A stretch of 64,000 bases of DNA from Thermodesulfobacteriota bacterium. GTDB taxonomy: Bacteria > Desulfobacterota > Desulfobacteria > Desulfobacterales > SURF-7. The DNA lies in contig JBMORA010000029.1 in the NCBI GenBank assembly GCA_049320885.1, positions 1 to 64,000 on the forward strand, written 5' to 3'. The position numbers were made by a program, and so were the translations under genes. Numbering within the stretch: position 1 is the first letter of the stretch; every line of letters begins with the position of its first letter. Under the pieces are notes generated by a model. That model had not been told where the DNA came from and did no database searches. It worked only from the letters and a program-made list of their open reading frames with translations. Shown piece by piece: positions 1 through 64,000 of this stretch.

Positions 1-2
1 AT

Positions 3-2852
3 GCCCGGCGGCCGCCGGACCTGGGGCAGATGTGCACGGTATATATTGCCGAAGCCGGAGCCGAAGCCCTGAAAGAGGGATTTGAACTGGGGGATATTTT
101 TGCGGGGTTCCAGTACTCGGTCATTCAGAACTACCTGAACCGGGTCATGGGCCAGCGCCACCTGGGGAAAAAGGTGTTTTTCCAGGGCAAACCCGCATCC
201 AGCGAATCCCTTGCCTGGACCCTGGCTGCGGTGACCGGCCGCGACATTGTCGTACCACCCAATCCAGGGGCCATGGGCGCATGGGGTATTGGTTTATGCG
301 TCATTGACGAGATCGGCAAAGAAGGACTGATATCTTTTACCGGTCTGGAATTAAAGGATTTTCTGGGAGCAGAAATCATCGACCGGTCGGAGTTCACCTG
401 TCAGGACAAAAACTGCCGGACCATGTGTCCGATTGAACAGACAACAATCCGGTTCGGAGAAATACAAAAAGTGGCGATTTCCGGTGGGGCCTGCCCCAAA
501 TATGAAATCAGCCGCCAGAACCGTCAAAAGCTGGAACAGGATGCGCCCAATCCGTTTGAACAGCGGGCACTGCTTCTGGGCGCATTCCAATCGCCTGCAT
601 CGCACAAGCCGGCAGTGGCCATTCCCATGACCGGCCCGGTCGGCGGATTTCTGCCGTTTCTGGCAACCCTTGTGACAGAACTCGGCTTCCCGGTACAGGT
701 GCTGCAATCCGATTCCGCTTCTCTGGCCAGGGGAGAACATTTATGCAACAGTTTCGACTCCTGCGGCCCGGTGAAGATCGCCCATTCCATCTGCGACACT
801 GCGGCGCCCTATCTGTTTTTTCCGAAAATCATGAATTTTTATGATCGCAAAGGGCCGGGGGGTATCGCCTGCGTGACCGAACAGGCCATGCCGGAAGTGA
901 TAGAGCAGTCATTGAAAGCCCGTGGCCAAAAGGTTGCCGTGATCCGTCCCCTGCTGAATCTGGAAAAGGGTCTGACCGATGCTTCGGTGGTTCAAAGCCT
1001 CATGATTCTGGTTCAGACCCTGGGTGCAGCTCCGGGCAGGCTTGAGCCTGCGATCCAGAAGGCAGTCGAGGCCCAGCGGCAATTTGAAGCCGCTCTGGAG
1101 GATATTGGTAAAACCGCTCTGGCATATGCAGGCGAGCGCAAGATTCCGGCAGTAGTGGTTTGCGGGTCCCAGCATGTCATCCATGACAAGGCGGCAAATT
1201 CAAAGATTCCGGATATCCTGCGGCAGAACGGCGCCATGGCCATTCCCATGGACTGTTTCCCCATTTTGGAAAATATTCCGGAAATGCGAAAAATTTACTG
1301 GGGGGATGCCAACCGCTATGTGCGGACCGCGCTGACGGCAAAAGAACTGAAAAACGTGTTCCCGCTGATGCTGGCGTCCTTTGGCTGCGGACCGGCATCC
1401 TTTACCGAGCAGGTGTTTCAGTCCCTGCTGGAAGGATATCCCCATACCATTCTGGAGAGTGACGGGCATGGCGGCGCTGCCGGGTTTGTTACCCGGATTC
1501 AGGCATTCTTACAGTCTGTCCGGCAGTATATGGCCGAAGACAATGAAAAATCCCTGCCGGATACTTCCAGCAGGATCGCCTATGTGGAATCAGGCAAGAG
1601 TCGCGGCAACTATCTGGATAAAAATGTCCGGTATGTTTTTTTCAGCAGTGTGGATTATCTGGGCGACATGTTTGCGGCGGTTTACCGTTCCTATGGGTAT
1701 GATGCCGTGTGCGCACCACCCGTGACCCATGAAAATTACCGGCAGGGCCGGCTGGACTGCTCCGGAAAGGAATGCATGTCCTACCAGTTGATCTGGGGAT
1801 CGTTCAAGGAATACCTGGAAACCGTCAAGGCCGGGGAAGCTGCGGGAATCAAGCTGCCTTCGGAAATCCGGCTGATGCAGCTCTCGGGACAGATGTGCCG
1901 GGCCGGCATGTACGGGATCAAGGACAAGCTGTCTGTCGAGCGGATGGGGCTGCAGGGACGGGTATCGGTGGCTTCCTTGCTCATCGCCGGCGGTGCGGGC
2001 ATGGCAGCCCGGTTGACGGCCGGGCTCACCGGAATCGATATCATCCGTCAGTTGTACCTCTATCATATCGCGGTTGAGCCTTCACCTGGCGCGGCAAAAG
2101 AAGCCTATCAGCGATACAGCAAAGCCATTATTGAATTGATCGGACAGCTGTCAAAAGACGGTTTCATCCAGGGGGCAGTCCAGAAAACACTTAACTGGTC
2201 CATGCTTTATAGGCTTATCGAGCAGGCTTGCCTGGAGTTTTATCAGATGGAAAAACAGTTCGCGGGAAAACAGGAATTCCGGACCATTTATGTGTCCGGC
2301 GATGCCATGACCAAAGGCAATGATATTGCCAATTGCGGAATCTATTACCATCTGATCGACCGCAACGTCCGGGTGGTGGCCGAGCCGGTGTTGGATTTTC
2401 TGGAGTATCTGGCAAGAATCCATCCCCATCTGATTTTCGGGCGCAGGGCCTCCCGGCGTCAGCAGTCCATCTATCTGTACGTGATGGTGCTGATCCGGGA
2501 AAGACTGTATAAACTGGCCCGAAAACATCACCCCTGGTTGCCGTCGCCGGACCTGAAATCCGTGCTGCGAAGGTCCTCCGAGATCATCGACCCGAAAACC
2601 CTCGGCGGTTCCGGCTATGCCGTGGGTGGTGTACTGGATCACTGGGAAAAGGAAACCTATGACGGCGTGCTGATGACAAGCTGCTGGGGATGCGACAATT
2701 CCTTGATTGAAGAAAGTCTTCTCCGGCATCACCGGAATATCCCGTTTTTCTTTTTCTATGATGACGGCACTCCGCTGGACATCCGGCGGGTCAACCGGTT
2801 TGCCTACGGTCTTCACCGGCAGGATTCGAAAAGGAAACAGGCGGTTCATTGA
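3..2852 (+). CDS. Acyl-CoA dehydratase activase-related protein (BadF/BcrA-type ATPase end plus DUF2229-like domains), 5'-truncated by the window edge
   Basis: Frame is open from base 3 ([15 protein letters not shown]). Motifs CTVY, VFFQG...[23 protein letters not shown]...[33 protein letters not shown] and SGKECM are typical of fused activase proteins. Confidence 0.8.
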
Positions 2853-3177
2853 AGCATACGGGTTGTCTGCGCAAGACGGAAATACCGGGAAGTAGTCGCC
2901 TGAGGGCTGGATGATGGCCGACGTTACTATACATCAACTATACACAATGGATTTTCAACACGTCTCTAAAATTTGGTATGGAATTAAGGTAAATTTTCTT
3001 GTGAGTTTCAGGAAACACCAAATTGGTTACTTCCGTCTCGGGTCGGTTTCCCTTCTGGATTTGGTTGTCGGAAATTGACTTGACCGCATAGTCAATTCGA
3101 TGGTATGGGTCGGGAAAACAAGCGGAATCGAGGCGGCAGTCCTCGATTGGCCCAACCCTTCGCACGGAGTCCGACGC

Positions 3178-4218
3178 ATGTTCCTCGAAAACCATCGCCT
3201 CTCCCATCTTCCGCCGGCGGAATTTCCCCGGCTGACGGTTCTGGAGGACAAGTGCAGCGGCTGCGGCCGCTGCGTGCAATCCTGTCCCATCCAGCTGCTG
3301 ACCGTCGAGAACGGCAAAATGCGCGACAACCGGCGATACGACTGGTTCCGCTGCATTGCCTGTGAGAACTGCGTGGCGGTTTGCCCCCAGCAGGCGATCC
3401 GTATTGATGGCGGTTATCGGGTGCCGGCCGGCTATTGGAAAAACGATCACCTGTTTTCCGGGGGAAAGGTCCGGCCAAAACCCGTTGCTATCCAAAACGG
3501 AGGAGAGTTCGAAGCCTTTGAAACGGAACTGACGGAAACGGAAAAAATCATTTACCGGCGAAGAAGCGTGCGGCTGTACAAGCGCACCCAGGTTCCGAAG
3601 GACCTGGTGACAAGAATCCTGGAAGCGGGGCGGTTCGCGCCGTCCGCCGGCAACAACCAGCCCTGGAAATTCATCGTCATTCAAAACCGGGCCCTGATCG
3701 ATGAAATGGATTGGAAGATCAAGCAGTTCTGCCGGATCGTCATGCTCGGGACCATGCCGCTGCCCTGGGTAAAAGGCAAGGAATCCCCGGACCGCCATGC
3801 CCGTCCCGCTTTCTGGCAGAAAGCCCTGTATCAACTGTTGCTGCGGGTGAGGGGCCCCAATGAGCTGGACCAAAGGGCCCTGGGAGGCATCAACGCCATC
3901 GTGGCCGATCCGGGATACCATACCTTTTTCCATGCCCCGACCGTCATCCTGCTGCTGGCGGACCGGCGGGGCATCGGCTCCGTTGATCTGGACACCGGAA
4001 TCTGCGGTCAGAATATCGTCCTGGCCGCCCATGCCCTCGGTCTGGGCACCTGCTACGTCAGCCTGATCGACGGCCTCCAGGCCTTCCCGATCTTCAAACG
4101 CAAAATCGGGGTCCGGCCGCCGTTTCACATCGTGACGTCCCTTACCCTCGGCTATCCCCTGGGCCAGGTGGACAGGGTCGTGGAGCGCGAACAATTACGC
4201 GTCGAATGGATCGACTGA
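3178..4218 (+). CDS. Nitroreductase family protein with N-terminal 2x[4Fe-4S] ferredoxin domain
   Basis: CSGCGRCVQSCP and CIACENCVAVCP, then RRSVRLY, APSAGNNQPWKF and LAAHALGLGTC. Start moved to ATG 3178, which has GGAG upstream. Confidence 0.9.
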   Translation: MFLENHRLSHLPPAEFPRLTVLEDKCSGCGRCVQSCPIQLLTVENGKMRDNRRYDWFRCIACENCVAVCPQQAIRIDGGYRVPAGYWKNDHLFSGGKVRPKPVAIQNGGEFEAFETELTETEKIIYRRRSVRLYKRTQVPKDLVTRILEAGRFAPSAGNNQPWKFIVIQNRALIDEMDWKIKQFCRIVMLGTMPLPWVKGKESPDRHARPAFWQKALYQLLLRVRGPNELDQRALGGINAIVADPGYHTFFHAPTVILLLADRRGIGSVDLDTGICGQNIVLAAHALGLGTCYVSLIDGLQAFPIFKRKIGVRPPFHIVTSLTLGYPLGQVDRVVEREQLRVEWID

Positions 4219-4353
4219 GGGTGGTGGTTGATAGAAGGGTCCGCGAACAATTGCCGCATCGTTACAGCGGGGGTTGGGAGAATTTCTCAATATCGATAAA
4301 TTTCCGGGTTCCGGTGTATGGTTTGGTTTCGTAACGCGTGATGTTCATCGTCA

Positions 4354-6657
4354 TCATGGCTGCCAATCCTGATCGTTATGCGATGGATCCAAACGATTCT
4401 TCCCATGGGTATGATCCAGGGCTTTCCGGATCGCCATGGCCAATTCCCGCTGGGTGATGGGTTTATCCAGATATTGGGTTACTCCGAACCGGGCGGCGGT
4501 GGATGCATCCACTTTCTCACTGAAGCCGGTACACAGGATGATCGGCAGATCGGAGCGTATGGCGAGCAGCTCGGCGGTCAGTTGCAGACCGTTCATCCCC
4601 GGCATGAGCATGTCCGTGATCACGAGGTCGAAAGATCGCGGCCTCTCGCTGAACATTCGCAGGGCTTCGCATGGATCCGTCACCGTCCGAATCCGGTATC
4701 CGAGATGGCCGATGGCTTTCATGCTGATGTCGACGATGGATTCCTCATCATCCACCAGCAGAATGCTTTCATTTCCTCTCGGAAGTTCGATCTCGTTTTC
4801 ATCCAATTGATCGGGAGCGGCTTCAACCGACGGCAGTAAAATCTCGAAAACGGCGCCTTCCCCGAGTTTGCTGGAAACCGATATGTGGCCTTCATGATTC
4901 TTGACAATGCCATGAACCACGGCAAGACCCATGCCCGACCCCTTGCCGGTCTCCTTCGTGGTGAAGTAGGGGTCGAAAATTTTCTCCAGCACCTCCGGAT
5001 GAATGCCGGCGCCGGTATCGGCTATGGAGATGCGGACATATTTTCCAGGCTTCAGTTCCGGGTATTGAGGCGCCAGCGCTTCGGCGGTGTCCACTTTCCG
5101 CAGACTGATTTCCAGTTTCCCGCCTCTCTCCTCCATGGCGTGGGCCGAATTCGTGCAAAGATTGATCAGGACCTGATGAATCTGGGTGGGATCGGCGACC
5201 ACCGGAGGAATATCATCCGGTGCGTCCAGGACAAAGAAAATGTTTTTGGGAATGGAGGCCTTCAACAAGGAGAGGGTTTCCTTTACGATTCTCACCAGAT
5301 CCGTCGGAAGCCGGTTCTGTTCTGTTTTCCGGCTGAAGCTGAGGATTTGCCGCACGACATCCTTGGCGCGCATGACGGCGGTTTTGATCTCTTGGAGGAA
5401 TTTGCGGGTGGGGCTCCAGTCCGGGAGATCATCGATGGCCAATTCCGTGTTGCCGAGAATAATTCCCAGAATATTATTGAAGTCATGCGCAATGCCGCCC
5501 GCCAGCCGACCGATGGATTCCATTTTATGTGACTGCCGGAGCTGGGATTCGAGCTTTTTGCGTTCGCTGATGTCGAAACTCACACCCAGGGCCGCGTACA
5601 TGGTTCCGTTTTCCGCCAACAGCGGATAGGTGGAAAACAAGGCGGGAAATGTTTCGCCGGATTTCCGCACCAGGACGGTTTCACCCGAAAACCCCTGGGC
5701 ACCCTCGCGCATTTTGCGATGAATTTCCGGAAATCTGGCCACGTCCTCGGGGATGTGGAGAACCGACACGGTTCTTCCCACCATTTCGTCACGCCTGTAT
5801 CCGAAAATGGTTTCCGCGCCTGGACTGAATTCGAGAACCGTCGGATCCGGATCCCCCGCGTCCGTCACAATGAAGGAAACGTTATCCGCTGATTTGAAAA
5901 TCGCCTTGATGCGCTCCTCGCTGTTTCGAAGATCGATATTGGCTTGTGTAAGGGCGTTGAAGGAATTGTTCAGGTTCGCCTGCATGATGTTGAACGCGTT
6001 TGCCAGCTGATCCAGCTCGTCGGGTGCGTCGTCGTTTTTCCGCGCCCTTCGGATGGCGAACGGTTTGGTGAAATGGTCGACATCCATGGTTTTTGCCCAG
6101 GCGGCCATATGAACAAGGTGTTTTCCGATCAGAATGTAGAAGAGAAAGAAAATGAAAATGGAAACCAGAAACGTGTTGATGGATTGTGTCGCAAGGATGA
6201 TCAGAATGCGGTCCATCAGCCTATCATGGATGCCGGACAGGCTGGCGACGATCCGCAGCGTGCCAAGGGGTATGCTTTCTCGGCGAAACGTTTGGGAAAG
6301 CGGGAAGCCGCGGGTGATGATGTCGGCCGAGGGCTTTGTGCCCAAGGAATGAATCGGCCGGCCGTCGACCTCGATGGCGACATAAGCGATATTGGGCAGA
6401 CGCAGCAGGCCCTGAAGCTGGGTTTTCAGCAATTCCTCATCCGTCACCCAGAGACTTTTCGTGATGCTTTCAAGGTGGCTCGATCGGATTTGCCGGAAGG
6501 TCTGGTAAATGGAGTCGATATCACGGGCGTAGTCCACATGGAGCTGGAGAAAGGTTCCCAGGGCGGTGACCACGGTGCTGAACAACAGAATGTAGAGGAT
6601 GAATTTGCGTCCGATGCTTCGATTTCTCACGGGAGTGTGGGCGCCGACATCATTCAT
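4354..6657 (-). CDS. Membrane hybrid sensor histidine kinase (HAMP-PAS-HisKA-HATPase-REC)
   Basis: Two TM segments, DELDQLA HAMP-like region, PAS, H-box GIAHDFNNIL, QVLINL, DTGAG, FTTK..GSGMGL, and a receiver domain LLVDDE...ITDMLMP...KP. Confidence 0.92.
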   Translation of the reverse strand: MNDVGAHTPVRNRSIGRKFILYILLFSTVVTALGTFLQLHVDYARDIDSIYQTFRQIRSSHLESITKSLWVTDEELLKTQLQGLLRLPNIAYVAIEVDGRPIHSLGTKPSADIITRGFPLSQTFRRESIPLGTLRIVASLSGIHDRLMDRILIILATQSINTFLVSIFIFFLFYILIGKHLVHMAAWAKTMDVDHFTKPFAIRRARKNDDAPDELDQLANAFNIMQANLNNSFNALTQANIDLRNSEERIKAIFKSADNVSFIVTDAGDPDPTVLEFSPGAETIFGYRRDEMVGRTVSVLHIPEDVARFPEIHRKMREGAQGFSGETVLVRKSGETFPALFSTYPLLAENGTMYAALGVSFDISERKKLESQLRQSHKMESIGRLAGGIAHDFNNILGIILGNTELAIDDLPDWSPTRKFLQEIKTAVMRAKDVVRQILSFSRKTEQNRLPTDLVRIVKETLSLLKASIPKNIFFVLDAPDDIPPVVADPTQIHQVLINLCTNSAHAMEERGGKLEISLRKVDTAEALAPQYPELKPGKYVRISIADTGAGIHPEVLEKIFDPYFTTKETGKGSGMGLAVVHGIVKNHEGHISVSSKLGEGAVFEILLPSVEAAPDQLDENEIELPRGNESILLVDDEESIVDISMKAIGHLGYRIRTVTDPCEALRMFSERPRSFDLVITDMLMPGMNGLQLTAELLAIRSDLPIILCTGFSEKVDASTAARFGVTQYLDKPITQRELAMAIRKALDHTHGKNRLDPSHNDQDWQP

Positions 6658-7438
6658 GGTGCATTTCCAGGAGTAGGGGGGCGATGGTTTGACTGGCGAT
6701 CCGTTCGTAAGCCCCGTCTTTTTTCATGTCCATCAGGGCCGCGCACAACCGGCGGACAAGGCCGTCATGGCGCTTGTGCAGATAGAGGAACATTTCCCGG
6801 ATTTCCAGAGGGGGCTCCAGAACCATTACGTTTTTTATCCCGGCCTGCTTCATGATCTCATAGCCTTCCAACCGCGAATAGACGATGACGTCGGCCCGGT
6901 CTTTTTCCAACAGGGTGAAGAGCAGATTCTGATCCCGGACTCTCGTGAGGGATACGGCTCCCGCCAGGTTTTTTTCCAGCAACTTCCAACCCCGGACGAT
7001 TCCGACATGATGAGTCTTGCACTCCTCCCAGCTTTTTATCCGGATTTTTTTCTTTTTGGTAAAGCCTACGAATTCGAAGTCTGCGATTTTTTCAGGGACC
7101 TGCACCAGCTCCGGGTACCAGGCCTCCAGGCCGGAGATCCGGACAAAATCGCCGTCCGTGATTCCGGCGTTGGCATTGGCCAAGGATCTTTCGGCCGGCA
7201 GGTGGATGATTTCCACCCGGTGGATGCCGATTCGATGGAAGGCTTCAATTACAATCCGGTCATACAATCCGGTCTGGTTCCTGGTCGAAAGGGGGGGGCC
7301 GGCGAAGGTGCTCAGAACAATGGAAGTGCCTTGCGGATCCTGGGAATAGGCTGTCCCCATCTGGATGAATACAAACAGCGCAACCAGGAATCGTATGGAG
7401 TTGCTCTGGTTGTGGAATGCATGACTCATCCGCGGCAT
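6650..7438 (-). CDS. Periplasmic substrate-binding protein (family 3-like), probable ligand input for the adjacent kinase
   Basis: Signal peptide (IRFLVALFVFIQMGTAYS), LPAERSL, VGIVRGW, LLEKDRADV, MKKDGAYERI. Its stop overlaps the kinase start. The start is 7438 or 7429, not 7702, given the promoter position. Confidence 0.8.
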   Translation of the reverse strand: MPRMSHAFHNQSNSIRFLVALFVFIQMGTAYSQDPQGTSIVLSTFAGPPLSTRNQTGLYDRIVIEAFHRIGIHRVEIIHLPAERSLANANAGITDGDFVRISGLEAWYPELVQVPEKIADFEFVGFTKKKKIRIKSWEECKTHHVGIVRGWKLLEKNLAGAVSLTRVRDQNLLFTLLEKDRADVIVYSRLEGYEIMKQAGIKNVMVLEPPLEIREMFLYLHKRHDGLVRRLCAALMDMKKDGAYERIASQTIAPLLLEMHHE

Positions 7439-7498
7439 CCATAGAGAACAGTATGAAATCCATCCGGCAAGGAAAAAATTGAACCTGTTGCATTTTGG

Positions 7499-7528
7499 AA
7501 TATATCCTACTATATCGAGACATGTCAA
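7499..7528 (-). promoter_or_regulatory. Putative sigma70 promoter for the SBP-kinase operon
   Basis: Minus strand TTGACA (7528-7523), 18-bp spacer, TATATT (7504-7499). Confidence 0.5.
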
Positions 7529-7604
7529 TTTTTTGAAAACCCGGTCCGTCATTTGGCTCCCTGGCTTGAGGGGAACGCCGTCCGGACGATCGGAATAACG
7601 GAAA

Positions 7605-8543
7605 ATGGAGCAAAAAAAAATGATGGATGCTGTTTCCGCAGGCAGCAGGAAAAGCGGCTCGAGCGGATGGCTTTTTCTGTGCGGCTGCTTCTGCCTGTCC
7701 ATGACAACGGCGTGTATCCGGCTGGATTTGCAGACCAGCTCCGGTTCCGGAATGCGGGAGACGTCCCCGTCGGCGGAAGTATTTCACGGAGAAATCCCGG
7801 GGAAACTGGTCACGGAAGCGAATGCCACCGTCAAGGACATGGTCATGCGCACCCAGTTGATCCGGGAGGTGGCCGCGATCTCGCAGCCGGCGGTGGTAAG
7901 TGTCTATGCCCAGACCACCACGGCATACCGTATTCATCTCCTGCCGATTCCATTGCCCGGAACCGGAGTTCCCGTGAAGGTTCCCGGCGTCGGGCTCGGA
8001 TCGGGTTTTTTTATTCATCCGGCGGGTTATTTCCTGACCAACAACCATGTCATCGAACGTGCGGAAACCATCAAAGTCCTCACCCAGGACGGCACGGATT
8101 ATGAAGTCCAGATCGTTGCGCGTGATCCGGTTTATGACCTTGCCCTGTTGAAAGTGAAAAACCCGAAGAAGAAATTTCCTGTCTTGTCCATGGGGGATTC
8201 CGGCGCCGTGGATGCCGGAGAAATGGTGATCGCGGTGGGGAATCCGCTCGGACTGGGACACACCGTGACGGCCGGCATCATCAGTCATACGGGGCGCCAG
8301 TTAACCGGCAAACCGGAAAAAAACGAACGGCGGATTCAGTACATCCAGACGGATGCGGCCATCAATCCCGGCTCTTCCGGCGGTCCCCTGATCACCCTGA
8401 CCGGCGCCTGGATCGGCGTGAACACGGCGGGAGCCCAGGAGAGCCAGGGAATCGGATTCGCCGTGCCCAGCGCGCAGGTCAAGGAATTCCTGAACTCGAT
8501 CAGGAGCGGAGGAGTACAGCCAAAGCCCAAAGCCGCTCCCTAA
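7605..8543 (+). CDS. Trypsin-like (HtrA/S1C) serine protease without PDZ domain, possible lipoprotein
   Basis: Catalytic triad motifs TNNHV, YDLALL and INPGSSGGPL. The protein ends right after the protease domain. TTAC is a possible lipobox. Confidence 0.88.
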   Translation: MEQKKMMDAVSAGSRKSGSSGWLFLCGCFCLSMTTACIRLDLQTSSGSGMRETSPSAEVFHGEIPGKLVTEANATVKDMVMRTQLIREVAAISQPAVVSVYAQTTTAYRIHLLPIPLPGTGVPVKVPGVGLGSGFFIHPAGYFLTNNHVIERAETIKVLTQDGTDYEVQIVARDPVYDLALLKVKNPKKKFPVLSMGDSGAVDAGEMVIAVGNPLGLGHTVTAGIISHTGRQLTGKPEKNERRIQYIQTDAAINPGSSGGPLITLTGAWIGVNTAGAQESQGIGFAVPSAQVKEFLNSIRSGGVQPKPKAAP

Positions 8544-8764
8544 GCGGTTTTCCCGGAAAAGATCCGGGTGCGAAGAAGCCTCGCCGCTCCATATTTTCCG
8601 GTGCAACTTTACCAGGGCGAATAAAAACATCTTGAAATTTGCGGGGAATTTTGTAATTTATAGAACATTGCATGATGACGGGATTGATGCTAACGGTTTT
8701 GTATTCGGAATGGGCGATCCCCCGGGAAAAGTCGAAAACCACTTATCAGAGAGGAGAGCAGTGA

Positions 8765-9058
8765 ATGGCAAATCAGCTTGAAAAAGGACTCGGCGCTATC
8801 AAAAAGGAAATCAAGTCCATCATGGATCGGCTGGAAAAATTCGTTAAAGAGATTGCGAAGTCCACCGACTCGAAATCCGCTAAAAAATCGGCAACCAAAA
8901 AATCCGGCAAGAAAGCCGCTCCTGCAAAGAAGGGCGCCGCGACCGCCAAGAAAAAAGTGACGGCGAAGAAAAAAACCACGGCCGTGAAAGCAAAACCGAA
9001 AAAGAAAGCCGCCCCAAAGAAAAAAGAAGCTCCCGCGGAAACCCCTGCCGCCGAATAG
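8765..9058 (+). CDS. Lys/Ala-rich histone H1-like protein
   Basis: Strong RBS (GAGGAG), N-terminal amphipathic helix, then a KKSATKK/KKAAPAKK low-complexity tail. Confidence 0.7.
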   Translation: MANQLEKGLGAIKKEIKSIMDRLEKFVKEIAKSTDSKSAKKSATKKSGKKAAPAKKGAATAKKKVTAKKKTTAVKAKPKKKAAPKKKEAPAETPAAE

Positions 9059-9165
9059 GGAAAATCGGAGGTAGCGGCATCAGCCGTTCGATCCGGAGAA
9101 CGGTTGACCGGCGTGAAAAACCTTGGCGCCGGGAAGTTTCAGTGGAACGGAATCGATTCGAGGCA

Positions 9166-9199
9166 CAAAATCCGAAACCCATCCCGGTTTCGGATTTTG
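9166..9199 (+). terminator. Perfect 14-bp inverted repeat; probable terminator or stem-loop after the histone-like gene
   Basis: CAAAATCCGAAACC-CATCCC-GGTTTCGGATTTTG. Confidence 0.55.
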
Positions 9200-9279
9200 G
9201 CGTTTGAATGGCCGGGGATGATCCGAAGGATCGCCCCAGGCAGCATGTCGTAAAAGAGGCTCGCAAGGGGAGTAGACAG

Positions 9280-9783
9280 ATGGAAAAAACCGATCTGACC
9301 GTTCTCGTGGTGGAAGACGATGAAGCCATTCAGACCATGTATTCCCTTTCTCTGAAAAAGAGGTTCACGAATGTATTGATCGCCCGGGACGGACTGGAAG
9401 GCTGGGAGCTTTTCCTGCGGGAAAAGAATGCCGGCAGAGTCATACCGGTCGTTGTCACCGACGCCATGATGCCGCGCATGGATGGGCCGGAACTGATGTC
9501 CAACATATTGAAAGTCAGCCCGGCGACCCAGATCATCATCATCAGCGGATATTATAAAAGCAGCATTTCCATCCATTCCGCCCGGGAGAATGTCATGTAT
9601 CTGCCCAAACCTCTCGATGTGATGCTGCTGAATATCGCCGTCATGAAGGCCTTCAGTCACTATCCCCAGGCATTGTGGCTGGAGCGCTTGAAAGCGGAGG
9701 TTCAGGATCCGTATTTCAATGAGGAAGCCGTTCTCGCCATCGTCCGGGAAGCTCCCTGGCTGAGGAGCGAAGATCAATCGTAA
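9280..9783 (+). CDS. Stand-alone response regulator (REC domain plus short helical tail)
   Basis: VLVVEDD, VVTDAMMPRMDG, IIIISG, YLPKP. ATG 9280 follows GGGGAG. Confidence 0.85.
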   Translation: MEKTDLTVLVVEDDEAIQTMYSLSLKKRFTNVLIARDGLEGWELFLREKNAGRVIPVVVTDAMMPRMDGPELMSNILKVSPATQIIIISGYYKSSISIHSARENVMYLPKPLDVMLLNIAVMKAFSHYPQALWLERLKAEVQDPYFNEEAVLAIVREAPWLRSEDQS

Positions 9784-9795
9784 TACCGGTTCTTC

Positions 9796-11625
9796 TCATT
9801 TGTTCAGGACAATTCTCATCCGGCACCGGTCGCAATCGAAATGCAGCCGGAAGGACCGCTGCGCGTCCTTCAGGGTCAACGGCTCCTGGAGCGTTCTACT
9901 TGCCCGATGACGGCGCAGGCAGGCGTCCAGTTGATGCCGGATGCAGTATCGCGCAGTCATGACGGTTTTCCCCGCCGGGTCCGCGAGGACTTCAAAGGCC
10001 GGTTCCTGGATCCGGACGCCGTGGCGGGCATAGAACCTGCGGGCATGTGCGTTCAGCACATTGGCGCGATAATCCAGGACGGTTTCCGGATAGGGAACCG
10101 TGTTGCGCGCAAGCGGTGAGATCCGGCGGGGATACTGCCGCAGTCTGACCTCGGTCAAGCCCGCGATGGCTTCGCGCCTGAGTTGATTGATCCGGCTCGC
10201 GGGCACAAAGCCGGGCTGCTCCGGATCGATGGTCAGCCGGGTGATGCGGTAGGGTGTGTCTCCGATCCGGGAAAGCCGTTCTTCCATTTGTTCCCGGACG
10301 GCAAGCGGCTCCCTGGCCGCTTCGAACGGGATTTCCAGGGAAGTTCGGTACCGGTTGCCGTCTTCGTCGATTACTTCCAGGACGATTCGGCTTTCATTCT
10401 GGAAGAAACCCATGAAGACACCGATCCGCCGGCAGGCGGACTTTTTTTTCAGCAGGCGGACAAACCCATGATCGTGGTTCCGGTACAACACGGTGCCGGG
10501 GGCGATCCCCTGCATGCTGCCGGGGAAAATCCGGCCCTCGAACACCCGGTCGACCCGGAAGCCGACCAGTTCTTTACCCGCCTGTAAAAAACACAGCCCG
10601 TCCCCGTTGCTGACTTCTCCGCCTGCGATTTCAAAAAATTCTTTCCCCACCGCCTTGACCACGCCGATGCGTTTGCCCATGGATTTGGGTGTATGGATGG
10701 AAGCCGGTTTTTGGTTTCCATCGTGGAGAAAATAGCTGGTGTAACCGCGGTTGAAGGTTTTTTCCGGATCCGGTGTAAATGTCAGGGCGACGGTTCCGGA
10801 ACTGCCGCGACGATATCCCGGCCGGTGGGCGATAAACTGGTCGATGACCTGGCGATAGCAGGCGGTGATGTTTTTGACGTAATCGATTTCCTTGTAACGG
10901 CCTTCGATTTTAAAGGAAGTCACCCCGGATTCCACCAGATCCGGAATCGCGCCGGCGAGGTTGAGGTCTTTCAGGGACAGGAGATATTGATCCCTCCGCA
11001 CGATTTTCCCATGCCCGTCCCACAGGGAATACCGCGAGCGGCACGGCTGGGCGCAAACGCCCCGGTTTCCGCTCCTCCCCCCCAGGGCTTGACTCAGGTA
11101 ACACTGCCCGCTATAGGAGACGCACAAGGAGCCGTGCACGAACACCTCCAGTTCCACCCGGGTCCGGCGACGAATCGCCCGGATTTCCTCGAGGGAGAGC
11201 TCCCGGGCCAGAATCACGCGCTGAAACCCCGTATCTTCCAGAAACTTCACTTTTTCCGGCGTGTCGTTGTGCATCTGGGTGCTGGCGATGAGGGGGATGG
11301 GGGGCAGGTCGAGTTCCAGGAGCCCCGGATCCTGAATGATCAACCCATCGGCCTGGATCGCATGCATCCGCTGGATCAGATCCAGAGCCGCGGCTAATTC
11401 GTTGTCCGTCAGGATGGTGTTCAAGGCCACATATACCTTGGCATAATACAGATGGGCGTACTGGATCAGTTTTTCGATTTCCTCAACGGCGTTGCCGGCT
11501 GCGGCCCGGGCGCTGAATCTGGGCGCGCCGATATAGACGGCGTCGGCACCGTGATCGATGGCCGCCATTCCGATTTCGGCGTTGCCCGCCGGGGCCAGCA
11601 ATTCAAGGCTTGTAGTGGGTTGCAT
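9796..11625 (-). CDS. rlhA: U32 family protein, RlhA/YdcP-like (23S rRNA ho5C2501 hydroxylation) with long C-terminal domain
   Basis: LELLAPAG, GADAVYIG, ASTQM, ILARELS, EVFVHGSLCVSYSGQC...RGVCAQPCR, KIEGR. The length (609 aa) and the C-terminal C..C...FDCDRC fit the RlhA subfamily. Confidence 0.75.
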   Translation of the reverse strand: MQPTTSLELLAPAGNAEIGMAAIDHGADAVYIGAPRFSARAAAGNAVEEIEKLIQYAHLYYAKVYVALNTILTDNELAAALDLIQRMHAIQADGLIIQDPGLLELDLPPIPLIASTQMHNDTPEKVKFLEDTGFQRVILARELSLEEIRAIRRRTRVELEVFVHGSLCVSYSGQCYLSQALGGRSGNRGVCAQPCRSRYSLWDGHGKIVRRDQYLLSLKDLNLAGAIPDLVESGVTSFKIEGRYKEIDYVKNITACYRQVIDQFIAHRPGYRRGSSGTVALTFTPDPEKTFNRGYTSYFLHDGNQKPASIHTPKSMGKRIGVVKAVGKEFFEIAGGEVSNGDGLCFLQAGKELVGFRVDRVFEGRIFPGSMQGIAPGTVLYRNHDHGFVRLLKKKSACRRIGVFMGFFQNESRIVLEVIDEDGNRYRTSLEIPFEAAREPLAVREQMEERLSRIGDTPYRITRLTIDPEQPGFVPASRINQLRREAIAGLTEVRLRQYPRRISPLARNTVPYPETVLDYRANVLNAHARRFYARHGVRIQEPAFEVLADPAGKTVMTARYCIRHQLDACLRRHRASRTLQEPLTLKDAQRSFRLHFDCDRCRMRIVLNK

Positions 11626-11637
11626 GGCATGGTTTCG

Positions 11638-12069
11638 CTATGGGTTTTTTTGAGATAATTGACCGATAAAATTTCGGATAACGGTGAATGCCGCTTCCAG
11701 GTCGGCATAGGGGATCGCCGTAAGATGAGGACTGCCGGCGATCATGGCGGAAAGCGGCCGGTTTTCATGGGGCCGGAAAAGACAAAGAATCGGTTTCCCC
11801 AGGCTGCACGCCCATCCCACCTCATAACCGACACCCAGGGATGGCGTCGATACCTCCGCCACGACCAGGTCGCTCTCGGCCAGCCAGGACATGTCCCGCT
11901 GGTGGATGGCAAGGTCGGTGGGGCCGTCGTCGCCTTTTTCCGTCAAGGCCGGGTCGCCCACGTGTTCGGTCAACACCTCGCCGTATGACCGCAACCATCC
12001 GATCAAGTTTTGATAGATGCCGGCGTCGTCCCGGCCGCCGCGGATGGAACCGGCGAAATAAATTTTCAT
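11638..12069 (-). CDS. Nucleoside 2-deoxyribosyltransferase-like / DNPH1(RCL)-type deoxynucleoside 5'-monophosphate N-glycosidase
   Basis: MKIYFAGSIRGGRDD, VLTEHV, RDMSWL, VVAEVSTPSLGVGYEVG and LSAMIAG closely match the DNPH1 family. Start placed at 12069. Confidence 0.85.
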   Translation of the reverse strand: MKIYFAGSIRGGRDDAGIYQNLIGWLRSYGEVLTEHVGDPALTEKGDDGPTDLAIHQRDMSWLAESDLVVAEVSTPSLGVGYEVGWACSLGKPILCLFRPHENRPLSAMIAGSPHLTAIPYADLEAAFTVIRNFIGQLSQKNP

Positions 12070-12211
12070 TCCTGTTCTCCGTCGTCGCTTTCCGTCATGG
12101 GTCACGCCCTGATCCGGCGCTTGTGAACATGGGTGATTCTATTAGCACAGATTCGACCGGTATCCCAACGGATTTCATGCAAATGAAATGCGGCCTCCCA
12201 TGGGATTGTCC

Positions 12212-12240
12212 TTGACACCCATCGTCTCCGCTGCCAAAAT
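12212..12240 (+). promoter_or_regulatory. Putative sigma70 promoter of the pilin/HD-GYP operon
   Basis: TTGACA (12212-12217), 17-bp spacer, CAAAAT preceded by an extended -10 TG. Confidence 0.55.
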
Positions 12241-12260
12241 GACGATATCATACAAAAACG

Positions 12261-12842
12261 ATGGATCAAACATCGGAAAGCGAATTTCGGAATCCCGCAT
12301 TGAAAACGAGTATCCGGATCATACCAGGTTCTGTCCAGGCGCCGGTTTTTTTCCATTTCCAGCAACCGGGATTCACCCTGGTGGAAATCCTTATTTCCAT
12401 CGCCATATTAGCCACCTTGACCGCCATTGCCGTGCCCAATTATTTCCGCTACCGGGAAAAGGCGCAGATCGCGGTAGCCGTGGCGGAAGTCCGCATGATC
12501 GAACAGCAGCTGACAAAATATGAATTGGACCATGGCGATCTTCCGGAAAGTCTGGCGGCTGCCGGTCTGGGGCATATGCTTGATCCCTGGAAAAACCCCT
12601 ACCAATACCTTAAAATCAAATTCGTGGAAATCGGCGGTTCCGGTAAACCAGGCGGCGGTAAAAGCAAAATTGAAGGCAAGGTCCGCAAGGATCGCTTCCT
12701 GCATCCGTTGAATACGGATTACGACCTCTACAGCATGGGAAGCGATGGCAAAAGCGTCGCACCGCTGACGGCGGAACCGAGCCGTGACGATATCCTGAGG
12801 GCCGCCAATGGGGCCTTTGTCGGACTGGCGGCCGATTTTTAA
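12261..12842 (+). CDS. Prepilin-type N-terminal cleavage/methylation protein (GspG-like pseudopilin)
   Basis: G|FTLVEILISIAILATLTAIAVPNY class III signal, DPWKNPYQY, YDLYSMGSDG...DDI. The exact start is uncertain (ATG 12261 or TTG 12300). Confidence 0.85.
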   Translation: MDQTSESEFRNPALKTSIRIIPGSVQAPVFFHFQQPGFTLVEILISIAILATLTAIAVPNYFRYREKAQIAVAVAEVRMIEQQLTKYELDHGDLPESLAAAGLGHMLDPWKNPYQYLKIKFVEIGGSGKPGGGKSKIEGKVRKDRFLHPLNTDYDLYSMGSDGKSVAPLTAEPSRDDILRAANGAFVGLAADF

Positions 12843-12844
12843 CC

Positions 12845-14965
12845 ATGAAGATCACGGAACGATTTTTTCTCAGCAAGGTTGCCAGACGCTTTTTCATCCT
12901 CTTCGTGTTCTGCACCCTCATTCCCATCGCCGTCCTTTCGGCGGTCACTTTTTTCCAGGTCAAGGAAGAACTATATCGTCAGGGCCGCATTGCCCTCCAA
13001 TATTTGACCAAGTATACCGGCATGGCCGTTTTCGAGCGCCTCCTGCTGCTGGAAACCGAGATGCAGATCGCCGCCGCTCAATATATCGGTCGGGATGAAA
13101 CGCCTTCCCGGGCCACATTCCGCAAGGAAGTGACCTCCAAAGCCCTCCTGACGCTCTTCTCCGCCATGTCGGTTGTTCAGGACGGCCGCATTGTCCAGGA
13201 ATGGATCGGACCATCCGTATCCGTCTCCATCCTGGACGAAGCGGTGTTTCAGCAAGCGCTTTCCCAGAGAAGAACCGTTATTTACACGGATGGCGGGTCC
13301 GCGGGTCCGCCCGGCGTATACATGGTTCGCTTGATCAGCGAAACGCATCCCGAATGGGGCTTTCTGGTCGGGCGGATCAATACCCAATATCTTTGGGGGC
13401 ACGGCGAAAATGCCAGTGTCATGCCCTACATGACCGAACTCAGCATCCTGAATACGTCCCAGGAAATCCTGTATTCCTCATTCCCCGGCGGCGCCCGCAG
13501 GCCCGAACCGGAACGGAAACATGGTTTCAACGGCGCATCCGCCTCCTTCGACTATCAATGGAACGGAAACGAGTATCTGGCCTGTTATTGGACCTTATTC
13601 CTGCAATCCCATTTCTCGGGAGACAACTGGACCGTGGTTCTCAGCCAGGACAAAAAGGAAGTGCTGGCGCCCATGCGTTTTTTCAAACAGATGTTTCCAC
13701 TGGTCCTGCTCCTGTCGTTCTGGGTTGTCCTGCTGATCAGCGTTTTTTCCATTCGGAAAAACCTCGTCCCCCTTGAAAAACTGAAGGCCGGAACCCTGCG
13801 GATCGCCGAAAGGGATTTTAAAACCCGTGTGGATGTGGAGAGTGGCGATGAGTTTGAGGAACTGGCCGAATCCTTCAATCTCATGACCGGCAAGCTGGAC
13901 AGGCAATTCCGCGCCTTGACCGCCATCGGGGAAATCGACCGGATGATCTTATCGTCCCTGGAAACGGACCGGATCATTGAAATCGTCCTGACCCGGATGC
14001 AGGAAATCATTCCCTGCCAATCGGTCATGGTATGCCTGCTGGAGGGCTTCCCCGTCAAAATGATTCGTTACCGGATGGATGGCCGCCTCAACAAGGAGGG
14101 ATTTCCGGTTTCACCCGCGGACTTGCGGATCGTCGGTTCACGATCCGACCATCTGATACTGGACAAACACGGGGAAATTCCGCCATTTTTATTTCCCGCC
14201 CTGGATCATGGAGCGGATTCCGTTCTGATTTTTCCGGTTTTTTTACAGGGAAACCTCACCGGCCTGATCGTCATCGGTGTTCAGTCCGGCAAGGAATTTT
14301 CAGCGTCCGATATCGACGAGGCAAGGCAGATGGCGGACCACGTGGCCATCGCGCTTTCCAAGGCGGAACTGATCAACGAACTGGATCGGCACAACTGGGG
14401 GACCATGATGGCCCTGGCCAGGACGGTGGACGCCAAATCACCCTGGACAGCCGGTCACTCGGAACGGGTTACGGATTTGGCACTGAAAATCGCCCGCAAG
14501 TTGGGAGTGCCGGCCACGGAAATCGATATCCTTCATCGCGCCTGTCTGTTGCATGATATCGGAAAAGTCGGGATACCCCTCGCCATTCTGGATAAGGAAG
14601 AGTTGCTCAGCGAAGAGGAATTCGAAAAAATCAAGGAGCACCCCCGTTCCGGCGCCAGAATCCTGGAACCCATCGGTTCCTATGAAAAGGTGATCCCCAT
14701 CGTGATCCAGCATCATGAGCGCTATGACGGCTCCGGTTATCCCTTCGGCTATGCGGGTCCGGCTATCAATCACGGCGCCCGGATACTGGCGGTCGCCGAT
14801 GTCTACGATTCGCTGTTCAATAACCGGCCATACCGGAAAGGCTGGCCTCAAACGGAAGTTATTCAGTATATCCGCCAGCAGGCCGGTATTCATTTTGATC
14901 CGGATGTGGTGCGGGCTTTTCTGGAAGTGATTGACGGAGATCGAGGGGGGGAGGGTCCATGTTGA
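12845..14965 (+). CDS. Membrane sensor HD-GYP cyclic-dinucleotide phosphodiesterase (periplasmic Cache-like domain, HAMP, GAF, HD-GYP)
   Basis: Two TM helices, HAMP (SGDEFEELAESFNLM), GAF-like region, and intact HSERV, LLHDIGK, HHERYDGSGYP, ADVYD, RPYR motifs. Confidence 0.9.
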   Translation: MKITERFFLSKVARRFFILFVFCTLIPIAVLSAVTFFQVKEELYRQGRIALQYLTKYTGMAVFERLLLLETEMQIAAAQYIGRDETPSRATFRKEVTSKALLTLFSAMSVVQDGRIVQEWIGPSVSVSILDEAVFQQALSQRRTVIYTDGGSAGPPGVYMVRLISETHPEWGFLVGRINTQYLWGHGENASVMPYMTELSILNTSQEILYSSFPGGARRPEPERKHGFNGASASFDYQWNGNEYLACYWTLFLQSHFSGDNWTVVLSQDKKEVLAPMRFFKQMFPLVLLLSFWVVLLISVFSIRKNLVPLEKLKAGTLRIAERDFKTRVDVESGDEFEELAESFNLMTGKLDRQFRALTAIGEIDRMILSSLETDRIIEIVLTRMQEIIPCQSVMVCLLEGFPVKMIRYRMDGRLNKEGFPVSPADLRIVGSRSDHLILDKHGEIPPFLFPALDHGADSVLIFPVFLQGNLTGLIVIGVQSGKEFSASDIDEARQMADHVAIALSKAELINELDRHNWGTMMALARTVDAKSPWTAGHSERVTDLALKIARKLGVPATEIDILHRACLLHDIGKVGIPLAILDKEELLSEEEFEKIKEHPRSGARILEPIGSYEKVIPIVIQHHERYDGSGYPFGYAGPAINHGARILAVADVYDSLFNNRPYRKGWPQTEVIQYIRQQAGIHFDPDVVRAFLEVIDGDRGGEGPC

Positions 14966-15348
14966 CAAGAAAACAGAAAATCGCTCTGCTGATCGCAGCA
15001 AGCGCCGCTTTTCTTTTCCATCGTCTCCTTACGCCCACGAGACCGGACCATATTCCTTTCTATGGGGTATGGAAAACATCCGATCCGACCTACCAGGGTT
15101 GTTATATGGAAATCACCCCGAAAAGCATTCTGTTCGGCAAGTCCGACAGTACCATCGATCTGTATCGAATTACACGGATGGAAGAGCGGAAGAAGGCGGG
15201 GAAGGGGTATTATACCGTTTACTATAAGGATCAGGACGGTGAAATGAAAATTTCCTTTGAATACCGCGAGATTAATGGCGGCGAGATCCGGATCAGCCAT
15301 CAGGAAAACATCTTGTGGACACTTTCCGCTCCCGCCGGTGATTCATGA
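14959..15348 (+). CDS. Small exported/membrane-anchored hypothetical protein
   Basis: Overlaps the HD-GYP stop, has a GGAGG RBS, an N-terminal signal/anchor and a GVW motif followed by beta-strand patterns. Confidence 0.65.
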   Translation: MLTRKQKIALLIAASAAFLFHRLLTPTRPDHIPFYGVWKTSDPTYQGCYMEITPKSILFGKSDSTIDLYRITRMEERKKAGKGYYTVYYKDQDGEMKISFEYREINGGEIRISHQENILWTLSAPAGDS

Positions 15349-15374
15349 TGATTCGGCCCACCGGATCATCGTCA

Positions 15375-16004
15375 TCATCCGTCTTGCTTGCCGTCTCCAC
15401 CGGCCAGCGAAAAGCAGGACAGGTGCCGGCCGCATTCCTCCGCATGGCGACGGATCAGGGTCAGGGAATCACGGAGCGTCTTGTCATTGGAAATCTCTCC
15501 GGGGGAAATCTCTCCGGGGGCGATGGAATTCAGGACCTTCAGGACTTCCTGATTGGCATGGCGGCTTTCGGAAATAACCCGGGTCAGCTTGTCGATCATC
15601 TCATTGATATGCAGGGCCTCCTGTTTTAAAAAATCCCGTTTTCGCAGGAAAATCTTGCGGGTGAAATCACCTTGGGAAGCCAGGCGCAATGTATTGGAAA
15701 AATTGGCCAGAGGACCGCAAAACTGATGGGTGATGAAGATCTGATGGCAGAAAGCCACCACAATGATGACGAACAAGCCAACTAACAAACGGTCCAGCAG
15801 CAGCACAAACAATCTGCCGGAGATCACCTGGTTGCAGATTTGATTGGTATCCACGGTGTCAAAATACAACGGTGCCAGCACCGACGCGATCATCACCAGG
15901 ATAATGGAAATCATATAGGCCAGATTGGTGAAGGCGATCTTCAGCTGGATATCCTTGCGGATAACGTAATTCTTCATCTTTCGCTGATTGGCGGGAAGCT
16001 GCAT
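15375..16004 (-). CDS. Small two-TM HAMP-containing protein (truncated MCP-like)
   Basis: RKMKNYVIRKDIQLK, two TM helices, THQFCGPL...GDFTRKIFLRKRDFL HAMP-like segment, then a coiled coil. Confidence 0.7.
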   Translation of the reverse strand: MQLPANQRKMKNYVIRKDIQLKIAFTNLAYMISIILVMIASVLAPLYFDTVDTNQICNQVISGRLFVLLLDRLLVGLFVIIVVAFCHQIFITHQFCGPLANFSNTLRLASQGDFTRKIFLRKRDFLKQEALHINEMIDKLTRVISESRHANQEVLKVLNSIAPGEISPGEISNDKTLRDSLTLIRRHAEECGRHLSCFSLAGGDGKQDG

Positions 16005-16259
16005 GGTGTCACCTGTTTTCCGTATCGGGGTTTGCGGTTTTGGGGCTGGATTCCGGCAGCAGTATAGGCAAGCTCTGAACCGGTGTCAATCGGTATATGG
16101 CGGCGGTATATGGCGGCGACAGCCGAAAACAAAACCACATGTACATCCTCTCTTCCTTCATTGCCTCCTGTCCGGGAACATGCTATTTTGGAGCCCGGAA
16201 TTTCCCGATGCGGAAACGAGGTGCGTCCAATTCGGTTGCCTGGAGGATGACGGTTCACA

Positions 16260-16994
16260 ATGACTTCCGGTTCCATGGGACATCGTCAGGTGGCTCTTAC
16301 AGGCCAGCACGCCAACAAGTGTCTGTCCTGCGGCACCACTGAAAACATGCGGCGGCGGCGGTACTGTTCCATCCAATGCCGGCAGCGCTTGAGGTATGTG
16401 CTGACGCTGCGGACGGGTTTGCTGAAAGTACTGAATATCCGCAACGCCACCTTTTATTTTACGGATACCTTGATCGTCCTGGATCTGCTGCCGTACGGCG
16501 AAAAAGATCTGTTCAGCTTCCTCTATCCGCGTTCGGCCCGGAAGAAACCGGCCGACGATTTCAGCCGCCTGGCGGATATCCTCGGCAACATGTGGTGGGC
16601 GGAAAAAAAGCGCACCAACCGCAATTATCTGGCTTCCCGCTTCCTTTTCGAGCAGGCCAGACGCAACGGGAATCAGTCCCGGAAGGTGCGTCCCCGGGAA
16701 ATTTTGATTCCCACCGTGAAAGGGGAGGCCCTGATCCATCTCCGGCTCGGCAAGAACGAACTGGAAACCGGCGAGTACCGGCAGACCATCAAGAACGCCT
16801 ATCGCCGCATGGCCAAACAGGCGCACCCGGATCTAGGGGGCGACAGCGATGCCTTCCGCCGGATCCATCAGGCCTATGAAGAGTTGATTGCCTGGGCCGA
16901 AGACCCGACATTTCTCCGCCGATGCGGATTCCCGGACAAATGGTTTTTCCGTGGCGACCAGAACCGCTGGGTTCAGCCCATCCCTTATCTATGA
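16260..16994 (+). CDS. J-domain-containing protein with N-terminal Cys4 motif
   Basis: CLSC...YCSIQC at the N-terminus; IKNAYRRMAKQAHPDLGG...FRRIHQAYEEL J domain. Confidence 0.82.
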   Translation: MTSGSMGHRQVALTGQHANKCLSCGTTENMRRRRYCSIQCRQRLRYVLTLRTGLLKVLNIRNATFYFTDTLIVLDLLPYGEKDLFSFLYPRSARKKPADDFSRLADILGNMWWAEKKRTNRNYLASRFLFEQARRNGNQSRKVRPREILIPTVKGEALIHLRLGKNELETGEYRQTIKNAYRRMAKQAHPDLGGDSDAFRRIHQAYEELIAWAEDPTFLRRCGFPDKWFFRGDQNRWVQPIPYL

Positions 16995-17019
16995 AAGGTT
17001 GCTGAAAGGTTTGTCCCCC

Positions 17020-17709
17020 ATGATTCATTTCCAGAAACCGACGAGTCTGGCCGAGCAGATCGCCGATTATATCGGGAACAAAATCATCCGTTGGGAGATT
17101 CCGCCCGGTGAGCGCATCCGGGAGGCGCTCATTGCGGAGGAGTTGGGGGTCAGCAGAAGCCCGGTGCGAGAAGCCCTGCGCATTCTAGAAAAAAACCGGT
17201 TGATCGAACTCCATCCCAGGAGAGGCGCCAGGGTGCCGTTGCTCACGCCGGAGTATATCGAATGTTTGTACGATGTGCTGACGGAACTGCTGGCCCTGGT
17301 GGGCGTCAAGTGCACGGAAAACAGCACGCCGGAAAACCTCGTCCCCATCCAGGAAGCCATGGAAAAAACCCGGGTTCGTGCCCAAGCCGGCGACCGGACC
17401 GGCTATAACGAGGCGGTGATCCAATACGGCCTGGCCTGCCTGGCCGCGGCCGGCAACCCGCTCCTGGAACGGATGATCATGGATCTGCTGCCCAGTATCC
17501 GCCGCGTCTTTTACGCCACATTCGTCCATCGGACCGAGGACCTTCTGAAGAACGCCGAAGTCGTTCAACTGGGGACCCGCTATATTGAGGAAGGCAATGC
17601 CGAAATGGCTGCCCGGACCGTCCGGGAATGGCTTCAGAACGAAAAGACCATTGCCATGACGCTGCCGCTGGCGCCCAGGGGCCATAGCGCCGAAACGATC
17701 AACGGATGA
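17020..17709 (+). CDS. GntR family (FCD) transcriptional regulator
   Basis: PGERIRE..IAEELGVSRSPVREAL...PRRGARV. Start placed at ATG 17020. Confidence 0.9.
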   Translation: MIHFQKPTSLAEQIADYIGNKIIRWEIPPGERIREALIAEELGVSRSPVREALRILEKNRLIELHPRRGARVPLLTPEYIECLYDVLTELLALVGVKCTENSTPENLVPIQEAMEKTRVRAQAGDRTGYNEAVIQYGLACLAAAGNPLLERMIMDLLPSIRRVFYATFVHRTEDLLKNAEVVQLGTRYIEEGNAEMAARTVREWLQNEKTIAMTLPLAPRGHSAETING

Positions 17710-18526
17710 CGGAAAAACCGATGCGCAATGCATGGGTGCGCTCCGTAAAATGGAGCAGGCTTTCCGCCAGGCAGTTGACGTATTGCAGGTGCAGATAGAG
17801 ATCGAGATTCTTGAAAAAAAACCGATTCAGGGGATAGGTGGCGTCCACTTGGCCGGAACCGCCTTCCCGGGCCCAGCGCAGATGGGTTTCCACCACGAGG
17901 CTGTCCGCTTTGCCGCATTTGATCTCCAGATCGAAATACCCCCGGTAGTCCGGCAGTTCCTTGTTTTCATTGCTGATATACCACCAGAGTTTGGGGGCTG
18001 CCTGGATTCCCAGTTTGCTTTTTTCGTTGAGCCAGATGAAGTGGGGTTTGATGTAAAGCTGATCCGTGGCCCGGGAATATTCTCCGCCGCGCCCATTGGA
18101 TTCATGCTGATATCCCGCCTGCAGGAAGACGCGGTTGATTTCCGAAGATGTAAAACGCCGGCCGGACGACAGAAAAAAAAATTCGGGTTTGTAACTGGTA
18201 TCCTCGAAAGGTTTGGAATCCGACTTGAGATCCCAGAAAGACGTCTGGGTATAGGCGAAATGAATTCCCTTGACCCAAGGTTGCGATCCTGCCAGGGAAC
18301 CGTCGGGATTGAAAAAGCGATATTTGAAACTGAACTGGAATTTGCTTTTTTCCGGCTGCGTTCCCAACAGGAAATACATGGGCTGATAGGCCGAAATGTT
18401 GCCGAGATAGGGTTGATAAAGGGTGAACAGTTCGTCCAGCTCCCGGTATTTTTTCGGTTCTTCCGCTGCCGCGGTGAATGCCGGCATCGAAACGAACAGC
18501 AGCGCCAGCGTTATCCAGCTTCTCAT
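17699..18526 (-). CDS. pldA: Outer membrane phospholipase A
   Basis: Signal peptide, KFQFSFKY, FAYTQTSFW, SKPFEDTSYKPE, catalytic HESNG, ESLLHF. Confidence 0.88.
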   Translation of the reverse strand: MRSWITLALLFVSMPAFTAAAEEPKKYRELDELFTLYQPYLGNISAYQPMYFLLGTQPEKSKFQFSFKYRFFNPDGSLAGSQPWVKGIHFAYTQTSFWDLKSDSKPFEDTSYKPEFFFLSSGRRFTSSEINRVFLQAGYQHESNGRGGEYSRATDQLYIKPHFIWLNEKSKLGIQAAPKLWWYISNENKELPDYRGYFDLEIKCGKADSLVVETHLRWAREGGSGQVDATYPLNRFFFKNLDLYLHLQYVNCLAESLLHFTERTHALRIGFSVIR

Positions 18527-18826
18527 ATCCGATCTCCGTCTTTTTCCAAAACCCGGCGAATGATACCGGCGATTTCATGATGGCTGCCGAGGACATACAA
18601 GGAGGCGCTGTAACCGCCTCCGGGGTTGATATACGACCAGCCAGTTTTGTGAAACGAGGGTTGCATCACCTTTTTTTCCTGGGAACAGGCTTCGGTTGAT
18701 GATATGGATGCTACGAGAATGTGACTCGTCGATTTGTATTGACATGAATTCCGGCATTATTGTTATCGTTCCATGGAATGATTGTCAACTGTGTAAAATA
18801 CTGGCTCCGCCATCGGGAGAAAGCCC

Positions 18827-20272
18827 ATGATGACTCCGGAACAATATGAAGACAGCCTGCGCCGGTTGAAACTGGTCGTTTATATGTTCGGCAAACGCGT
18901 CGATTCCCCCGTCGACCATCCCATCATCCGGCCGTCCATGAATGCCGTGGCCAAGACATACGCCATGGCCCAGCATCCGGAATGCCGGGAAATCATGACC
19001 GCGCGTTCCCATATCAGCGGCAACAGGATCAACCGTTTCACCCATATCCATCAGAGCGTGGACGACCTGGTGAAAAAAACCAAAATGGGCCGGCTCTTGG
19101 GGGCCCACACCGGCTGCTGTTTCCAGCGCTGTGTCGGCATGGATGCCCTGAATGCCCTGTCCATCGTCACCTATGACATCGACGCCCGCCATGGAACCTC
19201 CTATTATCAACGGTTTCTGAAATACCTGGCCCATGTCCAGGAAAAGGACCTCACCTGCGACGGCGCCATGACCGACCCCAAGGGCGATCGCTCCCTGCCG
19301 CCCCATCAGCAGCCGGACCCGGATATGTACCTGCACATAGCGGCGGAACGCAAAGACGGGATCGTGGTGCGGGGCGCCAAGGCCCACCAGACAGGCGCGG
19401 TGAATTCCCACGAGATCATCGTCATGCCCACCGTCGCCATGCGGGCCGCGGACAGGGAGTATGCCGTGGCCTTTGCCCTGCCCAGTGACGCGGCCGGGAT
19501 CACCTACATCATGGGAAGACAGTCCTGTGATACCCGAAAGTCGGAGGACAATCTTATGGACACCGGCAATGAGCGCTTCGGCGGCCATGAGGCCCTGGTG
19601 GTGTTCGATGAGGTGTTCGTTCCCTGGGAACGGGTGTTCATGTGTCGGGAGCATGAATTCGCCGGCCCCCTGGTGGAAAAGTTCGCTTCCTACCACCGCC
19701 AGAGTTACGCCTGCAAGGTCGGCGTGGGCGATGTGCTCATCGGCGCGGCCCAGACCATCGCGGAGTACAACGGCATCCAGAACGCGTCCCATATCAAGGA
19801 CAAACTCATCGAGATGAACCATCTAAACGAGACCCTCTTCTGCGGTTCCCTGTCCTGCGCGGCCGAGGGTCGAAGGGAACCTTCCGGAACCTATTGTGTC
19901 GACACCCTCCTGGCCAATGTGGCCAAACAAAATGTCACCCGGTTTCCCTACGAAATTGCACGTCTGGCCCAGGACATTGCCGGCGGGCTAATGGTCACCC
20001 TGCCGGCGGCGGCGGATTTCACCGCCCCGGAAATCGGAAAATGGTTGGAAAAATACTACAAGGGACGTCCGGGAACCACCACGGAAAACCGATGCCGGAT
20101 CCTGCGCCTGATCGAGAACCTGACCCTCGGCACCGCGGCCGTGGGTTATCTGACCGAATCCATGCATGGCGCCGGTTCGCCCCAGGCCCAGCGGATCATG
20201 ATCTCCCGCCAGGTGGACATGCGGGGCAAACAACAACTGGCCAAACAATTATGCGGCATTCATGAGGAATAA
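18827..20272 (+). CDS. abfD: 4-hydroxybutyryl-CoA dehydratase / HpaB-family protein
   Basis: CFQRCVGMD and YHRQSYACK (Fe-S ligands), GAMTDPKGDR, VRGAKAHQTG, ESMHGAGSPQAQ. Confidence 0.85.
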   Translation: MMTPEQYEDSLRRLKLVVYMFGKRVDSPVDHPIIRPSMNAVAKTYAMAQHPECREIMTARSHISGNRINRFTHIHQSVDDLVKKTKMGRLLGAHTGCCFQRCVGMDALNALSIVTYDIDARHGTSYYQRFLKYLAHVQEKDLTCDGAMTDPKGDRSLPPHQQPDPDMYLHIAAERKDGIVVRGAKAHQTGAVNSHEIIVMPTVAMRAADREYAVAFALPSDAAGITYIMGRQSCDTRKSEDNLMDTGNERFGGHEALVVFDEVFVPWERVFMCREHEFAGPLVEKFASYHRQSYACKVGVGDVLIGAAQTIAEYNGIQNASHIKDKLIEMNHLNETLFCGSLSCAAEGRREPSGTYCVDTLLANVAKQNVTRFPYEIARLAQDIAGGLMVTLPAAADFTAPEIGKWLEKYYKGRPGTTTENRCRILRLIENLTLGTAAVGYLTESMHGAGSPQAQRIMISRQVDMRGKQQLAKQLCGIHEE

Positions 20273-21995
20273 CCGAAACCCCGAACCGGCGGGCGCCGGA
20301 TGGCAGTACGAATTGAAGTTGATGAATACGGCGGCGGCCACCGGCTATTTCGCCTGCGAGCCCCTCGAAGAACCCACGGATGACGAGGCCATCGCTTATC
20401 TGCGGGTCTGCCCCAACGATGAATTCATGCGGCGCTACCTGATCCGTCGCTTGAATACCCTGGGGGCGGAACGTATGGAGGCCCTGATCCGACAAACGCC
20501 GGACACGGATACGTTTCTGCTGGCGGTTCTGTATGAAACCTGCCTGTTCACCGGGGCGTTCCAACCCTTTCTTCCCGCCTTCGGGCGGCTCGATCTCCGG
20601 CGGCTCGCGGATCAAAGCCCGTTGCCCTACCTGAGATCCCTGGCATCCCCGCGTCATCGGCTCCACCGGGAATGGTCGCTTCGGGCCGCGGCGAATATCC
20701 TGAGACAGGAACCGGTCTTCTGGCGGGAAACTCCTGAAACGGAATTTCCCTATTCTCCGGGGGAACTGGCAGCGGTTCCGGAGGAGACCCTTTCGCTTGA
20801 AGGATTTGTCGCCGCCAGGAACCCCGAAGCGGCCGGGAAACCCTACCGGGCCCGCACCCCAGCGGAGACCGCCGGAAAGGCCCTTGAAAAACTGGAAGCC
20901 GCCGGAATCCTGGCGGACATCGAAAAAAGACACCAGTCGTCGCTAAGTCCCATCGGCCTGCTGCGGCAATGGCGCATGAATGTCAGGATTGCGGAAGGAC
21001 GCCATAATATCCGCCTGGGAGGCTTGCAGACCGCTTACGGCCGGGGATTCGATCTCGAAAGCGCCCGGGCTTCCTATGCCATGGAGATCGTCGAGCGCTA
21101 TTCCGCCTTTGCCGGGGTTCATGGGGGAAAACTGACGGGGTACCGTAAAGAACACGCCCTGACGTTCGGACGCCTGTCGGATTTGCGGGGAGGAGCAACC
21201 GAACCGCTGGATCCCAATCATCTGCTCCTGGAGGCGCCATATGAAAACGAGCCCCTGTACTGGATCCGGGGGGAGCTGAAAAGCGAACGCGGCGAACGGG
21301 ACGTCCTGGTGCCGGTCCAGGCGGTTGCACTTTTCTCCAATCTGGACGAAGTCGCCCTTTTTTCCGGCAGAGGTTCCACCGGCCTGGCCGCGGGCAATAC
21401 CATGGAGGAAGCCAAGGTCGCGGGCCTGCTGGAAATGGTGGAGCGCTACAGCGAGGCGGTCATGCCGTTCCAGGTACGGCAATGTTTTACGCTGGAAAGC
21501 CGGGATGAGGCCCTGGCCGGATTGCTGGGAGCCTATGCCCAGGCCGGTATTCAAGTGCAGTTCCAGGACCTCACCACTGCCATGGGGATCCCCTGCTGCA
21601 AATGCTTTGTGCGCGGGTTGAACGGGGATATCGTCAAGGGCACCGGCGCTCATCTGAATGCGCGGCGGGCCTTGCTGTCCGCCATGACGGAAACCCCGTT
21701 CCCTTTCCCCCACGGCGGGCCTTCCGGTCCAAGCTATAGCGGATTGTTCCGGGTGCCGTTTGAAAACCTGCCGGATTACAGCAGCGGCGACGCCGGTAAC
21801 GATCTGGCGCTGCTGGAAACCGTGTTGATCCGGAACGGATTTGAAGTCGTTTATGTGGATCTCTCGCGTTCCGACATGGATTTCCCGGTGGTCCGGGCCC
21901 TTGTGCCGGCCATGGAGATCAACGGCGACCTGGATCGTTTCACCCGGGTCCATCCGAATTTTATCCGCAACTATCGCAGGGCGGCGGGAGGGTGA
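20262..21995 (+). CDS. YcaO-like family protein
   Basis: YGRG...ARASYAMEIVERYS, STGLAAGNTMEEAKVAGLLEMVER, QDLTTAMGIP, GTGAHL, VDLSR...PVVRALVPAME. Confidence 0.85.
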   Translation: MRNNRNPEPAGAGWQYELKLMNTAAATGYFACEPLEEPTDDEAIAYLRVCPNDEFMRRYLIRRLNTLGAERMEALIRQTPDTDTFLLAVLYETCLFTGAFQPFLPAFGRLDLRRLADQSPLPYLRSLASPRHRLHREWSLRAAANILRQEPVFWRETPETEFPYSPGELAAVPEETLSLEGFVAARNPEAAGKPYRARTPAETAGKALEKLEAAGILADIEKRHQSSLSPIGLLRQWRMNVRIAEGRHNIRLGGLQTAYGRGFDLESARASYAMEIVERYSAFAGVHGGKLTGYRKEHALTFGRLSDLRGGATEPLDPNHLLLEAPYENEPLYWIRGELKSERGERDVLVPVQAVALFSNLDEVALFSGRGSTGLAAGNTMEEAKVAGLLEMVERYSEAVMPFQVRQCFTLESRDEALAGLLGAYAQAGIQVQFQDLTTAMGIPCCKCFVRGLNGDIVKGTGAHLNARRALLSAMTETPFPFPHGGPSGPSYSGLFRVPFENLPDYSSGDAGNDLALLETVLIRNGFEVVYVDLSRSDMDFPVVRALVPAMEINGDLDRFTRVHPNFIRNYRRAAGG

Positions 21996-21998
21996 CCC

Positions 21999-24900
21999 GT
22001 GGGATCGTTTCGCCTGGTAACCGGCAACCGGCTGGAAAACCTGTCCGCGGCCCTGGCCGGGGTGTTGAAAACGCCCCTTTCCTCCCCCCTGACCACCGAG
22101 GTCATAGTGGTGCAGAGTTCGGGCATGGCCCGCTGGATCTCCATGGAGATCGCCCGTCAGACGGGAATTTGCGCCAATATCCGTTTTGTATATCCCAATG
22201 AATTCATCACCGAATTGTTCAGCGGGCTGGTCACGGAAGGGCAGGGGGCCACGATGTTCGATCCGGAAATCCTGACCTGGCGGATTTTGAAAAGAATGCC
22301 CGGGCTGGCGGCCCATTCCGGTTTCGGGCCCTTGCGCCGCTATGTCGGTGATGACGGTCAGGGCTTGAAAGCCTTTCAGCTTTCGTCCCGCATCGCGGAT
22401 CTGTTCGATCAGTATGCCCTGTATCGACCGGAAATGATTTTCCGCTGGGAAAAAGGCGAAGAGGATCACTGGCAGGCGGTCTTATGGCGCTCCCTGTCGC
22501 AAGAGGCCCGGAACCTTCACCGTCCGGCCTTGCTGAAACGGTTTCATGAAATTGTGGGGGCAAAAGCCGCTCCGGATGACCGGCTGCCGTCCCGGGTGTC
22601 GGTGTTCGGCATATCGGCCTTGCCGCGGTTTCATGTGGAGGCGCTGACGGCCGTCGCGCAGGTGGCGGATGTGTACCTGTTCGTGATGAATCCCTGCTCG
22701 GAATACTGGGGTGATCTGCCCGGCGAGCGGGAAATCCGCCGGGGAGTGGCGGAAATCTCGGCCCGCGGCATGGATCGCGACTGGTTTCATCTGGAACCGG
22801 AAAACCGGCTTTTGTCCGGCCTGGGAACAGTGGGCCGGGATTTCCTCGAATTGCTCCAGTCCGGCGACCTCGAACAGGAAGAGGTGTTCGAAGATCCGGG
22901 CATGGATTCCCTGCTGCACTGCATCCAATCCGATATCCTGCATCTGCGTGGTCCATCCCTGGATGCAACCGCCGTCAAACGACGGATCGACCCGGATGAC
23001 CGCTCGGTGAGTCTGCATGCCTGCCACAGCCCCATGCGGGAAGTCGAGGTTCTGCGCGATCATCTGCTGGACTGGTTCGAGCACGATCCCGGCCTGGAAC
23101 CGGGAGACATCCTGGTAATGGCAACGGATATCGAAAGATACGCTCCGTATATCCAGGCGGTCATGGATACCCCCGAGGAGGAGGGCCGCCGGATTCCCTA
23201 CAGTATCGCCGACCGCAATCTCCAGTCGGAGAGCCGGGTGGTCCGGATGTTTCTGTCCGTTCTCGACCTGCTCAACGGCCGTTTCGGTCTGGGGCAGGTG
23301 ACGGCCGTTCTGGAATTCCCGCCGATCCGCAAACGGTTCGGGCTTTCGGAAACGGATTGCGAAAGGATTCAGAAATGGTGCACGGATACCAACATCCGCT
23401 GGGGGCTGGACGGCTCCCAGCGGGCCGGCTTGGGTCTCCCGGACATCATGGACAATACCTGGGCCCACGGATTGGAGCGGATGCTGCTGGGCTACGCCAT
23501 GTCCGGAGGGGACCGCCAGTTGTTCGCCGGACGGTTGCCCTATGATTCCATCGAGGGGGAACCTTCCCTGGCCCTGGGAAAACTGGCTGAATTCATCACG
23601 GTGCTGACCCGGGCGGTCCGCGATTTTCTGGTGCCCGCTCCGCTGACCCAGCGCTCAGGGGAACTGCTGGAGTTCCTGGATCGGCTTTTTATTGCGGACG
23701 AAGACACGGAGACCGAAATCCAGAGTCTCCGGGATCATCTGCTCCGCCTGGGTGAAATCCAAGAACTGGCGGGGTTTGACCGCCCGGTGGGACTCGCGGT
23801 GATTCGGGAACATCTCGCGGAGCGGTTCCAGCGGAAAGGGTTCGGTTTCGGTTTTATCACCGGCGGCGTGACTTTTTGTGCCATGGTGCCCATGCGCAGC
23901 ATTCCCTTCAAGATCATCTGCCTGTTGGGGATGGACAACGACGCCTACCCCCGGGAAAGCGGCCGGATCGGATTCGATCTGATGGCCCAGCAGCCCCGGC
24001 GGGGGGACCGCTCCCGCAGGCTGGACGATCAGTATATGTTTCTGGAGGCACTGGTCTCGGCCCGCGACCGTTTGTATGTCAGCTATGTGGGCCAGAGCGT
24101 CCGCGACAACAGCCTTTCGCCGCCGTCGGTGCTGGTGAGCGACCTTCTGGATTACATCGACGGCGGTTTCTGTTTGCCGGACGGCGGATCACCGCTTCCC
24201 CGCCTGCATACTTTCCAGCGCCTCCAGCCTTTCAGTCCGGCCTATTTCACCGCTTCACGGGAGCCGGACGGAAGCACGGCCGGAGGCGGCCTGTTCAGTT
24301 ATTCCACGGAAAACCGTGACGCGGCGGTTTTGCTGCTGTCCCAACGGCGGTCCCGGCCGCCTTTCTGGACCGGGGAGTTTCCTGAAGCGCGGGAAGAACC
24401 TGGGATCGTGGAACTGGACGACCTGGTGCGTTTTTTTTCCCATCCGGCCCGGTATTTCATGCAACGAGCCCTGGGTATTTTTTATGAAACGGACGAACCG
24501 GTTCCGGACGAACGCGAGCCCTTCGACATCGTCGGACTCTCCCGGTATTCCCTGGACCGCAGTCTCCTTGCGAATGCCCTGGCGGGAGGGACGGCGGCGG
24601 AAATCAAGGGGCCGGTCCGGGCCTCCGGTGCGCTCCCGCATGCCGTCGCGGGCGACTGCCTGTTCGAAAAACTGGCCCATGAAGCGGACTGGTTCGCCCG
24701 GATCGTCCGGGACAGCACGGCGAAGGCCCTGCTTCCGCCCCTGGATGTTTTTCTGGAAATATCCGGCTTCCGTCTCATCGGCAGCATCGGGACGATTCAT
24801 GCCGACGCCATGGTCCGGTACCGCTATGCCCGGATCAAATCCATCGACCAGATCTCCGCCTGGATCCATCATCTGGTCTTGAACAGTTTGTCCCCAGCCA

Positions 24901-25310
24901 ATTACCCGCGGGAAACCGTACTGGTGGCGCTTCAGGATGAGTCCCGCTCCCGGAGTCAGGTTGCCAGGCGACGTTTTTCACCGCCCGCGCATTGCCGTGA
25001 AACCCTGTTGGAACTGCTGACGGCCTATGGCCAGGGCCTTTCCCGGCCCTTGCCTTTCTTTCCGCGCACCTCCATGGCGTACATGGTTTCGCTGCGTTCC
25101 CGCGGCCGAAGTCCCGACGAGGCCCTTGAGGCCGCGCGAAAAAGCTGGGAGGGAGGACTCCATGCGCCGGGCGAAGGCAACGACCCCTATTACCGGCGCT
25201 GCTTTGCCGACAGAGACATCCTGGACCGGGAGTTTGCCGAAACGGCTGAACGCCTCCTGGGACCGGTCATCGATCATATGGTGGAAACAACCGGCGATGA
25301 AGACATTTGA
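21999..25310 (+). CDS. recC: Exodeoxyribonuclease V subunit gamma
   Basis: GNRLENL, IVVQSSGMARW, LFDQYALYRPE, NPCSEYWGD, CHSPMREVEVL, PMRSIPFK. GTG start. Confidence 0.95.
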   Translation: MGSFRLVTGNRLENLSAALAGVLKTPLSSPLTTEVIVVQSSGMARWISMEIARQTGICANIRFVYPNEFITELFSGLVTEGQGATMFDPEILTWRILKRMPGLAAHSGFGPLRRYVGDDGQGLKAFQLSSRIADLFDQYALYRPEMIFRWEKGEEDHWQAVLWRSLSQEARNLHRPALLKRFHEIVGAKAAPDDRLPSRVSVFGISALPRFHVEALTAVAQVADVYLFVMNPCSEYWGDLPGEREIRRGVAEISARGMDRDWFHLEPENRLLSGLGTVGRDFLELLQSGDLEQEEVFEDPGMDSLLHCIQSDILHLRGPSLDATAVKRRIDPDDRSVSLHACHSPMREVEVLRDHLLDWFEHDPGLEPGDILVMATDIERYAPYIQAVMDTPEEEGRRIPYSIADRNLQSESRVVRMFLSVLDLLNGRFGLGQVTAVLEFPPIRKRFGLSETDCERIQKWCTDTNIRWGLDGSQRAGLGLPDIMDNTWAHGLERMLLGYAMSGGDRQLFAGRLPYDSIEGEPSLALGKLAEFITVLTRAVRDFLVPAPLTQRSGELLEFLDRLFIADEDTETEIQSLRDHLLRLGEIQELAGFDRPVGLAVIREHLAERFQRKGFGFGFITGGVTFCAMVPMRSIPFKIICLLGMDNDAYPRESGRIGFDLMAQQPRRGDRSRRLDDQYMFLEALVSARDRLYVSYVGQSVRDNSLSPPSVLVSDLLDYIDGGFCLPDGGSPLPRLHTFQRLQPFSPAYFTASREPDGSTAGGGLFSYSTENRDAAVLLLSQRRSRPPFWTGEFPEAREEPGIVELDDLVRFFSHPARYFMQRALGIFYETDEPVPDEREPFDIVGLSRYSLDRSLLANALAGGTAAEIKGPVRASGALPHAVAGDCLFEKLAHEADWFARIVRDSTAKALLPPLDVFLEISGFRLIGSIGTIHADAMVRYRYARIKSIDQISAWIHHLVLNSLSPANYPRETVLVALQDESRSRSQVARRRFSPPAHCRETLLELLTAYGQGLSRPLPFFPRTSMAYMVSLRSRGRSPDEALEAARKSWEGGLHAPGEGNDPYYRRCFADRDILDREFAETAERLLGPVIDHMVETTGDEDI

Positions 25311-28300
25311 CGTTTTCGACAGCCCGCTCCAGGGCGCGGTTCTCATCGAGGCCGGCGCCGGAACTGGGAAAACCCACACCATCACCGGCTGTTATGTCCG
25401 GCTGGTGACGGAAAAAAGACTGCCGGTGGAGCAAATCCTGGTGGTGACGTTCACCGAGGCCGCCACGGCCGAACTCAAGGGCCGCATCCGGGAGCGGTTG
25501 CGGGAGGCTGCCGCGGTGTTGCGCGGCGGCCGCGCCCGGGACCGCTTCATGGGGAAACTGGCGGAACGCTTCCAGGGTGACACCCTGGCCTTGCAAAGCC
25601 TGGAAACCGCTCTGCGCTCCTTTGACCGGGCGGCCATTTTCACCATCCACGGTTTTTGCCTGCGCATGCTCGGTGAGCATGCTTTTGAGAGCGGTTTTTT
25701 GTTCAACGCGGAACTGTCCACGGACCAGGAACCACTGCAGCGGGAGATCGCCGAGGATTATTGGCGCCGCATGGTGTATGCCGGTTCGCGGCTTTTCGTC
25801 AATTATCTGCTGAACCGCGGCATGACGCCGGACACACTGCGGCAGCCCCTGGCCAGGTATGGGATCCATCCCCGGCTGCGGATTGTTCCCCGGGTCGAGC
25901 CGCCGGATACCGAAACCGCGGAAAAGGAATTCCAGACGGCCCTTGGAGCCGCCCTGGCCGTATGGAAAGCGGAACGCGGTCTGCTCACGGAGATCCTGCT
26001 CACCGATGAAAGCCTGAACCGCAGAACGTATTCTCCGGCCAGGACGAAACTTTTGATCCGCCGGATGGATGAAATGACGCTGACCGACGTCCATGGGCCG
26101 GATCTATTTCCCGACGCGGAACGCCTTACCCGGGCGGCCATCGTCGCCGGCACGAAGAAAAACCAGTCTCCGCCCTCCCATCCCTTTTTCGACCGATGGG
26201 AGCGTCTGCTGGAATGCCGGGAAGAACTGTCGGAGCTGTTCCGTCAGCGCCTGATCAAACTGAAAACCGGCCTGCTGGACTATCTGCGCACCGAGGTCGC
26301 GCGCCGGAACCGCGAAAAAAACGTACGCGGTTTCGATGACCTGCTGACCCAGCTCCATCAGGCCCTGGATGCGGATACCGGAGCCGACCTGGCCGCGGCT
26401 GTCCGGAGAAATTTCAAGGCAGCCCTGATCGACGAATTCCAGGATACGGATCTGATCCAGTACGACATTTTTTACCGGATTTTCCACCATCCGGAAGGTC
26501 TCCTGTTCCTGATCGGCGATCCCAAACAGGCCATTTACGGATTCCGGGGCGCGGACATCTTCGCCTATCTCGAGGCGGCGGGCAAGGTCGGCGCCCGCTT
26601 CACCCTGAAGGAAAACTGGCGTTCCCATCCGGATCTGATCCAGGCCCTGAACCTTCTGTTCCGGAGGACTTCACGGCCCTTTGTTTTTGAAGAGATCGTC
26701 TATGAACCGGCCGCCGCGCCGGCGGACAAAACGGAATACGAGCGCTTGCTGGAAAACGGGCAACCCCCGATTCCCTTCCGTCTCTGGTTCCTGGGGTCGG
26801 GGGAGGACCAAAAACCCTTGTCCAAGGCCGTTGTGCGGGAAAGAATCGTCAGGAGTGTGGCCGGGGAAATCGCGCGACTCCTGGCGCTTTCAAGGCAGGG
26901 TCTTGCCGCCATCGGCAACCGGCCGCTGGAACCGGGGGATGTGGCGGTTCTGGTGCGCCGCAACCAGGAAGCCGACTTGCTGCGCCAGGCCCTTGCCGCG
27001 TTCCACATTCCGGCCGTGGTTCATGGAAGCGGTGATATTTTTCAGACCGGGGAAGCCTTTGAGATGGAGCTGCTGTTGCGCGGCATTCTGTATCCGGAGA
27101 ATGTCGGCGCGCTGAAAGCCGCCATGGTCACCGATCTTATCGGTATTTCCGGCGATGAACTCATGCAACTGGAAGGCCGGGAGGAGCTATTGGAATCCCG
27201 GACGGCGGTTTTCCGGGACTATCATGACTGGTGGCGCCGGGAAGGGTTTATCCGCATGTTCCGCCGTCTCATGCGCAGGGAAAACATGCTTCTCCGCTTG
27301 ATGGCGTTTCCGGACGGTGAACGCCGGGTCACCAACGTGGCCCAGCTGACCGAACTGCTGCACCAGGAAAGCCGGCTGGAAAAAAACGGTATGGAAGGAC
27401 TGCTCCAATGGCTTGCCCGCAGGCGCACCGGGGAGCAGGTGGAAATGGAGGAACGGCAGCTGCGGCTGGAGACCGACGCGGGTGCCGTCCAGCTGATCAC
27501 CATGCACAAAAGCAAGGGGCTTGAATTCCCGGTGGTGTTCTGCCCCTTTACCTGGGACGGATCCCGGCTGGGGAACCGGACGGAGGCCTTTGCCTTTCAT
27601 GCCGGCGACGGCAGCGGCGAGCTGGTTCTGGAGCTGGGGTCACCGGATGCGGATGGTAACCGCCTGGCGGCGGAGCGGGAGCTGCTGGCGGAAAATCTGC
27701 GGCTTTTCTATGTGGCCCTGACCCGGGCGCGCAGCCGTTGTTATCTGGTCTGGGGTCATTTCAGCGAAGCGGAAACCTCGGCGCCGGCCTATGTGCTTCA
27801 TCCCCGGACCGACCCGGGAGATCCCGGGAAGGTGACGGGATTTTCCGACTGGAAGGCAGCCGGGACATCGGCGGCCCTCTACCGGGAACTCGAAGAACTG
27901 GTCCGGGAGGCCCCGGAAATCATCCGCCTGGAAATCATGCCCGAGAAACGGATGGAAACGCCGTTGCCCCTGGAGGCGGATGTCCCGGCCATGGCCTGCC
28001 GCCCGTTCACCCGCGGAATCGAGCGGACCTTCCGGATCGCCAGTTTCTCCTCCTTCGTCCATCGCCATCCCCTTGCCGGCGAGCTGGCCGACCGGGACGC
28101 CCTCGCCAAGGATTCGCCGCCGGAAGCAAGGGATTTCAGCGCCGGGTCGACGGATGGAAAAGACATCTTCTCCTTTCCCCGGGGCGCCAAACCCGGCACC
28201 TGTCTGCACGCTGTTTTCGAGGAAATCGATTTCACGGAACCGGATTCCAAACGAATCCGGGAAGTGGTGGCTGACAAATTACGGCTCCATCGTTTCGATC

Positions 28301-28908
28301 CTTCCTATGAACCGGCTGTCACCGCCATGGTCCGGAAGGTGCTGTCCGTTCCCCTGGAGCCAGGAGAGACGGATCTGCGCCTGGAACTCATCGACAACCG
28401 CCAGCGTCTCAACGAAATGGAATTCTATTTTCCGTTGACGTCGTTCCGGCCCCGGGATCTCCAGCGGATTTTCCGGTCCCGCGCCCACGGCCGGTTTTCC
28501 CCAGGCGCCCTCGATCTTCTGGGACGATTGGAGGCGACTGAACTCCGGGGATACATGAAGGGGTTCATCGATCTGGTATTCCGACACCGGGAGCGGTATT
28601 ACATCGTGGACTGGAAGTCGAATCACCTGGGCCATGGGCCGGAGGAATATCATCCCGGTCGGCTTGCCCGGATCATGGAGGAAGAACTTTATTTCCTCCA
28701 GTATCACATTTATACCGTGGCCCTGAACCGGTATCTGCGTTCCCGCCTGCCGGGATTCGATTTCGGCGCGCATTTCGGTGGCGTGTTTTATCTTTTTTTG
28801 CGCGGCGTGGAACCGCGAAAAAGCCCTCATCTGGGTGTATACCGGGACAAACCGGATGAAACCCTGATCCGGGAGTTGACGGATTTCCTGACGGGCGGAT
28901 CGGGATGA
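25297..28908 (+). CDS. recB: Exodeoxyribonuclease V subunit beta
   Basis: LIEAGAGTGKT, VVTFTEAAT, LIDEFQDTD, IGDPKQAIYGFRGAD, TMHKSKGLEF, nuclease motif GFIDL...IVDWKSN. Start ATG 25297 overlaps the recC end. Confidence 0.95.
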   Translation: MKTFDVFDSPLQGAVLIEAGAGTGKTHTITGCYVRLVTEKRLPVEQILVVTFTEAATAELKGRIRERLREAAAVLRGGRARDRFMGKLAERFQGDTLALQSLETALRSFDRAAIFTIHGFCLRMLGEHAFESGFLFNAELSTDQEPLQREIAEDYWRRMVYAGSRLFVNYLLNRGMTPDTLRQPLARYGIHPRLRIVPRVEPPDTETAEKEFQTALGAALAVWKAERGLLTEILLTDESLNRRTYSPARTKLLIRRMDEMTLTDVHGPDLFPDAERLTRAAIVAGTKKNQSPPSHPFFDRWERLLECREELSELFRQRLIKLKTGLLDYLRTEVARRNREKNVRGFDDLLTQLHQALDADTGADLAAAVRRNFKAALIDEFQDTDLIQYDIFYRIFHHPEGLLFLIGDPKQAIYGFRGADIFAYLEAAGKVGARFTLKENWRSHPDLIQALNLLFRRTSRPFVFEEIVYEPAAAPADKTEYERLLENGQPPIPFRLWFLGSGEDQKPLSKAVVRERIVRSVAGEIARLLALSRQGLAAIGNRPLEPGDVAVLVRRNQEADLLRQALAAFHIPAVVHGSGDIFQTGEAFEMELLLRGILYPENVGALKAAMVTDLIGISGDELMQLEGREELLESRTAVFRDYHDWWRREGFIRMFRRLMRRENMLLRLMAFPDGERRVTNVAQLTELLHQESRLEKNGMEGLLQWLARRRTGEQVEMEERQLRLETDAGAVQLITMHKSKGLEFPVVFCPFTWDGSRLGNRTEAFAFHAGDGSGELVLELGSPDADGNRLAAERELLAENLRLFYVALTRARSRCYLVWGHFSEAETSAPAYVLHPRTDPGDPGKVTGFSDWKAAGTSAALYRELEELVREAPEIIRLEIMPEKRMETPLPLEADVPAMACRPFTRGIERTFRIASFSSFVHRHPLAGELADRDALAKDSPPEARDFSAGSTDGKDIFSFPRGAKPGTCLHAVFEEIDFTEPDSKRIREVVADKLRLHRFDPSYEPAVTAMVRKVLSVPLEPGETDLRLELIDNRQRLNEMEFYFPLTSFRPRDLQRIFRSRAHGRFSPGALDLLGRLEATELRGYMKGFIDLVFRHRERYYIVDWKSNHLGHGPEEYHPGRLARIMEEELYFLQYHIYTVALNRYLRSRLPGFDFGAHFGGVFYLFLRGVEPRKSPHLGVYRDKPDETLIRELTDFLTGGSG

Positions 28909-28921
28909 CGGCACGCAGTGG

Positions 28922-30826
28922 ATGGACCGGACCATGGGTTTCCCGGAGGATTCCCGGAAGAAAAGGAAACAGGAGATGCCGGAAAAACGACTGATGGAAC
29001 GATTCCGGGAAACCGGGGGGTTCAGCGACCTGGATCTGCATTTCGCCCGGCTGCTCACGCGGTTGGACGGCCGAGGGGAGACCGCGGTTTTCCTGGCCGC
29101 GGCCCTGACGAGCAGGCAGAATCGCGCCGGACATGTCTACACCGATCTGGAGACCATCGGCGGCGCCATTGCCGGACTGGATCAGAGCCGGGAATACCTG
29201 GCCTGTCCGCCGCTGGAGCAGTGGCGCCGGGTGTTGGAAACCAGCCCGGTGGTGGGCCGGCCCGGCGAATTCAAACCCCTGATCCTGGACCGCGGCCGAA
29301 GGTTGTATCTCCACCGGTATTTTCAGTATCAGGAAAGCCTTGCCGCCGGTTTGCGGCGCCGGATGAAGGCGTCGGTTCAGGTGGACGGGGGAAGGTTACG
29401 GGAAATCCTGGAGCGCCTTTTTCCGCCGGGATCTTCGCCGGACGGCTGCGACTGGCAGAAAACCGCCGCCGCCGTGGCGGCCTGCAAGCAATTCTGCGTG
29501 ATATCCGGCGGACCCGGAACCGGGAAAACCACCACCATCGCGCGAATCATGGCCCTGCTGCTAGAGCTTGAACCGGCCGGGTCCCTGCGCATCGCCCTGG
29601 CGGCGCCCACCGGCAAGGCCGCCGACCGGATGCGGACGGCCATTCGTCAGGCCAAGGTTTCTTTGGACTGCGCCGCCGATATCCGCCGGCAAATCCCCGA
29701 GGAGGCCGCCACCATTCACCGTCTTCTGGGAGGCATCGCGGATTCCCCCTATTTCCGTCATCATGCCGGACGGTTGCTGCCGTTTTCCCTGGTGGTGGTG
29801 GACGAGGCTTCCATGGTGGACCTGGCCCTGATGGCCAAACTGGTTCAGGCCCTGTCCGAAAACGCGCGCCTGATCCTGGTGGGTGACCACCATCAGCTGG
29901 CCTCGGTGGAGGCGGGGGCGGTGCTGGGTGACCTGAGCGGTTCCCTCGACGGCAATCGTTTTTCAAAAGAATTCGATTTGTTTCTGAAAGAAACCGCCGG
30001 TTGCGACATCCCCGGATCGGCCGTCGGCGAATCCGGCCCAGGCCCGGGCGACTGCCTGGTCCGGCTCCAGCACAATTACCGGTTTTCCAGCCGGGCCGGG
30101 CTGGGCGGGATCAGCCGGGCCGTGCAGCGGGGAGACGGCCGGAAGGCCCTTGAATTGTTCACCGCAGAGGGAAAAGACGGCTCCGTTTCCTGGGTTCGGC
30201 TGCCGGCCACCGGCGCCCTGGAGCAGGCCCTCGGACCGATGATTCTTGAAGCCTTCGCTCCGGCGCTGGCCTGCCATGAGCCCCTGGAAGCCCTGGGGCA
30301 GTTGAACCGTTTTCGCCTGTTATGCGCCTTCCGGGAAGGGCCCTACGGAGTGGCTGTTATGAATCGTCTCAGTGAAACCATCCTGGCCAGGGCCGGGCTG
30401 ATTTCTCCAAGGGACGGCTGGTATGCTGGCAGACCGGTGATGATTTCGGCCAACGATTATACCCTGGGGCTGTTCAACGGCGACAGCGGCATCGCCCTGT
30501 CGGACCCGATGGTTGAAAACCGACTGCGGGTATTTTTTCAGCGGTCCGACGGTTCGCTGCAAAAAGTCCATCCGGCCCGGATCGGCCCCCATGAAACCGC
30601 CTTCGCCGTCACGGTTCACAAAAGTCAGGGTTCCGAATTCGACCGGGTGGCCCTGATTCTGCCGGCCCACGATTCTCCGCTGCTGACCCGCGAACTGATC
30701 TATACCGGTCTCACCCGGGCCCGCAGCCATGCCTCCGTCTGGGCGGATGAAACCGTATTTCGGGCGGCCGTGGAAAGGCGCGTCGAACGGTTTTCCGGCC
30801 TGGGAGAACTGCTGGGTTCGGGATGA
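28922..30826 (+). CDS. recD: Exodeoxyribonuclease V subunit alpha
   Basis: ISGGPGTGKTT, AAPTGKAA, TIHRLL, VVDEASM, TVHKSQGSEF, YTGLTRAR. Confidence 0.95.
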   Translation: MDRTMGFPEDSRKKRKQEMPEKRLMERFRETGGFSDLDLHFARLLTRLDGRGETAVFLAAALTSRQNRAGHVYTDLETIGGAIAGLDQSREYLACPPLEQWRRVLETSPVVGRPGEFKPLILDRGRRLYLHRYFQYQESLAAGLRRRMKASVQVDGGRLREILERLFPPGSSPDGCDWQKTAAAVAACKQFCVISGGPGTGKTTTIARIMALLLELEPAGSLRIALAAPTGKAADRMRTAIRQAKVSLDCAADIRRQIPEEAATIHRLLGGIADSPYFRHHAGRLLPFSLVVVDEASMVDLALMAKLVQALSENARLILVGDHHQLASVEAGAVLGDLSGSLDGNRFSKEFDLFLKETAGCDIPGSAVGESGPGPGDCLVRLQHNYRFSSRAGLGGISRAVQRGDGRKALELFTAEGKDGSVSWVRLPATGALEQALGPMILEAFAPALACHEPLEALGQLNRFRLLCAFREGPYGVAVMNRLSETILARAGLISPRDGWYAGRPVMISANDYTLGLFNGDSGIALSDPMVENRLRVFFQRSDGSLQKVHPARIGPHETAFAVTVHKSQGSEFDRVALILPAHDSPLLTRELIYTGLTRARSHASVWADETVFRAAVERRVERFSGLGELLGSG

Positions 30827-30843
30827 TATCCCGAACTTTTCGC

Positions 30844-30871
30844 TTGATTTTATTCCATTCAAGGGTATAAT
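30844..30871 (+). promoter_or_regulatory. Putative sigma70 promoter
   Basis: TTGATT, 16-bp spacer, TATAAT, upstream of the SBP gene at 31029. Confidence 0.45.
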
Positions 30872-31028
30872 TTCAAGCAATCGGCCTGCATTTCTTGGAT
30901 ATTCATAAAGCCGCGGATTCGGGAGTACTCGTTTCGAAGCGGCGAATGTTTTTTCCCTTTGTCCAATACCCACATTCGGCAACGCGACCCGATACCGTAA
31001 ACCCTTTACACCACAGAGGAGGCTCCAG

Positions 31029-31778
31029 ATGAAGATCAGTCGTTCGGTCATGGTCCTTGCAGTTGGAATTCTGATGGCGATCCCGGTGCTGCCGGCCGCC
31101 GCTGAACAGACCGTCACCCTGGGAACCCTGGACTGGGAACCGTATATCGGCCAGAAGCTGGAAAATCAGGGCTGGGTGGCCGAGGTTGTCCGGGAAGCAT
31201 TCAAACGCTCGGGATATGCCGTCCAGTTTCAATTCAAACCCTGGGCCCGGGTGACATTTGAAGCCCAGAAAGGTGAAACGGACGGATATTTTCCGGAGTA
31301 TTTTTCCGAAGACTTGAAAAAGGATTTCGTCCTGTCCGCGCCGTTTGCCGGCGGCCCCCTCGGTTTTTTCAAACGCCGGGGCGAAGCCGTCACCTATACC
31401 AGACTGGAGGATTTAAAGCCGTATAAAATCGGCGTGGTTCGGGGATATGTGAATACGGCGGAATTCGATGGCGCTGCCTATCTGAAAAAAGAAGAGGCCA
31501 AGGACGATGTAACCAACATCAAAAAGCTGCTGGCCAAACGCCTGGATTTGATTGTGGCGGATAAATACGTGGGCCTCTACCTGCTGAAGCAGGAAATGCC
31601 GGATAAGGCGGACAGTATGGAATTTATTGAACCGGCTCTTGAACAAAAAGATTTATATGTTTGTATTACGAAGAAAAATCCAGACCACGAAAAGCTCATT
31701 CAGGCTTTCAACGACGGCCTTGCCAAGATCAAGGCGGACGGCACCCTGGATGGGATTATGAAACGCCACGGTTTTTAA
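31029..31778 (+). CDS. Orphan periplasmic substrate-binding protein (family 3-like)
   Basis: GAGGAGG RBS, signal peptide, DWEPY, PWAR, IGVVRGY, FNDGLAKIKADGT. Confidence 0.88.
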   Translation: MKISRSVMVLAVGILMAIPVLPAAAEQTVTLGTLDWEPYIGQKLENQGWVAEVVREAFKRSGYAVQFQFKPWARVTFEAQKGETDGYFPEYFSEDLKKDFVLSAPFAGGPLGFFKRRGEAVTYTRLEDLKPYKIGVVRGYVNTAEFDGAAYLKKEEAKDDVTNIKKLLAKRLDLIVADKYVGLYLLKQEMPDKADSMEFIEPALEQKDLYVCITKKNPDHEKLIQAFNDGLAKIKADGTLDGIMKRHGF

Positions 31779-31927
31779 GCGTGGCGTCCGAACAGGGAGA
31801 TGCAGCGCGGGCAGTTGGCCCGGACTGAAAAAACAGCGGCCCCTTGCCCGCGCCTTCATCCATGGTTATCGTAATCCAGACTCGCAGTAACCGGGCAACC
31901 CCATACGGTTTCAAAAGGAATCCATGC

Positions 31928-32314
31928 ATGCAGGCAAATACCCCCGCGGTGGATCATCTGCAGAAGATCTTGCTGGAAGTCAGGGCCGGAGGTGATCCGG
32001 AAACCCCGGCTCCAACGGGAACTCAGGTAGAATTTGTTTTCGGCGTGGGCAGCTGCGGCTTGGCGCCCATCGAATCCAGCCTTCAGGGAAGAAAGGCGGG
32101 CGACGAACTGGACTTCCGGCTTCTTCGGGAGGAAATCCGTCCGTTCCTGGGGCATCTTTTCCCGGTGTTCGCCCAGCTGCCATTGACCGCGGAGACCCTC
32201 CATCTCTCCATCCGGATCGAGTCCGTCCGCCCGGCCGGGGATCGCGAAATCGTCAAAGCCCTGGCGGGCAACACCGCCTGCGGCGACGGTTGTGATTGCG
32301 GCTGCGGCCATTAG
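31928..32314 (+). CDS. Hypothetical protein, degenerate FKBP/SlyD-like with Cys/His-rich tail
   Basis: VEFVFGVG..GLAPIESSLQGRKAGDE resembles the SlyD FKBP core; ends in CGDGCDCGCGH. Confidence 0.6.
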   Translation: MQANTPAVDHLQKILLEVRAGGDPETPAPTGTQVEFVFGVGSCGLAPIESSLQGRKAGDELDFRLLREEIRPFLGHLFPVFAQLPLTAETLHLSIRIESVRPAGDREIVKALAGNTACGDGCDCGCGH

Positions 32315-32517
32315 CCGTTCCGGTCATTCCCGCCTTTCCTGGTCCATTCCTTCCGCAATTCATCTTTTTCATATCCATCACCCCGAAATCGGTTCGGATT
32401 TTGGTTGCAAATATCAGCGTGGAAGGTAAATAGGAAAGGATGATACCGACGCCGGGACGTCCGGGAAGGGTCTGTCGGATCGTTCGGATCGTGCGGCATT
32501 ACCGAAAGGAAGGCTTG

Positions 32518-34422
32518 ATGTACCATCACTATTTCGGATTGAAGGAACGGCCGTTCAAACTCGTGCCCAACCCGGCGTACCTGTATTTAAGCAAAAGCCA
32601 CGAGGAGGCGCTGGGGCACTTGAACTATGCTGTCCAGCACGGCGATGGTTTCGTGGAAATCACCGGCGAGGCCGGCACGGGTAAGACCACCGTCTGCCGG
32701 ATGTTTCTGGAAAACCTGGATGAACGGACGGAGGCGGCCTACATTTTCAATCCCAAACTGGATTCGCTGCAGCTTCTCAAGGCCGTCACCACGGAACTCG
32801 GCATGGGGGCGGATGCGGACAACATCAAGGAGTTGATCGATGTCCTGAATGCCTATCTGATGGAATGCAAGACCCAGGGGAAAAATGTCCTGCTCGTGAT
32901 CGACGAGGCTCAGAATCTGGACAAGGACGTGCTGGAGCAGTTGCGCCTGCTGTCCAATCTGGAAATGAACGCGGCCAAGCTGATCCAGATCATCCTCGTC
33001 GGGCAGCCGGAACTGACGGAAACTCTTGATTCCTACGAACTCCGGCAGCTATCCCAGCGGATCACTCTGCGGTGCCGGCTCCTGCCCTTGACCCGGAAAG
33101 AAACCGGGGAGTACATCCGCCACCGGTTGAATATCGCCGCCCATGGTCCCAGGGTCAAGTTCACCGGACCGGCCATCCGGGCCATCTACCGCTATTCCCG
33201 GGGTATCCCCCGGCTGATCAGCATTGTCTGCGACCGGGCCTTGCTCACGGCCTACACCATGGAAAAACGCGTCGTCAGCCGCGGCATTGTTCGGAGCGCC
33301 ATCGAAGAAATCAAGGGGAGGGGACAGCGACCGCCGGTCGCCGGTTGGAAGCCGGTCCTGTTGTTCGGCGCTTTGTGCCTGGTCCTGGTATCCCTGGTCC
33401 TGTCACAACCGGGGTTTTTCCCCGCAATGCCTGCCTGGATTCATCCCCGGCAAGGCGCTTCCGCACCTGTTTCGTCGCCCAACACTTCGGGGGTTCCTCT
33501 CCGGGATGGGGACGCAAATGGATTCAAACAGGCCACCGTCCGGTCAAGGCCGGCCGACAAAGGGCTAGGGCTGCCGGCTTCCCACCAGACGCCGCCGGAA
33601 CCAGGGGAACGCCTGGATTCACAACCTGCTCTGAATCATGGAATCGGCAGAGCCGCGGTGTTCGCCGGTTTCGGCGCCGCGGAAACGATCCCGGCGCCGG
33701 AGATTTCGTTGCCGGAACTGCAGGCCATCCTGCGGCGGCTTTCCGCGCGTGCTTCCCGCCGGTCGGCCATTGCCGGGGTTATCGGGCGCTGGAGCCGTAC
33801 CGCCGAAATAACGCACTATCTCGACTCGGTGGAAGATGATCGGGAGTTCTTTACGCTGGCGGCCAAGCAGAACGGCCTGACGACCGTACGCATGAAAACG
33901 GATCTGGCGGCCCTGTATCGGATCAATCTGCCGGTGGTCCTGGAACTGCGCCCGGAAGGAGAAATGACGCCCCGGTATCTCGGAGTGACCCGGGGTTACG
34001 GAAACCGGCTGGTCATTATGCTCGACACGGGTCCGGTGGCGGTGGCAGCGGCTGATCTCGCCGGCTTCTGGACGGGCGTGGCGGTGATCCCCTGGAAGAA
34101 TTTTTACAATTACGCCGGGTTGATTCCCATCAACGCTCCCCAGGATACGATTCGGACTTTCAAGATGCATCTGAAGGAAATCGGCCATGCGGAGGATGAC
34201 CTGGAGCCGGTTTATACCGACACCACCCGGCAACTGGTGACAAAAATCCAGAAGGAACAAGGCCTGACAGAGGATGGGGTCGCCGGTCCCCTGACCTACA
34301 TCGCCCTTTACAATGCCACGCCTTCCCTTCCGATGCCCCATTTATGGGAAGAAACAGGCGGATCCCGGAGGTTCGAGGATATGAACCCGGATCGGGGAAT
34401 GGAGCCGCCGGAGAGAAGGTGA
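32518..34422 (+). CDS. exeA: ExeA/GspA-like AAA ATPase with TM helix and C-terminal peptidoglycan-binding domain
   Basis: MYHHYFGLKERPF, TGEAGTGKTT, VIDEAQNL, ILVGQPEL, GIPRLI, a TM segment, and GLTEDGVAGPLT. Confidence 0.85.
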   Translation: MYHHYFGLKERPFKLVPNPAYLYLSKSHEEALGHLNYAVQHGDGFVEITGEAGTGKTTVCRMFLENLDERTEAAYIFNPKLDSLQLLKAVTTELGMGADADNIKELIDVLNAYLMECKTQGKNVLLVIDEAQNLDKDVLEQLRLLSNLEMNAAKLIQIILVGQPELTETLDSYELRQLSQRITLRCRLLPLTRKETGEYIRHRLNIAAHGPRVKFTGPAIRAIYRYSRGIPRLISIVCDRALLTAYTMEKRVVSRGIVRSAIEEIKGRGQRPPVAGWKPVLLFGALCLVLVSLVLSQPGFFPAMPAWIHPRQGASAPVSSPNTSGVPLRDGDANGFKQATVRSRPADKGLGLPASHQTPPEPGERLDSQPALNHGIGRAAVFAGFGAAETIPAPEISLPELQAILRRLSARASRRSAIAGVIGRWSRTAEITHYLDSVEDDREFFTLAAKQNGLTTVRMKTDLAALYRINLPVVLELRPEGEMTPRYLGVTRGYGNRLVIMLDTGPVAVAAADLAGFWTGVAVIPWKNFYNYAGLIPINAPQDTIRTFKMHLKEIGHAEDDLEPVYTDTTRQLVTKIQKEQGLTEDGVAGPLTYIALYNATPSLPMPHLWEETGGSRRFEDMNPDRGMEPPERR

Positions 34423-34450
34423 CCGGTTTGTCTGCAAAGGATTGGATACC

Positions 34451-35140
34451 GTGAGCGTAATATTGAAAGCACTGAAAAAACTGGAAACGGACAACGACGG
34501 GAAGGGCGGGGCACATCCCTGGCCGGACCCTGTCCAGGCCAGAAGAAAGGAAATCCGGTTGAGCAGGCGTCATTTGTGGTGGCTGCCGGCCCTGTTTGCC
34601 CTTTCCGCCGGAGCATTTTTTCTCCTGGGACGCTGGGAAGTCGGTCCCCAGGGGCATCCACCGCCGGCCCCGGATTCCGTGAAAAACAACATGCCCGGTC
34701 CTATGGAAACAAGGAATCTTTCAGCCGGTCCCGAACCTGTTTTCCCCCAGGCGCCCCCATCGGCAAGGCCACTGGTTTCTCCTGGAACCGGACCGTCGCC
34801 GACCATGGTTTTGGAGTCGCCGGCGCGCGAGCCCGCGCCCCCGGCCATGGAAAAAACACGGCTGTTGGAAATGGCCGCTGAACCGGCAACAACGCCGGTG
34901 CGGCCGCAGTCGGCCAAGCCGGACCAGCAGACGCCCCGGGTGGACGACCGGCGCATCACCCTGCAGGCCATCGCCTGGTCGGAAGATCCCGCGCGACGAT
35001 TCGCCGTGGTCAACGAGCGCATCGCCCGGGAGCAGCAGACCATCGACGGCATCACCCTGGTGCGCATCGAGAAGAACGGGATTTGTTTTCGCGAGGGGGG
35101 CAAGGAATGGATTCAGCCCTTTTACGGACGGCAGCAATAA
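34451..35140 (+). CDS. exeB: General secretion pathway protein GspB/ExeB-like
   Basis: GTG start MSVILKALKKLE, TM helix, Pro-rich linker, LQAIAWSEDPARRFAVVN; lies downstream of exeA. Confidence 0.8.
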   Translation: MSVILKALKKLETDNDGKGGAHPWPDPVQARRKEIRLSRRHLWWLPALFALSAGAFFLLGRWEVGPQGHPPPAPDSVKNNMPGPMETRNLSAGPEPVFPQAPPSARPLVSPGTGPSPTMVLESPAREPAPPAMEKTRLLEMAAEPATTPVRPQSAKPDQQTPRVDDRRITLQAIAWSEDPARRFAVVNERIAREQQTIDGITLVRIEKNGICFREGGKEWIQPFYGRQQ

Positions 35141-35158
35141 CCCGTTGCTCCCCTGCCG

Positions 35159-35890
35159 TTACAGGATCTGGCTGAGAAACAGCTTGGTCCGGTCGTGGGT
35201 GGGATTGGTGAAAAAATGTTCGGGGGTCCCCTCCTCCATGATGGCTCCCTGGTCCATGAAGATCACCCGGTCGGCCACTTCGCGGGCAAAGCCCATCTCA
35301 TGGGTGACCACCACCATGGTCATTCCTTCCTTGGCCAGGGTTTTCATGACATCCAGCACTTCGCCGATCATTTCCGGGTCCAGGGCCGAGGTCGGCTCGT
35401 CAAACAGCATGATCTTGGGATCCATGGCAAGGGCCCGGGCAATGGCCACCCGCTGCTGCTGGCCGCCGGAAAGCTGGTCCGGAAACACGTTGGCCTTGTC
35501 CGCAATGCCCACTTTCTGCAGCAGGGACATGGCTTTTTGGTCCGCCTCCGCTTTCGAGCGCTTGCGTACAACCCGCTGGGCCAGGGTGATGTTGGCCATG
35601 ACGCATTTATGGGGAAACAGGTTGAAGGACTGAAAGACCATGCCAACTTCGGCCCGGACGGCGTTGATGTTGGTCTTGGGATCCAGAATGTCGATGCCGT
35701 CGATGATGATGTGCCCCCTGTCCGCGGTCTCCAGTTGATTCAGGCAACGCAGCAGGGTGCTTTTGCCGGAACCGGAGGGGCCGATGACAACCACCACTTC
35801 GCCGGCCTGGATCTGGCAGGAGACATTGACCAGGGCATTGACCCGATGGGGCACCATAAACGTCTTGTAGAGGTTGCGGACTTCAATCAC
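35159..35890 (-). CDS. Polar amino acid ABC transporter ATP-binding protein (GlnQ-like)
   Basis: [35 protein letters not shown]. Confidence 0.95.
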
Positions 35891-36909
35891 TGGTTGAGCA
35901 TTCTCCTCTCAATATATTGTAAAAACATGGATAATGAAAAAGTGAGCACCAGGTAGAGCAGGGCGCAGACAAACCACATTTCAAAGGCCTGGAAATTGGT
36001 GGTGGTGATTTCGCGGGTGGCTTTGGAAAGTTCCCGGATGGAGATGATGCCGAGGAGCGATGAATCCTTGATCAGGCTGATGAATTGGCCGGCCAGGGGC
36101 GGGATGATCCTTCTGAAGGCCTGGGGCAGAATGATATGAATCATGCTTTGCACATAGGTCATGCCAAGGGACCGGGAGGCCTCGCTCTGCCCCCTGTGAA
36201 TGGATTGAATGCCGGCCCGGACGATTTCCGCGACATAGGCGCCCACAAAACTCGCCAGGGAGGCAACGCCGTACCATAAGGGTTCAATCTGCGAAAGCCC
36301 GTTGTTCGCGAGCAGGGTGTTGATCAAGGTGCCCAGCACAAAGTACCAGATGAAAATCTGCACCAGCAGCGGCGAACCCCGGATCAACTCAATATAGGCG
36401 ATGGTGGTCCATCTCAGGGCCGGATTGTCCGATATCCTGGCCAGCCCGGCGAAAAGACCCAGGAGGATGCCGAAAATGATGGCGATGAAGCTGACTTTCA
36501 GGGTGATCCAAAGTCCCTGCATCAGAATCCCGGCCTTCCACTGGGAATGGGTGGCCAGCAGATCGCCGGGATACACCTGATCGCCTTTTTCAACCCGGAG
36601 GGAATCGTTCGGAGCCCGATGAATCACCGAGTTGCCGCCGGCACCGGTGACGCGGATGACGGTGCCTCCATCCACTTTCGTGATTTCCGAGACTTCTCCC
36701 TTGATTTCGGACTTGATGTCGATCTTATCGTGGAAGACAAAGTACTGGGGAATTTTATACCATCGCCAGACATAATCGATCTGGATGGTGGCGTAATACA
36801 GCATCCAGACGGCGGCGCCGACAATGCCGAAAAACAGAAGCACGGACAGAAGATAATTCCGGTCCTTTTTCCGTTTCAGTCGGTGCAACAGATTGGCTAT
36901 TTGCAGCAT
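35887..36909 (-). CDS. Polar amino acid ABC transporter permease
   Basis: [38 protein letters not shown]. Start probably 36909. Confidence 0.92.
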
Positions 36910-36938
36910 ACAGGTTCGTTCCGGCAGGTTCGGATCAG

Positions 36939-36972
36939 GCGGATCGGCCCGCCATCCACAGGGCCGATCCGC
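36939..36972. repeat. Intercistronic stem-loop (12-bp perfect stem) between the SBP and permease genes
   Basis: GCGGATCGGCCC-GCCATCCACA-GGGCCGATCCGC. Confidence 0.75.
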
Positions 36973-37050
36973 TGTCGGTTGCTGGTTTCCGCCCGTCAAC
37001 GGGCAGGGGGACTGTCTCAAAAAGGCGTTGCCGCGTTTCCGTTTTCCGCC

Positions 37051-37965
37051 CTATTTGATGTTCTGGTACCAGTCCGTGCTGAGAATCCATTTGTTGTACA
37101 GGGCCTCGTAACGGCCGTCGTTTTTATACTGACGCAGGAAATTGTTCAGCCAATTCAGAAAATCCGGATCACCCTTGCGGATGGCCCAGGCCAAGGGCTC
37201 ATAGGTGAAGGGCTCATCGAGAAAAATCAGTTTGTCGGCGCCTTGTTCGGCCATGAACACAACGCAGTTGGGTTTGTCATAGACATAGGCGTCGGCTTTT
37301 CCGGTTACAACTTCCAGCGCGGCCTCACTTTCGGTTTCAAAGGATTTGTAAGTGCAGTTGGGGATGTGTTTTTTCACCGCCTGTTCCCCGGTGGTGCCGA
37401 GCTTGGAGGTCACTATGAATTCAGGGGCGTTCAGATCCTTGTAGGATTTGACCTTGTCCTTGTTCCTGGGGTTCAAGAGGATGGTCTGACCGACGACAAT
37501 GTAGGGATCGGCGAAATTGATTTTGAGATTGCGTTCCTGGGTGACGGTCATCCCGCTCATGATGATATCGAATTTGTCGGTGAGCAGGGCCGGAATGATG
37601 CCGTCCCAGGCGGTATTGACCGGCACAAATTTCACTCCCAGGGCCTTGGCCATCTCTTCGGCCATGTCGATGTCGAACCCCACGAATTGTCCCTTTTTAT
37701 CGGCCATCTCGAACGGCATGTACCCCGCCTCGAAGCCCACCCGCAGTTCGCCGCGTTTCATGATGCCCTCGAGGGTTGACTGCATCACCATGTCCATACG
37801 GGCGGATGAACCGGATTGCTTGCTCAGGGCTTTTTCAACGGCCTTGTCAATGGCATCCTGGTCCAGCTGGGCCTTGTTCTGGTCCTGAACGCCGCAGCCC
37901 ATGAACAGTGCGCAAATCAGCAAAAAAGAAACCGACAACCCCATCCGACGCAATTGTTTTTTCAT
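37051..37965 (-). CDS. Polar amino acid ABC transporter substrate-binding lipoprotein
   Basis: FMGC lipobox, ELRVG..YMPFE, GFDID, WDGIIPAL, SGMTVTQER. AAGGAGG RBS. Confidence 0.93.
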   Translation of the reverse strand: MKKQLRRMGLSVSFLLICALFMGCGVQDQNKAQLDQDAIDKAVEKALSKQSGSSARMDMVMQSTLEGIMKRGELRVGFEAGYMPFEMADKKGQFVGFDIDMAEEMAKALGVKFVPVNTAWDGIIPALLTDKFDIIMSGMTVTQERNLKINFADPYIVVGQTILLNPRNKDKVKSYKDLNAPEFIVTSKLGTTGEQAVKKHIPNCTYKSFETESEAALEVVTGKADAYVYDKPNCVVFMAEQGADKLIFLDEPFTYEPLAWAIRKGDPDFLNWLNNFLRQYKNDGRYEALYNKWILSTDWYQNIK

Positions 37966-38034
37966 TTACCCCTCCTTCGTGATCAACAGGTTATGCGTAT
38001 CCAACGGCGAACGACCAACAGCATGTCCGGATTT

Positions 38035-38184
38035 TCAATATGACTTCCCCTCGTCCAGCAGTTCGCTGATCACCATGCGGATTCTGCAGACAGGGCAGAG
38101 AGGAATCTCTTCCTTGGGAAGATAAACAATTTCGGTTCGCTGGCATTTCGGGCATTTCACTTCAACCGGCTCGTCCTTGCGCAT
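38035..38184 (-). CDS. Small (49 aa) zinc-ribbon protein
   Basis: MRKDEPVEVKCPKCQRTEIVYLPKEEIPLCPVCRIRMVISELLDEGKSY has two CPxC pairs, and there is an AAGGGA RBS. It is the C-terminal part of the 218-aa track ORF. Confidence 0.72.
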   Translation of the reverse strand: MRKDEPVEVKCPKCQRTEIVYLPKEEIPLCPVCRIRMVISELLDEGKSY

Positions 38185-38490
38185 GGTAATTCCCTTTTTT
38201 AAGCGGTCCTCGTCCGCTGTGTTCATGGGCGGATGGTTTTTCCGGCCCCTGCCCCGAAATATCGGACAGCGGCTCTTCCCGGAAATCGATACGGCGAACA
38301 GTCCGTTAATAGAAGATCGGCCGCCCGAGGTCAAGTAAAATGCTTCATGATTCCATCTTGTTTCGGCGGGGGGCGGGCATTTCAGCGGCAAAAGGATTTT
38401 TTCCATGTTGATCTTAGGGATAATCCGGGATAGGGTTGCCCTACGGTATCCGGTTTCACTGATAAAACAGTTCAAAGGAGTTTGCGGCTC

Positions 38491-39396
38491 ATGCGCTTTC
38501 AAAACGTAGCGGATGTTCAGGTCTGCCTGGCGGGAGCGAATTACATTGCTTCCCGGGAGGTGGCGACGGTTGTTTTTCTCGCGGAGGCGACCCGGAAACC
38601 CTTGCTGGTGGAGGGGCCAGCCGGTGTCGGCAAGACCGAACTCGCCAAGGCCGTGGCCCGGACCTTCAACCGAAAATTGATTCGGCTGCAATGTTATGAA
38701 GGCCTGGATGAAGCCAAGGCCCTCTATGAATGGGAATACGCCAAGCAGCTTTTATACACCCAGATCGTCAAGGAAAAAATCCAGGATGTGATCTCCGACG
38801 CCGCTTCACTGGCGGAAGCCGTGGATAAAATCGCCGAACAGGAAGACGCCTTCTTCTCCGAGCGTTTTATCCAGACGCGGCCCCTGCTTGCGGCCATCAG
38901 TTCGGAAGATCCGGTGGTGCTCCTGATCGACGAAGTCGATAAATCGGATCCGGAATTCGAAGCCTTTCTGCTGGAGCTGTTAAGCGATTTCCAGGTGTCC
39001 ATACCCGAACTGGGCACCCGCAAGGCGATCCATATCCCCTTTGTCGTGTTGACTTCCAACAATTACAGGGATATGAGCGATGCCTTGAAGCGCCGCTGCA
39101 TCCATCTCTACATCGATTATCCCGATCGGGAAATGGAAGCGCGGATCGTGCAGATGAAAATCCCCGGGATTCAGCGGCTCCTGGCGGAAAAACTGGTGGA
39201 CACCATCACCCGGATCCGGGAGCTGGATTTGAAAAAACGTCCCTCCATTTCCGAAACCCTGGACTGGGCCAGATCGCTACTGGCCCTGGAGGTTACGGAA
39301 ATATCTCCGGAAATCGTGGCGGATACCGTGAATGTTATCTGCAAATACCGGGTGGATACGGAACTGGTGAAGCGTTCGCTGCCCAAGCTGGTGTGA
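38491..39396 (+). CDS. MoxR family AAA+ ATPase (CoxD-like)
   Basis: LLVEGPAGVGKTELAK, IRLQCYEGLD, LLIDEVDK, DALKRRC, RPSISETLDW. Confidence 0.92.
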   Translation: MRFQNVADVQVCLAGANYIASREVATVVFLAEATRKPLLVEGPAGVGKTELAKAVARTFNRKLIRLQCYEGLDEAKALYEWEYAKQLLYTQIVKEKIQDVISDAASLAEAVDKIAEQEDAFFSERFIQTRPLLAAISSEDPVVLLIDEVDKSDPEFEAFLLELLSDFQVSIPELGTRKAIHIPFVVLTSNNYRDMSDALKRRCIHLYIDYPDREMEARIVQMKIPGIQRLLAEKLVDTITRIRELDLKKRPSISETLDWARSLLALEVTEISPEIVADTVNVICKYRVDTELVKRSLPKLV

Positions 39397-39411
39397 ACGG
39401 ACAACCGCCCC

Positions 39412-40800
39412 ATGGTCAACCTGATCCTGAAATTCGCCGCTTTTTGCCGGGCCTCGGACCTGAAGGTCTCCACTTCGGAAGTGCTGGATTGTCTCCGGCA
39501 TCTTTCCCTGGTGGACTTCATCGAGGAGTCCCAATTCAAAACCGCCTTGAAAACGAACTTTGTCAAGAGCCGCCGGGATCAACCGCATTTCGACCGGTTG
39601 TATGCGCTGTTTTTCCATCAGTTACGCCTCGAGGAACCGGAAACCCATCCGGAAACCTCCGGCCCCGGACCGCGGGAAGAACTGCTTGCCGCCCTGGGTG
39701 AAACCGCAGAGCGGGATCCCTTGACCGATGCCGTGGTGGATTTTCTGAAAGGAGATCCCATCGCTTTCATGGAGCTTCTGCGGCGCATCCAGACCCGGGA
39801 GCAGGAGTCCTCCCGGGCGGTCAAATCCAACCTGGGTGTTCTGTCCGGACGTCTGGAAGTCATGCTCAAGCTGAACCAGATGCGCGGACGGATCATGCAG
39901 CTGATCGAAGGGCGGGGGGAGGGGCCGGAAGGATCGGGACAACCCGGGAAGCTGCGGGACTATTTTCATCGCCGGCTGGAAACCGCTTTTTCCATGATCA
40001 CGGATGAAAAAAAGCCCCGCAATGACGGTCTCCATCAGGTCAAGGCGGACGATTTGTCCGGTCCGGGAATCGGGGAAAAATTTTTTTCCTCCTTGACCCG
40101 CAAGGAAGTGGAGGACATGCGGGAGGTCATCGCCCAGCTGGTCCGCCGCATGAAGGACATGGTTACCAGAAGATGGGCCAAGAAGAGCCGGGGAATATTG
40201 GACGTCAAAAAAACCCTGAGACGGGCGGGGCGCTTCCAGGGGGTGCCCATCGAGGTTGTTTACAAGAAGCGCCCGCCCCGCAAGGGGAAAATCGTCACCC
40301 TTTGCGATGTGTCCGGTTCCGTCTGGGCCGCGGCCCGCTTCATGCTCAACATGATCTATTCGCTGCAGGACTGCTTCAGCCAGGTGCGGAGCTTTGTGTT
40401 TGTGGCCGAACTTGCCGAGATCACCAAGATCTTCGAGAAATTCGACGTGAACGAAGCCATTGAAAAAGTCATGACCGAGGCTGGCATCAATTACCAGGCG
40501 CTCACCGACTATGGCGAGATGCTGTCGCGGTTTCACCGGGATCACATGCATGTCCTCAACAAGAAAACCACTTTCATCATCGTGGGCGACGGCCGATCGA
40601 ACTACTTCAGCCCCCGTGAACATATCCTGGATGAAATCCGGGAGAAATGCCGGCGGGTGATTTGGCTCAACCCCGAGTCCGAGCGTTTCTGGTCGGACGG
40701 CGACAGCGAGATGCACACCTATACGGCTTATTGCCATGAAGTGCGTCCCTGCCAGAATCTGAAGCAGCTGACGGCCTTCATCGAGGAACTGATTCTATGA
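39412..40800 (+). CDS. VWA domain protein (CoxE-like)
   Basis: LDVKKTLR, MIDAS motif CDVSGS, TDYG, IVGDGRSN, VIWLNPE; paired with the MoxR gene. Confidence 0.9.
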   Translation: MVNLILKFAAFCRASDLKVSTSEVLDCLRHLSLVDFIEESQFKTALKTNFVKSRRDQPHFDRLYALFFHQLRLEEPETHPETSGPGPREELLAALGETAERDPLTDAVVDFLKGDPIAFMELLRRIQTREQESSRAVKSNLGVLSGRLEVMLKLNQMRGRIMQLIEGRGEGPEGSGQPGKLRDYFHRRLETAFSMITDEKKPRNDGLHQVKADDLSGPGIGEKFFSSLTRKEVEDMREVIAQLVRRMKDMVTRRWAKKSRGILDVKKTLRRAGRFQGVPIEVVYKKRPPRKGKIVTLCDVSGSVWAAARFMLNMIYSLQDCFSQVRSFVFVAELAEITKIFEKFDVNEAIEKVMTEAGINYQALTDYGEMLSRFHRDHMHVLNKKTTFIIVGDGRSNYFSPREHILDEIREKCRRVIWLNPESERFWSDGDSEMHTYTAYCHEVRPCQNLKQLTAFIEELIL

Positions 40801-40812
40801 TGTGACGGTTTT

Positions 40813-41292
40813 TCAGTGATTGTCGTCGATACGGCGCAAGGCGTCCATGACAAGCTGGAGCGTGTTCATCTTGACGGGAACGATCCAGCGGGTGTCCAGG
40901 TTGGTTTCCCGGAAATGGAACTGACCGCTCTGCAGACAGAACATGCTGAAAATGATTTCCTGGACCTGATTATAGAGATAACGCTCCAGGCTTTCGACGG
41001 AAAGGAATCCTTTCTCGATCAAGGTCTTTCCGATGGCCTGTTTTTTTTCCTTCGAGATCACCAGACAGTCCGTGAGCTGTCCTTCGGTCACCAGTCCGTC
41101 ATTGACCAGGAGTTGTCCCAGCCGTGAGGGTTTCTGGGATTCGATGGCGTACACAATGGCGCCTTCCAGAAAAAAAGTTTGGAACTGCAGTTCGCCTTCC
41201 GTTACGGTGAGGGTGCCTGACTTGCCTTCCTGGCTCAGCAGCTGCAATATTCCGGCCAAGGAAATCGTTCCGATATCGCCTGTAAACGTCAA
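40813..41292 (-). CDS. DUF4388 domain protein with inserted MshEN-like motif
   Basis: FTGDIGTISLAGILQLL..EGKSGTL (DUF4388), RLGQLLVNDGLVT..QL, ending ALRRIDD. TTG start after AGGAG. Confidence 0.8.
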   Translation of the reverse strand: MTFTGDIGTISLAGILQLLSQEGKSGTLTVTEGELQFQTFFLEGAIVYAIESQKPSRLGQLLVNDGLVTEGQLTDCLVISKEKKQAIGKTLIEKGFLSVESLERYLYNQVQEIIFSMFCLQSGQFHFRETNLDTRWIVPVKMNTLQLVMDALRRIDDNH

Positions 41293-41325
41293 TGCGAACT
41301 CCTAGAGATTTACTTTCCATTTCAT

Positions 41326-41354
41326 TTTATAGACGATGGGACCAGCGATGTCAA
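41326..41354 (-). promoter_or_regulatory. Near-consensus sigma70 promoter for the DUF4388 gene
   Basis: Minus strand TTGACA (41354-41349), 17-bp spacer, TATAAA (41331-41326). Confidence 0.6.
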
Positions 41355-41565
41355 TCATATGAAAAAAACCGGCACTTAGGATGCCCATGGTATAAGGGCT
41401 TTTCCGCTGGCAAGCCCAGGGCCGTCCTTGGGATTCCTTCCCGTTCCGGTTCTCGCTTCAGGGCGAAAAAGGTTGACTGTCAATGAAAATTGTGTGAATC
41501 GTTAGAGGCCGACCGGAAGGGAGGGCGGGGAAAGGCCGATTGATTTCGTTCAGCAAATCCGTGCT

Positions 41566-43428
41566 ATGTCATCCAAAAATGTGTCACATACATCCCTGAT
41601 GCCACAAACCGGTAAGCGACCCACCGCTGAAAAAGCGACTGCGCCGTCGGAGGAAATTCCCAACCGCTATTCGATCCGGGAAAGCGGATCGGAACGGATT
41701 TTGACCTGTATTGAAGCGCCCAATCTGCTGGTTCAGGTGAAAAACGGTTTGTCCGTTTCCGCCGCCGCCATGGCCAAATCTCCGCCGGGAACCATTTACC
41801 TGGACGGGGTGGCCCAAAACGGCCCCTTGCTGGACCATGCCAGACAGGTGTACAACTTTGATCACCATGAGGGCTGCATCCGGACGTTTACGCTGTCCAC
41901 CTGCGAACAGGTCCTGCTGATGATCAAAAAGGGGCTGGATCTGCGCAGCCGGGAATGGAAGATATTCGCCAACGATCCGGACCTGGATACGGTTCTGGCT
42001 GTCTGGCTGTTGTTGAATCATATCCGCATCAATGAACAGGAATCCATCCGGGAGCATATCCTGTTGCCCCTGGTCCGCCTTCAGGGCAGCATCGATTCCC
42101 TGGGACTGGAACTGAAACACCTGACGGGTCTCCCACCCGCGGTGCTGAATCAGAGCCAGCGCATCATCGATCATCTGCGCCGGAAGGAAATTCAGATCAA
42201 AAAGGAGGGCCGGTGGGAGGAGACGGATTTCCTGGAGTATACCGTCGGAGTGTTGCACGATATCGATCAGATCGTATATGAATCCAAAAAATTCGGAAAA
42301 TTATTGGGCATTGAGGAACTGGCGCGGGTCAATCTGCCGGATAACCGTGTGGCCGTGGTGCTGCAGTCCGACATGGGAATTTACGAGATCGAACCCCAAT
42401 TGAAGAAAATCTACGGCGGCAACATCGGTCTTGCGATCCTGCGGCGATCACCGTCGGCATATACCCTGCGGCAGGTGGATCCGTTTCTGCGCGGAAATCT
42501 GGAGGATGTGTACGACAAGCTGAATTTCATGGATCCGGCCGTGAAATACCGGAATGTAACCAACAAATGGGGAGGGGCTTCCGATATCGGCGGATCGCCG
42601 CGGGAAAGCGGGACAATGCTGACCCCGGAAGAAATCGCCAAAGGATGCCGCGACACGTTTCAGAAGTATTCCTTCTTGCAGAAGCTGCTGGATATATCCC
42701 TGATGGCCGGTTATTCCCTGGCGGCGTTGTTTTTGGCCGAACTCCTGGCGGCGTACTGGCGGCCCCTCGACTGGTTCGACGCACCGCTTGTCAATGCGGT
42801 TACCGCCGACCCCTATTTCGGATTCAGTTCCGGGCTGTTCCTGTTGGCCACCATCATCCTGGTCGCCGTGTCCGGTCGAAGACCGTGGCAGTTCGGAATC
42901 ATACGGCCCCTGGGGAAAAAATGGTGGCTCCTGTTGCCGCTCACGGTTCTGGCGGCTTTTGCCGGCGGCGCCTGGGCGCCGATGGCAAAGCTCCATCCGC
43001 AGCCTCCGGATGGTCTCCTCCTGCTGATAACCTGTATCCTGCTGACTTTCTCCGCCGAATATCTTTTCCGCTCCGTGCTGCATGGTGTTCTGGCCCAACG
43101 GTCCAGAATCCAGAATTATGAGAGCCGCTATTTCATTTCCTGGCCGAATCTCGGGACCGCTTGTCTGTACAGCATTTTCCTGACTTTTCTACCGTTCTTT
43201 CCCGATGAGTCCTTTCATCCGCTGTCCCTCAACCTCAGACCGGGCTCTCTGTATATCGCCGCCTTCCTTTTCAGTATGACGCTGGGTTTTGTCCGGGAAC
43301 GCTCCCATAGTTTTTTTACCGCTTTCCTGTTTCATCTGATCTCGGTTCTCTCGGTTGTGTTTTTACCGGACACGCTGATGAGCCTTGTTCCGTTGGCGTC
43401 CTTTTTGTGGTCGAAATTACCGTTATAA
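41566..43428 (+). CDS. Fusion protein: soluble DHH-like domain plus CPBP/CAAX-protease-like membrane domain
   Basis: IYLDG, NFDHHEG, NDPDLD, WGG..GGSPR, followed by about 7 TM helices with AEYLFRS, VRERSHS and FLFH. Confidence 0.65.
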   Translation: MSSKNVSHTSLMPQTGKRPTAEKATAPSEEIPNRYSIRESGSERILTCIEAPNLLVQVKNGLSVSAAAMAKSPPGTIYLDGVAQNGPLLDHARQVYNFDHHEGCIRTFTLSTCEQVLLMIKKGLDLRSREWKIFANDPDLDTVLAVWLLLNHIRINEQESIREHILLPLVRLQGSIDSLGLELKHLTGLPPAVLNQSQRIIDHLRRKEIQIKKEGRWEETDFLEYTVGVLHDIDQIVYESKKFGKLLGIEELARVNLPDNRVAVVLQSDMGIYEIEPQLKKIYGGNIGLAILRRSPSAYTLRQVDPFLRGNLEDVYDKLNFMDPAVKYRNVTNKWGGASDIGGSPRESGTMLTPEEIAKGCRDTFQKYSFLQKLLDISLMAGYSLAALFLAELLAAYWRPLDWFDAPLVNAVTADPYFGFSSGLFLLATIILVAVSGRRPWQFGIIRPLGKKWWLLLPLTVLAAFAGGAWAPMAKLHPQPPDGLLLLITCILLTFSAEYLFRSVLHGVLAQRSRIQNYESRYFISWPNLGTACLYSIFLTFLPFFPDESFHPLSLNLRPGSLYIAAFLFSMTLGFVRERSHSFFTAFLFHLISVLSVVFLPDTLMSLVPLASFLWSKLPL

Positions 43429-43666
43429 AGGGACGCTCCTCGCTGAAACCCGACACTTCATTATACGCACCATAGGCCTGCAGGTTTTGCTCGGTTATAT
43501 TTTCAGAATTTAGTTGCCCAAGAAGCCTGCTTGTTGTACGGATATAAACCATTATGGCGGCGCTTGCCAAACCGCTGGCCAAGGAATTCATTTGGATGGG
43601 ACCTTGGGGTGAACGCACTGGTTGACCGATAACCGAATACCATTAACCATTAACGATTCAGGGTTT

Positions 43667-44311
43667 ATGAAAAGAACTATAATTTTCCTGGCGATGATGA
43701 TGGTCTCGTTTCCGGTTTTCGCACTGGATACGATTTCCGATCTGGAACTGAATGATCTCACCGGCCAAGCCGGCGTCAGCATTTTCCTCAACACAATCCG
43801 GATTGAGAAGGCCCATTGGGTCAGCGGCTATGGTGATGAGGGCGAAGCTGCTTTTGGAAACAATACCAACTGGTTACTGATGAGCGCCGAAGGCCGGACC
43901 CAGGAAATCTCTTTTCTTGGCTCCCGCACATTGGATATCGACATTGTCAGTCGCACCGAATTCACCAACGCGATATTGTCGGGGGCGGTTCCTGGTGTGC
44001 ATCCGGCCGATGCCTCCCGGTTCGGCGGTTTGCAAATGAGCGCCCTGGATGAATCTCACTCAACCGTCAGCGACAGTGTTTCCGATACGGCACTGATCAT
44101 CAGTTTGCCCAACGGGATTCAGATCGCCGACTGTGGCGATGTCGTGACCATAGGCCTTGGCCAGGTCGCTAACACTGCAGCCATCGATTTCGACACTCAA
44201 ATGCAAGTCCTGATCAAAACATATAGTGGGGGGGGGACCACCACCATCTCTGGCGCCGGCGGCCCAGTCTCGGCCAACAATGCCCACATCGGCATCATGG
44301 CCCACGACTGA
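43667..44311 (+). CDS. Secreted DUF6160/FilA-like protein
   Basis: Signal peptide ending VFA, then LDTISDLELNDLTGQAGVSI; ends IGIMAHD. Confidence 0.6.
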   Translation: MKRTIIFLAMMMVSFPVFALDTISDLELNDLTGQAGVSIFLNTIRIEKAHWVSGYGDEGEAAFGNNTNWLLMSAEGRTQEISFLGSRTLDIDIVSRTEFTNAILSGAVPGVHPADASRFGGLQMSALDESHSTVSDSVSDTALIISLPNGIQIADCGDVVTIGLGQVANTAAIDFDTQMQVLIKTYSGGGTTTISGAGGPVSANNAHIGIMAHD

Positions 44312-44367
44312 CGCTTTCCCTTGCTCCTTCTCCGTTTTCACCCGAGGACCGCGGAAATCAGAGTATA

Positions 44368-47300
44368 TCAGGCCCCTTCGAAAAAATCGTATCTTTTGTC
44401 ATTCTTCGCCTCTGGCATCGGCGTTCCGTTGGAACCCGCTGAATGGATACCGGACAACGCCGGTTGAGAAAATTTGGATACGGCCGTCACATGGGACACG
44501 TTCAGCGTAAGGGCGCCGAAATCCTCTTCCACCCTGCCGCTGAGGATGTAGGGACGGCTGCGATCCAGCAGCGCGCAGAAACGCCGGTAGGTTTCCGGGA
44601 AAAAAGTGGTTTCCACCAGACCGGTTTCATCCTCGAAAGTGAGGAATTCCATGGGTTCGTCGTGGCGGGTGCGCACCACCTTGCCGGTGATCAGCAGGCC
44701 GGCGAAGCGGATGCGGCGCCCCGCATGCCGGCCCAGCTCCATTGCTTTGACGAGACCGGTATCCGGCAGCCGGTCTTTGTACAGGGACATGGGATGAAAG
44801 CTGCACAGAAATCCGAGAACCTCGTATTCCCGCCGCAGGCGCTGGTATCCATCGTCCGGAGGCAGCACCGGCCGCCGGATACCCGGAAGCGGATGGAACA
44901 GGTCCCGGGATGGCAGCCGAGAGTTTCGGGAGTCCCGCCAGACCGCCACCTCCCATGACAAGTCGGCATGGCTAGCGCCGGGCCTGAGCGCGTCCAGGGC
45001 GCCGCTGTGAATGAGCGCCCGGACTTCGATGTCATCGGGGCGGACCCGCTCAAGAAAATCCGTGACGGTTTCATAGGGGCCGGTTTGCCGGTTTTCCAGG
45101 ATGCGACGCTGCACTCCGGCCCCCAGGTTTTTGACGGACTGGAGTCCCACCCGCAGGTGTTTCCCCCGGCCCTGCCAGCGGATCCGGCTGTGATTGACGT
45201 CGGGGTGGAGAATCGTCAGCCCCATGCGCCGCGCCTCGGATACATAGGCGCAGGTGTTGTAAAATCCGCCCTGGTTGCTGATCACCGCGGCCATGAATTC
45301 GGCCGGATGGCGGGCCTTGAGAAAGGCGGATTGGAAGGAAACCCTGGCATAGCTGGCGCTATGGGGCTTGCAGAAGGAGTAGCCCCCGAAGCTCAGGATC
45401 ATTTCCCAGACCGCCCGGAGCTGCTCGTCCGTCAATCCCCGTGAGCGGGCCCCGTCGAAAAAGCGGATTCGGTAGTCGTCCAGTTCAAGGACTTTGTCTT
45501 TTTTGGAGATGATTTTCCGCAGGCCGTCGGCCTCGGCATGGGAAAAACCGGCCAGGACCACGGCGGCTTTGGCGACATCTTCCTGATAGACCATGATGCC
45601 GTAAGTTTCCTCCAGGACATCGGCCAGGAGGGGATGGATGGGGTTCCAAGAGGCGCCGTGGAGACGGCGGAGGTATTCGCGGATAAAGGCATTCGCTGCC
45701 GGCCGGATAATGCTGCTGTGGATGACGATATGCTCGAAATCGCCGACCTTGGCCTTTTTCTGGAGCTGGCGGGTGGCCGGGCTTTCAATGTAAAAACAGC
45801 CCATGGTGTCGCCCCGGGCCACGGCGTCCCGGGTTACGGGATCATCCTCCGGTTCCCAGCGGCTTTCATCAAAGGTGACGCCGTTTTCCCGCAGACCGGC
45901 CACGGCGTCCCGGATCACGCCCAGGCTGCGGTTGCCGAGCAGGTCGATTTTGACCAGACCGCTTTCCTCGGCAGCGTCCTTTTCCCACTGGATGATGGGG
46001 ACGCCTTTGGGGGCGGTTTGAACGGGCACGTAGCCGGCGATGGGTTCCGGGGTGATGACCATGCCGCCGGAATGGACGGATAGATAGCGCGGGATGCCGA
46101 TCAGGCGTCGGGCCAGGCGGATGATGTCCGGCCAGGGGGCGGGGAAGGCCGTGGCTTTCATTTCCGGAACCTGTCGCAACTGGGTCAGCAGATCGTCCTC
46201 CATATGGCGGCTCCGCCAGTACCAGGGCAGGCGCCGGGTGATCCGGCTGATTTCGGTGTCCGTGAGGCCATGGACCTTGGCGACTTCCCGGATGGCCATG
46301 CGCGGCTGAAAAAGGACATGGTTGCACACCATGGCCGCATGACCGTCGTACTGCTTCAGGACGGAAGCCAGCACTTGGTCCCGCTCATCCCAGGCGAAAT
46401 CGATATCGATATCCGGCGGGTCCTTGCGTCCCGGATTCAGGAAGCGTTCGAAGTAGAGATTGTGTTTGACCGGGCAGACATTGGTGATGCCCAGGACATA
46501 GGCCACCAGGGAGGCCGCGCCGCTGCCGCGGCCGCAGATTCGCGGGCTGCGGCGCACGATATCCCGCACCACCAGAAAATAGGAGGAAAAGCCCATCCGG
46601 TCGATGACGGCCAGTTCATGTTCCAGACGGTCCACCACGGTTTCCGGCAGATCGTTGCCATAACGCCGGCGGGCCCCCTTGTAAGCGGCTTCACGAAGGA
46701 CGGCGGCGGCGGAACGCCCGTGGGGGTCGATCCAGGGAGGCATGACCAGACCGAAATCCGGACCGGTGAAGGCCAGCTCTTCGGCCAGCCGCCTGCCGGC
46801 GGTCACGGCTTCCGGCCAGGCGGCGAAGCGCCGGGAATACTCAGACGGTTCCGCCAGAAAGGCGTCGGCGGGCGCTGTGTCGTTTTGGGTCAGACGGGGC
46901 AGGGTGGTGCGGAGCTGGATGGCGCGCAGCAGCCGGTGGACCGCATTGTCATGGGGGTGAAGAAAAAAGGCTCCCGGTGTGGCCACAACCGGAATCTCCA
47001 GGCGGCGCGCCAGCCGCCGCAGTTGGAAATCCCCTGCGCCGGGGCGCCGGGGCAGGGGAATGGCCACGGATATCCCGGCGTTCCGCCACAACTCCAGCAG
47101 GTCCGGATGACGGGTCAGCACCACCAGCCCCTCGGAACGGACCATGACCGCCTTGGCCAGATCGAAATCTTCCCCGCGGTGCCGCTCGGTGATCAACCGG
47201 CAGAGTTGGCCATAGCCCGCCGCGTTTTTTACCAGACAGACGGCCCGGCGGTTTCTCGAGGGATCGGTCACCTCCACGCCCACGATGGGCGCAAGCCCGT

Positions 47301-47463
47301 TCCTTCGGCAGGCCTTGAGAAAGGGCCACAGGCCGTACAGATTGTCGGTATCCGTAAGGGCCAGCCGAAGGTAGCCCAACTGTCCGGCCCGCCGGCAGAT
47401 TTCTTCGGGGGAGGACACCCCCCACATGAGGGAATAGTGGGAGCGCAGGGTGAGGGGGATCAT
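44368..47463 (-). CDS. dnaE2: Error-prone-type DNA polymerase III alpha subunit
   Basis: PHP domain (RSHYSL, LALTDTDNLYG), GRGSGAAS, FERFLN, catalytic PPDIDIDF and KIDLLG, YSFCKPH, OB fold (FLTFEDETG). Lies in a lexA-led cassette. Confidence 0.88.
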   Translation of the reverse strand: MIPLTLRSHYSLMWGVSSPEEICRRAGQLGYLRLALTDTDNLYGLWPFLKACRRNGLAPIVGVEVTDPSRNRRAVCLVKNAAGYGQLCRLITERHRGEDFDLAKAVMVRSEGLVVLTRHPDLLELWRNAGISVAIPLPRRPGAGDFQLRRLARRLEIPVVATPGAFFLHPHDNAVHRLLRAIQLRTTLPRLTQNDTAPADAFLAEPSEYSRRFAAWPEAVTAGRRLAEELAFTGPDFGLVMPPWIDPHGRSAAAVLREAAYKGARRRYGNDLPETVVDRLEHELAVIDRMGFSSYFLVVRDIVRRSPRICGRGSGAASLVAYVLGITNVCPVKHNLYFERFLNPGRKDPPDIDIDFAWDERDQVLASVLKQYDGHAAMVCNHVLFQPRMAIREVAKVHGLTDTEISRITRRLPWYWRSRHMEDDLLTQLRQVPEMKATAFPAPWPDIIRLARRLIGIPRYLSVHSGGMVITPEPIAGYVPVQTAPKGVPIIQWEKDAAEESGLVKIDLLGNRSLGVIRDAVAGLRENGVTFDESRWEPEDDPVTRDAVARGDTMGCFYIESPATRQLQKKAKVGDFEHIVIHSSIIRPAANAFIREYLRRLHGASWNPIHPLLADVLEETYGIMVYQEDVAKAAVVLAGFSHAEADGLRKIISKKDKVLELDDYRIRFFDGARSRGLTDEQLRAVWEMILSFGGYSFCKPHSASYARVSFQSAFLKARHPAEFMAAVISNQGGFYNTCAYVSEARRMGLTILHPDVNHSRIRWQGRGKHLRVGLQSVKNLGAGVQRRILENRQTGPYETVTDFLERVRPDDIEVRALIHSGALDALRPGASHADLSWEVAVWRDSRNSRLPSRDLFHPLPGIRRPVLPPDDGYQRLRREYEVLGFLCSFHPMSLYKDRLPDTGLVKAMELGRHAGRRIRFAGLLITGKVVRTRHDEPMEFLTFEDETGLVETTFFPETYRRFCALLDRSRPYILSGRVEEDFGALTLNVSHVTAVSKFSQPALSGIHSAGSNGTPMPEAKNDKRYDFFEGA

Positions 47464-48668
47464 GGCGCCGTGTTTCCGCTACGACCGGCCGCCGGCCTTG
47501 CAAGGGTCCTTCCCAGGCAAAGGGACTGGAAGCCGAAACGCTCCCGGATTCGATCCAAGGCCGCCTGCAACGCTTGCTGCCGCCTGTTTTCCGCCGTCGG
47601 ATCGTCAAACAGCTCCAGTTGGCGCGAAGGGGGAGAAAGCCGGTCACAGATCAGGGAGATTCGGCGGACCCGCACCCGGCGCAGCCAGATATGGGCCAGG
47701 GTTTTTCGGGCCGTGACAAAGAGAGGATAATCGGCGGCGGCCGGCGGCTGGACAGGGTTTCTTCGGGTGCTGCACCGGTCGTCGGAATATTCCAGGACCA
47801 GGCCGATCCGCCGGCAGGCCAGCCGCCGGTTGCGCAGGCAAAGGCCGGCCTGCTCGACCAGGCGGTGGAGGCCGCTTTCCACCACGGCGGGATCGTTGGT
47901 ATCGTCGTCGAAGTCGTGATCCAGACGGATGCTCGGGGGGCGCCGGCCGGCGGGGAGGACCGGCGAGGGGTCGATGCCGCGGACGGCCGCAAGCAGGAAG
48001 GGGTGCGGCCGTCCGAGCAGAATCTCCAGTTGGCGGGGGTCGAGGACGGCCACCTCGCCGGCCCGCCGCAGGTTGAATTCCTTCAAGCGCTGTTGTTCGA
48101 ACTCCTCGATTCCCGGAATCAGTTGAATGGGCAGGGGGGCCAGAAAACCGGCTTCTTCTCCCGGCGGGACGATATAGTCGCCTGCCGGCTTGACCAGGCG
48201 CGAGGCCACCTTGGCCACCAGTTTGTTGGCCGCCACGGTCCAGATGGGGTCAATGCCCAGGTCGGCGCGGATGGCGTTGCGGATGCGGCGGGCCACATCC
48301 TGGGGCGGGCCGAACAACCGGCCGGTGCCGGTGGCGTCCATGAACAGGTGTCCCCGGTGGTCCGTGATTTCGATCAGCGGGGAATAGGGCCGCGCATGCT
48401 TGAAAAGGGCGGCCATGGCCTGCTCATACCGATCGGGACGGGGCGGGGTCACGGCCGCATCCCGGCATTGCCGCAAGGCCCGGCCCAGGAACATGCCCTT
48501 GCGGACCCCCTGGCAATAGGCCTCTTCGCTCATGTCATAAACGACCGCCCGCGCCGTCCCGGCGGGCGCCACGATCAGGGGCCGCCGGCGCAGCCGGGGT
48601 TCCAGCAGACGCTCCACGGCCACGGCGAAATCGGCCACATTCAGATGGATGACGGTCCGGACGGGCAT
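47460..48668 (-). CDS. Y-family polymerase homolog, predicted inactive (ImuB-like/DinB-like)
   Basis: IHLNVADFAVAVE, NKLVAKVAS...KPAG, IPGI, QLELF, LDRIRERFG. Catalytic acidic residues are missing. Confidence 0.85.
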   Translation of the reverse strand: MPVRTVIHLNVADFAVAVERLLEPRLRRRPLIVAPAGTARAVVYDMSEEAYCQGVRKGMFLGRALRQCRDAAVTPPRPDRYEQAMAALFKHARPYSPLIEITDHRGHLFMDATGTGRLFGPPQDVARRIRNAIRADLGIDPIWTVAANKLVAKVASRLVKPAGDYIVPPGEEAGFLAPLPIQLIPGIEEFEQQRLKEFNLRRAGEVAVLDPRQLEILLGRPHPFLLAAVRGIDPSPVLPAGRRPPSIRLDHDFDDDTNDPAVVESGLHRLVEQAGLCLRNRRLACRRIGLVLEYSDDRCSTRRNPVQPPAAADYPLFVTARKTLAHIWLRRVRVRRISLICDRLSPPSRQLELFDDPTAENRRQQALQAALDRIRERFGFQSLCLGRTLARPAAGRSGNTAP

Positions 48669-48669
48669 C

Positions 48670-49518
48670 TCACGCCACCGTAAGCCCCTCTTGCCTGAGA
48701 AGCCCGATCAGCTGACGGGCGTTCTCCACGGCCTGGGCCCGGACATGGTTGTTGAAAAACAGCAGAATTGTTTTGGCCCGGCCGGCCATGGGCAGAATTT
48801 TCTCCTGGACCCACTCCCGCAGTTGTTCATCGGAGTAGGAGTAGTCAAACTGCTGCTGCAGGTTTCCTGAGCGCCACCCCCGGGCATTGCGGCCGTGAAA
48901 GCGTACATAACAAAGATCCGGATTGGTCACCACGTCCGGGGAGGTGAAAAGGCCGGGGAGGGGGGGGATGTCCACATGGACCAGCGTGACGCGACGGCGC
49001 TCCAGTTCGGCGAAGACCCGGTCGTTGGCCCAGGAATGATGCCGGAATTCCACGGCCAGGGGCAGATCCGCCAGTTCATCGAGCAGGGCGGCCAGATGGG
49101 CCCGGCGGTCGGGAGTCCGGCTGAAAGACGGCGGCAGCTGCACCAGGACGGCCCCGAGCTGGCCGCCCTGTCGCAGGGGAGCGATGCCGTTCCGGTATCC
49201 GGCGGCTTGGAGGGGCCAGTTTTGCGGATCGATCTCATGGGTGAGGGTGCGGGTCAGCTTCGCGGTGAAAATGAAATCCGCCGGAGCCTGCCGGCGTTGG
49301 CGTTCGACGGTGTCGGAGCGGGGCATCTGATACCAGGTGTAATTGAGTTCCGTCGCCGGAAACCGCCGGGCGTAAAGGGGCAGCATCCGGTTGGAGGACG
49401 TGCCCGGGGGATAAAATCCCGCTTCGACCCATTCCGTATAGGCGTAGCCGCTGGTGCCCACGTAAAGCCGGCCGCCGGCGGAGATATTTCGGGGGATGGG
49501 AGCTGGCTGGGCCGGCAT
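48670..49518 (-). CDS. DUF72 (YecE-like) TIM-barrel protein
   Basis: LYVGTSGYAYTEW, TELNYTWY, LVQLPPSF, AVEFRHHSW, YVRFHGRN, YSYSDEQL, FFNNH. Real start is about 49518. Confidence 0.92.
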   Translation of the reverse strand: MPAQPAPIPRNISAGGRLYVGTSGYAYTEWVEAGFYPPGTSSNRMLPLYARRFPATELNYTWYQMPRSDTVERQRRQAPADFIFTAKLTRTLTHEIDPQNWPLQAAGYRNGIAPLRQGGQLGAVLVQLPPSFSRTPDRRAHLAALLDELADLPLAVEFRHHSWANDRVFAELERRRVTLVHVDIPPLPGLFTSPDVVTNPDLCYVRFHGRNARGWRSGNLQQQFDYSYSDEQLREWVQEKILPMAGRAKTILLFFNNHVRAQAVENARQLIGLLRQEGLTVA

Positions 49519-49526
49519 GGCGAATG

Positions 49527-50150
49527 CTACTCCAGGTTCCGGATGACGCCGATGACCTTGCCCTGCACCAGCACCTCGCCGAGACCATACTGGACCGATG
49601 AAAAACGGGGATTCTCCGGCCGGAGCTCGATGACGGAGCCCTGCCGGAAAAACCGTTTCACAGTGGCTTCCTCCTGGCGGATCAGGGCCGCGACGATCTC
49701 GCCGTTTTCGGCAAACTGGCGTGGCTCGCAAATAACGATGTCCCGGTCCAGGATGGCGGCGTTTGTCATCGAATCGCCTTGAACCCGGAGGGCGAACAGG
49801 TGGGGGCTGCGATACAGGGCCGCATCCACCCAGACAGTGCCGGCCCATTCCTGCTGGGCGTACAGGGGCAGGCCGGCGGCAATGGTTCCCACGATGGGCA
49901 CCGGTTTGCCGCGCAGGGCCTCCTCGGTTTTGGGCGACGGCCGCAGCAGGAACAGATTCCGGCCGTAGCGGCCGCCGCGGTCGACGACCCCTTTTTGTTC
50001 CAGGGCCTTGATGAGCTGGGATACGGCGGCATGGCTGACGCCCAGGGCCGCGGCGGTCCGGCGCAGGCTGGGGGCAACCCCGGCGCGGAGGATTTCCTGT
50101 TCCAGAAATTGCAGCAGGCGGGCCTGCTTGGGGGTGAGTTCCGGCGCCAT
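49527..50150 (-). CDS. lexA: SOS repressor LexA
   Basis: LTPKQ..LL, PSLR HTH, PIVGTIAAGLP (Ala-Gly cleavage site), VQGDSM (Ser), EATVKR (Lys). AAGGAG RBS. Confidence 0.93.
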   Translation of the reverse strand: MAPELTPKQARLLQFLEQEILRAGVAPSLRRTAAALGVSHAAVSQLIKALEQKGVVDRGGRYGRNLFLLRPSPKTEEALRGKPVPIVGTIAAGLPLYAQQEWAGTVWVDAALYRSPHLFALRVQGDSMTNAAILDRDIVICEPRQFAENGEIVAALIRQEEATVKRFFRQGSVIELRPENPRFSSVQYGLGEVLVQGKVIGVIRNLE

Positions 50151-50196
50151 GTGTCATCTCCTTGGATTACTGGTAGGAGCCCTATCATGGGAAAAT

Positions 50197-50232
50197 GTAA
50201 ATGTCAATGTAAATATAAAAGTAAATATAAAA
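50197..50232 (-). promoter_or_regulatory. Triple 12-bp-period direct repeat containing a TTGACA hexamer upstream of lexA; candidate LexA operator/promoter
   Basis: Plus strand GTAAATGTCAAT GTAAATATAAAA GTAAATATAAAA; TTGACA on the minus strand at 50207-50202. Confidence 0.6.
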
Positions 50233-50564
50233 GAGGCGAGGAAATTAACTGCAACCGCCTGAACTGCGGGGCACCCGTCAAAACGGTTAAAAGCTCCGGG
50301 ATCCTGAAAAAAAGAGTGAACGACAACTATCGGTCTATTATTCGAACAGTTACTGTTACCTTATCTTTAGCTTTTCCCGGTGAATCCATCTTCCATTCGC
50401 ACGACTCTCCATCCATCCAACCTGAATTTTGATGAACAAAACATTTGACCTCTGTTGATCAATGATATTAAAGGGGAAAGCCGGCGGGAAATATGGTGGA
50501 CGCAGTGTCCGGCGAAAACACAGCCCCGGCATCCTTCAACAGAAAGTCCCAAAAGAGGAATCGT

Positions 50565-51944
50565 ATGGTCGAACCACGCATTCTGATAGTCGATGACAGC
50601 GCCGCGATCCGGAAAAGTCTGTCGCAGCTGTTGTCCCCCCTGAATGCCGTGATAGCGGAAGCGGAAAACGGAAGGGTGGCTTTCGATCAGGCCTGCGCCG
50701 CCCGGTTCGATCTGATTCTGACGGATATCGAAATGCCGGAGGTGAACGGAATCGAATTCTGCCGGATGTTGAAATCCAGGGAATCCACCTGCGGGATCCC
50801 GGTGGTGGTGGTCAGTTCCTTTGATTCCGACCGGGATGTGGACATGGGTTTCCAGGCGGGGGCCGCCGCCTATATCTCCAAAAACGACGCCAAGAATTGC
50901 CTGTTGGAAACCGTTGAAGGAATTCTGGATCGCTCCCGGTTCAAGCGCAGACAGCTGATTCTGGTCGTTGATGATTCAGCGGCCATCCGCCAGATGGTGG
51001 AAGCAAGGCTCACCGAAGAGGGCTTTCGGGTGATGACGGCCAAGAACGGCAAGGAAGCCCTGGGGCTTCTGGCCGACAACCGCCCGGATCTGATTGTCAG
51101 CGATCTGGACATGCCGGTCATGGACGGACTGGAATTTTGTGCGTTGCTGCACGCGGATTCCCGTTTTTCCAGCATTCCTTTTGTGGTGATGAGCGCCAAC
51201 AACAATCCCAGCTACATGCGGCGGATGATCCAGCACGGCGCGGCCACCTACCTGGTGAAACCGTTCAACATGGAAGAACTGTCCATTCTGATCGAAAAAA
51301 TCCTTTCGGACCAGTTTTTGTTGCTATTGAAGGAGAAAGAACGTCTCGATTCGGAAAGATACCTGATCATCGCCACGATCACCAGCCTGGTGGCGGCCCT
51401 GGAGGCGCGTGATGCCTATACCCGCGGCCATTCGGAACATGTCGGGGACATTGTCGCCGGCATGCTGTCCCTGGCCGGGGCCGAGCGGACCACTGTCGAA
51501 AACGCCATGCTGGGCGGGAAAATGCACGACATCGGTAAAATCGGCATACGCGACGACATTCTTCTGAAACCCGGACGACTCACCCAGCCGGAAAGAGCGA
51601 AAATCAACCAGCATCCGGTGATCGGCGCCGATATCCTGAAATCCATCCCCAGCCTTTCCAATATCATCTCCATTGTCCGGCACCACCATGAACGCATGGA
51701 TGGGAAGGGGTATCCGGCAGGGCTGAAGGGGGACAAAATTCCCTTGTGGGCCCGCATAACCGCCGTGGCCGATACCTATCATGCCTTGACCAGTGACCGG
51801 CCTTACCGGAATGCGGTTTCAGAGGAAAACGCCTTGCAGATCATCGCGGAGGTCAGTGGCAAGCAGCTTTGCCCTGAATGCGTGGAGTTGTTTTTTTCAT
51901 GGGTCAACATCAAGGCCAAGCCGATCAACAGACAGAAAGGCTGA
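50565..51944 (+). CDS. Response regulator with two REC domains and HD-GYP output
   Basis: ILIVDDS..LTDIEMP; LVVDDS..VSDLDMP..KP; HSEHV, MHDIGK, HHERMDGKGYP, RPYR. Confidence 0.92.
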   Translation: MVEPRILIVDDSAAIRKSLSQLLSPLNAVIAEAENGRVAFDQACAARFDLILTDIEMPEVNGIEFCRMLKSRESTCGIPVVVVSSFDSDRDVDMGFQAGAAAYISKNDAKNCLLETVEGILDRSRFKRRQLILVVDDSAAIRQMVEARLTEEGFRVMTAKNGKEALGLLADNRPDLIVSDLDMPVMDGLEFCALLHADSRFSSIPFVVMSANNNPSYMRRMIQHGAATYLVKPFNMEELSILIEKILSDQFLLLLKEKERLDSERYLIIATITSLVAALEARDAYTRGHSEHVGDIVAGMLSLAGAERTTVENAMLGGKMHDIGKIGIRDDILLKPGRLTQPERAKINQHPVIGADILKSIPSLSNIISIVRHHHERMDGKGYPAGLKGDKIPLWARITAVADTYHALTSDRPYRNAVSEENALQIIAEVSGKQLCPECVELFFSWVNIKAKPINRQKG

Positions 51945-51979
51945 AAACGGAAACGATGAACGGAAGAGAGGATAACAAC

Positions 51980-52480
51980 ATGCGAGTCGGAATCGGGTAT
52001 GATGTTCACCGGCTGGTGGAAGGCCGCCGACTGGTGATCGGTGGCGTGACGATTCCTTTCGAGAAGGGGCTGTTGGGCCATTCGGACGCGGATGTCCTGG
52101 TTCACGCCGTCTGCGACGCCATTCTGGGGGCCGCCGGACTCGGCGATATCGGACTTTTTTTCCCGGACGACGATCCCCGGTTCAAAGACATCGACAGCCT
52201 CGAGTTGCTTGCCCGGTCGGTTGACATGGCGCGGAAACAGGGTTATTCGATCATCAATGTGGATTCCACGGTATTCGCCCAGGAACCGAAACTGATGCCC
52301 CACCGGGAATCCATGCGGAATAATCTGGGACGCGTATTGCATATCCGTCCGGAAAGAATTAATGTAAAAGCCACCACCACGGAAGGACTCGGATTGATCG
52401 GCGCGGGGGAGGGGATGGCGGCCATGTGCGTGGTCCTTTTGGGATATTCCGAACAGAACTCGATTGCAGAGAAAGAATGA
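51980..52480 (+). CDS. ispF: 2-C-methyl-D-erythritol 2,4-cyclodiphosphate synthase
   Basis: MRVGIGYDVHRL, GHSDADV, GDIG, NVKATTTEGLG. Confidence 0.96.
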   Translation: MRVGIGYDVHRLVEGRRLVIGGVTIPFEKGLLGHSDADVLVHAVCDAILGAAGLGDIGLFFPDDDPRFKDIDSLELLARSVDMARKQGYSIINVDSTVFAQEPKLMPHRESMRNNLGRVLHIRPERINVKATTTEGLGLIGAGEGMAAMCVVLLGYSEQNSIAEKE

Positions 52481-53925
52481 TGACCATTCGAATTTACAAC
52501 TCGCTCACACGCAAAAAGGAAATCTTCGTACCGGTCCATCCGGGAAAGGTCGGCATGTATGTCTGCGGTCCCACCGTGTATGATTCCTGCCATATCGGTC
52601 ACGCCCGTTCGGTGGTTGTGTTTGACGTGATCGCGCGGTACTTCCGGTCCCAGGGATACGAGGTCACCTACATACGCAATTTCACGGATGTGGACGACAA
52701 GATCATTCAACGCGCCGCCCAGCTTGGAGTATCCACCACGGAAGTCGCTGAGAAATATATTGCCGAATTCCATGAAGACATGGATTCCCTGTATGTCGAA
52801 CGACCTACCCATGAACCCAGGGCCACGGATCATATCGAGGATATCGTCCGCATTATCAGCGAACTGGTCCGGAAAGAGTTGGCCTACGTCATCGATGGAG
52901 ATGTTTTTTTCCGGGTGACCGCTTTTGACCAATACGGAAAACTGTCCGGCAGGCGCCTGGAGGATATGGAAGCCGGCGCCAGAATCGATGTGGATTCCCG
53001 CAAACAGAATCCCTTCGACTTCGCCCTGTGGAAATCCGCCAAGCCCGGCGAACCGGCCTGGCAAAGTCCCTGGGGCAGCGGCCGGCCGGGCTGGCATATC
53101 GAATGCTCCGCCATGAGCAAACATTTCCTGGGGGACACCTTCGATATTCACGGGGGCGGAAAAGATTTGATTTTTCCCCATCATGAAAACGAAATCGCCC
53201 AATCCGAGGCGGCCCATGGAAAGGGATTCGCAAAATTCTGGATACACAATGGATTCGTGAACATCAACCATGAAAAAATGTCCAAATCCCTGGGAAATTT
53301 CAAGGTCATCCGGGAAGTCCTCAAAACCGTTCATCCGGAAGCGGTCCGCTTGTTCCTGTTGTCCCATCATTACCGCAATCCCATTGATTTTTCCGATAAA
53401 ACCATGATGGAAATTTCTTCCGGGCTGGACAAGCTATACACAACCCTGGAACGCCTCGACCAGCATCCGGCGGAATGGCCGGCAACCATGGAGCCCCTTG
53501 AAAACACAACCTGGCTGAAATTCCAGGAAGCCATGAATGATGATTTCAATACCGCCAAGGGGATCGGCATCCTCTTTGAAGCGGTTCAGCAGGTCAAACG
53601 CCTGCTGGATGGAAAGAACGAAGCCGATCCGGTTGCGACAGCCTCCCGACTGGCGTCCTTTTGTTCGGATATGCGGAAAATCGGCGGGATTCTGGGAATT
53701 TTTTCAGAGTCTCCCGGGGTCTATTTTCAAAAACGGGCAGCCCTGGCTGCCCGGGGGACCGATGTCGATGCGAACCGGGTCGAGGATCTGATCAAGGCCA
53801 GGGAAGCAGCCAGAAAGGCCAGAGACTGGGCCACCGCGGACCGAATCCGGGCCGAGCTGACCGCCATGGATGTCGTGCTCGAGGACCGGCCTGAGGGTAC
53901 GATCTGGCGAGTGGAAAAGTCGTAA
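52477..53925 (+). CDS. cysS: Cysteine--tRNA ligase
   Basis: [35 protein letters not shown]. Confidence 0.97.
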
Positions 53926-53936
53926 CCCGAATACCC

Positions 53937-55934
53937 ATGTCCATTTTCAAGATCGTTTCCCCTTTCAAACCTGCGGGTGACCAGCCCGGGGCCATTGCCT
54001 CCCTGGTGGACGGGATCCGGTCCGGCAGCCCCCATCAGGTCCTGCTGGGAGTGACCGGTTCCGGGAAAACCTTCACCATGGCCAATGTCATTGAACAGGT
54101 CCAGAAACCCAGTCTGGTCATTGCCCCGAACAAAACCCTGGCCGCCCAATTGTACAGCGAGTTCAAATCCCTGTTTCCGGAAAATGCCGTCGAGTATTTC
54201 GTCAGTTATTACGACTACTACCAGCCGGAGGCCTATATTCCTTCCAGCGACACCTATATCCAGAAAGACTCCTCCATCAACGAAATGATCGATAAAATGC
54301 GGCATTCGGCCACCCGGTCCGTGCTGTCGCGCAACGATGTGCTCGTTGTCGCCAGCGTATCCTGCATTTACGGTCTCGGAGCCCCGGAAGATTACCTGGC
54401 CATGCGGATTGAACTGGAAAACGGCATGGAGCTATCCCGGGAGAAACTCCTGTCCGATCTGGTGGCCATGCAGTATGAACGCAACGACATCGATTTTTGC
54501 CGCGGGGTTTTCCGGGTCCGGGGGGACCGGGTTGAGATTTTTCCGGCCTATGAAGAAGACCGCGCTGTCCGGGTGGAATTTTTCGGTGATGAAATCGAGA
54601 GCCTGGCGGAAATCGACCCCCTGCGGGGCACGCTTCTGCGACGCTTGCCCCGGACCGTCATCTTTCCGGCCAGCCATTATGTAACCCAGCGTCAAACCCG
54701 TGAAAGGGCCATTGAAACCATCGTTGAGGAACTGAAGGGCCGCATCGATTTCTTCCGGAACGCCAACAAGCTGATCGAGGCCCAGCGCATTGAGGAGCGC
54801 ACCCATTTCGATCTCGAAATGATGCAGGAGATCGGGTATTGCAACGGAATCGAAAACTATGCCCGTCACCTCACCGGCAGAAAACCCGGGGAGCCTCCGC
54901 CCACCCTGCTGGATTATTATCCGGAGGAGTATTTGCTGTTCATCGATGAAAGCCATATCACGATTCCCCAGCTGCATGCCATGTACAAGGGGGACCGCTC
55001 CCGCAAGGAAACCCTGGTGGAATTCGGGTTCAGACTTCCGTCGGCCCTGGACAACCGGCCGCTGAGATTCGATGAATTCTCCGAAAAAGCGCGCCGGACC
55101 ATTTATGTTTCCGCCACTCCGGCGGACTATGAGTTGTCGCGATCCAACCGGAAACCCGTGGAACAGATCGCCAGGCCCACCGGTTTGATGGATCCGCAAA
55201 TTGAGGTCAGGCCGGCCAAAAACCAGGTGGATGATCTGCTGAATGAAATTCAGGTGCGGATCTCCCGCAATGAACGCGTGCTGGTCACGACCCTGACCAA
55301 ACGCATGGCGGAGGATTTGACCGACTACTATGCGGACATCGGGCTCCAGGTCCGTTACCTGCATTCGGATATCAAGACCATGGAACGGATGGAGATCATC
55401 CGCGATCTGCGCATCGGTTCCTTCCATGTGCTCATCGGCATCAATCTGCTCCGCGAAGGGCTCGATATCCCGGAAGTATCCCTGGTGGCCGTCATGGATG
55501 CGGACAAGGAAGGGTTCCTGCGTTCCGCGCGTTCTCTGATACAAACCTGTGGTCGGGCCGCCAGGAATGTCAACGGGATGGTGATCATGTATGCGGATAA
55601 TTTCACGGAGTCCATGCGCCGGGCCATCGAGGAGACCGAACGGCGGCGAAAAATTCAGGCGGAGTACAACACCGTGCACCGGATCACCCCGGAGAGCATC
55701 CGCAAGGACATTCCGGTCTCCTATCTGACCATCTCGGGAATCGAACAAACGGAACCTGCGGCCGTGGCCGAATCCGCGGCGGTATACGAAATGACGGAAG
55801 ACGAGATCACCGCCCGGATCACGGAAATGGAGCAGGAGATGCGCCGGGCCGCCGGGGACCTCGAGTTTGAAAAAGCGGCCGCGATCCGGGACCGGATCCG
55901 CAAGTTGCAGCAACTGCTGGTATTTGACTTTTAA
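53937..55934 (+). CDS. uvrB: Excinuclease ABC subunit B
   Basis: [37 protein letters not shown]-terminal UVR domain. Confidence 0.97.
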
Positions 55935-55954
55935 CCAAACCACGATTTCTCACC

Positions 55955-57823
55955 ATGGACATGGAATCCGACCAAGGCGATCATGAAAACCGGCTGAAGG
56001 ACCTGCTGCAGAAGGCGCCGGCCAAGCCCGGCGTCTATCTCATGAAAAACCGCAAAGGGCAGGTCATCTATGTGGGCAAAGCCAAGGATTTGAGGCGACG
56101 ATTGACCTCGTATTTCGTCCGCAAAGAAATGCCGGATCTGAAAACGACGGTGCTGGTTCAGCAGGTGGCCGAGCTGGAAACCATCGTCACGGCTTCCGAA
56201 AAGGAAGCCCTGATTCTGGAATCCAACCTGATCAAAAAACTCCGCCCGCGCTACAACGTCATTTTGAAAGATGATAAGCGCTACCCCTCGCTGCGGTTGA
56301 ACACGGAAGAGCCCTATCCGTATTTATCCATCGTCCGGAAAATCAAAAACGACGGCGGCCTGGTTTTCGGTCCCTACACCTCGTCCGCGGCGGTGGGCAA
56401 AACCCTGAAACTGATCAACCGGACCTTCAAGCTGCGGAAATGCCGCACCCGGGCATTTGCGGGCAGGACCAGGCCCTGTCTGAACTACCAGATGGGCACC
56501 TGCTTGGGGCCCTGTTGCCTGCCGGTGGATCCGGCGGAGTATCAAACGATCGTGGACGAGGTGGTGCTGTTTTTATCCGGGCGCACGCCCGCGCTGATCA
56601 AGAACATCAAAGAGGCCATGCTCGCGGCGGCGGCCGATGAAGACTATGAACGCGCCGTTGTTCTGCGGGACAAGATGTTCGCCCTGGAAAAAACCCTGGA
56701 AAAGCAGGCGGCCGTTTCCACCGATTTCGCCGATCGCGATGTTGTGGCCGTCGCCGGCGATTTTGAAACCCGCGTCCTGACCATCCTGTTTGTGCGGGGA
56801 GGATTTATCCAGGGAATCCGGCATTTCGTGTTCAAAGAGAGTCTGGCGGGCGATCCGGAGCTGATGGAAGCCTTCGTGCGCCAATTTTATGAACAGGCGC
56901 AATTCATTCCGAGGGAAATACTGGTCACGGTTCTACCGGAAAACCCATCCCTGGTGGAAGATTGGCTGCACATGGCCAAAGGGAAAAAAGTGCGCCTGCT
57001 TTCGCCCCAGCGGGGGGACAAGAAAATGATTCTTCGCCTGGCGCTGGAAAACGCGGCGAAGGAACAACGCCAGTTGACGGATACCGACCATTCCCTACAG
57101 AAATTGTTGGAGCGCCTGCAACACAAACTGATGCTGCCGAGGATGCCGGAACGGATAGAGTGTTTTGACAATTCGACCCTGGCCGGCAGCTCGCCGGTGG
57201 CCGGCATGGTCGTCTATCACAACGGCAGGGCCGATAAGCATTCCTATCGACGATACCGCCTGCGGAACATCACCGTTCCGGACGATTACGCTTCCATGCA
57301 GGAAGTGATGCAACGGCGCTTCGGTCATCGAAAACCCGGAGAACCCTTGCCAGACTTGTTGCTGGTGGACGGAGGCAGAGGCCAGCTGGGAGTGGTCTGT
57401 TCCCTATTGACGGAATTCGGCTTGAACCATCTGGTGCCGGCCGCCGGCATTGCCAAAAAAGAGGCCCGGAAAGGAGAAACCGAAGACAAGGTGTATCTTC
57501 CCGGCAGATCCAATCCCATCGGCTTCGGCCTGGAAAAAGATTTATTGCTGTTTCTGCAACAGATCCGGGACGAGGCCCACCGGTTTGCCATCAGCTTCCA
57601 TCATCAGCGGCGATCGACGGTTTCCCTCCGTTCGGTCCTGGATGATATCCCCGGCGTCGGACCTAAACGCAAGAAAATGCTGCTGCGGCATTTCGGCAGC
57701 CTTGAAAAAATCCGGGCGGCGACTCCGGAAGAGATCGGAGCGCTGCCCGGTATGAGCGTTAGCCTGGCGGAAACCATTTTGGAAGCCCTGGGCCGGAATA
57801 AGCGGTCGCAGACCAAGGATTGA
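55955..57823 (+). CDS. uvrC: Excinuclease ABC subunit C
   Basis: PGVYLM...IYVGKAK GIY-YIG, PRYN..LKDDK, IECFDNS, LVDGGRGQ, RDEAHRFA, HhH motif. Confidence 0.97.
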   Translation: MDMESDQGDHENRLKDLLQKAPAKPGVYLMKNRKGQVIYVGKAKDLRRRLTSYFVRKEMPDLKTTVLVQQVAELETIVTASEKEALILESNLIKKLRPRYNVILKDDKRYPSLRLNTEEPYPYLSIVRKIKNDGGLVFGPYTSSAAVGKTLKLINRTFKLRKCRTRAFAGRTRPCLNYQMGTCLGPCCLPVDPAEYQTIVDEVVLFLSGRTPALIKNIKEAMLAAAADEDYERAVVLRDKMFALEKTLEKQAAVSTDFADRDVVAVAGDFETRVLTILFVRGGFIQGIRHFVFKESLAGDPELMEAFVRQFYEQAQFIPREILVTVLPENPSLVEDWLHMAKGKKVRLLSPQRGDKKMILRLALENAAKEQRQLTDTDHSLQKLLERLQHKLMLPRMPERIECFDNSTLAGSSPVAGMVVYHNGRADKHSYRRYRLRNITVPDDYASMQEVMQRRFGHRKPGEPLPDLLLVDGGRGQLGVVCSLLTEFGLNHLVPAAGIAKKEARKGETEDKVYLPGRSNPIGFGLEKDLLLFLQQIRDEAHRFAISFHHQRRSTVSLRSVLDDIPGVGPKRKKMLLRHFGSLEKIRAATPEEIGALPGMSVSLAETILEALGRNKRSQTKD

Positions 57824-57840
57824 AGGCTCAACCGCCTGCT

Positions 57841-58830
<990 letters not shown>

Positions 58831-59063
58831 TTATCCATAAATTCCGGGTTCCTGGACGTTACCACAGCCGCCGGGATAAAGCAACCGGTTACCCTCTGTT
58901 TGATCGTGGAGCGACAGGGTGAACCTCATTTATTTATATGAATGAAATCAAGTAACAATAATTCAGCAGAAGGGGGTCAAGGCACCGGACAGGGCACCAG
59001 GATGAGGATTGCAGAAAAATTATCGAAAAGCGAAGGATTCTTGCCATTTAAGACTTTCAAATG

Positions 59064-59092
59064 TTGACATCCCGTGTAAAAAAAAATATAGA
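59064..59092 (+). promoter_or_regulatory. Putative sigma70 promoter for the TPR-MglA cluster
   Basis: TTGACA, 17-bp spacer, TATAGA, in an AT-rich divergent intergenic region. Confidence 0.4.
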
Positions 59093-59265
59093 TAACAATC
59101 ACGCCAAGCCATTATTGGGTGCCAATGATTAATATTGTTTCTATGATTATAGTATGTTATAAGTAAAATCGGGCCGATGGCGGAAGCGGCATCAAGACGG
59201 GGAATGGCGATGGTTCAATTCAATGAGAATGCAGTGACGGCTGAAAGCGTTTCGAGGAATATGCA

Positions 59266-60177
59266 ATGACGAAAAAAATCAAAGCACTTTTGCAGCAGGC
59301 GGAGCTGTTTCGAAAACAGGGATTACTTGGTGATGCCCGGAAGCGCTACAAACTCGTAGAAGAAATGATCACCAAAAGCAGCAACTTGCCGAACAAAGAA
59401 AAATTGCTGGAAGGGCTTGCCAAAAAACTCGCTGCCCTGGATGATGATGTAAAAGCGGTTGAAAGCGCGCCTTCAACGCCGGAAATGTCCAGTCATGTAA
59501 ATGAACTGATCAAAAAATTGTTTTCCTTCGCCGCCAAAGACAAGGATGAAAATGACGCGGCTCTGGAGGGCGCCATCGCCCTGGCCAAATTCGGACAATT
59601 TGACGGCGCTCTGGAGGAATTCCATAAATTACTTCAAGTCATTTCGGTCCGGGTGGCTGCTGCTAAAAATATCCTGAGATGTCATCTGGAAATGGGCAAT
59701 CAAGAGGCCGCGCATTCGCAATTGGCCCAGTGGAAGGGGAGCGATCTTTTTTCCCAGGATCAATTTGAAAAAGTCACGGCTTTCTTTGAGGATATTCTGG
59801 ACAAAAAAGGCCTGAAGAAAGAAGCGCCGCCGGTTCCCGAGCCGGCCACCGAGACCCCGGGCATGGAAGAAGATGAAGAGGAAGAATTCCTCGACATCAG
59901 CGCCGTGGCGATTACATTTGACAGCGGGCCCCATAAGGGAGAGCAGGTGGAACTCGATGTCAGTTTTCAGTCCGGCAACGTGATCAGCCTGATCATTTCA
60001 AGCCGGGACGAGCATCTGATTGAAAGCCTGAAAGTCGGCGTCAGGCTGGATGATGTTCATTTCTATTCTCCAGTGGCCATTTTCAGGGGCTCCGGGGTTG
60101 TTTCTGCAAAAACACAGATTAAATCAGGACCTAAAAAAGGGGATTTCAGCATTGATATAAAAATTGAAAGCCTGTGA
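59266..60177 (+). CDS. Hypothetical protein with TPR-like helices, acidic linker and C-terminal beta domain
   Basis: GAGG RBS; AIALAKFGQFDGALEEF TPR-like; EEDEEEE linker; alternating beta-strand pattern at the C-terminus. Confidence 0.7.
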   Translation: MTKKIKALLQQAELFRKQGLLGDARKRYKLVEEMITKSSNLPNKEKLLEGLAKKLAALDDDVKAVESAPSTPEMSSHVNELIKKLFSFAAKDKDENDAALEGAIALAKFGQFDGALEEFHKLLQVISVRVAAAKNILRCHLEMGNQEAAHSQLAQWKGSDLFSQDQFEKVTAFFEDILDKKGLKKEAPPVPEPATETPGMEEDEEEEFLDISAVAITFDSGPHKGEQVELDVSFQSGNVISLIISSRDEHLIESLKVGVRLDDVHFYSPVAIFRGSGVVSAKTQIKSGPKKGDFSIDIKIESL

Positions 60178-60329
60178 GAAAACGGCTCCGTCATTCGGTG
60201 CCTTTTCTGGAAGAGCCATGTTTGTATGGAAAAAAGAAGGCATGCATGTGGATGATCCTTTTATAATCCTGCAAAATATGATAGCCTGGCAACAATACTT
60301 GTGGACAGGGATTTGGAGCTGAAACACAT

Positions 60330-60944
60330 ATGGCCGTTTTCAATATCAAAAAGCGCGAGATTGAATGCAAAATCGTCTACTATGGCCCGGGCAGATGCGG
60401 AAAAACAAGCAATCTCGAATATGTATTCAAGACATATAAAAAGCAGGTGGAAGGAGAAATGGTTTCGATCAATACCGAGGGTGATCGAACCCTTTTTTTT
60501 GACTTTCTGCCCATGGATCTGGGGAAAATCAAAGGGTGTGATGTCAGGGTGCAGTTGTTTACGGTTCCGGGGCAGGTGCAGTATGCATCGACCCGAAAAC
60601 TGGTTTTACGCGGAGTTGACGGCATTGTTTTCGTGGCGGATTCCCTCGACGTCCGGCGGGAAAAAAACATGCTGTCCCTGAAAGATCTGCAACAAAACTT
60701 GAAAGACTACGGTTTGAATATTTTCAAGGTACCCCTCGTCATGCAATATAACAAACGCGATCTCGCCGATGAGGGGATTCCGATCATGCCGCTGGAAAAA
60801 ATGGAGAAGGATCTCAACCGACAGTTGAAGGTCCCCTCCTTTCCCGCAAGTGCGGTTAAAGGGGAGGGCGTCGGCAAAACTCTCCAGGAATGTCTGAAAA
60901 TGACCCTGCAGTCACTACAAAAACAATTCAGCTGGGCACAATAA
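60330..60944 (+). CDS. mglA: MglA-family small Ras-like GTPase
   Basis: KIVYYGPGRCGKTSNL, DRTLFFDFL, TVPGQ, GVDGIVFVADS, QYNKRD, ASA. Confidence 0.9.
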   Translation: MAVFNIKKREIECKIVYYGPGRCGKTSNLEYVFKTYKKQVEGEMVSINTEGDRTLFFDFLPMDLGKIKGCDVRVQLFTVPGQVQYASTRKLVLRGVDGIVFVADSLDVRREKNMLSLKDLQQNLKDYGLNIFKVPLVMQYNKRDLADEGIPIMPLEKMEKDLNRQLKVPSFPASAVKGEGVGKTLQECLKMTLQSLQKQFSWAQ

Positions 60945-60951
60945 AAAAGGA

Positions 60952-62127
60952 ATGATGAAAAGCAGCTTCGCACTTGCCGGTTCGTTGGATTTCCTAAACC
61001 TGGGGGAATTGTTTCAGCTTCTCGGGGCGAACAACAGCACCGGTACGCTACGGATTATCAGCCGATATAAAGAAGAACCCGGTATCGTCTATTTCCAGAA
61101 GGGCAATCCCATCAATGCAACCGCCTCGGGCCTTTCCGGCCTGGAAGCCATTTATTCGTTGTTCGGATGGTCCGACGGTGAATTCGAATTCGTGCGTGAA
61201 CCGGTTGACCATAAAGTCGTTATCAAAAAGAACCGGATGGAAATCACCTTGGAAGGCATGAAAATGCTGGATGAAGGGCTGATCAGCCGGGTCGGACCCG
61301 TTTCCTTGGACAAACAACCCAGAATTCAGCTGGAAGGGGACGTCTCTCCCCTGGCGATTGTAAAGGGCCCCCTGGTGGATTATATGTATGTGGCGGACGA
61401 GGAAGATTATGCCGCCGGTGAAACCATCGTCAAACAAGGCCGCCATGGGAACTGGATCTGGGTGGTTCTGGACGGGATATTGGAAATCCGCAAGGAAACG
61501 CCGGGCGGCCAAGTTCCCATTCTTCGCATCGGTATCGGTTCCTTCATCGGCAGCATCGCATCCTTTTTAACCCAGGGAAGCGTGCGCGCCACAACGGTTG
61601 TCGCCATAACGAATGTGCAACTCGGGGTGCTCGATTCCCAACGCATTTCAAGAGAGAACGCCCTGTTTTCGGAAAATTTCAAGAAAATCGTCAAAAGCCT
61701 GGACAAGCGTTACAAACAATGCACGAATCTGGCTACGGACATTCGCCAGAAAAAACGCAAGACAGATGATTTTCTGGTGGGCAAGGAGCCGCTGATCCGG
61801 GAAGGGGAAAGCAAGGACGGACTTTTTCTGGTGGAACAGGGAAATGCATATGTCGCCAGAAAGACAGACAGGGGGTACCTCCCCCTCGCCCGGATAGAAG
61901 AAGGGGATTTCATCGGCCAGATGTCATTTCTTCAATTGGGTCATGAACCCAATTCGGCGGCAGTCTTCGCTTCCGAGGATTTGCAGCTGAAACAGCTTTC
62001 CAAGGAGGAAATCCAAAAAGAATACGAAGAGTTGTCTGTAACCATGAAAAATCTGATAGAAAACACGGCCACATCCATTTCAGCGCTGACAAAAACGACC
62101 TGCGATATGTACCTGAAAATCCGGTAG
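60952..62127 (+). CDS. DUF4388 plus two cyclic-nucleotide-binding-like domains
   Basis: LAGSLDFLNLGELFQLL..TGTL, W.DGEFEF; IVKQG..IWVVLDG...FIG..RATTV; IREGE..LFLVEQG...GDFIGQMS. Confidence 0.82.
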   Translation: MMKSSFALAGSLDFLNLGELFQLLGANNSTGTLRIISRYKEEPGIVYFQKGNPINATASGLSGLEAIYSLFGWSDGEFEFVREPVDHKVVIKKNRMEITLEGMKMLDEGLISRVGPVSLDKQPRIQLEGDVSPLAIVKGPLVDYMYVADEEDYAAGETIVKQGRHGNWIWVVLDGILEIRKETPGGQVPILRIGIGSFIGSIASFLTQGSVRATTVVAITNVQLGVLDSQRISRENALFSENFKKIVKSLDKRYKQCTNLATDIRQKKRKTDDFLVGKEPLIREGESKDGLFLVEQGNAYVARKTDRGYLPLARIEEGDFIGQMSFLQLGHEPNSAAVFASEDLQLKQLSKEEIQKEYEELSVTMKNLIENTATSISALTKTTCDMYLKIR

Positions 62128-62157
62128 TGATCTGATCCATTGGCTTCGTAACAGGGA

Positions 62158-62538
62158 GTGATGAGCATGAAGAAATTCATCGGGAGAAAACATGAAAGAA
62201 TCAATTCACTGAACCTGTTGAACTATTCCTGCGTGGATCAGAAAACCGAACAGATTATCCAGGGGATGGGCAGGACCTTGAATGTCAGTCAGGGAGGAAT
62301 CCTGCTGGAAACACGTGTACCGATGTACTCCCATTATTCCGTGGCCCTGACCATCGGGCTGGAAGATGAAATGATCGACATCGACGGCCAGGTGATCTAT
62401 TGCCGGGAAGGCGGCAAGGGGAAATATGAGTCCGGCATCGAATTCAAGAACATCAATGAAACCTCCCTGCGAATCTTGAACAAATATATCGTCGCATTCC
62501 GGGAACACCAGAAAAAAACCGGTGGGTCCGAATCCTGA
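62158..62538 (+). CDS. PilZ domain protein
   Basis: RKHER (RxxxR), NVSQGG (D/NxSxxG), GIEF. Confidence 0.88.
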   Translation: MMSMKKFIGRKHERINSLNLLNYSCVDQKTEQIIQGMGRTLNVSQGGILLETRVPMYSHYSVALTIGLEDEMIDIDGQVIYCREGGKGKYESGIEFKNINETSLRILNKYIVAFREHQKKTGGSES

Positions 62539-62673
62539 GGATTCCCGGGTTCGCCGCTGCGGAACCGGATGAATCATCGGTAACCATCTTCCCAATTCAA
62601 GACCGACAGGTCATTGCTCGCGATTCAGCGGGCGATCTGGAATTATAATAAATAGCGGGGGACTGGCAAAACC

Positions 62674-63570
62674 ATGTTGAAAAGTATACGCCAAACCAAT
62701 TTCGATGGGTTGGATCTGGTTAAAAGAGGAAAAGTGAGGGATGTCTATGATCTGGGGGACAGTCTGCTCATGGTGGCCACCGATCGGATATCGGCATTCG
62801 ACGTTGTCATGCCCGATCCGGTACCGGACAAGGGAATCATCCTGACGCAGATTTCCCTGTTCTGGTTTGACATGATGAAGCCGCTGGTGGATCATCATGT
62901 CATTACAGCCGATGTCAACGAATATCCCTCCCAATGCAAGCCTTACGCAGACATTCTGAAAGGCCGCAGCATGCTGGTTGCCAAGGCGGAACCCCTGTCC
63001 ATCGAATGTGTCGTCAGGGGCTATCTTTCGGGATCAGGATGGAAATCCTATCAGGAGACCCAATCCGTGTGCGGCATCAAACTGCCCAAGGGATTGCGTG
63101 AGTCGGACAAATTGCCCCAGCCGATTTTCACTCCATCGACAAAAGCGGATATGGGGGAACATGATATCAATATCGATTTTGAGGAAGCCGCCAGTCGGGT
63201 TGGTCTGGAAAGAGCCAGCCAGGTAGCGTCCCTGAGTCTGGACATCTACCGCAAAGGTGTTGAATACGCGGCCACCAAGGGCATCCTGATCGCGGATACG
63301 AAATTCGAATTCGGAATCGTCGATGACCGGATCATCCTGATCGATGAAATCCTCACCCCGGATTCCTCCCGGTTCTGGCCGAAAGCCGCTTACCAGCCGG
63401 GCGGTCCCCAGAAAAGCTACGACAAACAGTACGTCAGGGATTATCTATTGACCCTTGACTGGGACAAAACCCCGCCTGGTCCCGAACTTCCTGCGGATGT
63501 GATCGAGCAGACACGGAAAAAATACGTCGAAGCCCTGTCTGCCCTGACCGGCGTGGACTATGGACTATAG
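62674..63570 (+). CDS. purC: Phosphoribosylaminoimidazolesuccinocarboxamide synthase
   Basis: [42 protein letters not shown]. Confidence 0.97.
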
Positions 63571-64000
63571 GACCCATGGAATCCTGCTGGCATCCATCGA
63601 CACAACCGATGAACGATTCCGGATTTCCACTTGCCGGGATTGTCAAGACCTTCTGGAATCAATCGCCATCCTGGGAATCATCCGTCCGCCCTTGCTTCTG
63701 AAAACAAGGGTGGACGGATGTATTGTCGTCAGCGGCTGGAGACGCATCGAGGCCTGTAAACAGCTGGGGCATTTCCGCATGGAGGCCAGAATCCTGCCGG
63801 CGGAAACTCCGGCCTTTGAATGTGCGAAGCTGGCCGTGGCGGAAAATTCGCTCCAGCGCCCCTTGAATACCCTGGAACAGTCCCATGCATTCCGAATCCT
63901 GGCGTCGCATGTGAATGATCCGGAAGAACGTTTTCGGTTGTATCGTTTATTGCGTCTTCCCCACCACCCATCCATGGTCGCGAAAATCCAAACCGTCTGT
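63560..64000 (+). CDS. ParB/Srx N-terminal domain protein, 3'-truncated by the window edge (not in the ORF track)
   Basis: My translation: [23 protein letters not shown]...[16 protein letters not shown]...[16 protein letters not shown]...[15 protein letters not shown]. Overlaps the purC stop. Confidence 0.8.

Follow-up and report, generated by a model that had tools for sequence, protein, structure and literature searches.

In the ImuA-ImuB-DnaE2 mutasome of Caulobacter, Pseudomonas and Mycobacterium, a LexA-headed cassette supplies an active DnaE2 together with a dead Y-family scaffold bearing clamp and RecA-NT motifs (available part of PMC12926913). A second, putative mutasome type, DnaE2B-iPolY-RecA, is published in the accessible portions of PMC6511836 and PMC12926913, and the latter predicts that its ImuA-less iPolY-DnaE2 cassettes bind RecA through the RecA-NT tail. 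Among the gbDinB2-like rows in the available Table S4 of PMC6511836, 2/18 have the order LexA-{1}-iPolY-DnaE2, in which {1} is one unnamed gene; they are from Desulfococcus oleovorans Hxd3 and Desulfocapsa sulfexigens. The term DUF72 was not found in the main text or available supplement parts of either paper.

The window analyzed here is a stretch of 64,000 nucleotides from a Thermodesulfobacteriota genome with a completeness of 98%. It contains the following features:

50195..50225, minus strand: candidate LexA operator, three repeats spaced 12 bp, around the -35 hexamer
50150-49527, minus strand: lexA, 207 aa
49518-48670, minus strand: DUF72 gene, 282 aa
48668-47460, minus strand: Y-family gene (iPolY), 402 aa
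47607..47621, minus strand: QLELF, beta-clamp-binding-type motif, iPolY residues 350-354
47511..47585, minus strand: RecA-NT-like motif, predicted RecA-binding site, iPolY residues ~362-386
47463-44368, minus strand: dnaE-type gene (dnaE2), 1031 aa

The ORF coordinates confirmed the original prediction of four co-oriented genes separated by gaps of 8 bp and 1 bp and a 4-bp overlap (-4 bp). A 495-aa ORF (50157-48670) was rejected as the DUF72 start because its frame overlaps lexA. Most loci in a set of 80, which scored best among 277 and are mutually related and hence non-independent, show the order lexA-DUF72-iPolY-dnaE2 again; this recurrence indicates that the arrangement is not due to chance. 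In 76/80 of these loci dnaE2 follows iPolY. A single LexA-controlled operon is probable, and its four genes are predicted to encode an error-prone DNA polymerase that belongs to a published type and would depend on RecA in place of ImuA. The full cassette was also found on a mobilizable plasmid of the cultured Desulfosarcina ovata subsp. sediminis 28bB2T. Overall, the LexA-headed operon probably encodes a predicted RecA-dependent error-prone polymerase and a dispensable DUF72 protein, likely an enzyme that acts on damaged DNA next to the polymerase and no stand-in for ImuA.

The polymerase module

The dnaE-type product possesses the Pfam domains PHP, Pol III alpha, finger, HhH and OB, and its NCBIfam scores are below both the DnaE1 and the DnaE2 cut-offs. 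It is a second copy beside a separate DnaE on contig C1, to which it is ~30% identical. The catalytic aspartates of the C family, D351, D353 and D507, are intact and occur in 65/65 aligned homologues, which supports the prediction of an active DnaE2-type polymerase.

The Y-family protein has the Pfam domains IMS and IMS_C, and only one further Y-family match was found in the genome. Relative to E. coli DinB, N10 replaces D8 and G106-H107 replaces D103-E104. The canonical metal-binding carboxylates are therefore gone, and the polymerase is dead as had been claimed. Both G106 and H107 are invariant in 64/64 homologues. The motifs of the protein match, by eye and unaligned, those in the gbDinB2-like rows for D. 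oleovorans and Desulfocapsa in the available part of PMC6511836, and the tree places its clade within a set of further inactive proteins linked to dnaE2. On sequence grounds the protein is a gbDinB2-like iPolY.

The structure model of iPolY has a single terminal helix (358-378) and no strands past residue 342; an ImuB-C domain was not found in the protein, which stops soon after the RecA-NT helix. The QLELF sequence, by its consensus a putative beta-clamp-binding motif, is well kept (Q350 in 64/64, L353 in 60/64 and F354 in 62/64). When the iPolY tail was aligned to a profile of 27 RecA N-termini with hhalign the score was 20.1 (E 6.6e-5), while 12 control windows scored 5.5-8.7. A DUF4113 match was obtained for 33/64 iPolY members, with E up to 0.5. 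Direct BLASTP of the tail against the N-terminus of the genome's own RecA gave no alignment, and RecA was not among the top matches listed for a tail HMM run against the genome. Profile comparison shows homology between the iPolY tail and the N-terminus of RecA.

The NCBIfam ImuA model found nothing above cut-off in the 98%-complete genome. Its matches, both below cut-off, were RecA and one weak match, presumably RadA/Sms judging from its sequence motifs. RecA itself is present in the genome (474 bits). This genome-wide search bore out an ImuA-less cassette. The accompanying idea that DUF72 fills the ImuA role was not sustained, as DUF72 is a TIM barrel without a RecA fold; the predicted counterpart of ImuA is RecA.

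Like the DnaE2B-iPolY-RecA type, the window has a dead DinB-like protein with a RecA-NT tail, no ImuB-C and no imuA, with iPolY directly ahead of dnaE2 and lexA at the head; it differs in that the inserted gene, unnamed there, is DUF72 here. These sequence features place the window cassette in this type, with a putative DnaE2B. It shares the LexA head, the active DnaE2 and the dead scaffold with its two motifs with the ImuA-ImuB-DnaE2 mutasome, but lacks ImuA and the ImuB-C barrel, its Y protein is nearer DinB than ImuB, and its predicted partner is RecA. A new mutasome variant, as originally proposed, was not supported, since the ImuA-less iPolY-DnaE2 type was already published, mostly without DUF72.

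The DUF72 protein and its distribution

Structures have been solved for members of DUF72, a family that is very widespread and, to our knowledge, has no known activity. The window gene, the sole DUF72 found in its genome, matches PF01904 with E 1e-58 (199 bits, cut-off 25.3) and 1VPQ with E 3e-39. Its structure model (pLDDT 91) compares with the TIM barrels 1VPQ, 1VPY and 1ZTV at Z 31-32. Fold comparison, which covered Foldseek's top 1000 chains, gave Z 14.3 and rmsd 3.9 for UVDE, Z 12.9 for Endo IV and Z 13.8-15.6 for sugar epimerases and MbnB. Because UVDE is tied with the sugar epimerases and MbnB, and Endo IV likewise with the epimerases, the fold singles out no nuclease. The polar pocket consists of E57, Y63, K87, Q127, E157, R159, D183, R206, H208 and N257. 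D183, H208 and N257 occur in 52/54 diverse DUF72 sequences and the other seven residues in 54/54.

Tm1631, the DUF72 protein of PDB 1VPQ, was predicted by docking and simulation to be a lesion endonuclease, and its crystals were without metals (PMC3828134, available part); a predicted endonuclease role of DUF72 is already in print. The window DUF72 is 33% identical to Tm1631 (Z 32.3, rmsd 2.0). By our mapping, its pocket matches the Tm1631 residues to which DNA-phosphate binding was attributed (N44, Y47/Y48, K72, H79, Q114, R145 and R191), and the phosphate-binding and aromatic residues proposed in the accessible text are also conserved in it. Unlike the window, Tm1631 has no SOS context mentioned in that text. 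As for its chemistry, DUF72 might process phosphodiesters or sugar phosphates where DNA carries a lesion, by either nicking or end clean-up, a suggestion that we make tentatively and rate at somewhat below an even chance.

DUF72 lies ahead of iPolY in 71/78 informative close loci (among the best 80 of 277) and beside distant inactive iPolY in 0/19 loci, two of which have less than 600 bp upstream. The expectation that DUF72 is kept beside these polymerases was correct for one lineage and failed for the distant iPolY loci. We propose that DUF72 was gained once, in the ancestor of a single Desulfobacterota clade. DUF72-less members are nested at at least seven places in the iPolY tree, in addition to two deletion remnants; by this tree there were at least seven losses of DUF72 from cassettes that retained iPolY-dnaE2, and a mutasome defined by DUF72, as the original prediction had it, was not supported. 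In 6/7 genomes with such a loss, whose completeness is not given, no DUF72 or a distant one only (27-32% identity) was found. Mean identity to the window is 65% for DUF72 vs 64% for DnaE2, hence the two are similarly conserved. Conservation beside SOS genes in one lineage gives DUF72 the testable damage link that had been foreseen, and DUF72 is likely an optional, co-regulated damage-response enzyme with a conserved catalytic pocket.

The operon DUF72s form a distinct long-stem clade with its own conserved residues, and two stand-alone genes are its closest relatives in the full-length tree. DinB-linked DUF72s were rejected as its sister, since partial sequence had been misleading and full-length sequence gives a separate clade. 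In this separate clade DUF72 lies directly after an active Y polymerase in 4/5 of the loci that have over 1 kb of upstream sequence. A DUF72-DUF4130 fusion occurs in 5/12 long matches; DUF4130 is a domain linked to repair genes (PMC3765255). PolB2 operons have DUF72 and SRAP neighbours, and DUF72 is noted as a UVDE-related TIM barrel in the available part of PMC11791011. As at our locus, DUF72 is enriched there near a damage-inducible translesion polymerase operon, but the polymerase is of the B family with iRadA and PPB2 and without DnaE2. The original suspicion that DUF72 had already been noted in SOS neighbourhoods was right in this respect. Of the 20 stand-alone DUF72 genes that come next in closeness within a phylum sample, none is beside lexA or dnaE2, and the 14 loci with viral DUF72 matches have no lexA, polymerase or recA match nearby. 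The 47 neighbours of these stand-alone DUF72 genes that were scanned are for the most part housekeeping genes, and the DUF72 family overall is therefore not visibly repair-linked.

Alternative roles for DUF72 in the operon

A single gain in one clade followed by frequent losses, and an entire cassette on a mobilizable plasmid, would also be expected of a passenger, that is, a nucleotide or sugar-phosphate enzyme unrelated to lesions that was inserted once behind lexA and rides a mobile cassette. The nearest stand-alone DUF72 genes adjoin housekeeping genes, among them radical SAM and transketolase, and sugar epimerases and isomerases equal repair nucleases in fold score. Nevertheless such a passenger is unlikely: DUF72 is strongly conserved over two host families behind a promoter predicted to be repressed without damage, and it was recruited separately beside active Y polymerases, PolB2 operons and DUF4130.

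More improbable still is the strong form of the original reading, in which DUF72 would bind iPolY or DnaE2 as a physical part of a variant mutasome in this clade and full damage-induced mutagenesis would depend on it. The fixed place of DUF72 right ahead of iPolY, in many loci only a few bases away, and a long-stem clade with conserved residues of its own would fit a subunit, but at least seven losses left iPolY-dnaE2 intact. The single-record proteins P0005 and P0008, which join DUF72 and iPolY sequence, would favor a subunit, but each is a singleton in which one partner is incomplete, as frameshifted assemblies would give; together with P0007, these DUF72-iPolY fusions were dismissed as probable artefacts of frameshifts. 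In a comparison of low power, the iPolY and DnaE2 sequences of lineages without DUF72 showed no cluster of relaxed columns: per-column deviation reached at most 3/10 and 3/8 sequences, inside the spread given by 300 random draws. Overall deviation in DUF72-less lineages was 0.040 vs 0.026 for iPolY (reached in 8% of draws) and 0.038 vs 0.022 for DnaE2 (less than 1% of draws). Two distant sequences supply most of this deviation, and the overall rates were therefore counted neither for nor against a subunit. Furthermore, the genome has RecA, and iPolY retains an intact RecA-NT tail, the element through which ImuB binds ImuA.

The candidate LexA operator and a model for the operon

The lexA product has the Pfam domains LexA_DNA_bind and Peptidase_S24, scores 166 bits against TIGR00498, above cut-off, and is encoded by the sole tblastn match for lexA found in the genome. 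It keeps S127, K165 and the A92-G93 cleavage site, the latter present in 71/71 close homologues. Upstream are the operator repeats TTTAC at 50225 and TTTACA at 50213 and 50201, with a perfect -35 hexamer (TTGACA, 50207-50202) inside them; a direct repeat TACATT-N6-TACATT overlies the -35 box. With up to 3 mismatches the repeat is found 56-432 bp upstream of lexA in 67/68 loci that have at least 300 bp upstream. The -10 of the window is a poor match; in relatives TAnnnT is conserved 17 bp after the -35. A genome-wide matrix scan gave 33 matches above 17 bits, and the two best are the window's operator. The repeat was not found in 27 recA upstream regions. One pattern match, L285, is inside a coding region and was treated as chance.

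The Balneolaeota LexA box TTACACATATTTTWTACATA is a TTACA direct repeat bound by LexA in gel shift (PMC7739468, available part), and a Bdellovibrio LexA site, TTAC-N3-GTAA, is cited in the accessible text of PMC8565304. The window operator shares the TTAC half-site with both, and the TTACA half-site and direct-repeat layout with the former. It differs from the Balneolaeota box in spacing (12 bp vs 13 bp in the printed consensus) and in lying before one operon only, with none before recA. No operator is described for gbDinB2-like cassettes in the available parts of PMC6511836 and PMC12926913, though earlier LexA-box literature may have one.

The conserved repeat over the -35 box is probably a LexA operator. 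That it serves only the promoter or binds some other regulator, leaving the operon without LexA control through the repeat, is very improbable: the repeat is AT-rich with a perfect TTGACA, is missing upstream of recA, dinB and uvrB, and is retained without neighbouring lexA at locus L039, but conservation spans three repeats, far past a -35 box, 14/15 pattern matches in 31 genomes precede lexA, one per genome, a related family with a nearly unchanged LexA recognition helix has the same half-site inverted (ATGTA-N4-TACAT) before lexA in 7/13 loci, and the comparable Balneolaeota repeat binds LexA. If the repeat is the LexA operator, its presence ahead of one operon only implies a one-operon regulon.

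In the operon that we favor, with its RecA-dependent polymerase and dispensable DUF72, LexA bound to the direct repeat would repress solely these four genes, and activated RecA would set off LexA self-cleavage. Following the model in the available part of PMC12926913, iPolY would grip the beta clamp by QLELF and RecA by the RecA-NT tail, and would bring in DnaE2 for synthesis across lesions. DUF72 would be co-induced with the polymerase genes.

A bolder combination is possible but rather doubtful. DUF72 would be a metal-independent lesion nuclease recruited separately by the mutually unrelated iPolY-DnaE2, active DinB and PolB2, opening or tidying damaged sites ahead of error-prone filling, and these sulfate reducers would have a one-operon LexA regulon, whose operator would have gone from an inverted to a direct repeat with the half-site unchanged, between LexA proteins ~55% identical.

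The polymerase module was already catalogued as a prediction, and the DUF72 link and the candidate operator are what this locus adds. If LexA governs only four genes including DUF72, this would be a direct, testable tie between DUF72 and DNA damage. Cassettes with and without DUF72 occur naturally inside one genus and offer a ready comparison, and the plasmid-borne cassette of the cultured Desulfosarcina strain is accessible material. The inverted and direct half-sites of close LexA relatives may provide a handle on how LexA switched to direct-repeat binding.

The cassette and its predicted RecA partner

Pfam and NCBIfam identify all four genes of the cassette:

50150-49527, minus strand: lexA
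49518-48670, minus strand: DUF72 gene
48668-47460, minus strand: Y-family gene, encoding the inactive polymerase iPolY
47463-44368, minus strand: dnaE-type gene (dnaE2)

The ORF coordinates confirm four co-oriented genes; the successive junctions are gaps of 8 bp and 1 bp, then an overlap of 4 bp. The Y-family protein was correctly described as a dead polymerase, all three canonical carboxylates being absent by comparison with E. coli DinB. The C-family polymerase aspartates are intact in an alignment of 65/65 homologues. Within iPolY residues 8–14 and 100–111, H8, D13, E100, G106, H107 and D111 are invariant in 64/64 close homologues. The dead active site is not drifting, and its invariant residues may form a new binding surface.

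The genome is 98.2% complete. By tblastn it contains a single lexA and a single DUF72 gene and, besides those of the cassette, one Y-family gene and one dnaE; it also encodes a full RecA. A whole-genome search with the ImuA profile, as proposed in the original prediction, returned nothing over the model's cut-off. The closest named loci belong to the Desulfobacterales. The cassette is real and conserved, and represents a variant of an ImuA-less module already in print. PMC6511836 describes iPolY-DnaE2 operons without imuA and proposes that RecA binds an iPolY tail resembling the RecA N-terminus (RecA-NT). PMC12926913 names the type DnaE2B-iPolY-RecA, with a gbDinB2-like iPolY, and reports that AlphaFold supports each of the 11 module types. 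The motifs of D. oleovorans, a gbDinB2-like row in PMC6511836 Table S2, agree by eye with those of the window iPolY. In Table S4 of the same paper, the D. oleovorans and Desulfocapsa sulfexigens operons read LexA-{1}-iPolY-DnaE2, the gene {1} carrying no name there; these are 2/18 gbDinB2-like rows and 2/10 of the rows whose operon includes lexA.

Profile-profile comparison of 64 iPolY tails with 27 RecA N-termini gave a match scoring 20.1 (E 6.6e-5), and 12 control windows scored 5.5–8.7. DUF4113 matches the tail in 33/64 members, and a clamp-type motif lies N-terminal to the RecA-NT-like tail. On the published proposal and this tail homology, RecA is predicted to be the ImuA counterpart of the cassette. 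The proposal that DUF72 occupies the imuA slot of lexA-imuA-imuB-dnaE2 was not supported.

A candidate LexA operator

One further feature was recognized in the sequence upstream of lexA:

50225-50195, minus strand: operator candidate, three repeats at 12-bp intervals enclosing a perfect −35 hexamer

With up to 3 mismatches, its 19-bp core lies 56–432 bp before lexA in 67/68 loci whose upstream sequence is long enough; it occurs at no other position in those loci. When the whole genome was scanned with a half-site matrix, the candidate ranked first and second, scoring 31 bits versus <6 bits upstream of recA, dinB and uvrB. All 27 regions compared upstream of recA (450 bp each, one shorter) lack the repeat. 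Of 31 related genomes searched for the repeat pattern, 15 contained one match each, and in 14 the match precedes lexA; the backward control was also positive in 7 of the 15, probably since the repeat reads similarly when reversed. The repeat is probably a LexA site, and we infer from sequence that LexA controls only the lexA-DUF72-iPolY-dnaE2 operon.

What we take to be uvrB- and uvrC-like genes (53937-57823, plus strand) are located 4 kb away from the cassette, on the opposite strand; the matrix found no operator repeat in the uvrB upstream region of the window. At 41566-43428 (plus strand) is a 620-aa protein with a soluble, unannotated N-terminal part and a weak C-terminal match to CAAX proteases (Rce1-like).

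The TACAT half-site is arranged as a 12-bp direct repeat in most Desulfobacterales loci, as an 11-bp direct repeat in two further loci, and inverted with a 4-bp spacer (ATGTA-N4-TACAT) in 7/13 loci of a related family (loci compared: window 50195-50225, minus strand; L298-L305 and L310; L086 and L087). The recognition helix of LexA is nearly unchanged among these groups. The LexAs that follow these repeats are 52–61% identical to that of the window, and position 45 is Gln in the direct-repeat group and mostly Ser in the inverted group. More distant cassette LexAs have different helices and different repeats. Judged by eye, each in loci L096-L115 has its own promoter repeat, examples being TTACAG-type and TTCACC-type direct repeats and a TCTAAC palindrome. 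Elsewhere, Balneolaeota LexA binds a TTACA direct repeat in gel shifts (PMC7739468), and Bdellovibrio uses TTAC-N3-GTAA, as cited in PMC8565304. No operator for this lineage was found described in the portion of the relevant literature covered.

Gain and loss of DUF72

The best 80 of 277 loci retrieved with iPolY were taken as a close set. DUF72 sequence lies upstream of iPolY in 71/80, two of these being deletion remnants (L018, L073); another 7/80 lack it although their upstream DNA extends for 3 kb or more, and 2/80 end at a contig edge. dnaE2 is downstream in 76/80. The 40 best iPolY matches were also taken from 300 genomes sampled evenly across the phylum. DUF72 adjoins iPolY in 5/11 close matches, 0/19 distant inactive ones (two with <600 bp upstream) and 0/10 active Y-family matches. 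The compared genomes are kin, and their DUF72 counts are not independent.

The iPolY tree places DUF72-less members at 7 or more points inside the DUF72-bearing clade. No DUF72, or only a distant one, was found in 6/7 DUF72-less genomes of the close set (completeness not given); the seventh, L039, carries the orthologue on a different contig. Further losses appear inside a single genus of the host family (L293) and in 5/11 informative loci of the related family. The pattern is one DUF72 gain and many losses, with iPolY-dnaE2 retained.

Several loci depart from the usual arrangement. Genome G331 (L039, L176) has the operator and iPolY-dnaE2 on one contig with neither lexA nor DUF72 between, and an orthologous DUF72 on a separate contig, where the flanking sequence retrieved has no lexA. 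The complete chromosome of G337 (L003, L186) keeps lexA-DUF72-iPolY, with only a partial, stop-containing dnaE2 piece found far away, which may reflect rearrangement or sequencing error. In one family (L085, L088-L090, L092; about 4700-5000, iPolY orientation) iPolY-dnaE2 stands without an adjoining lexA or DUF72. Several of its loci carry CTAAAC-like upstream repeats, one a palindrome over a −35 box, suggesting another regulator. In Desulfosarcina ovata subsp. sediminis 28bB2T the complete cassette and a repeat variant are on mobilizable plasmid Do28_1:

NZ_AP021877.1, 59962-65737: whole cassette (L179), with a TraA relaxase and an IS200/IS605 transposase nearby

DUF72 and a possible role in the damage response

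The DUF72 structure model (pLDDT 91) matches three solved DUF72 structures at Z 31–32; the next folds, MbnB, sugar epimerases, UVDE and Endo IV, are tied at Z 13–16. All 54 diverse sequences compared share the same residue at seven polar or aromatic positions. By our mapping, these positions include the residues for which DNA-phosphate binding was proposed in Tm1631 (DUF72 structure 1VPQ); in PMC3828134, the endonuclease claim for Tm1631 rests on simulation. The operon DUF72s form a single long-stem clade, their nearest sampled relatives being stand-alone genes. Mean identity to the window is 65% for DUF72, 64% for DnaE2, 60% for LexA and 56% for iPolY; operon DUF72 is as conserved as DnaE2. 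Comparison with DUF72-less lineages, which has low power, revealed no DUF72-dependent conserved patch on iPolY or DnaE2.

Literature searches for DUF72 with DnaE2 matched one paper, on mycobacterial Rv0004, probably as a prefix match. Searches on DUF72 in endonuclease or repair contexts found the Tm1631 study, the PolB2 study and a fruit-fly microbiota paper. A wider search returned mainly work on yecE as a site of phage insertion. 'DUF72' is absent from the supplements of PMC6511836 and PMC12926913, as far as these were available, the latter in part. A viral contig (L271) carries a D12-class DNA adenine methyltransferase directly followed by DUF72, beside baseplate genes. DUF4130-DUF72 fusions recur across several independent records (P0009, P0011, P0012, P0014 and P0016).

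Outside the operon clade, genomic context is mixed as to a repair role. Against it, within the phylum sample the next 20 DUF72 genes by closeness adjoin neither lexA nor dnaE2, and their neighbors are mostly housekeeping genes. In its favor, DUF72 directly follows an active Y polymerase in 4/5 metagenome loci with >1 kb upstream (12 of 80 loci in that search matched the DUF72 part), DUF4130 is fused to it in 5/12 long matches, dnaE2 or Ku lies within about 4.5 kb in 2/3 distant plasmid examples viewed, and DUF72 is enriched near PolB2 operons according to PMC11791011. A link between DUF72 and the damage response is plausible and testable.
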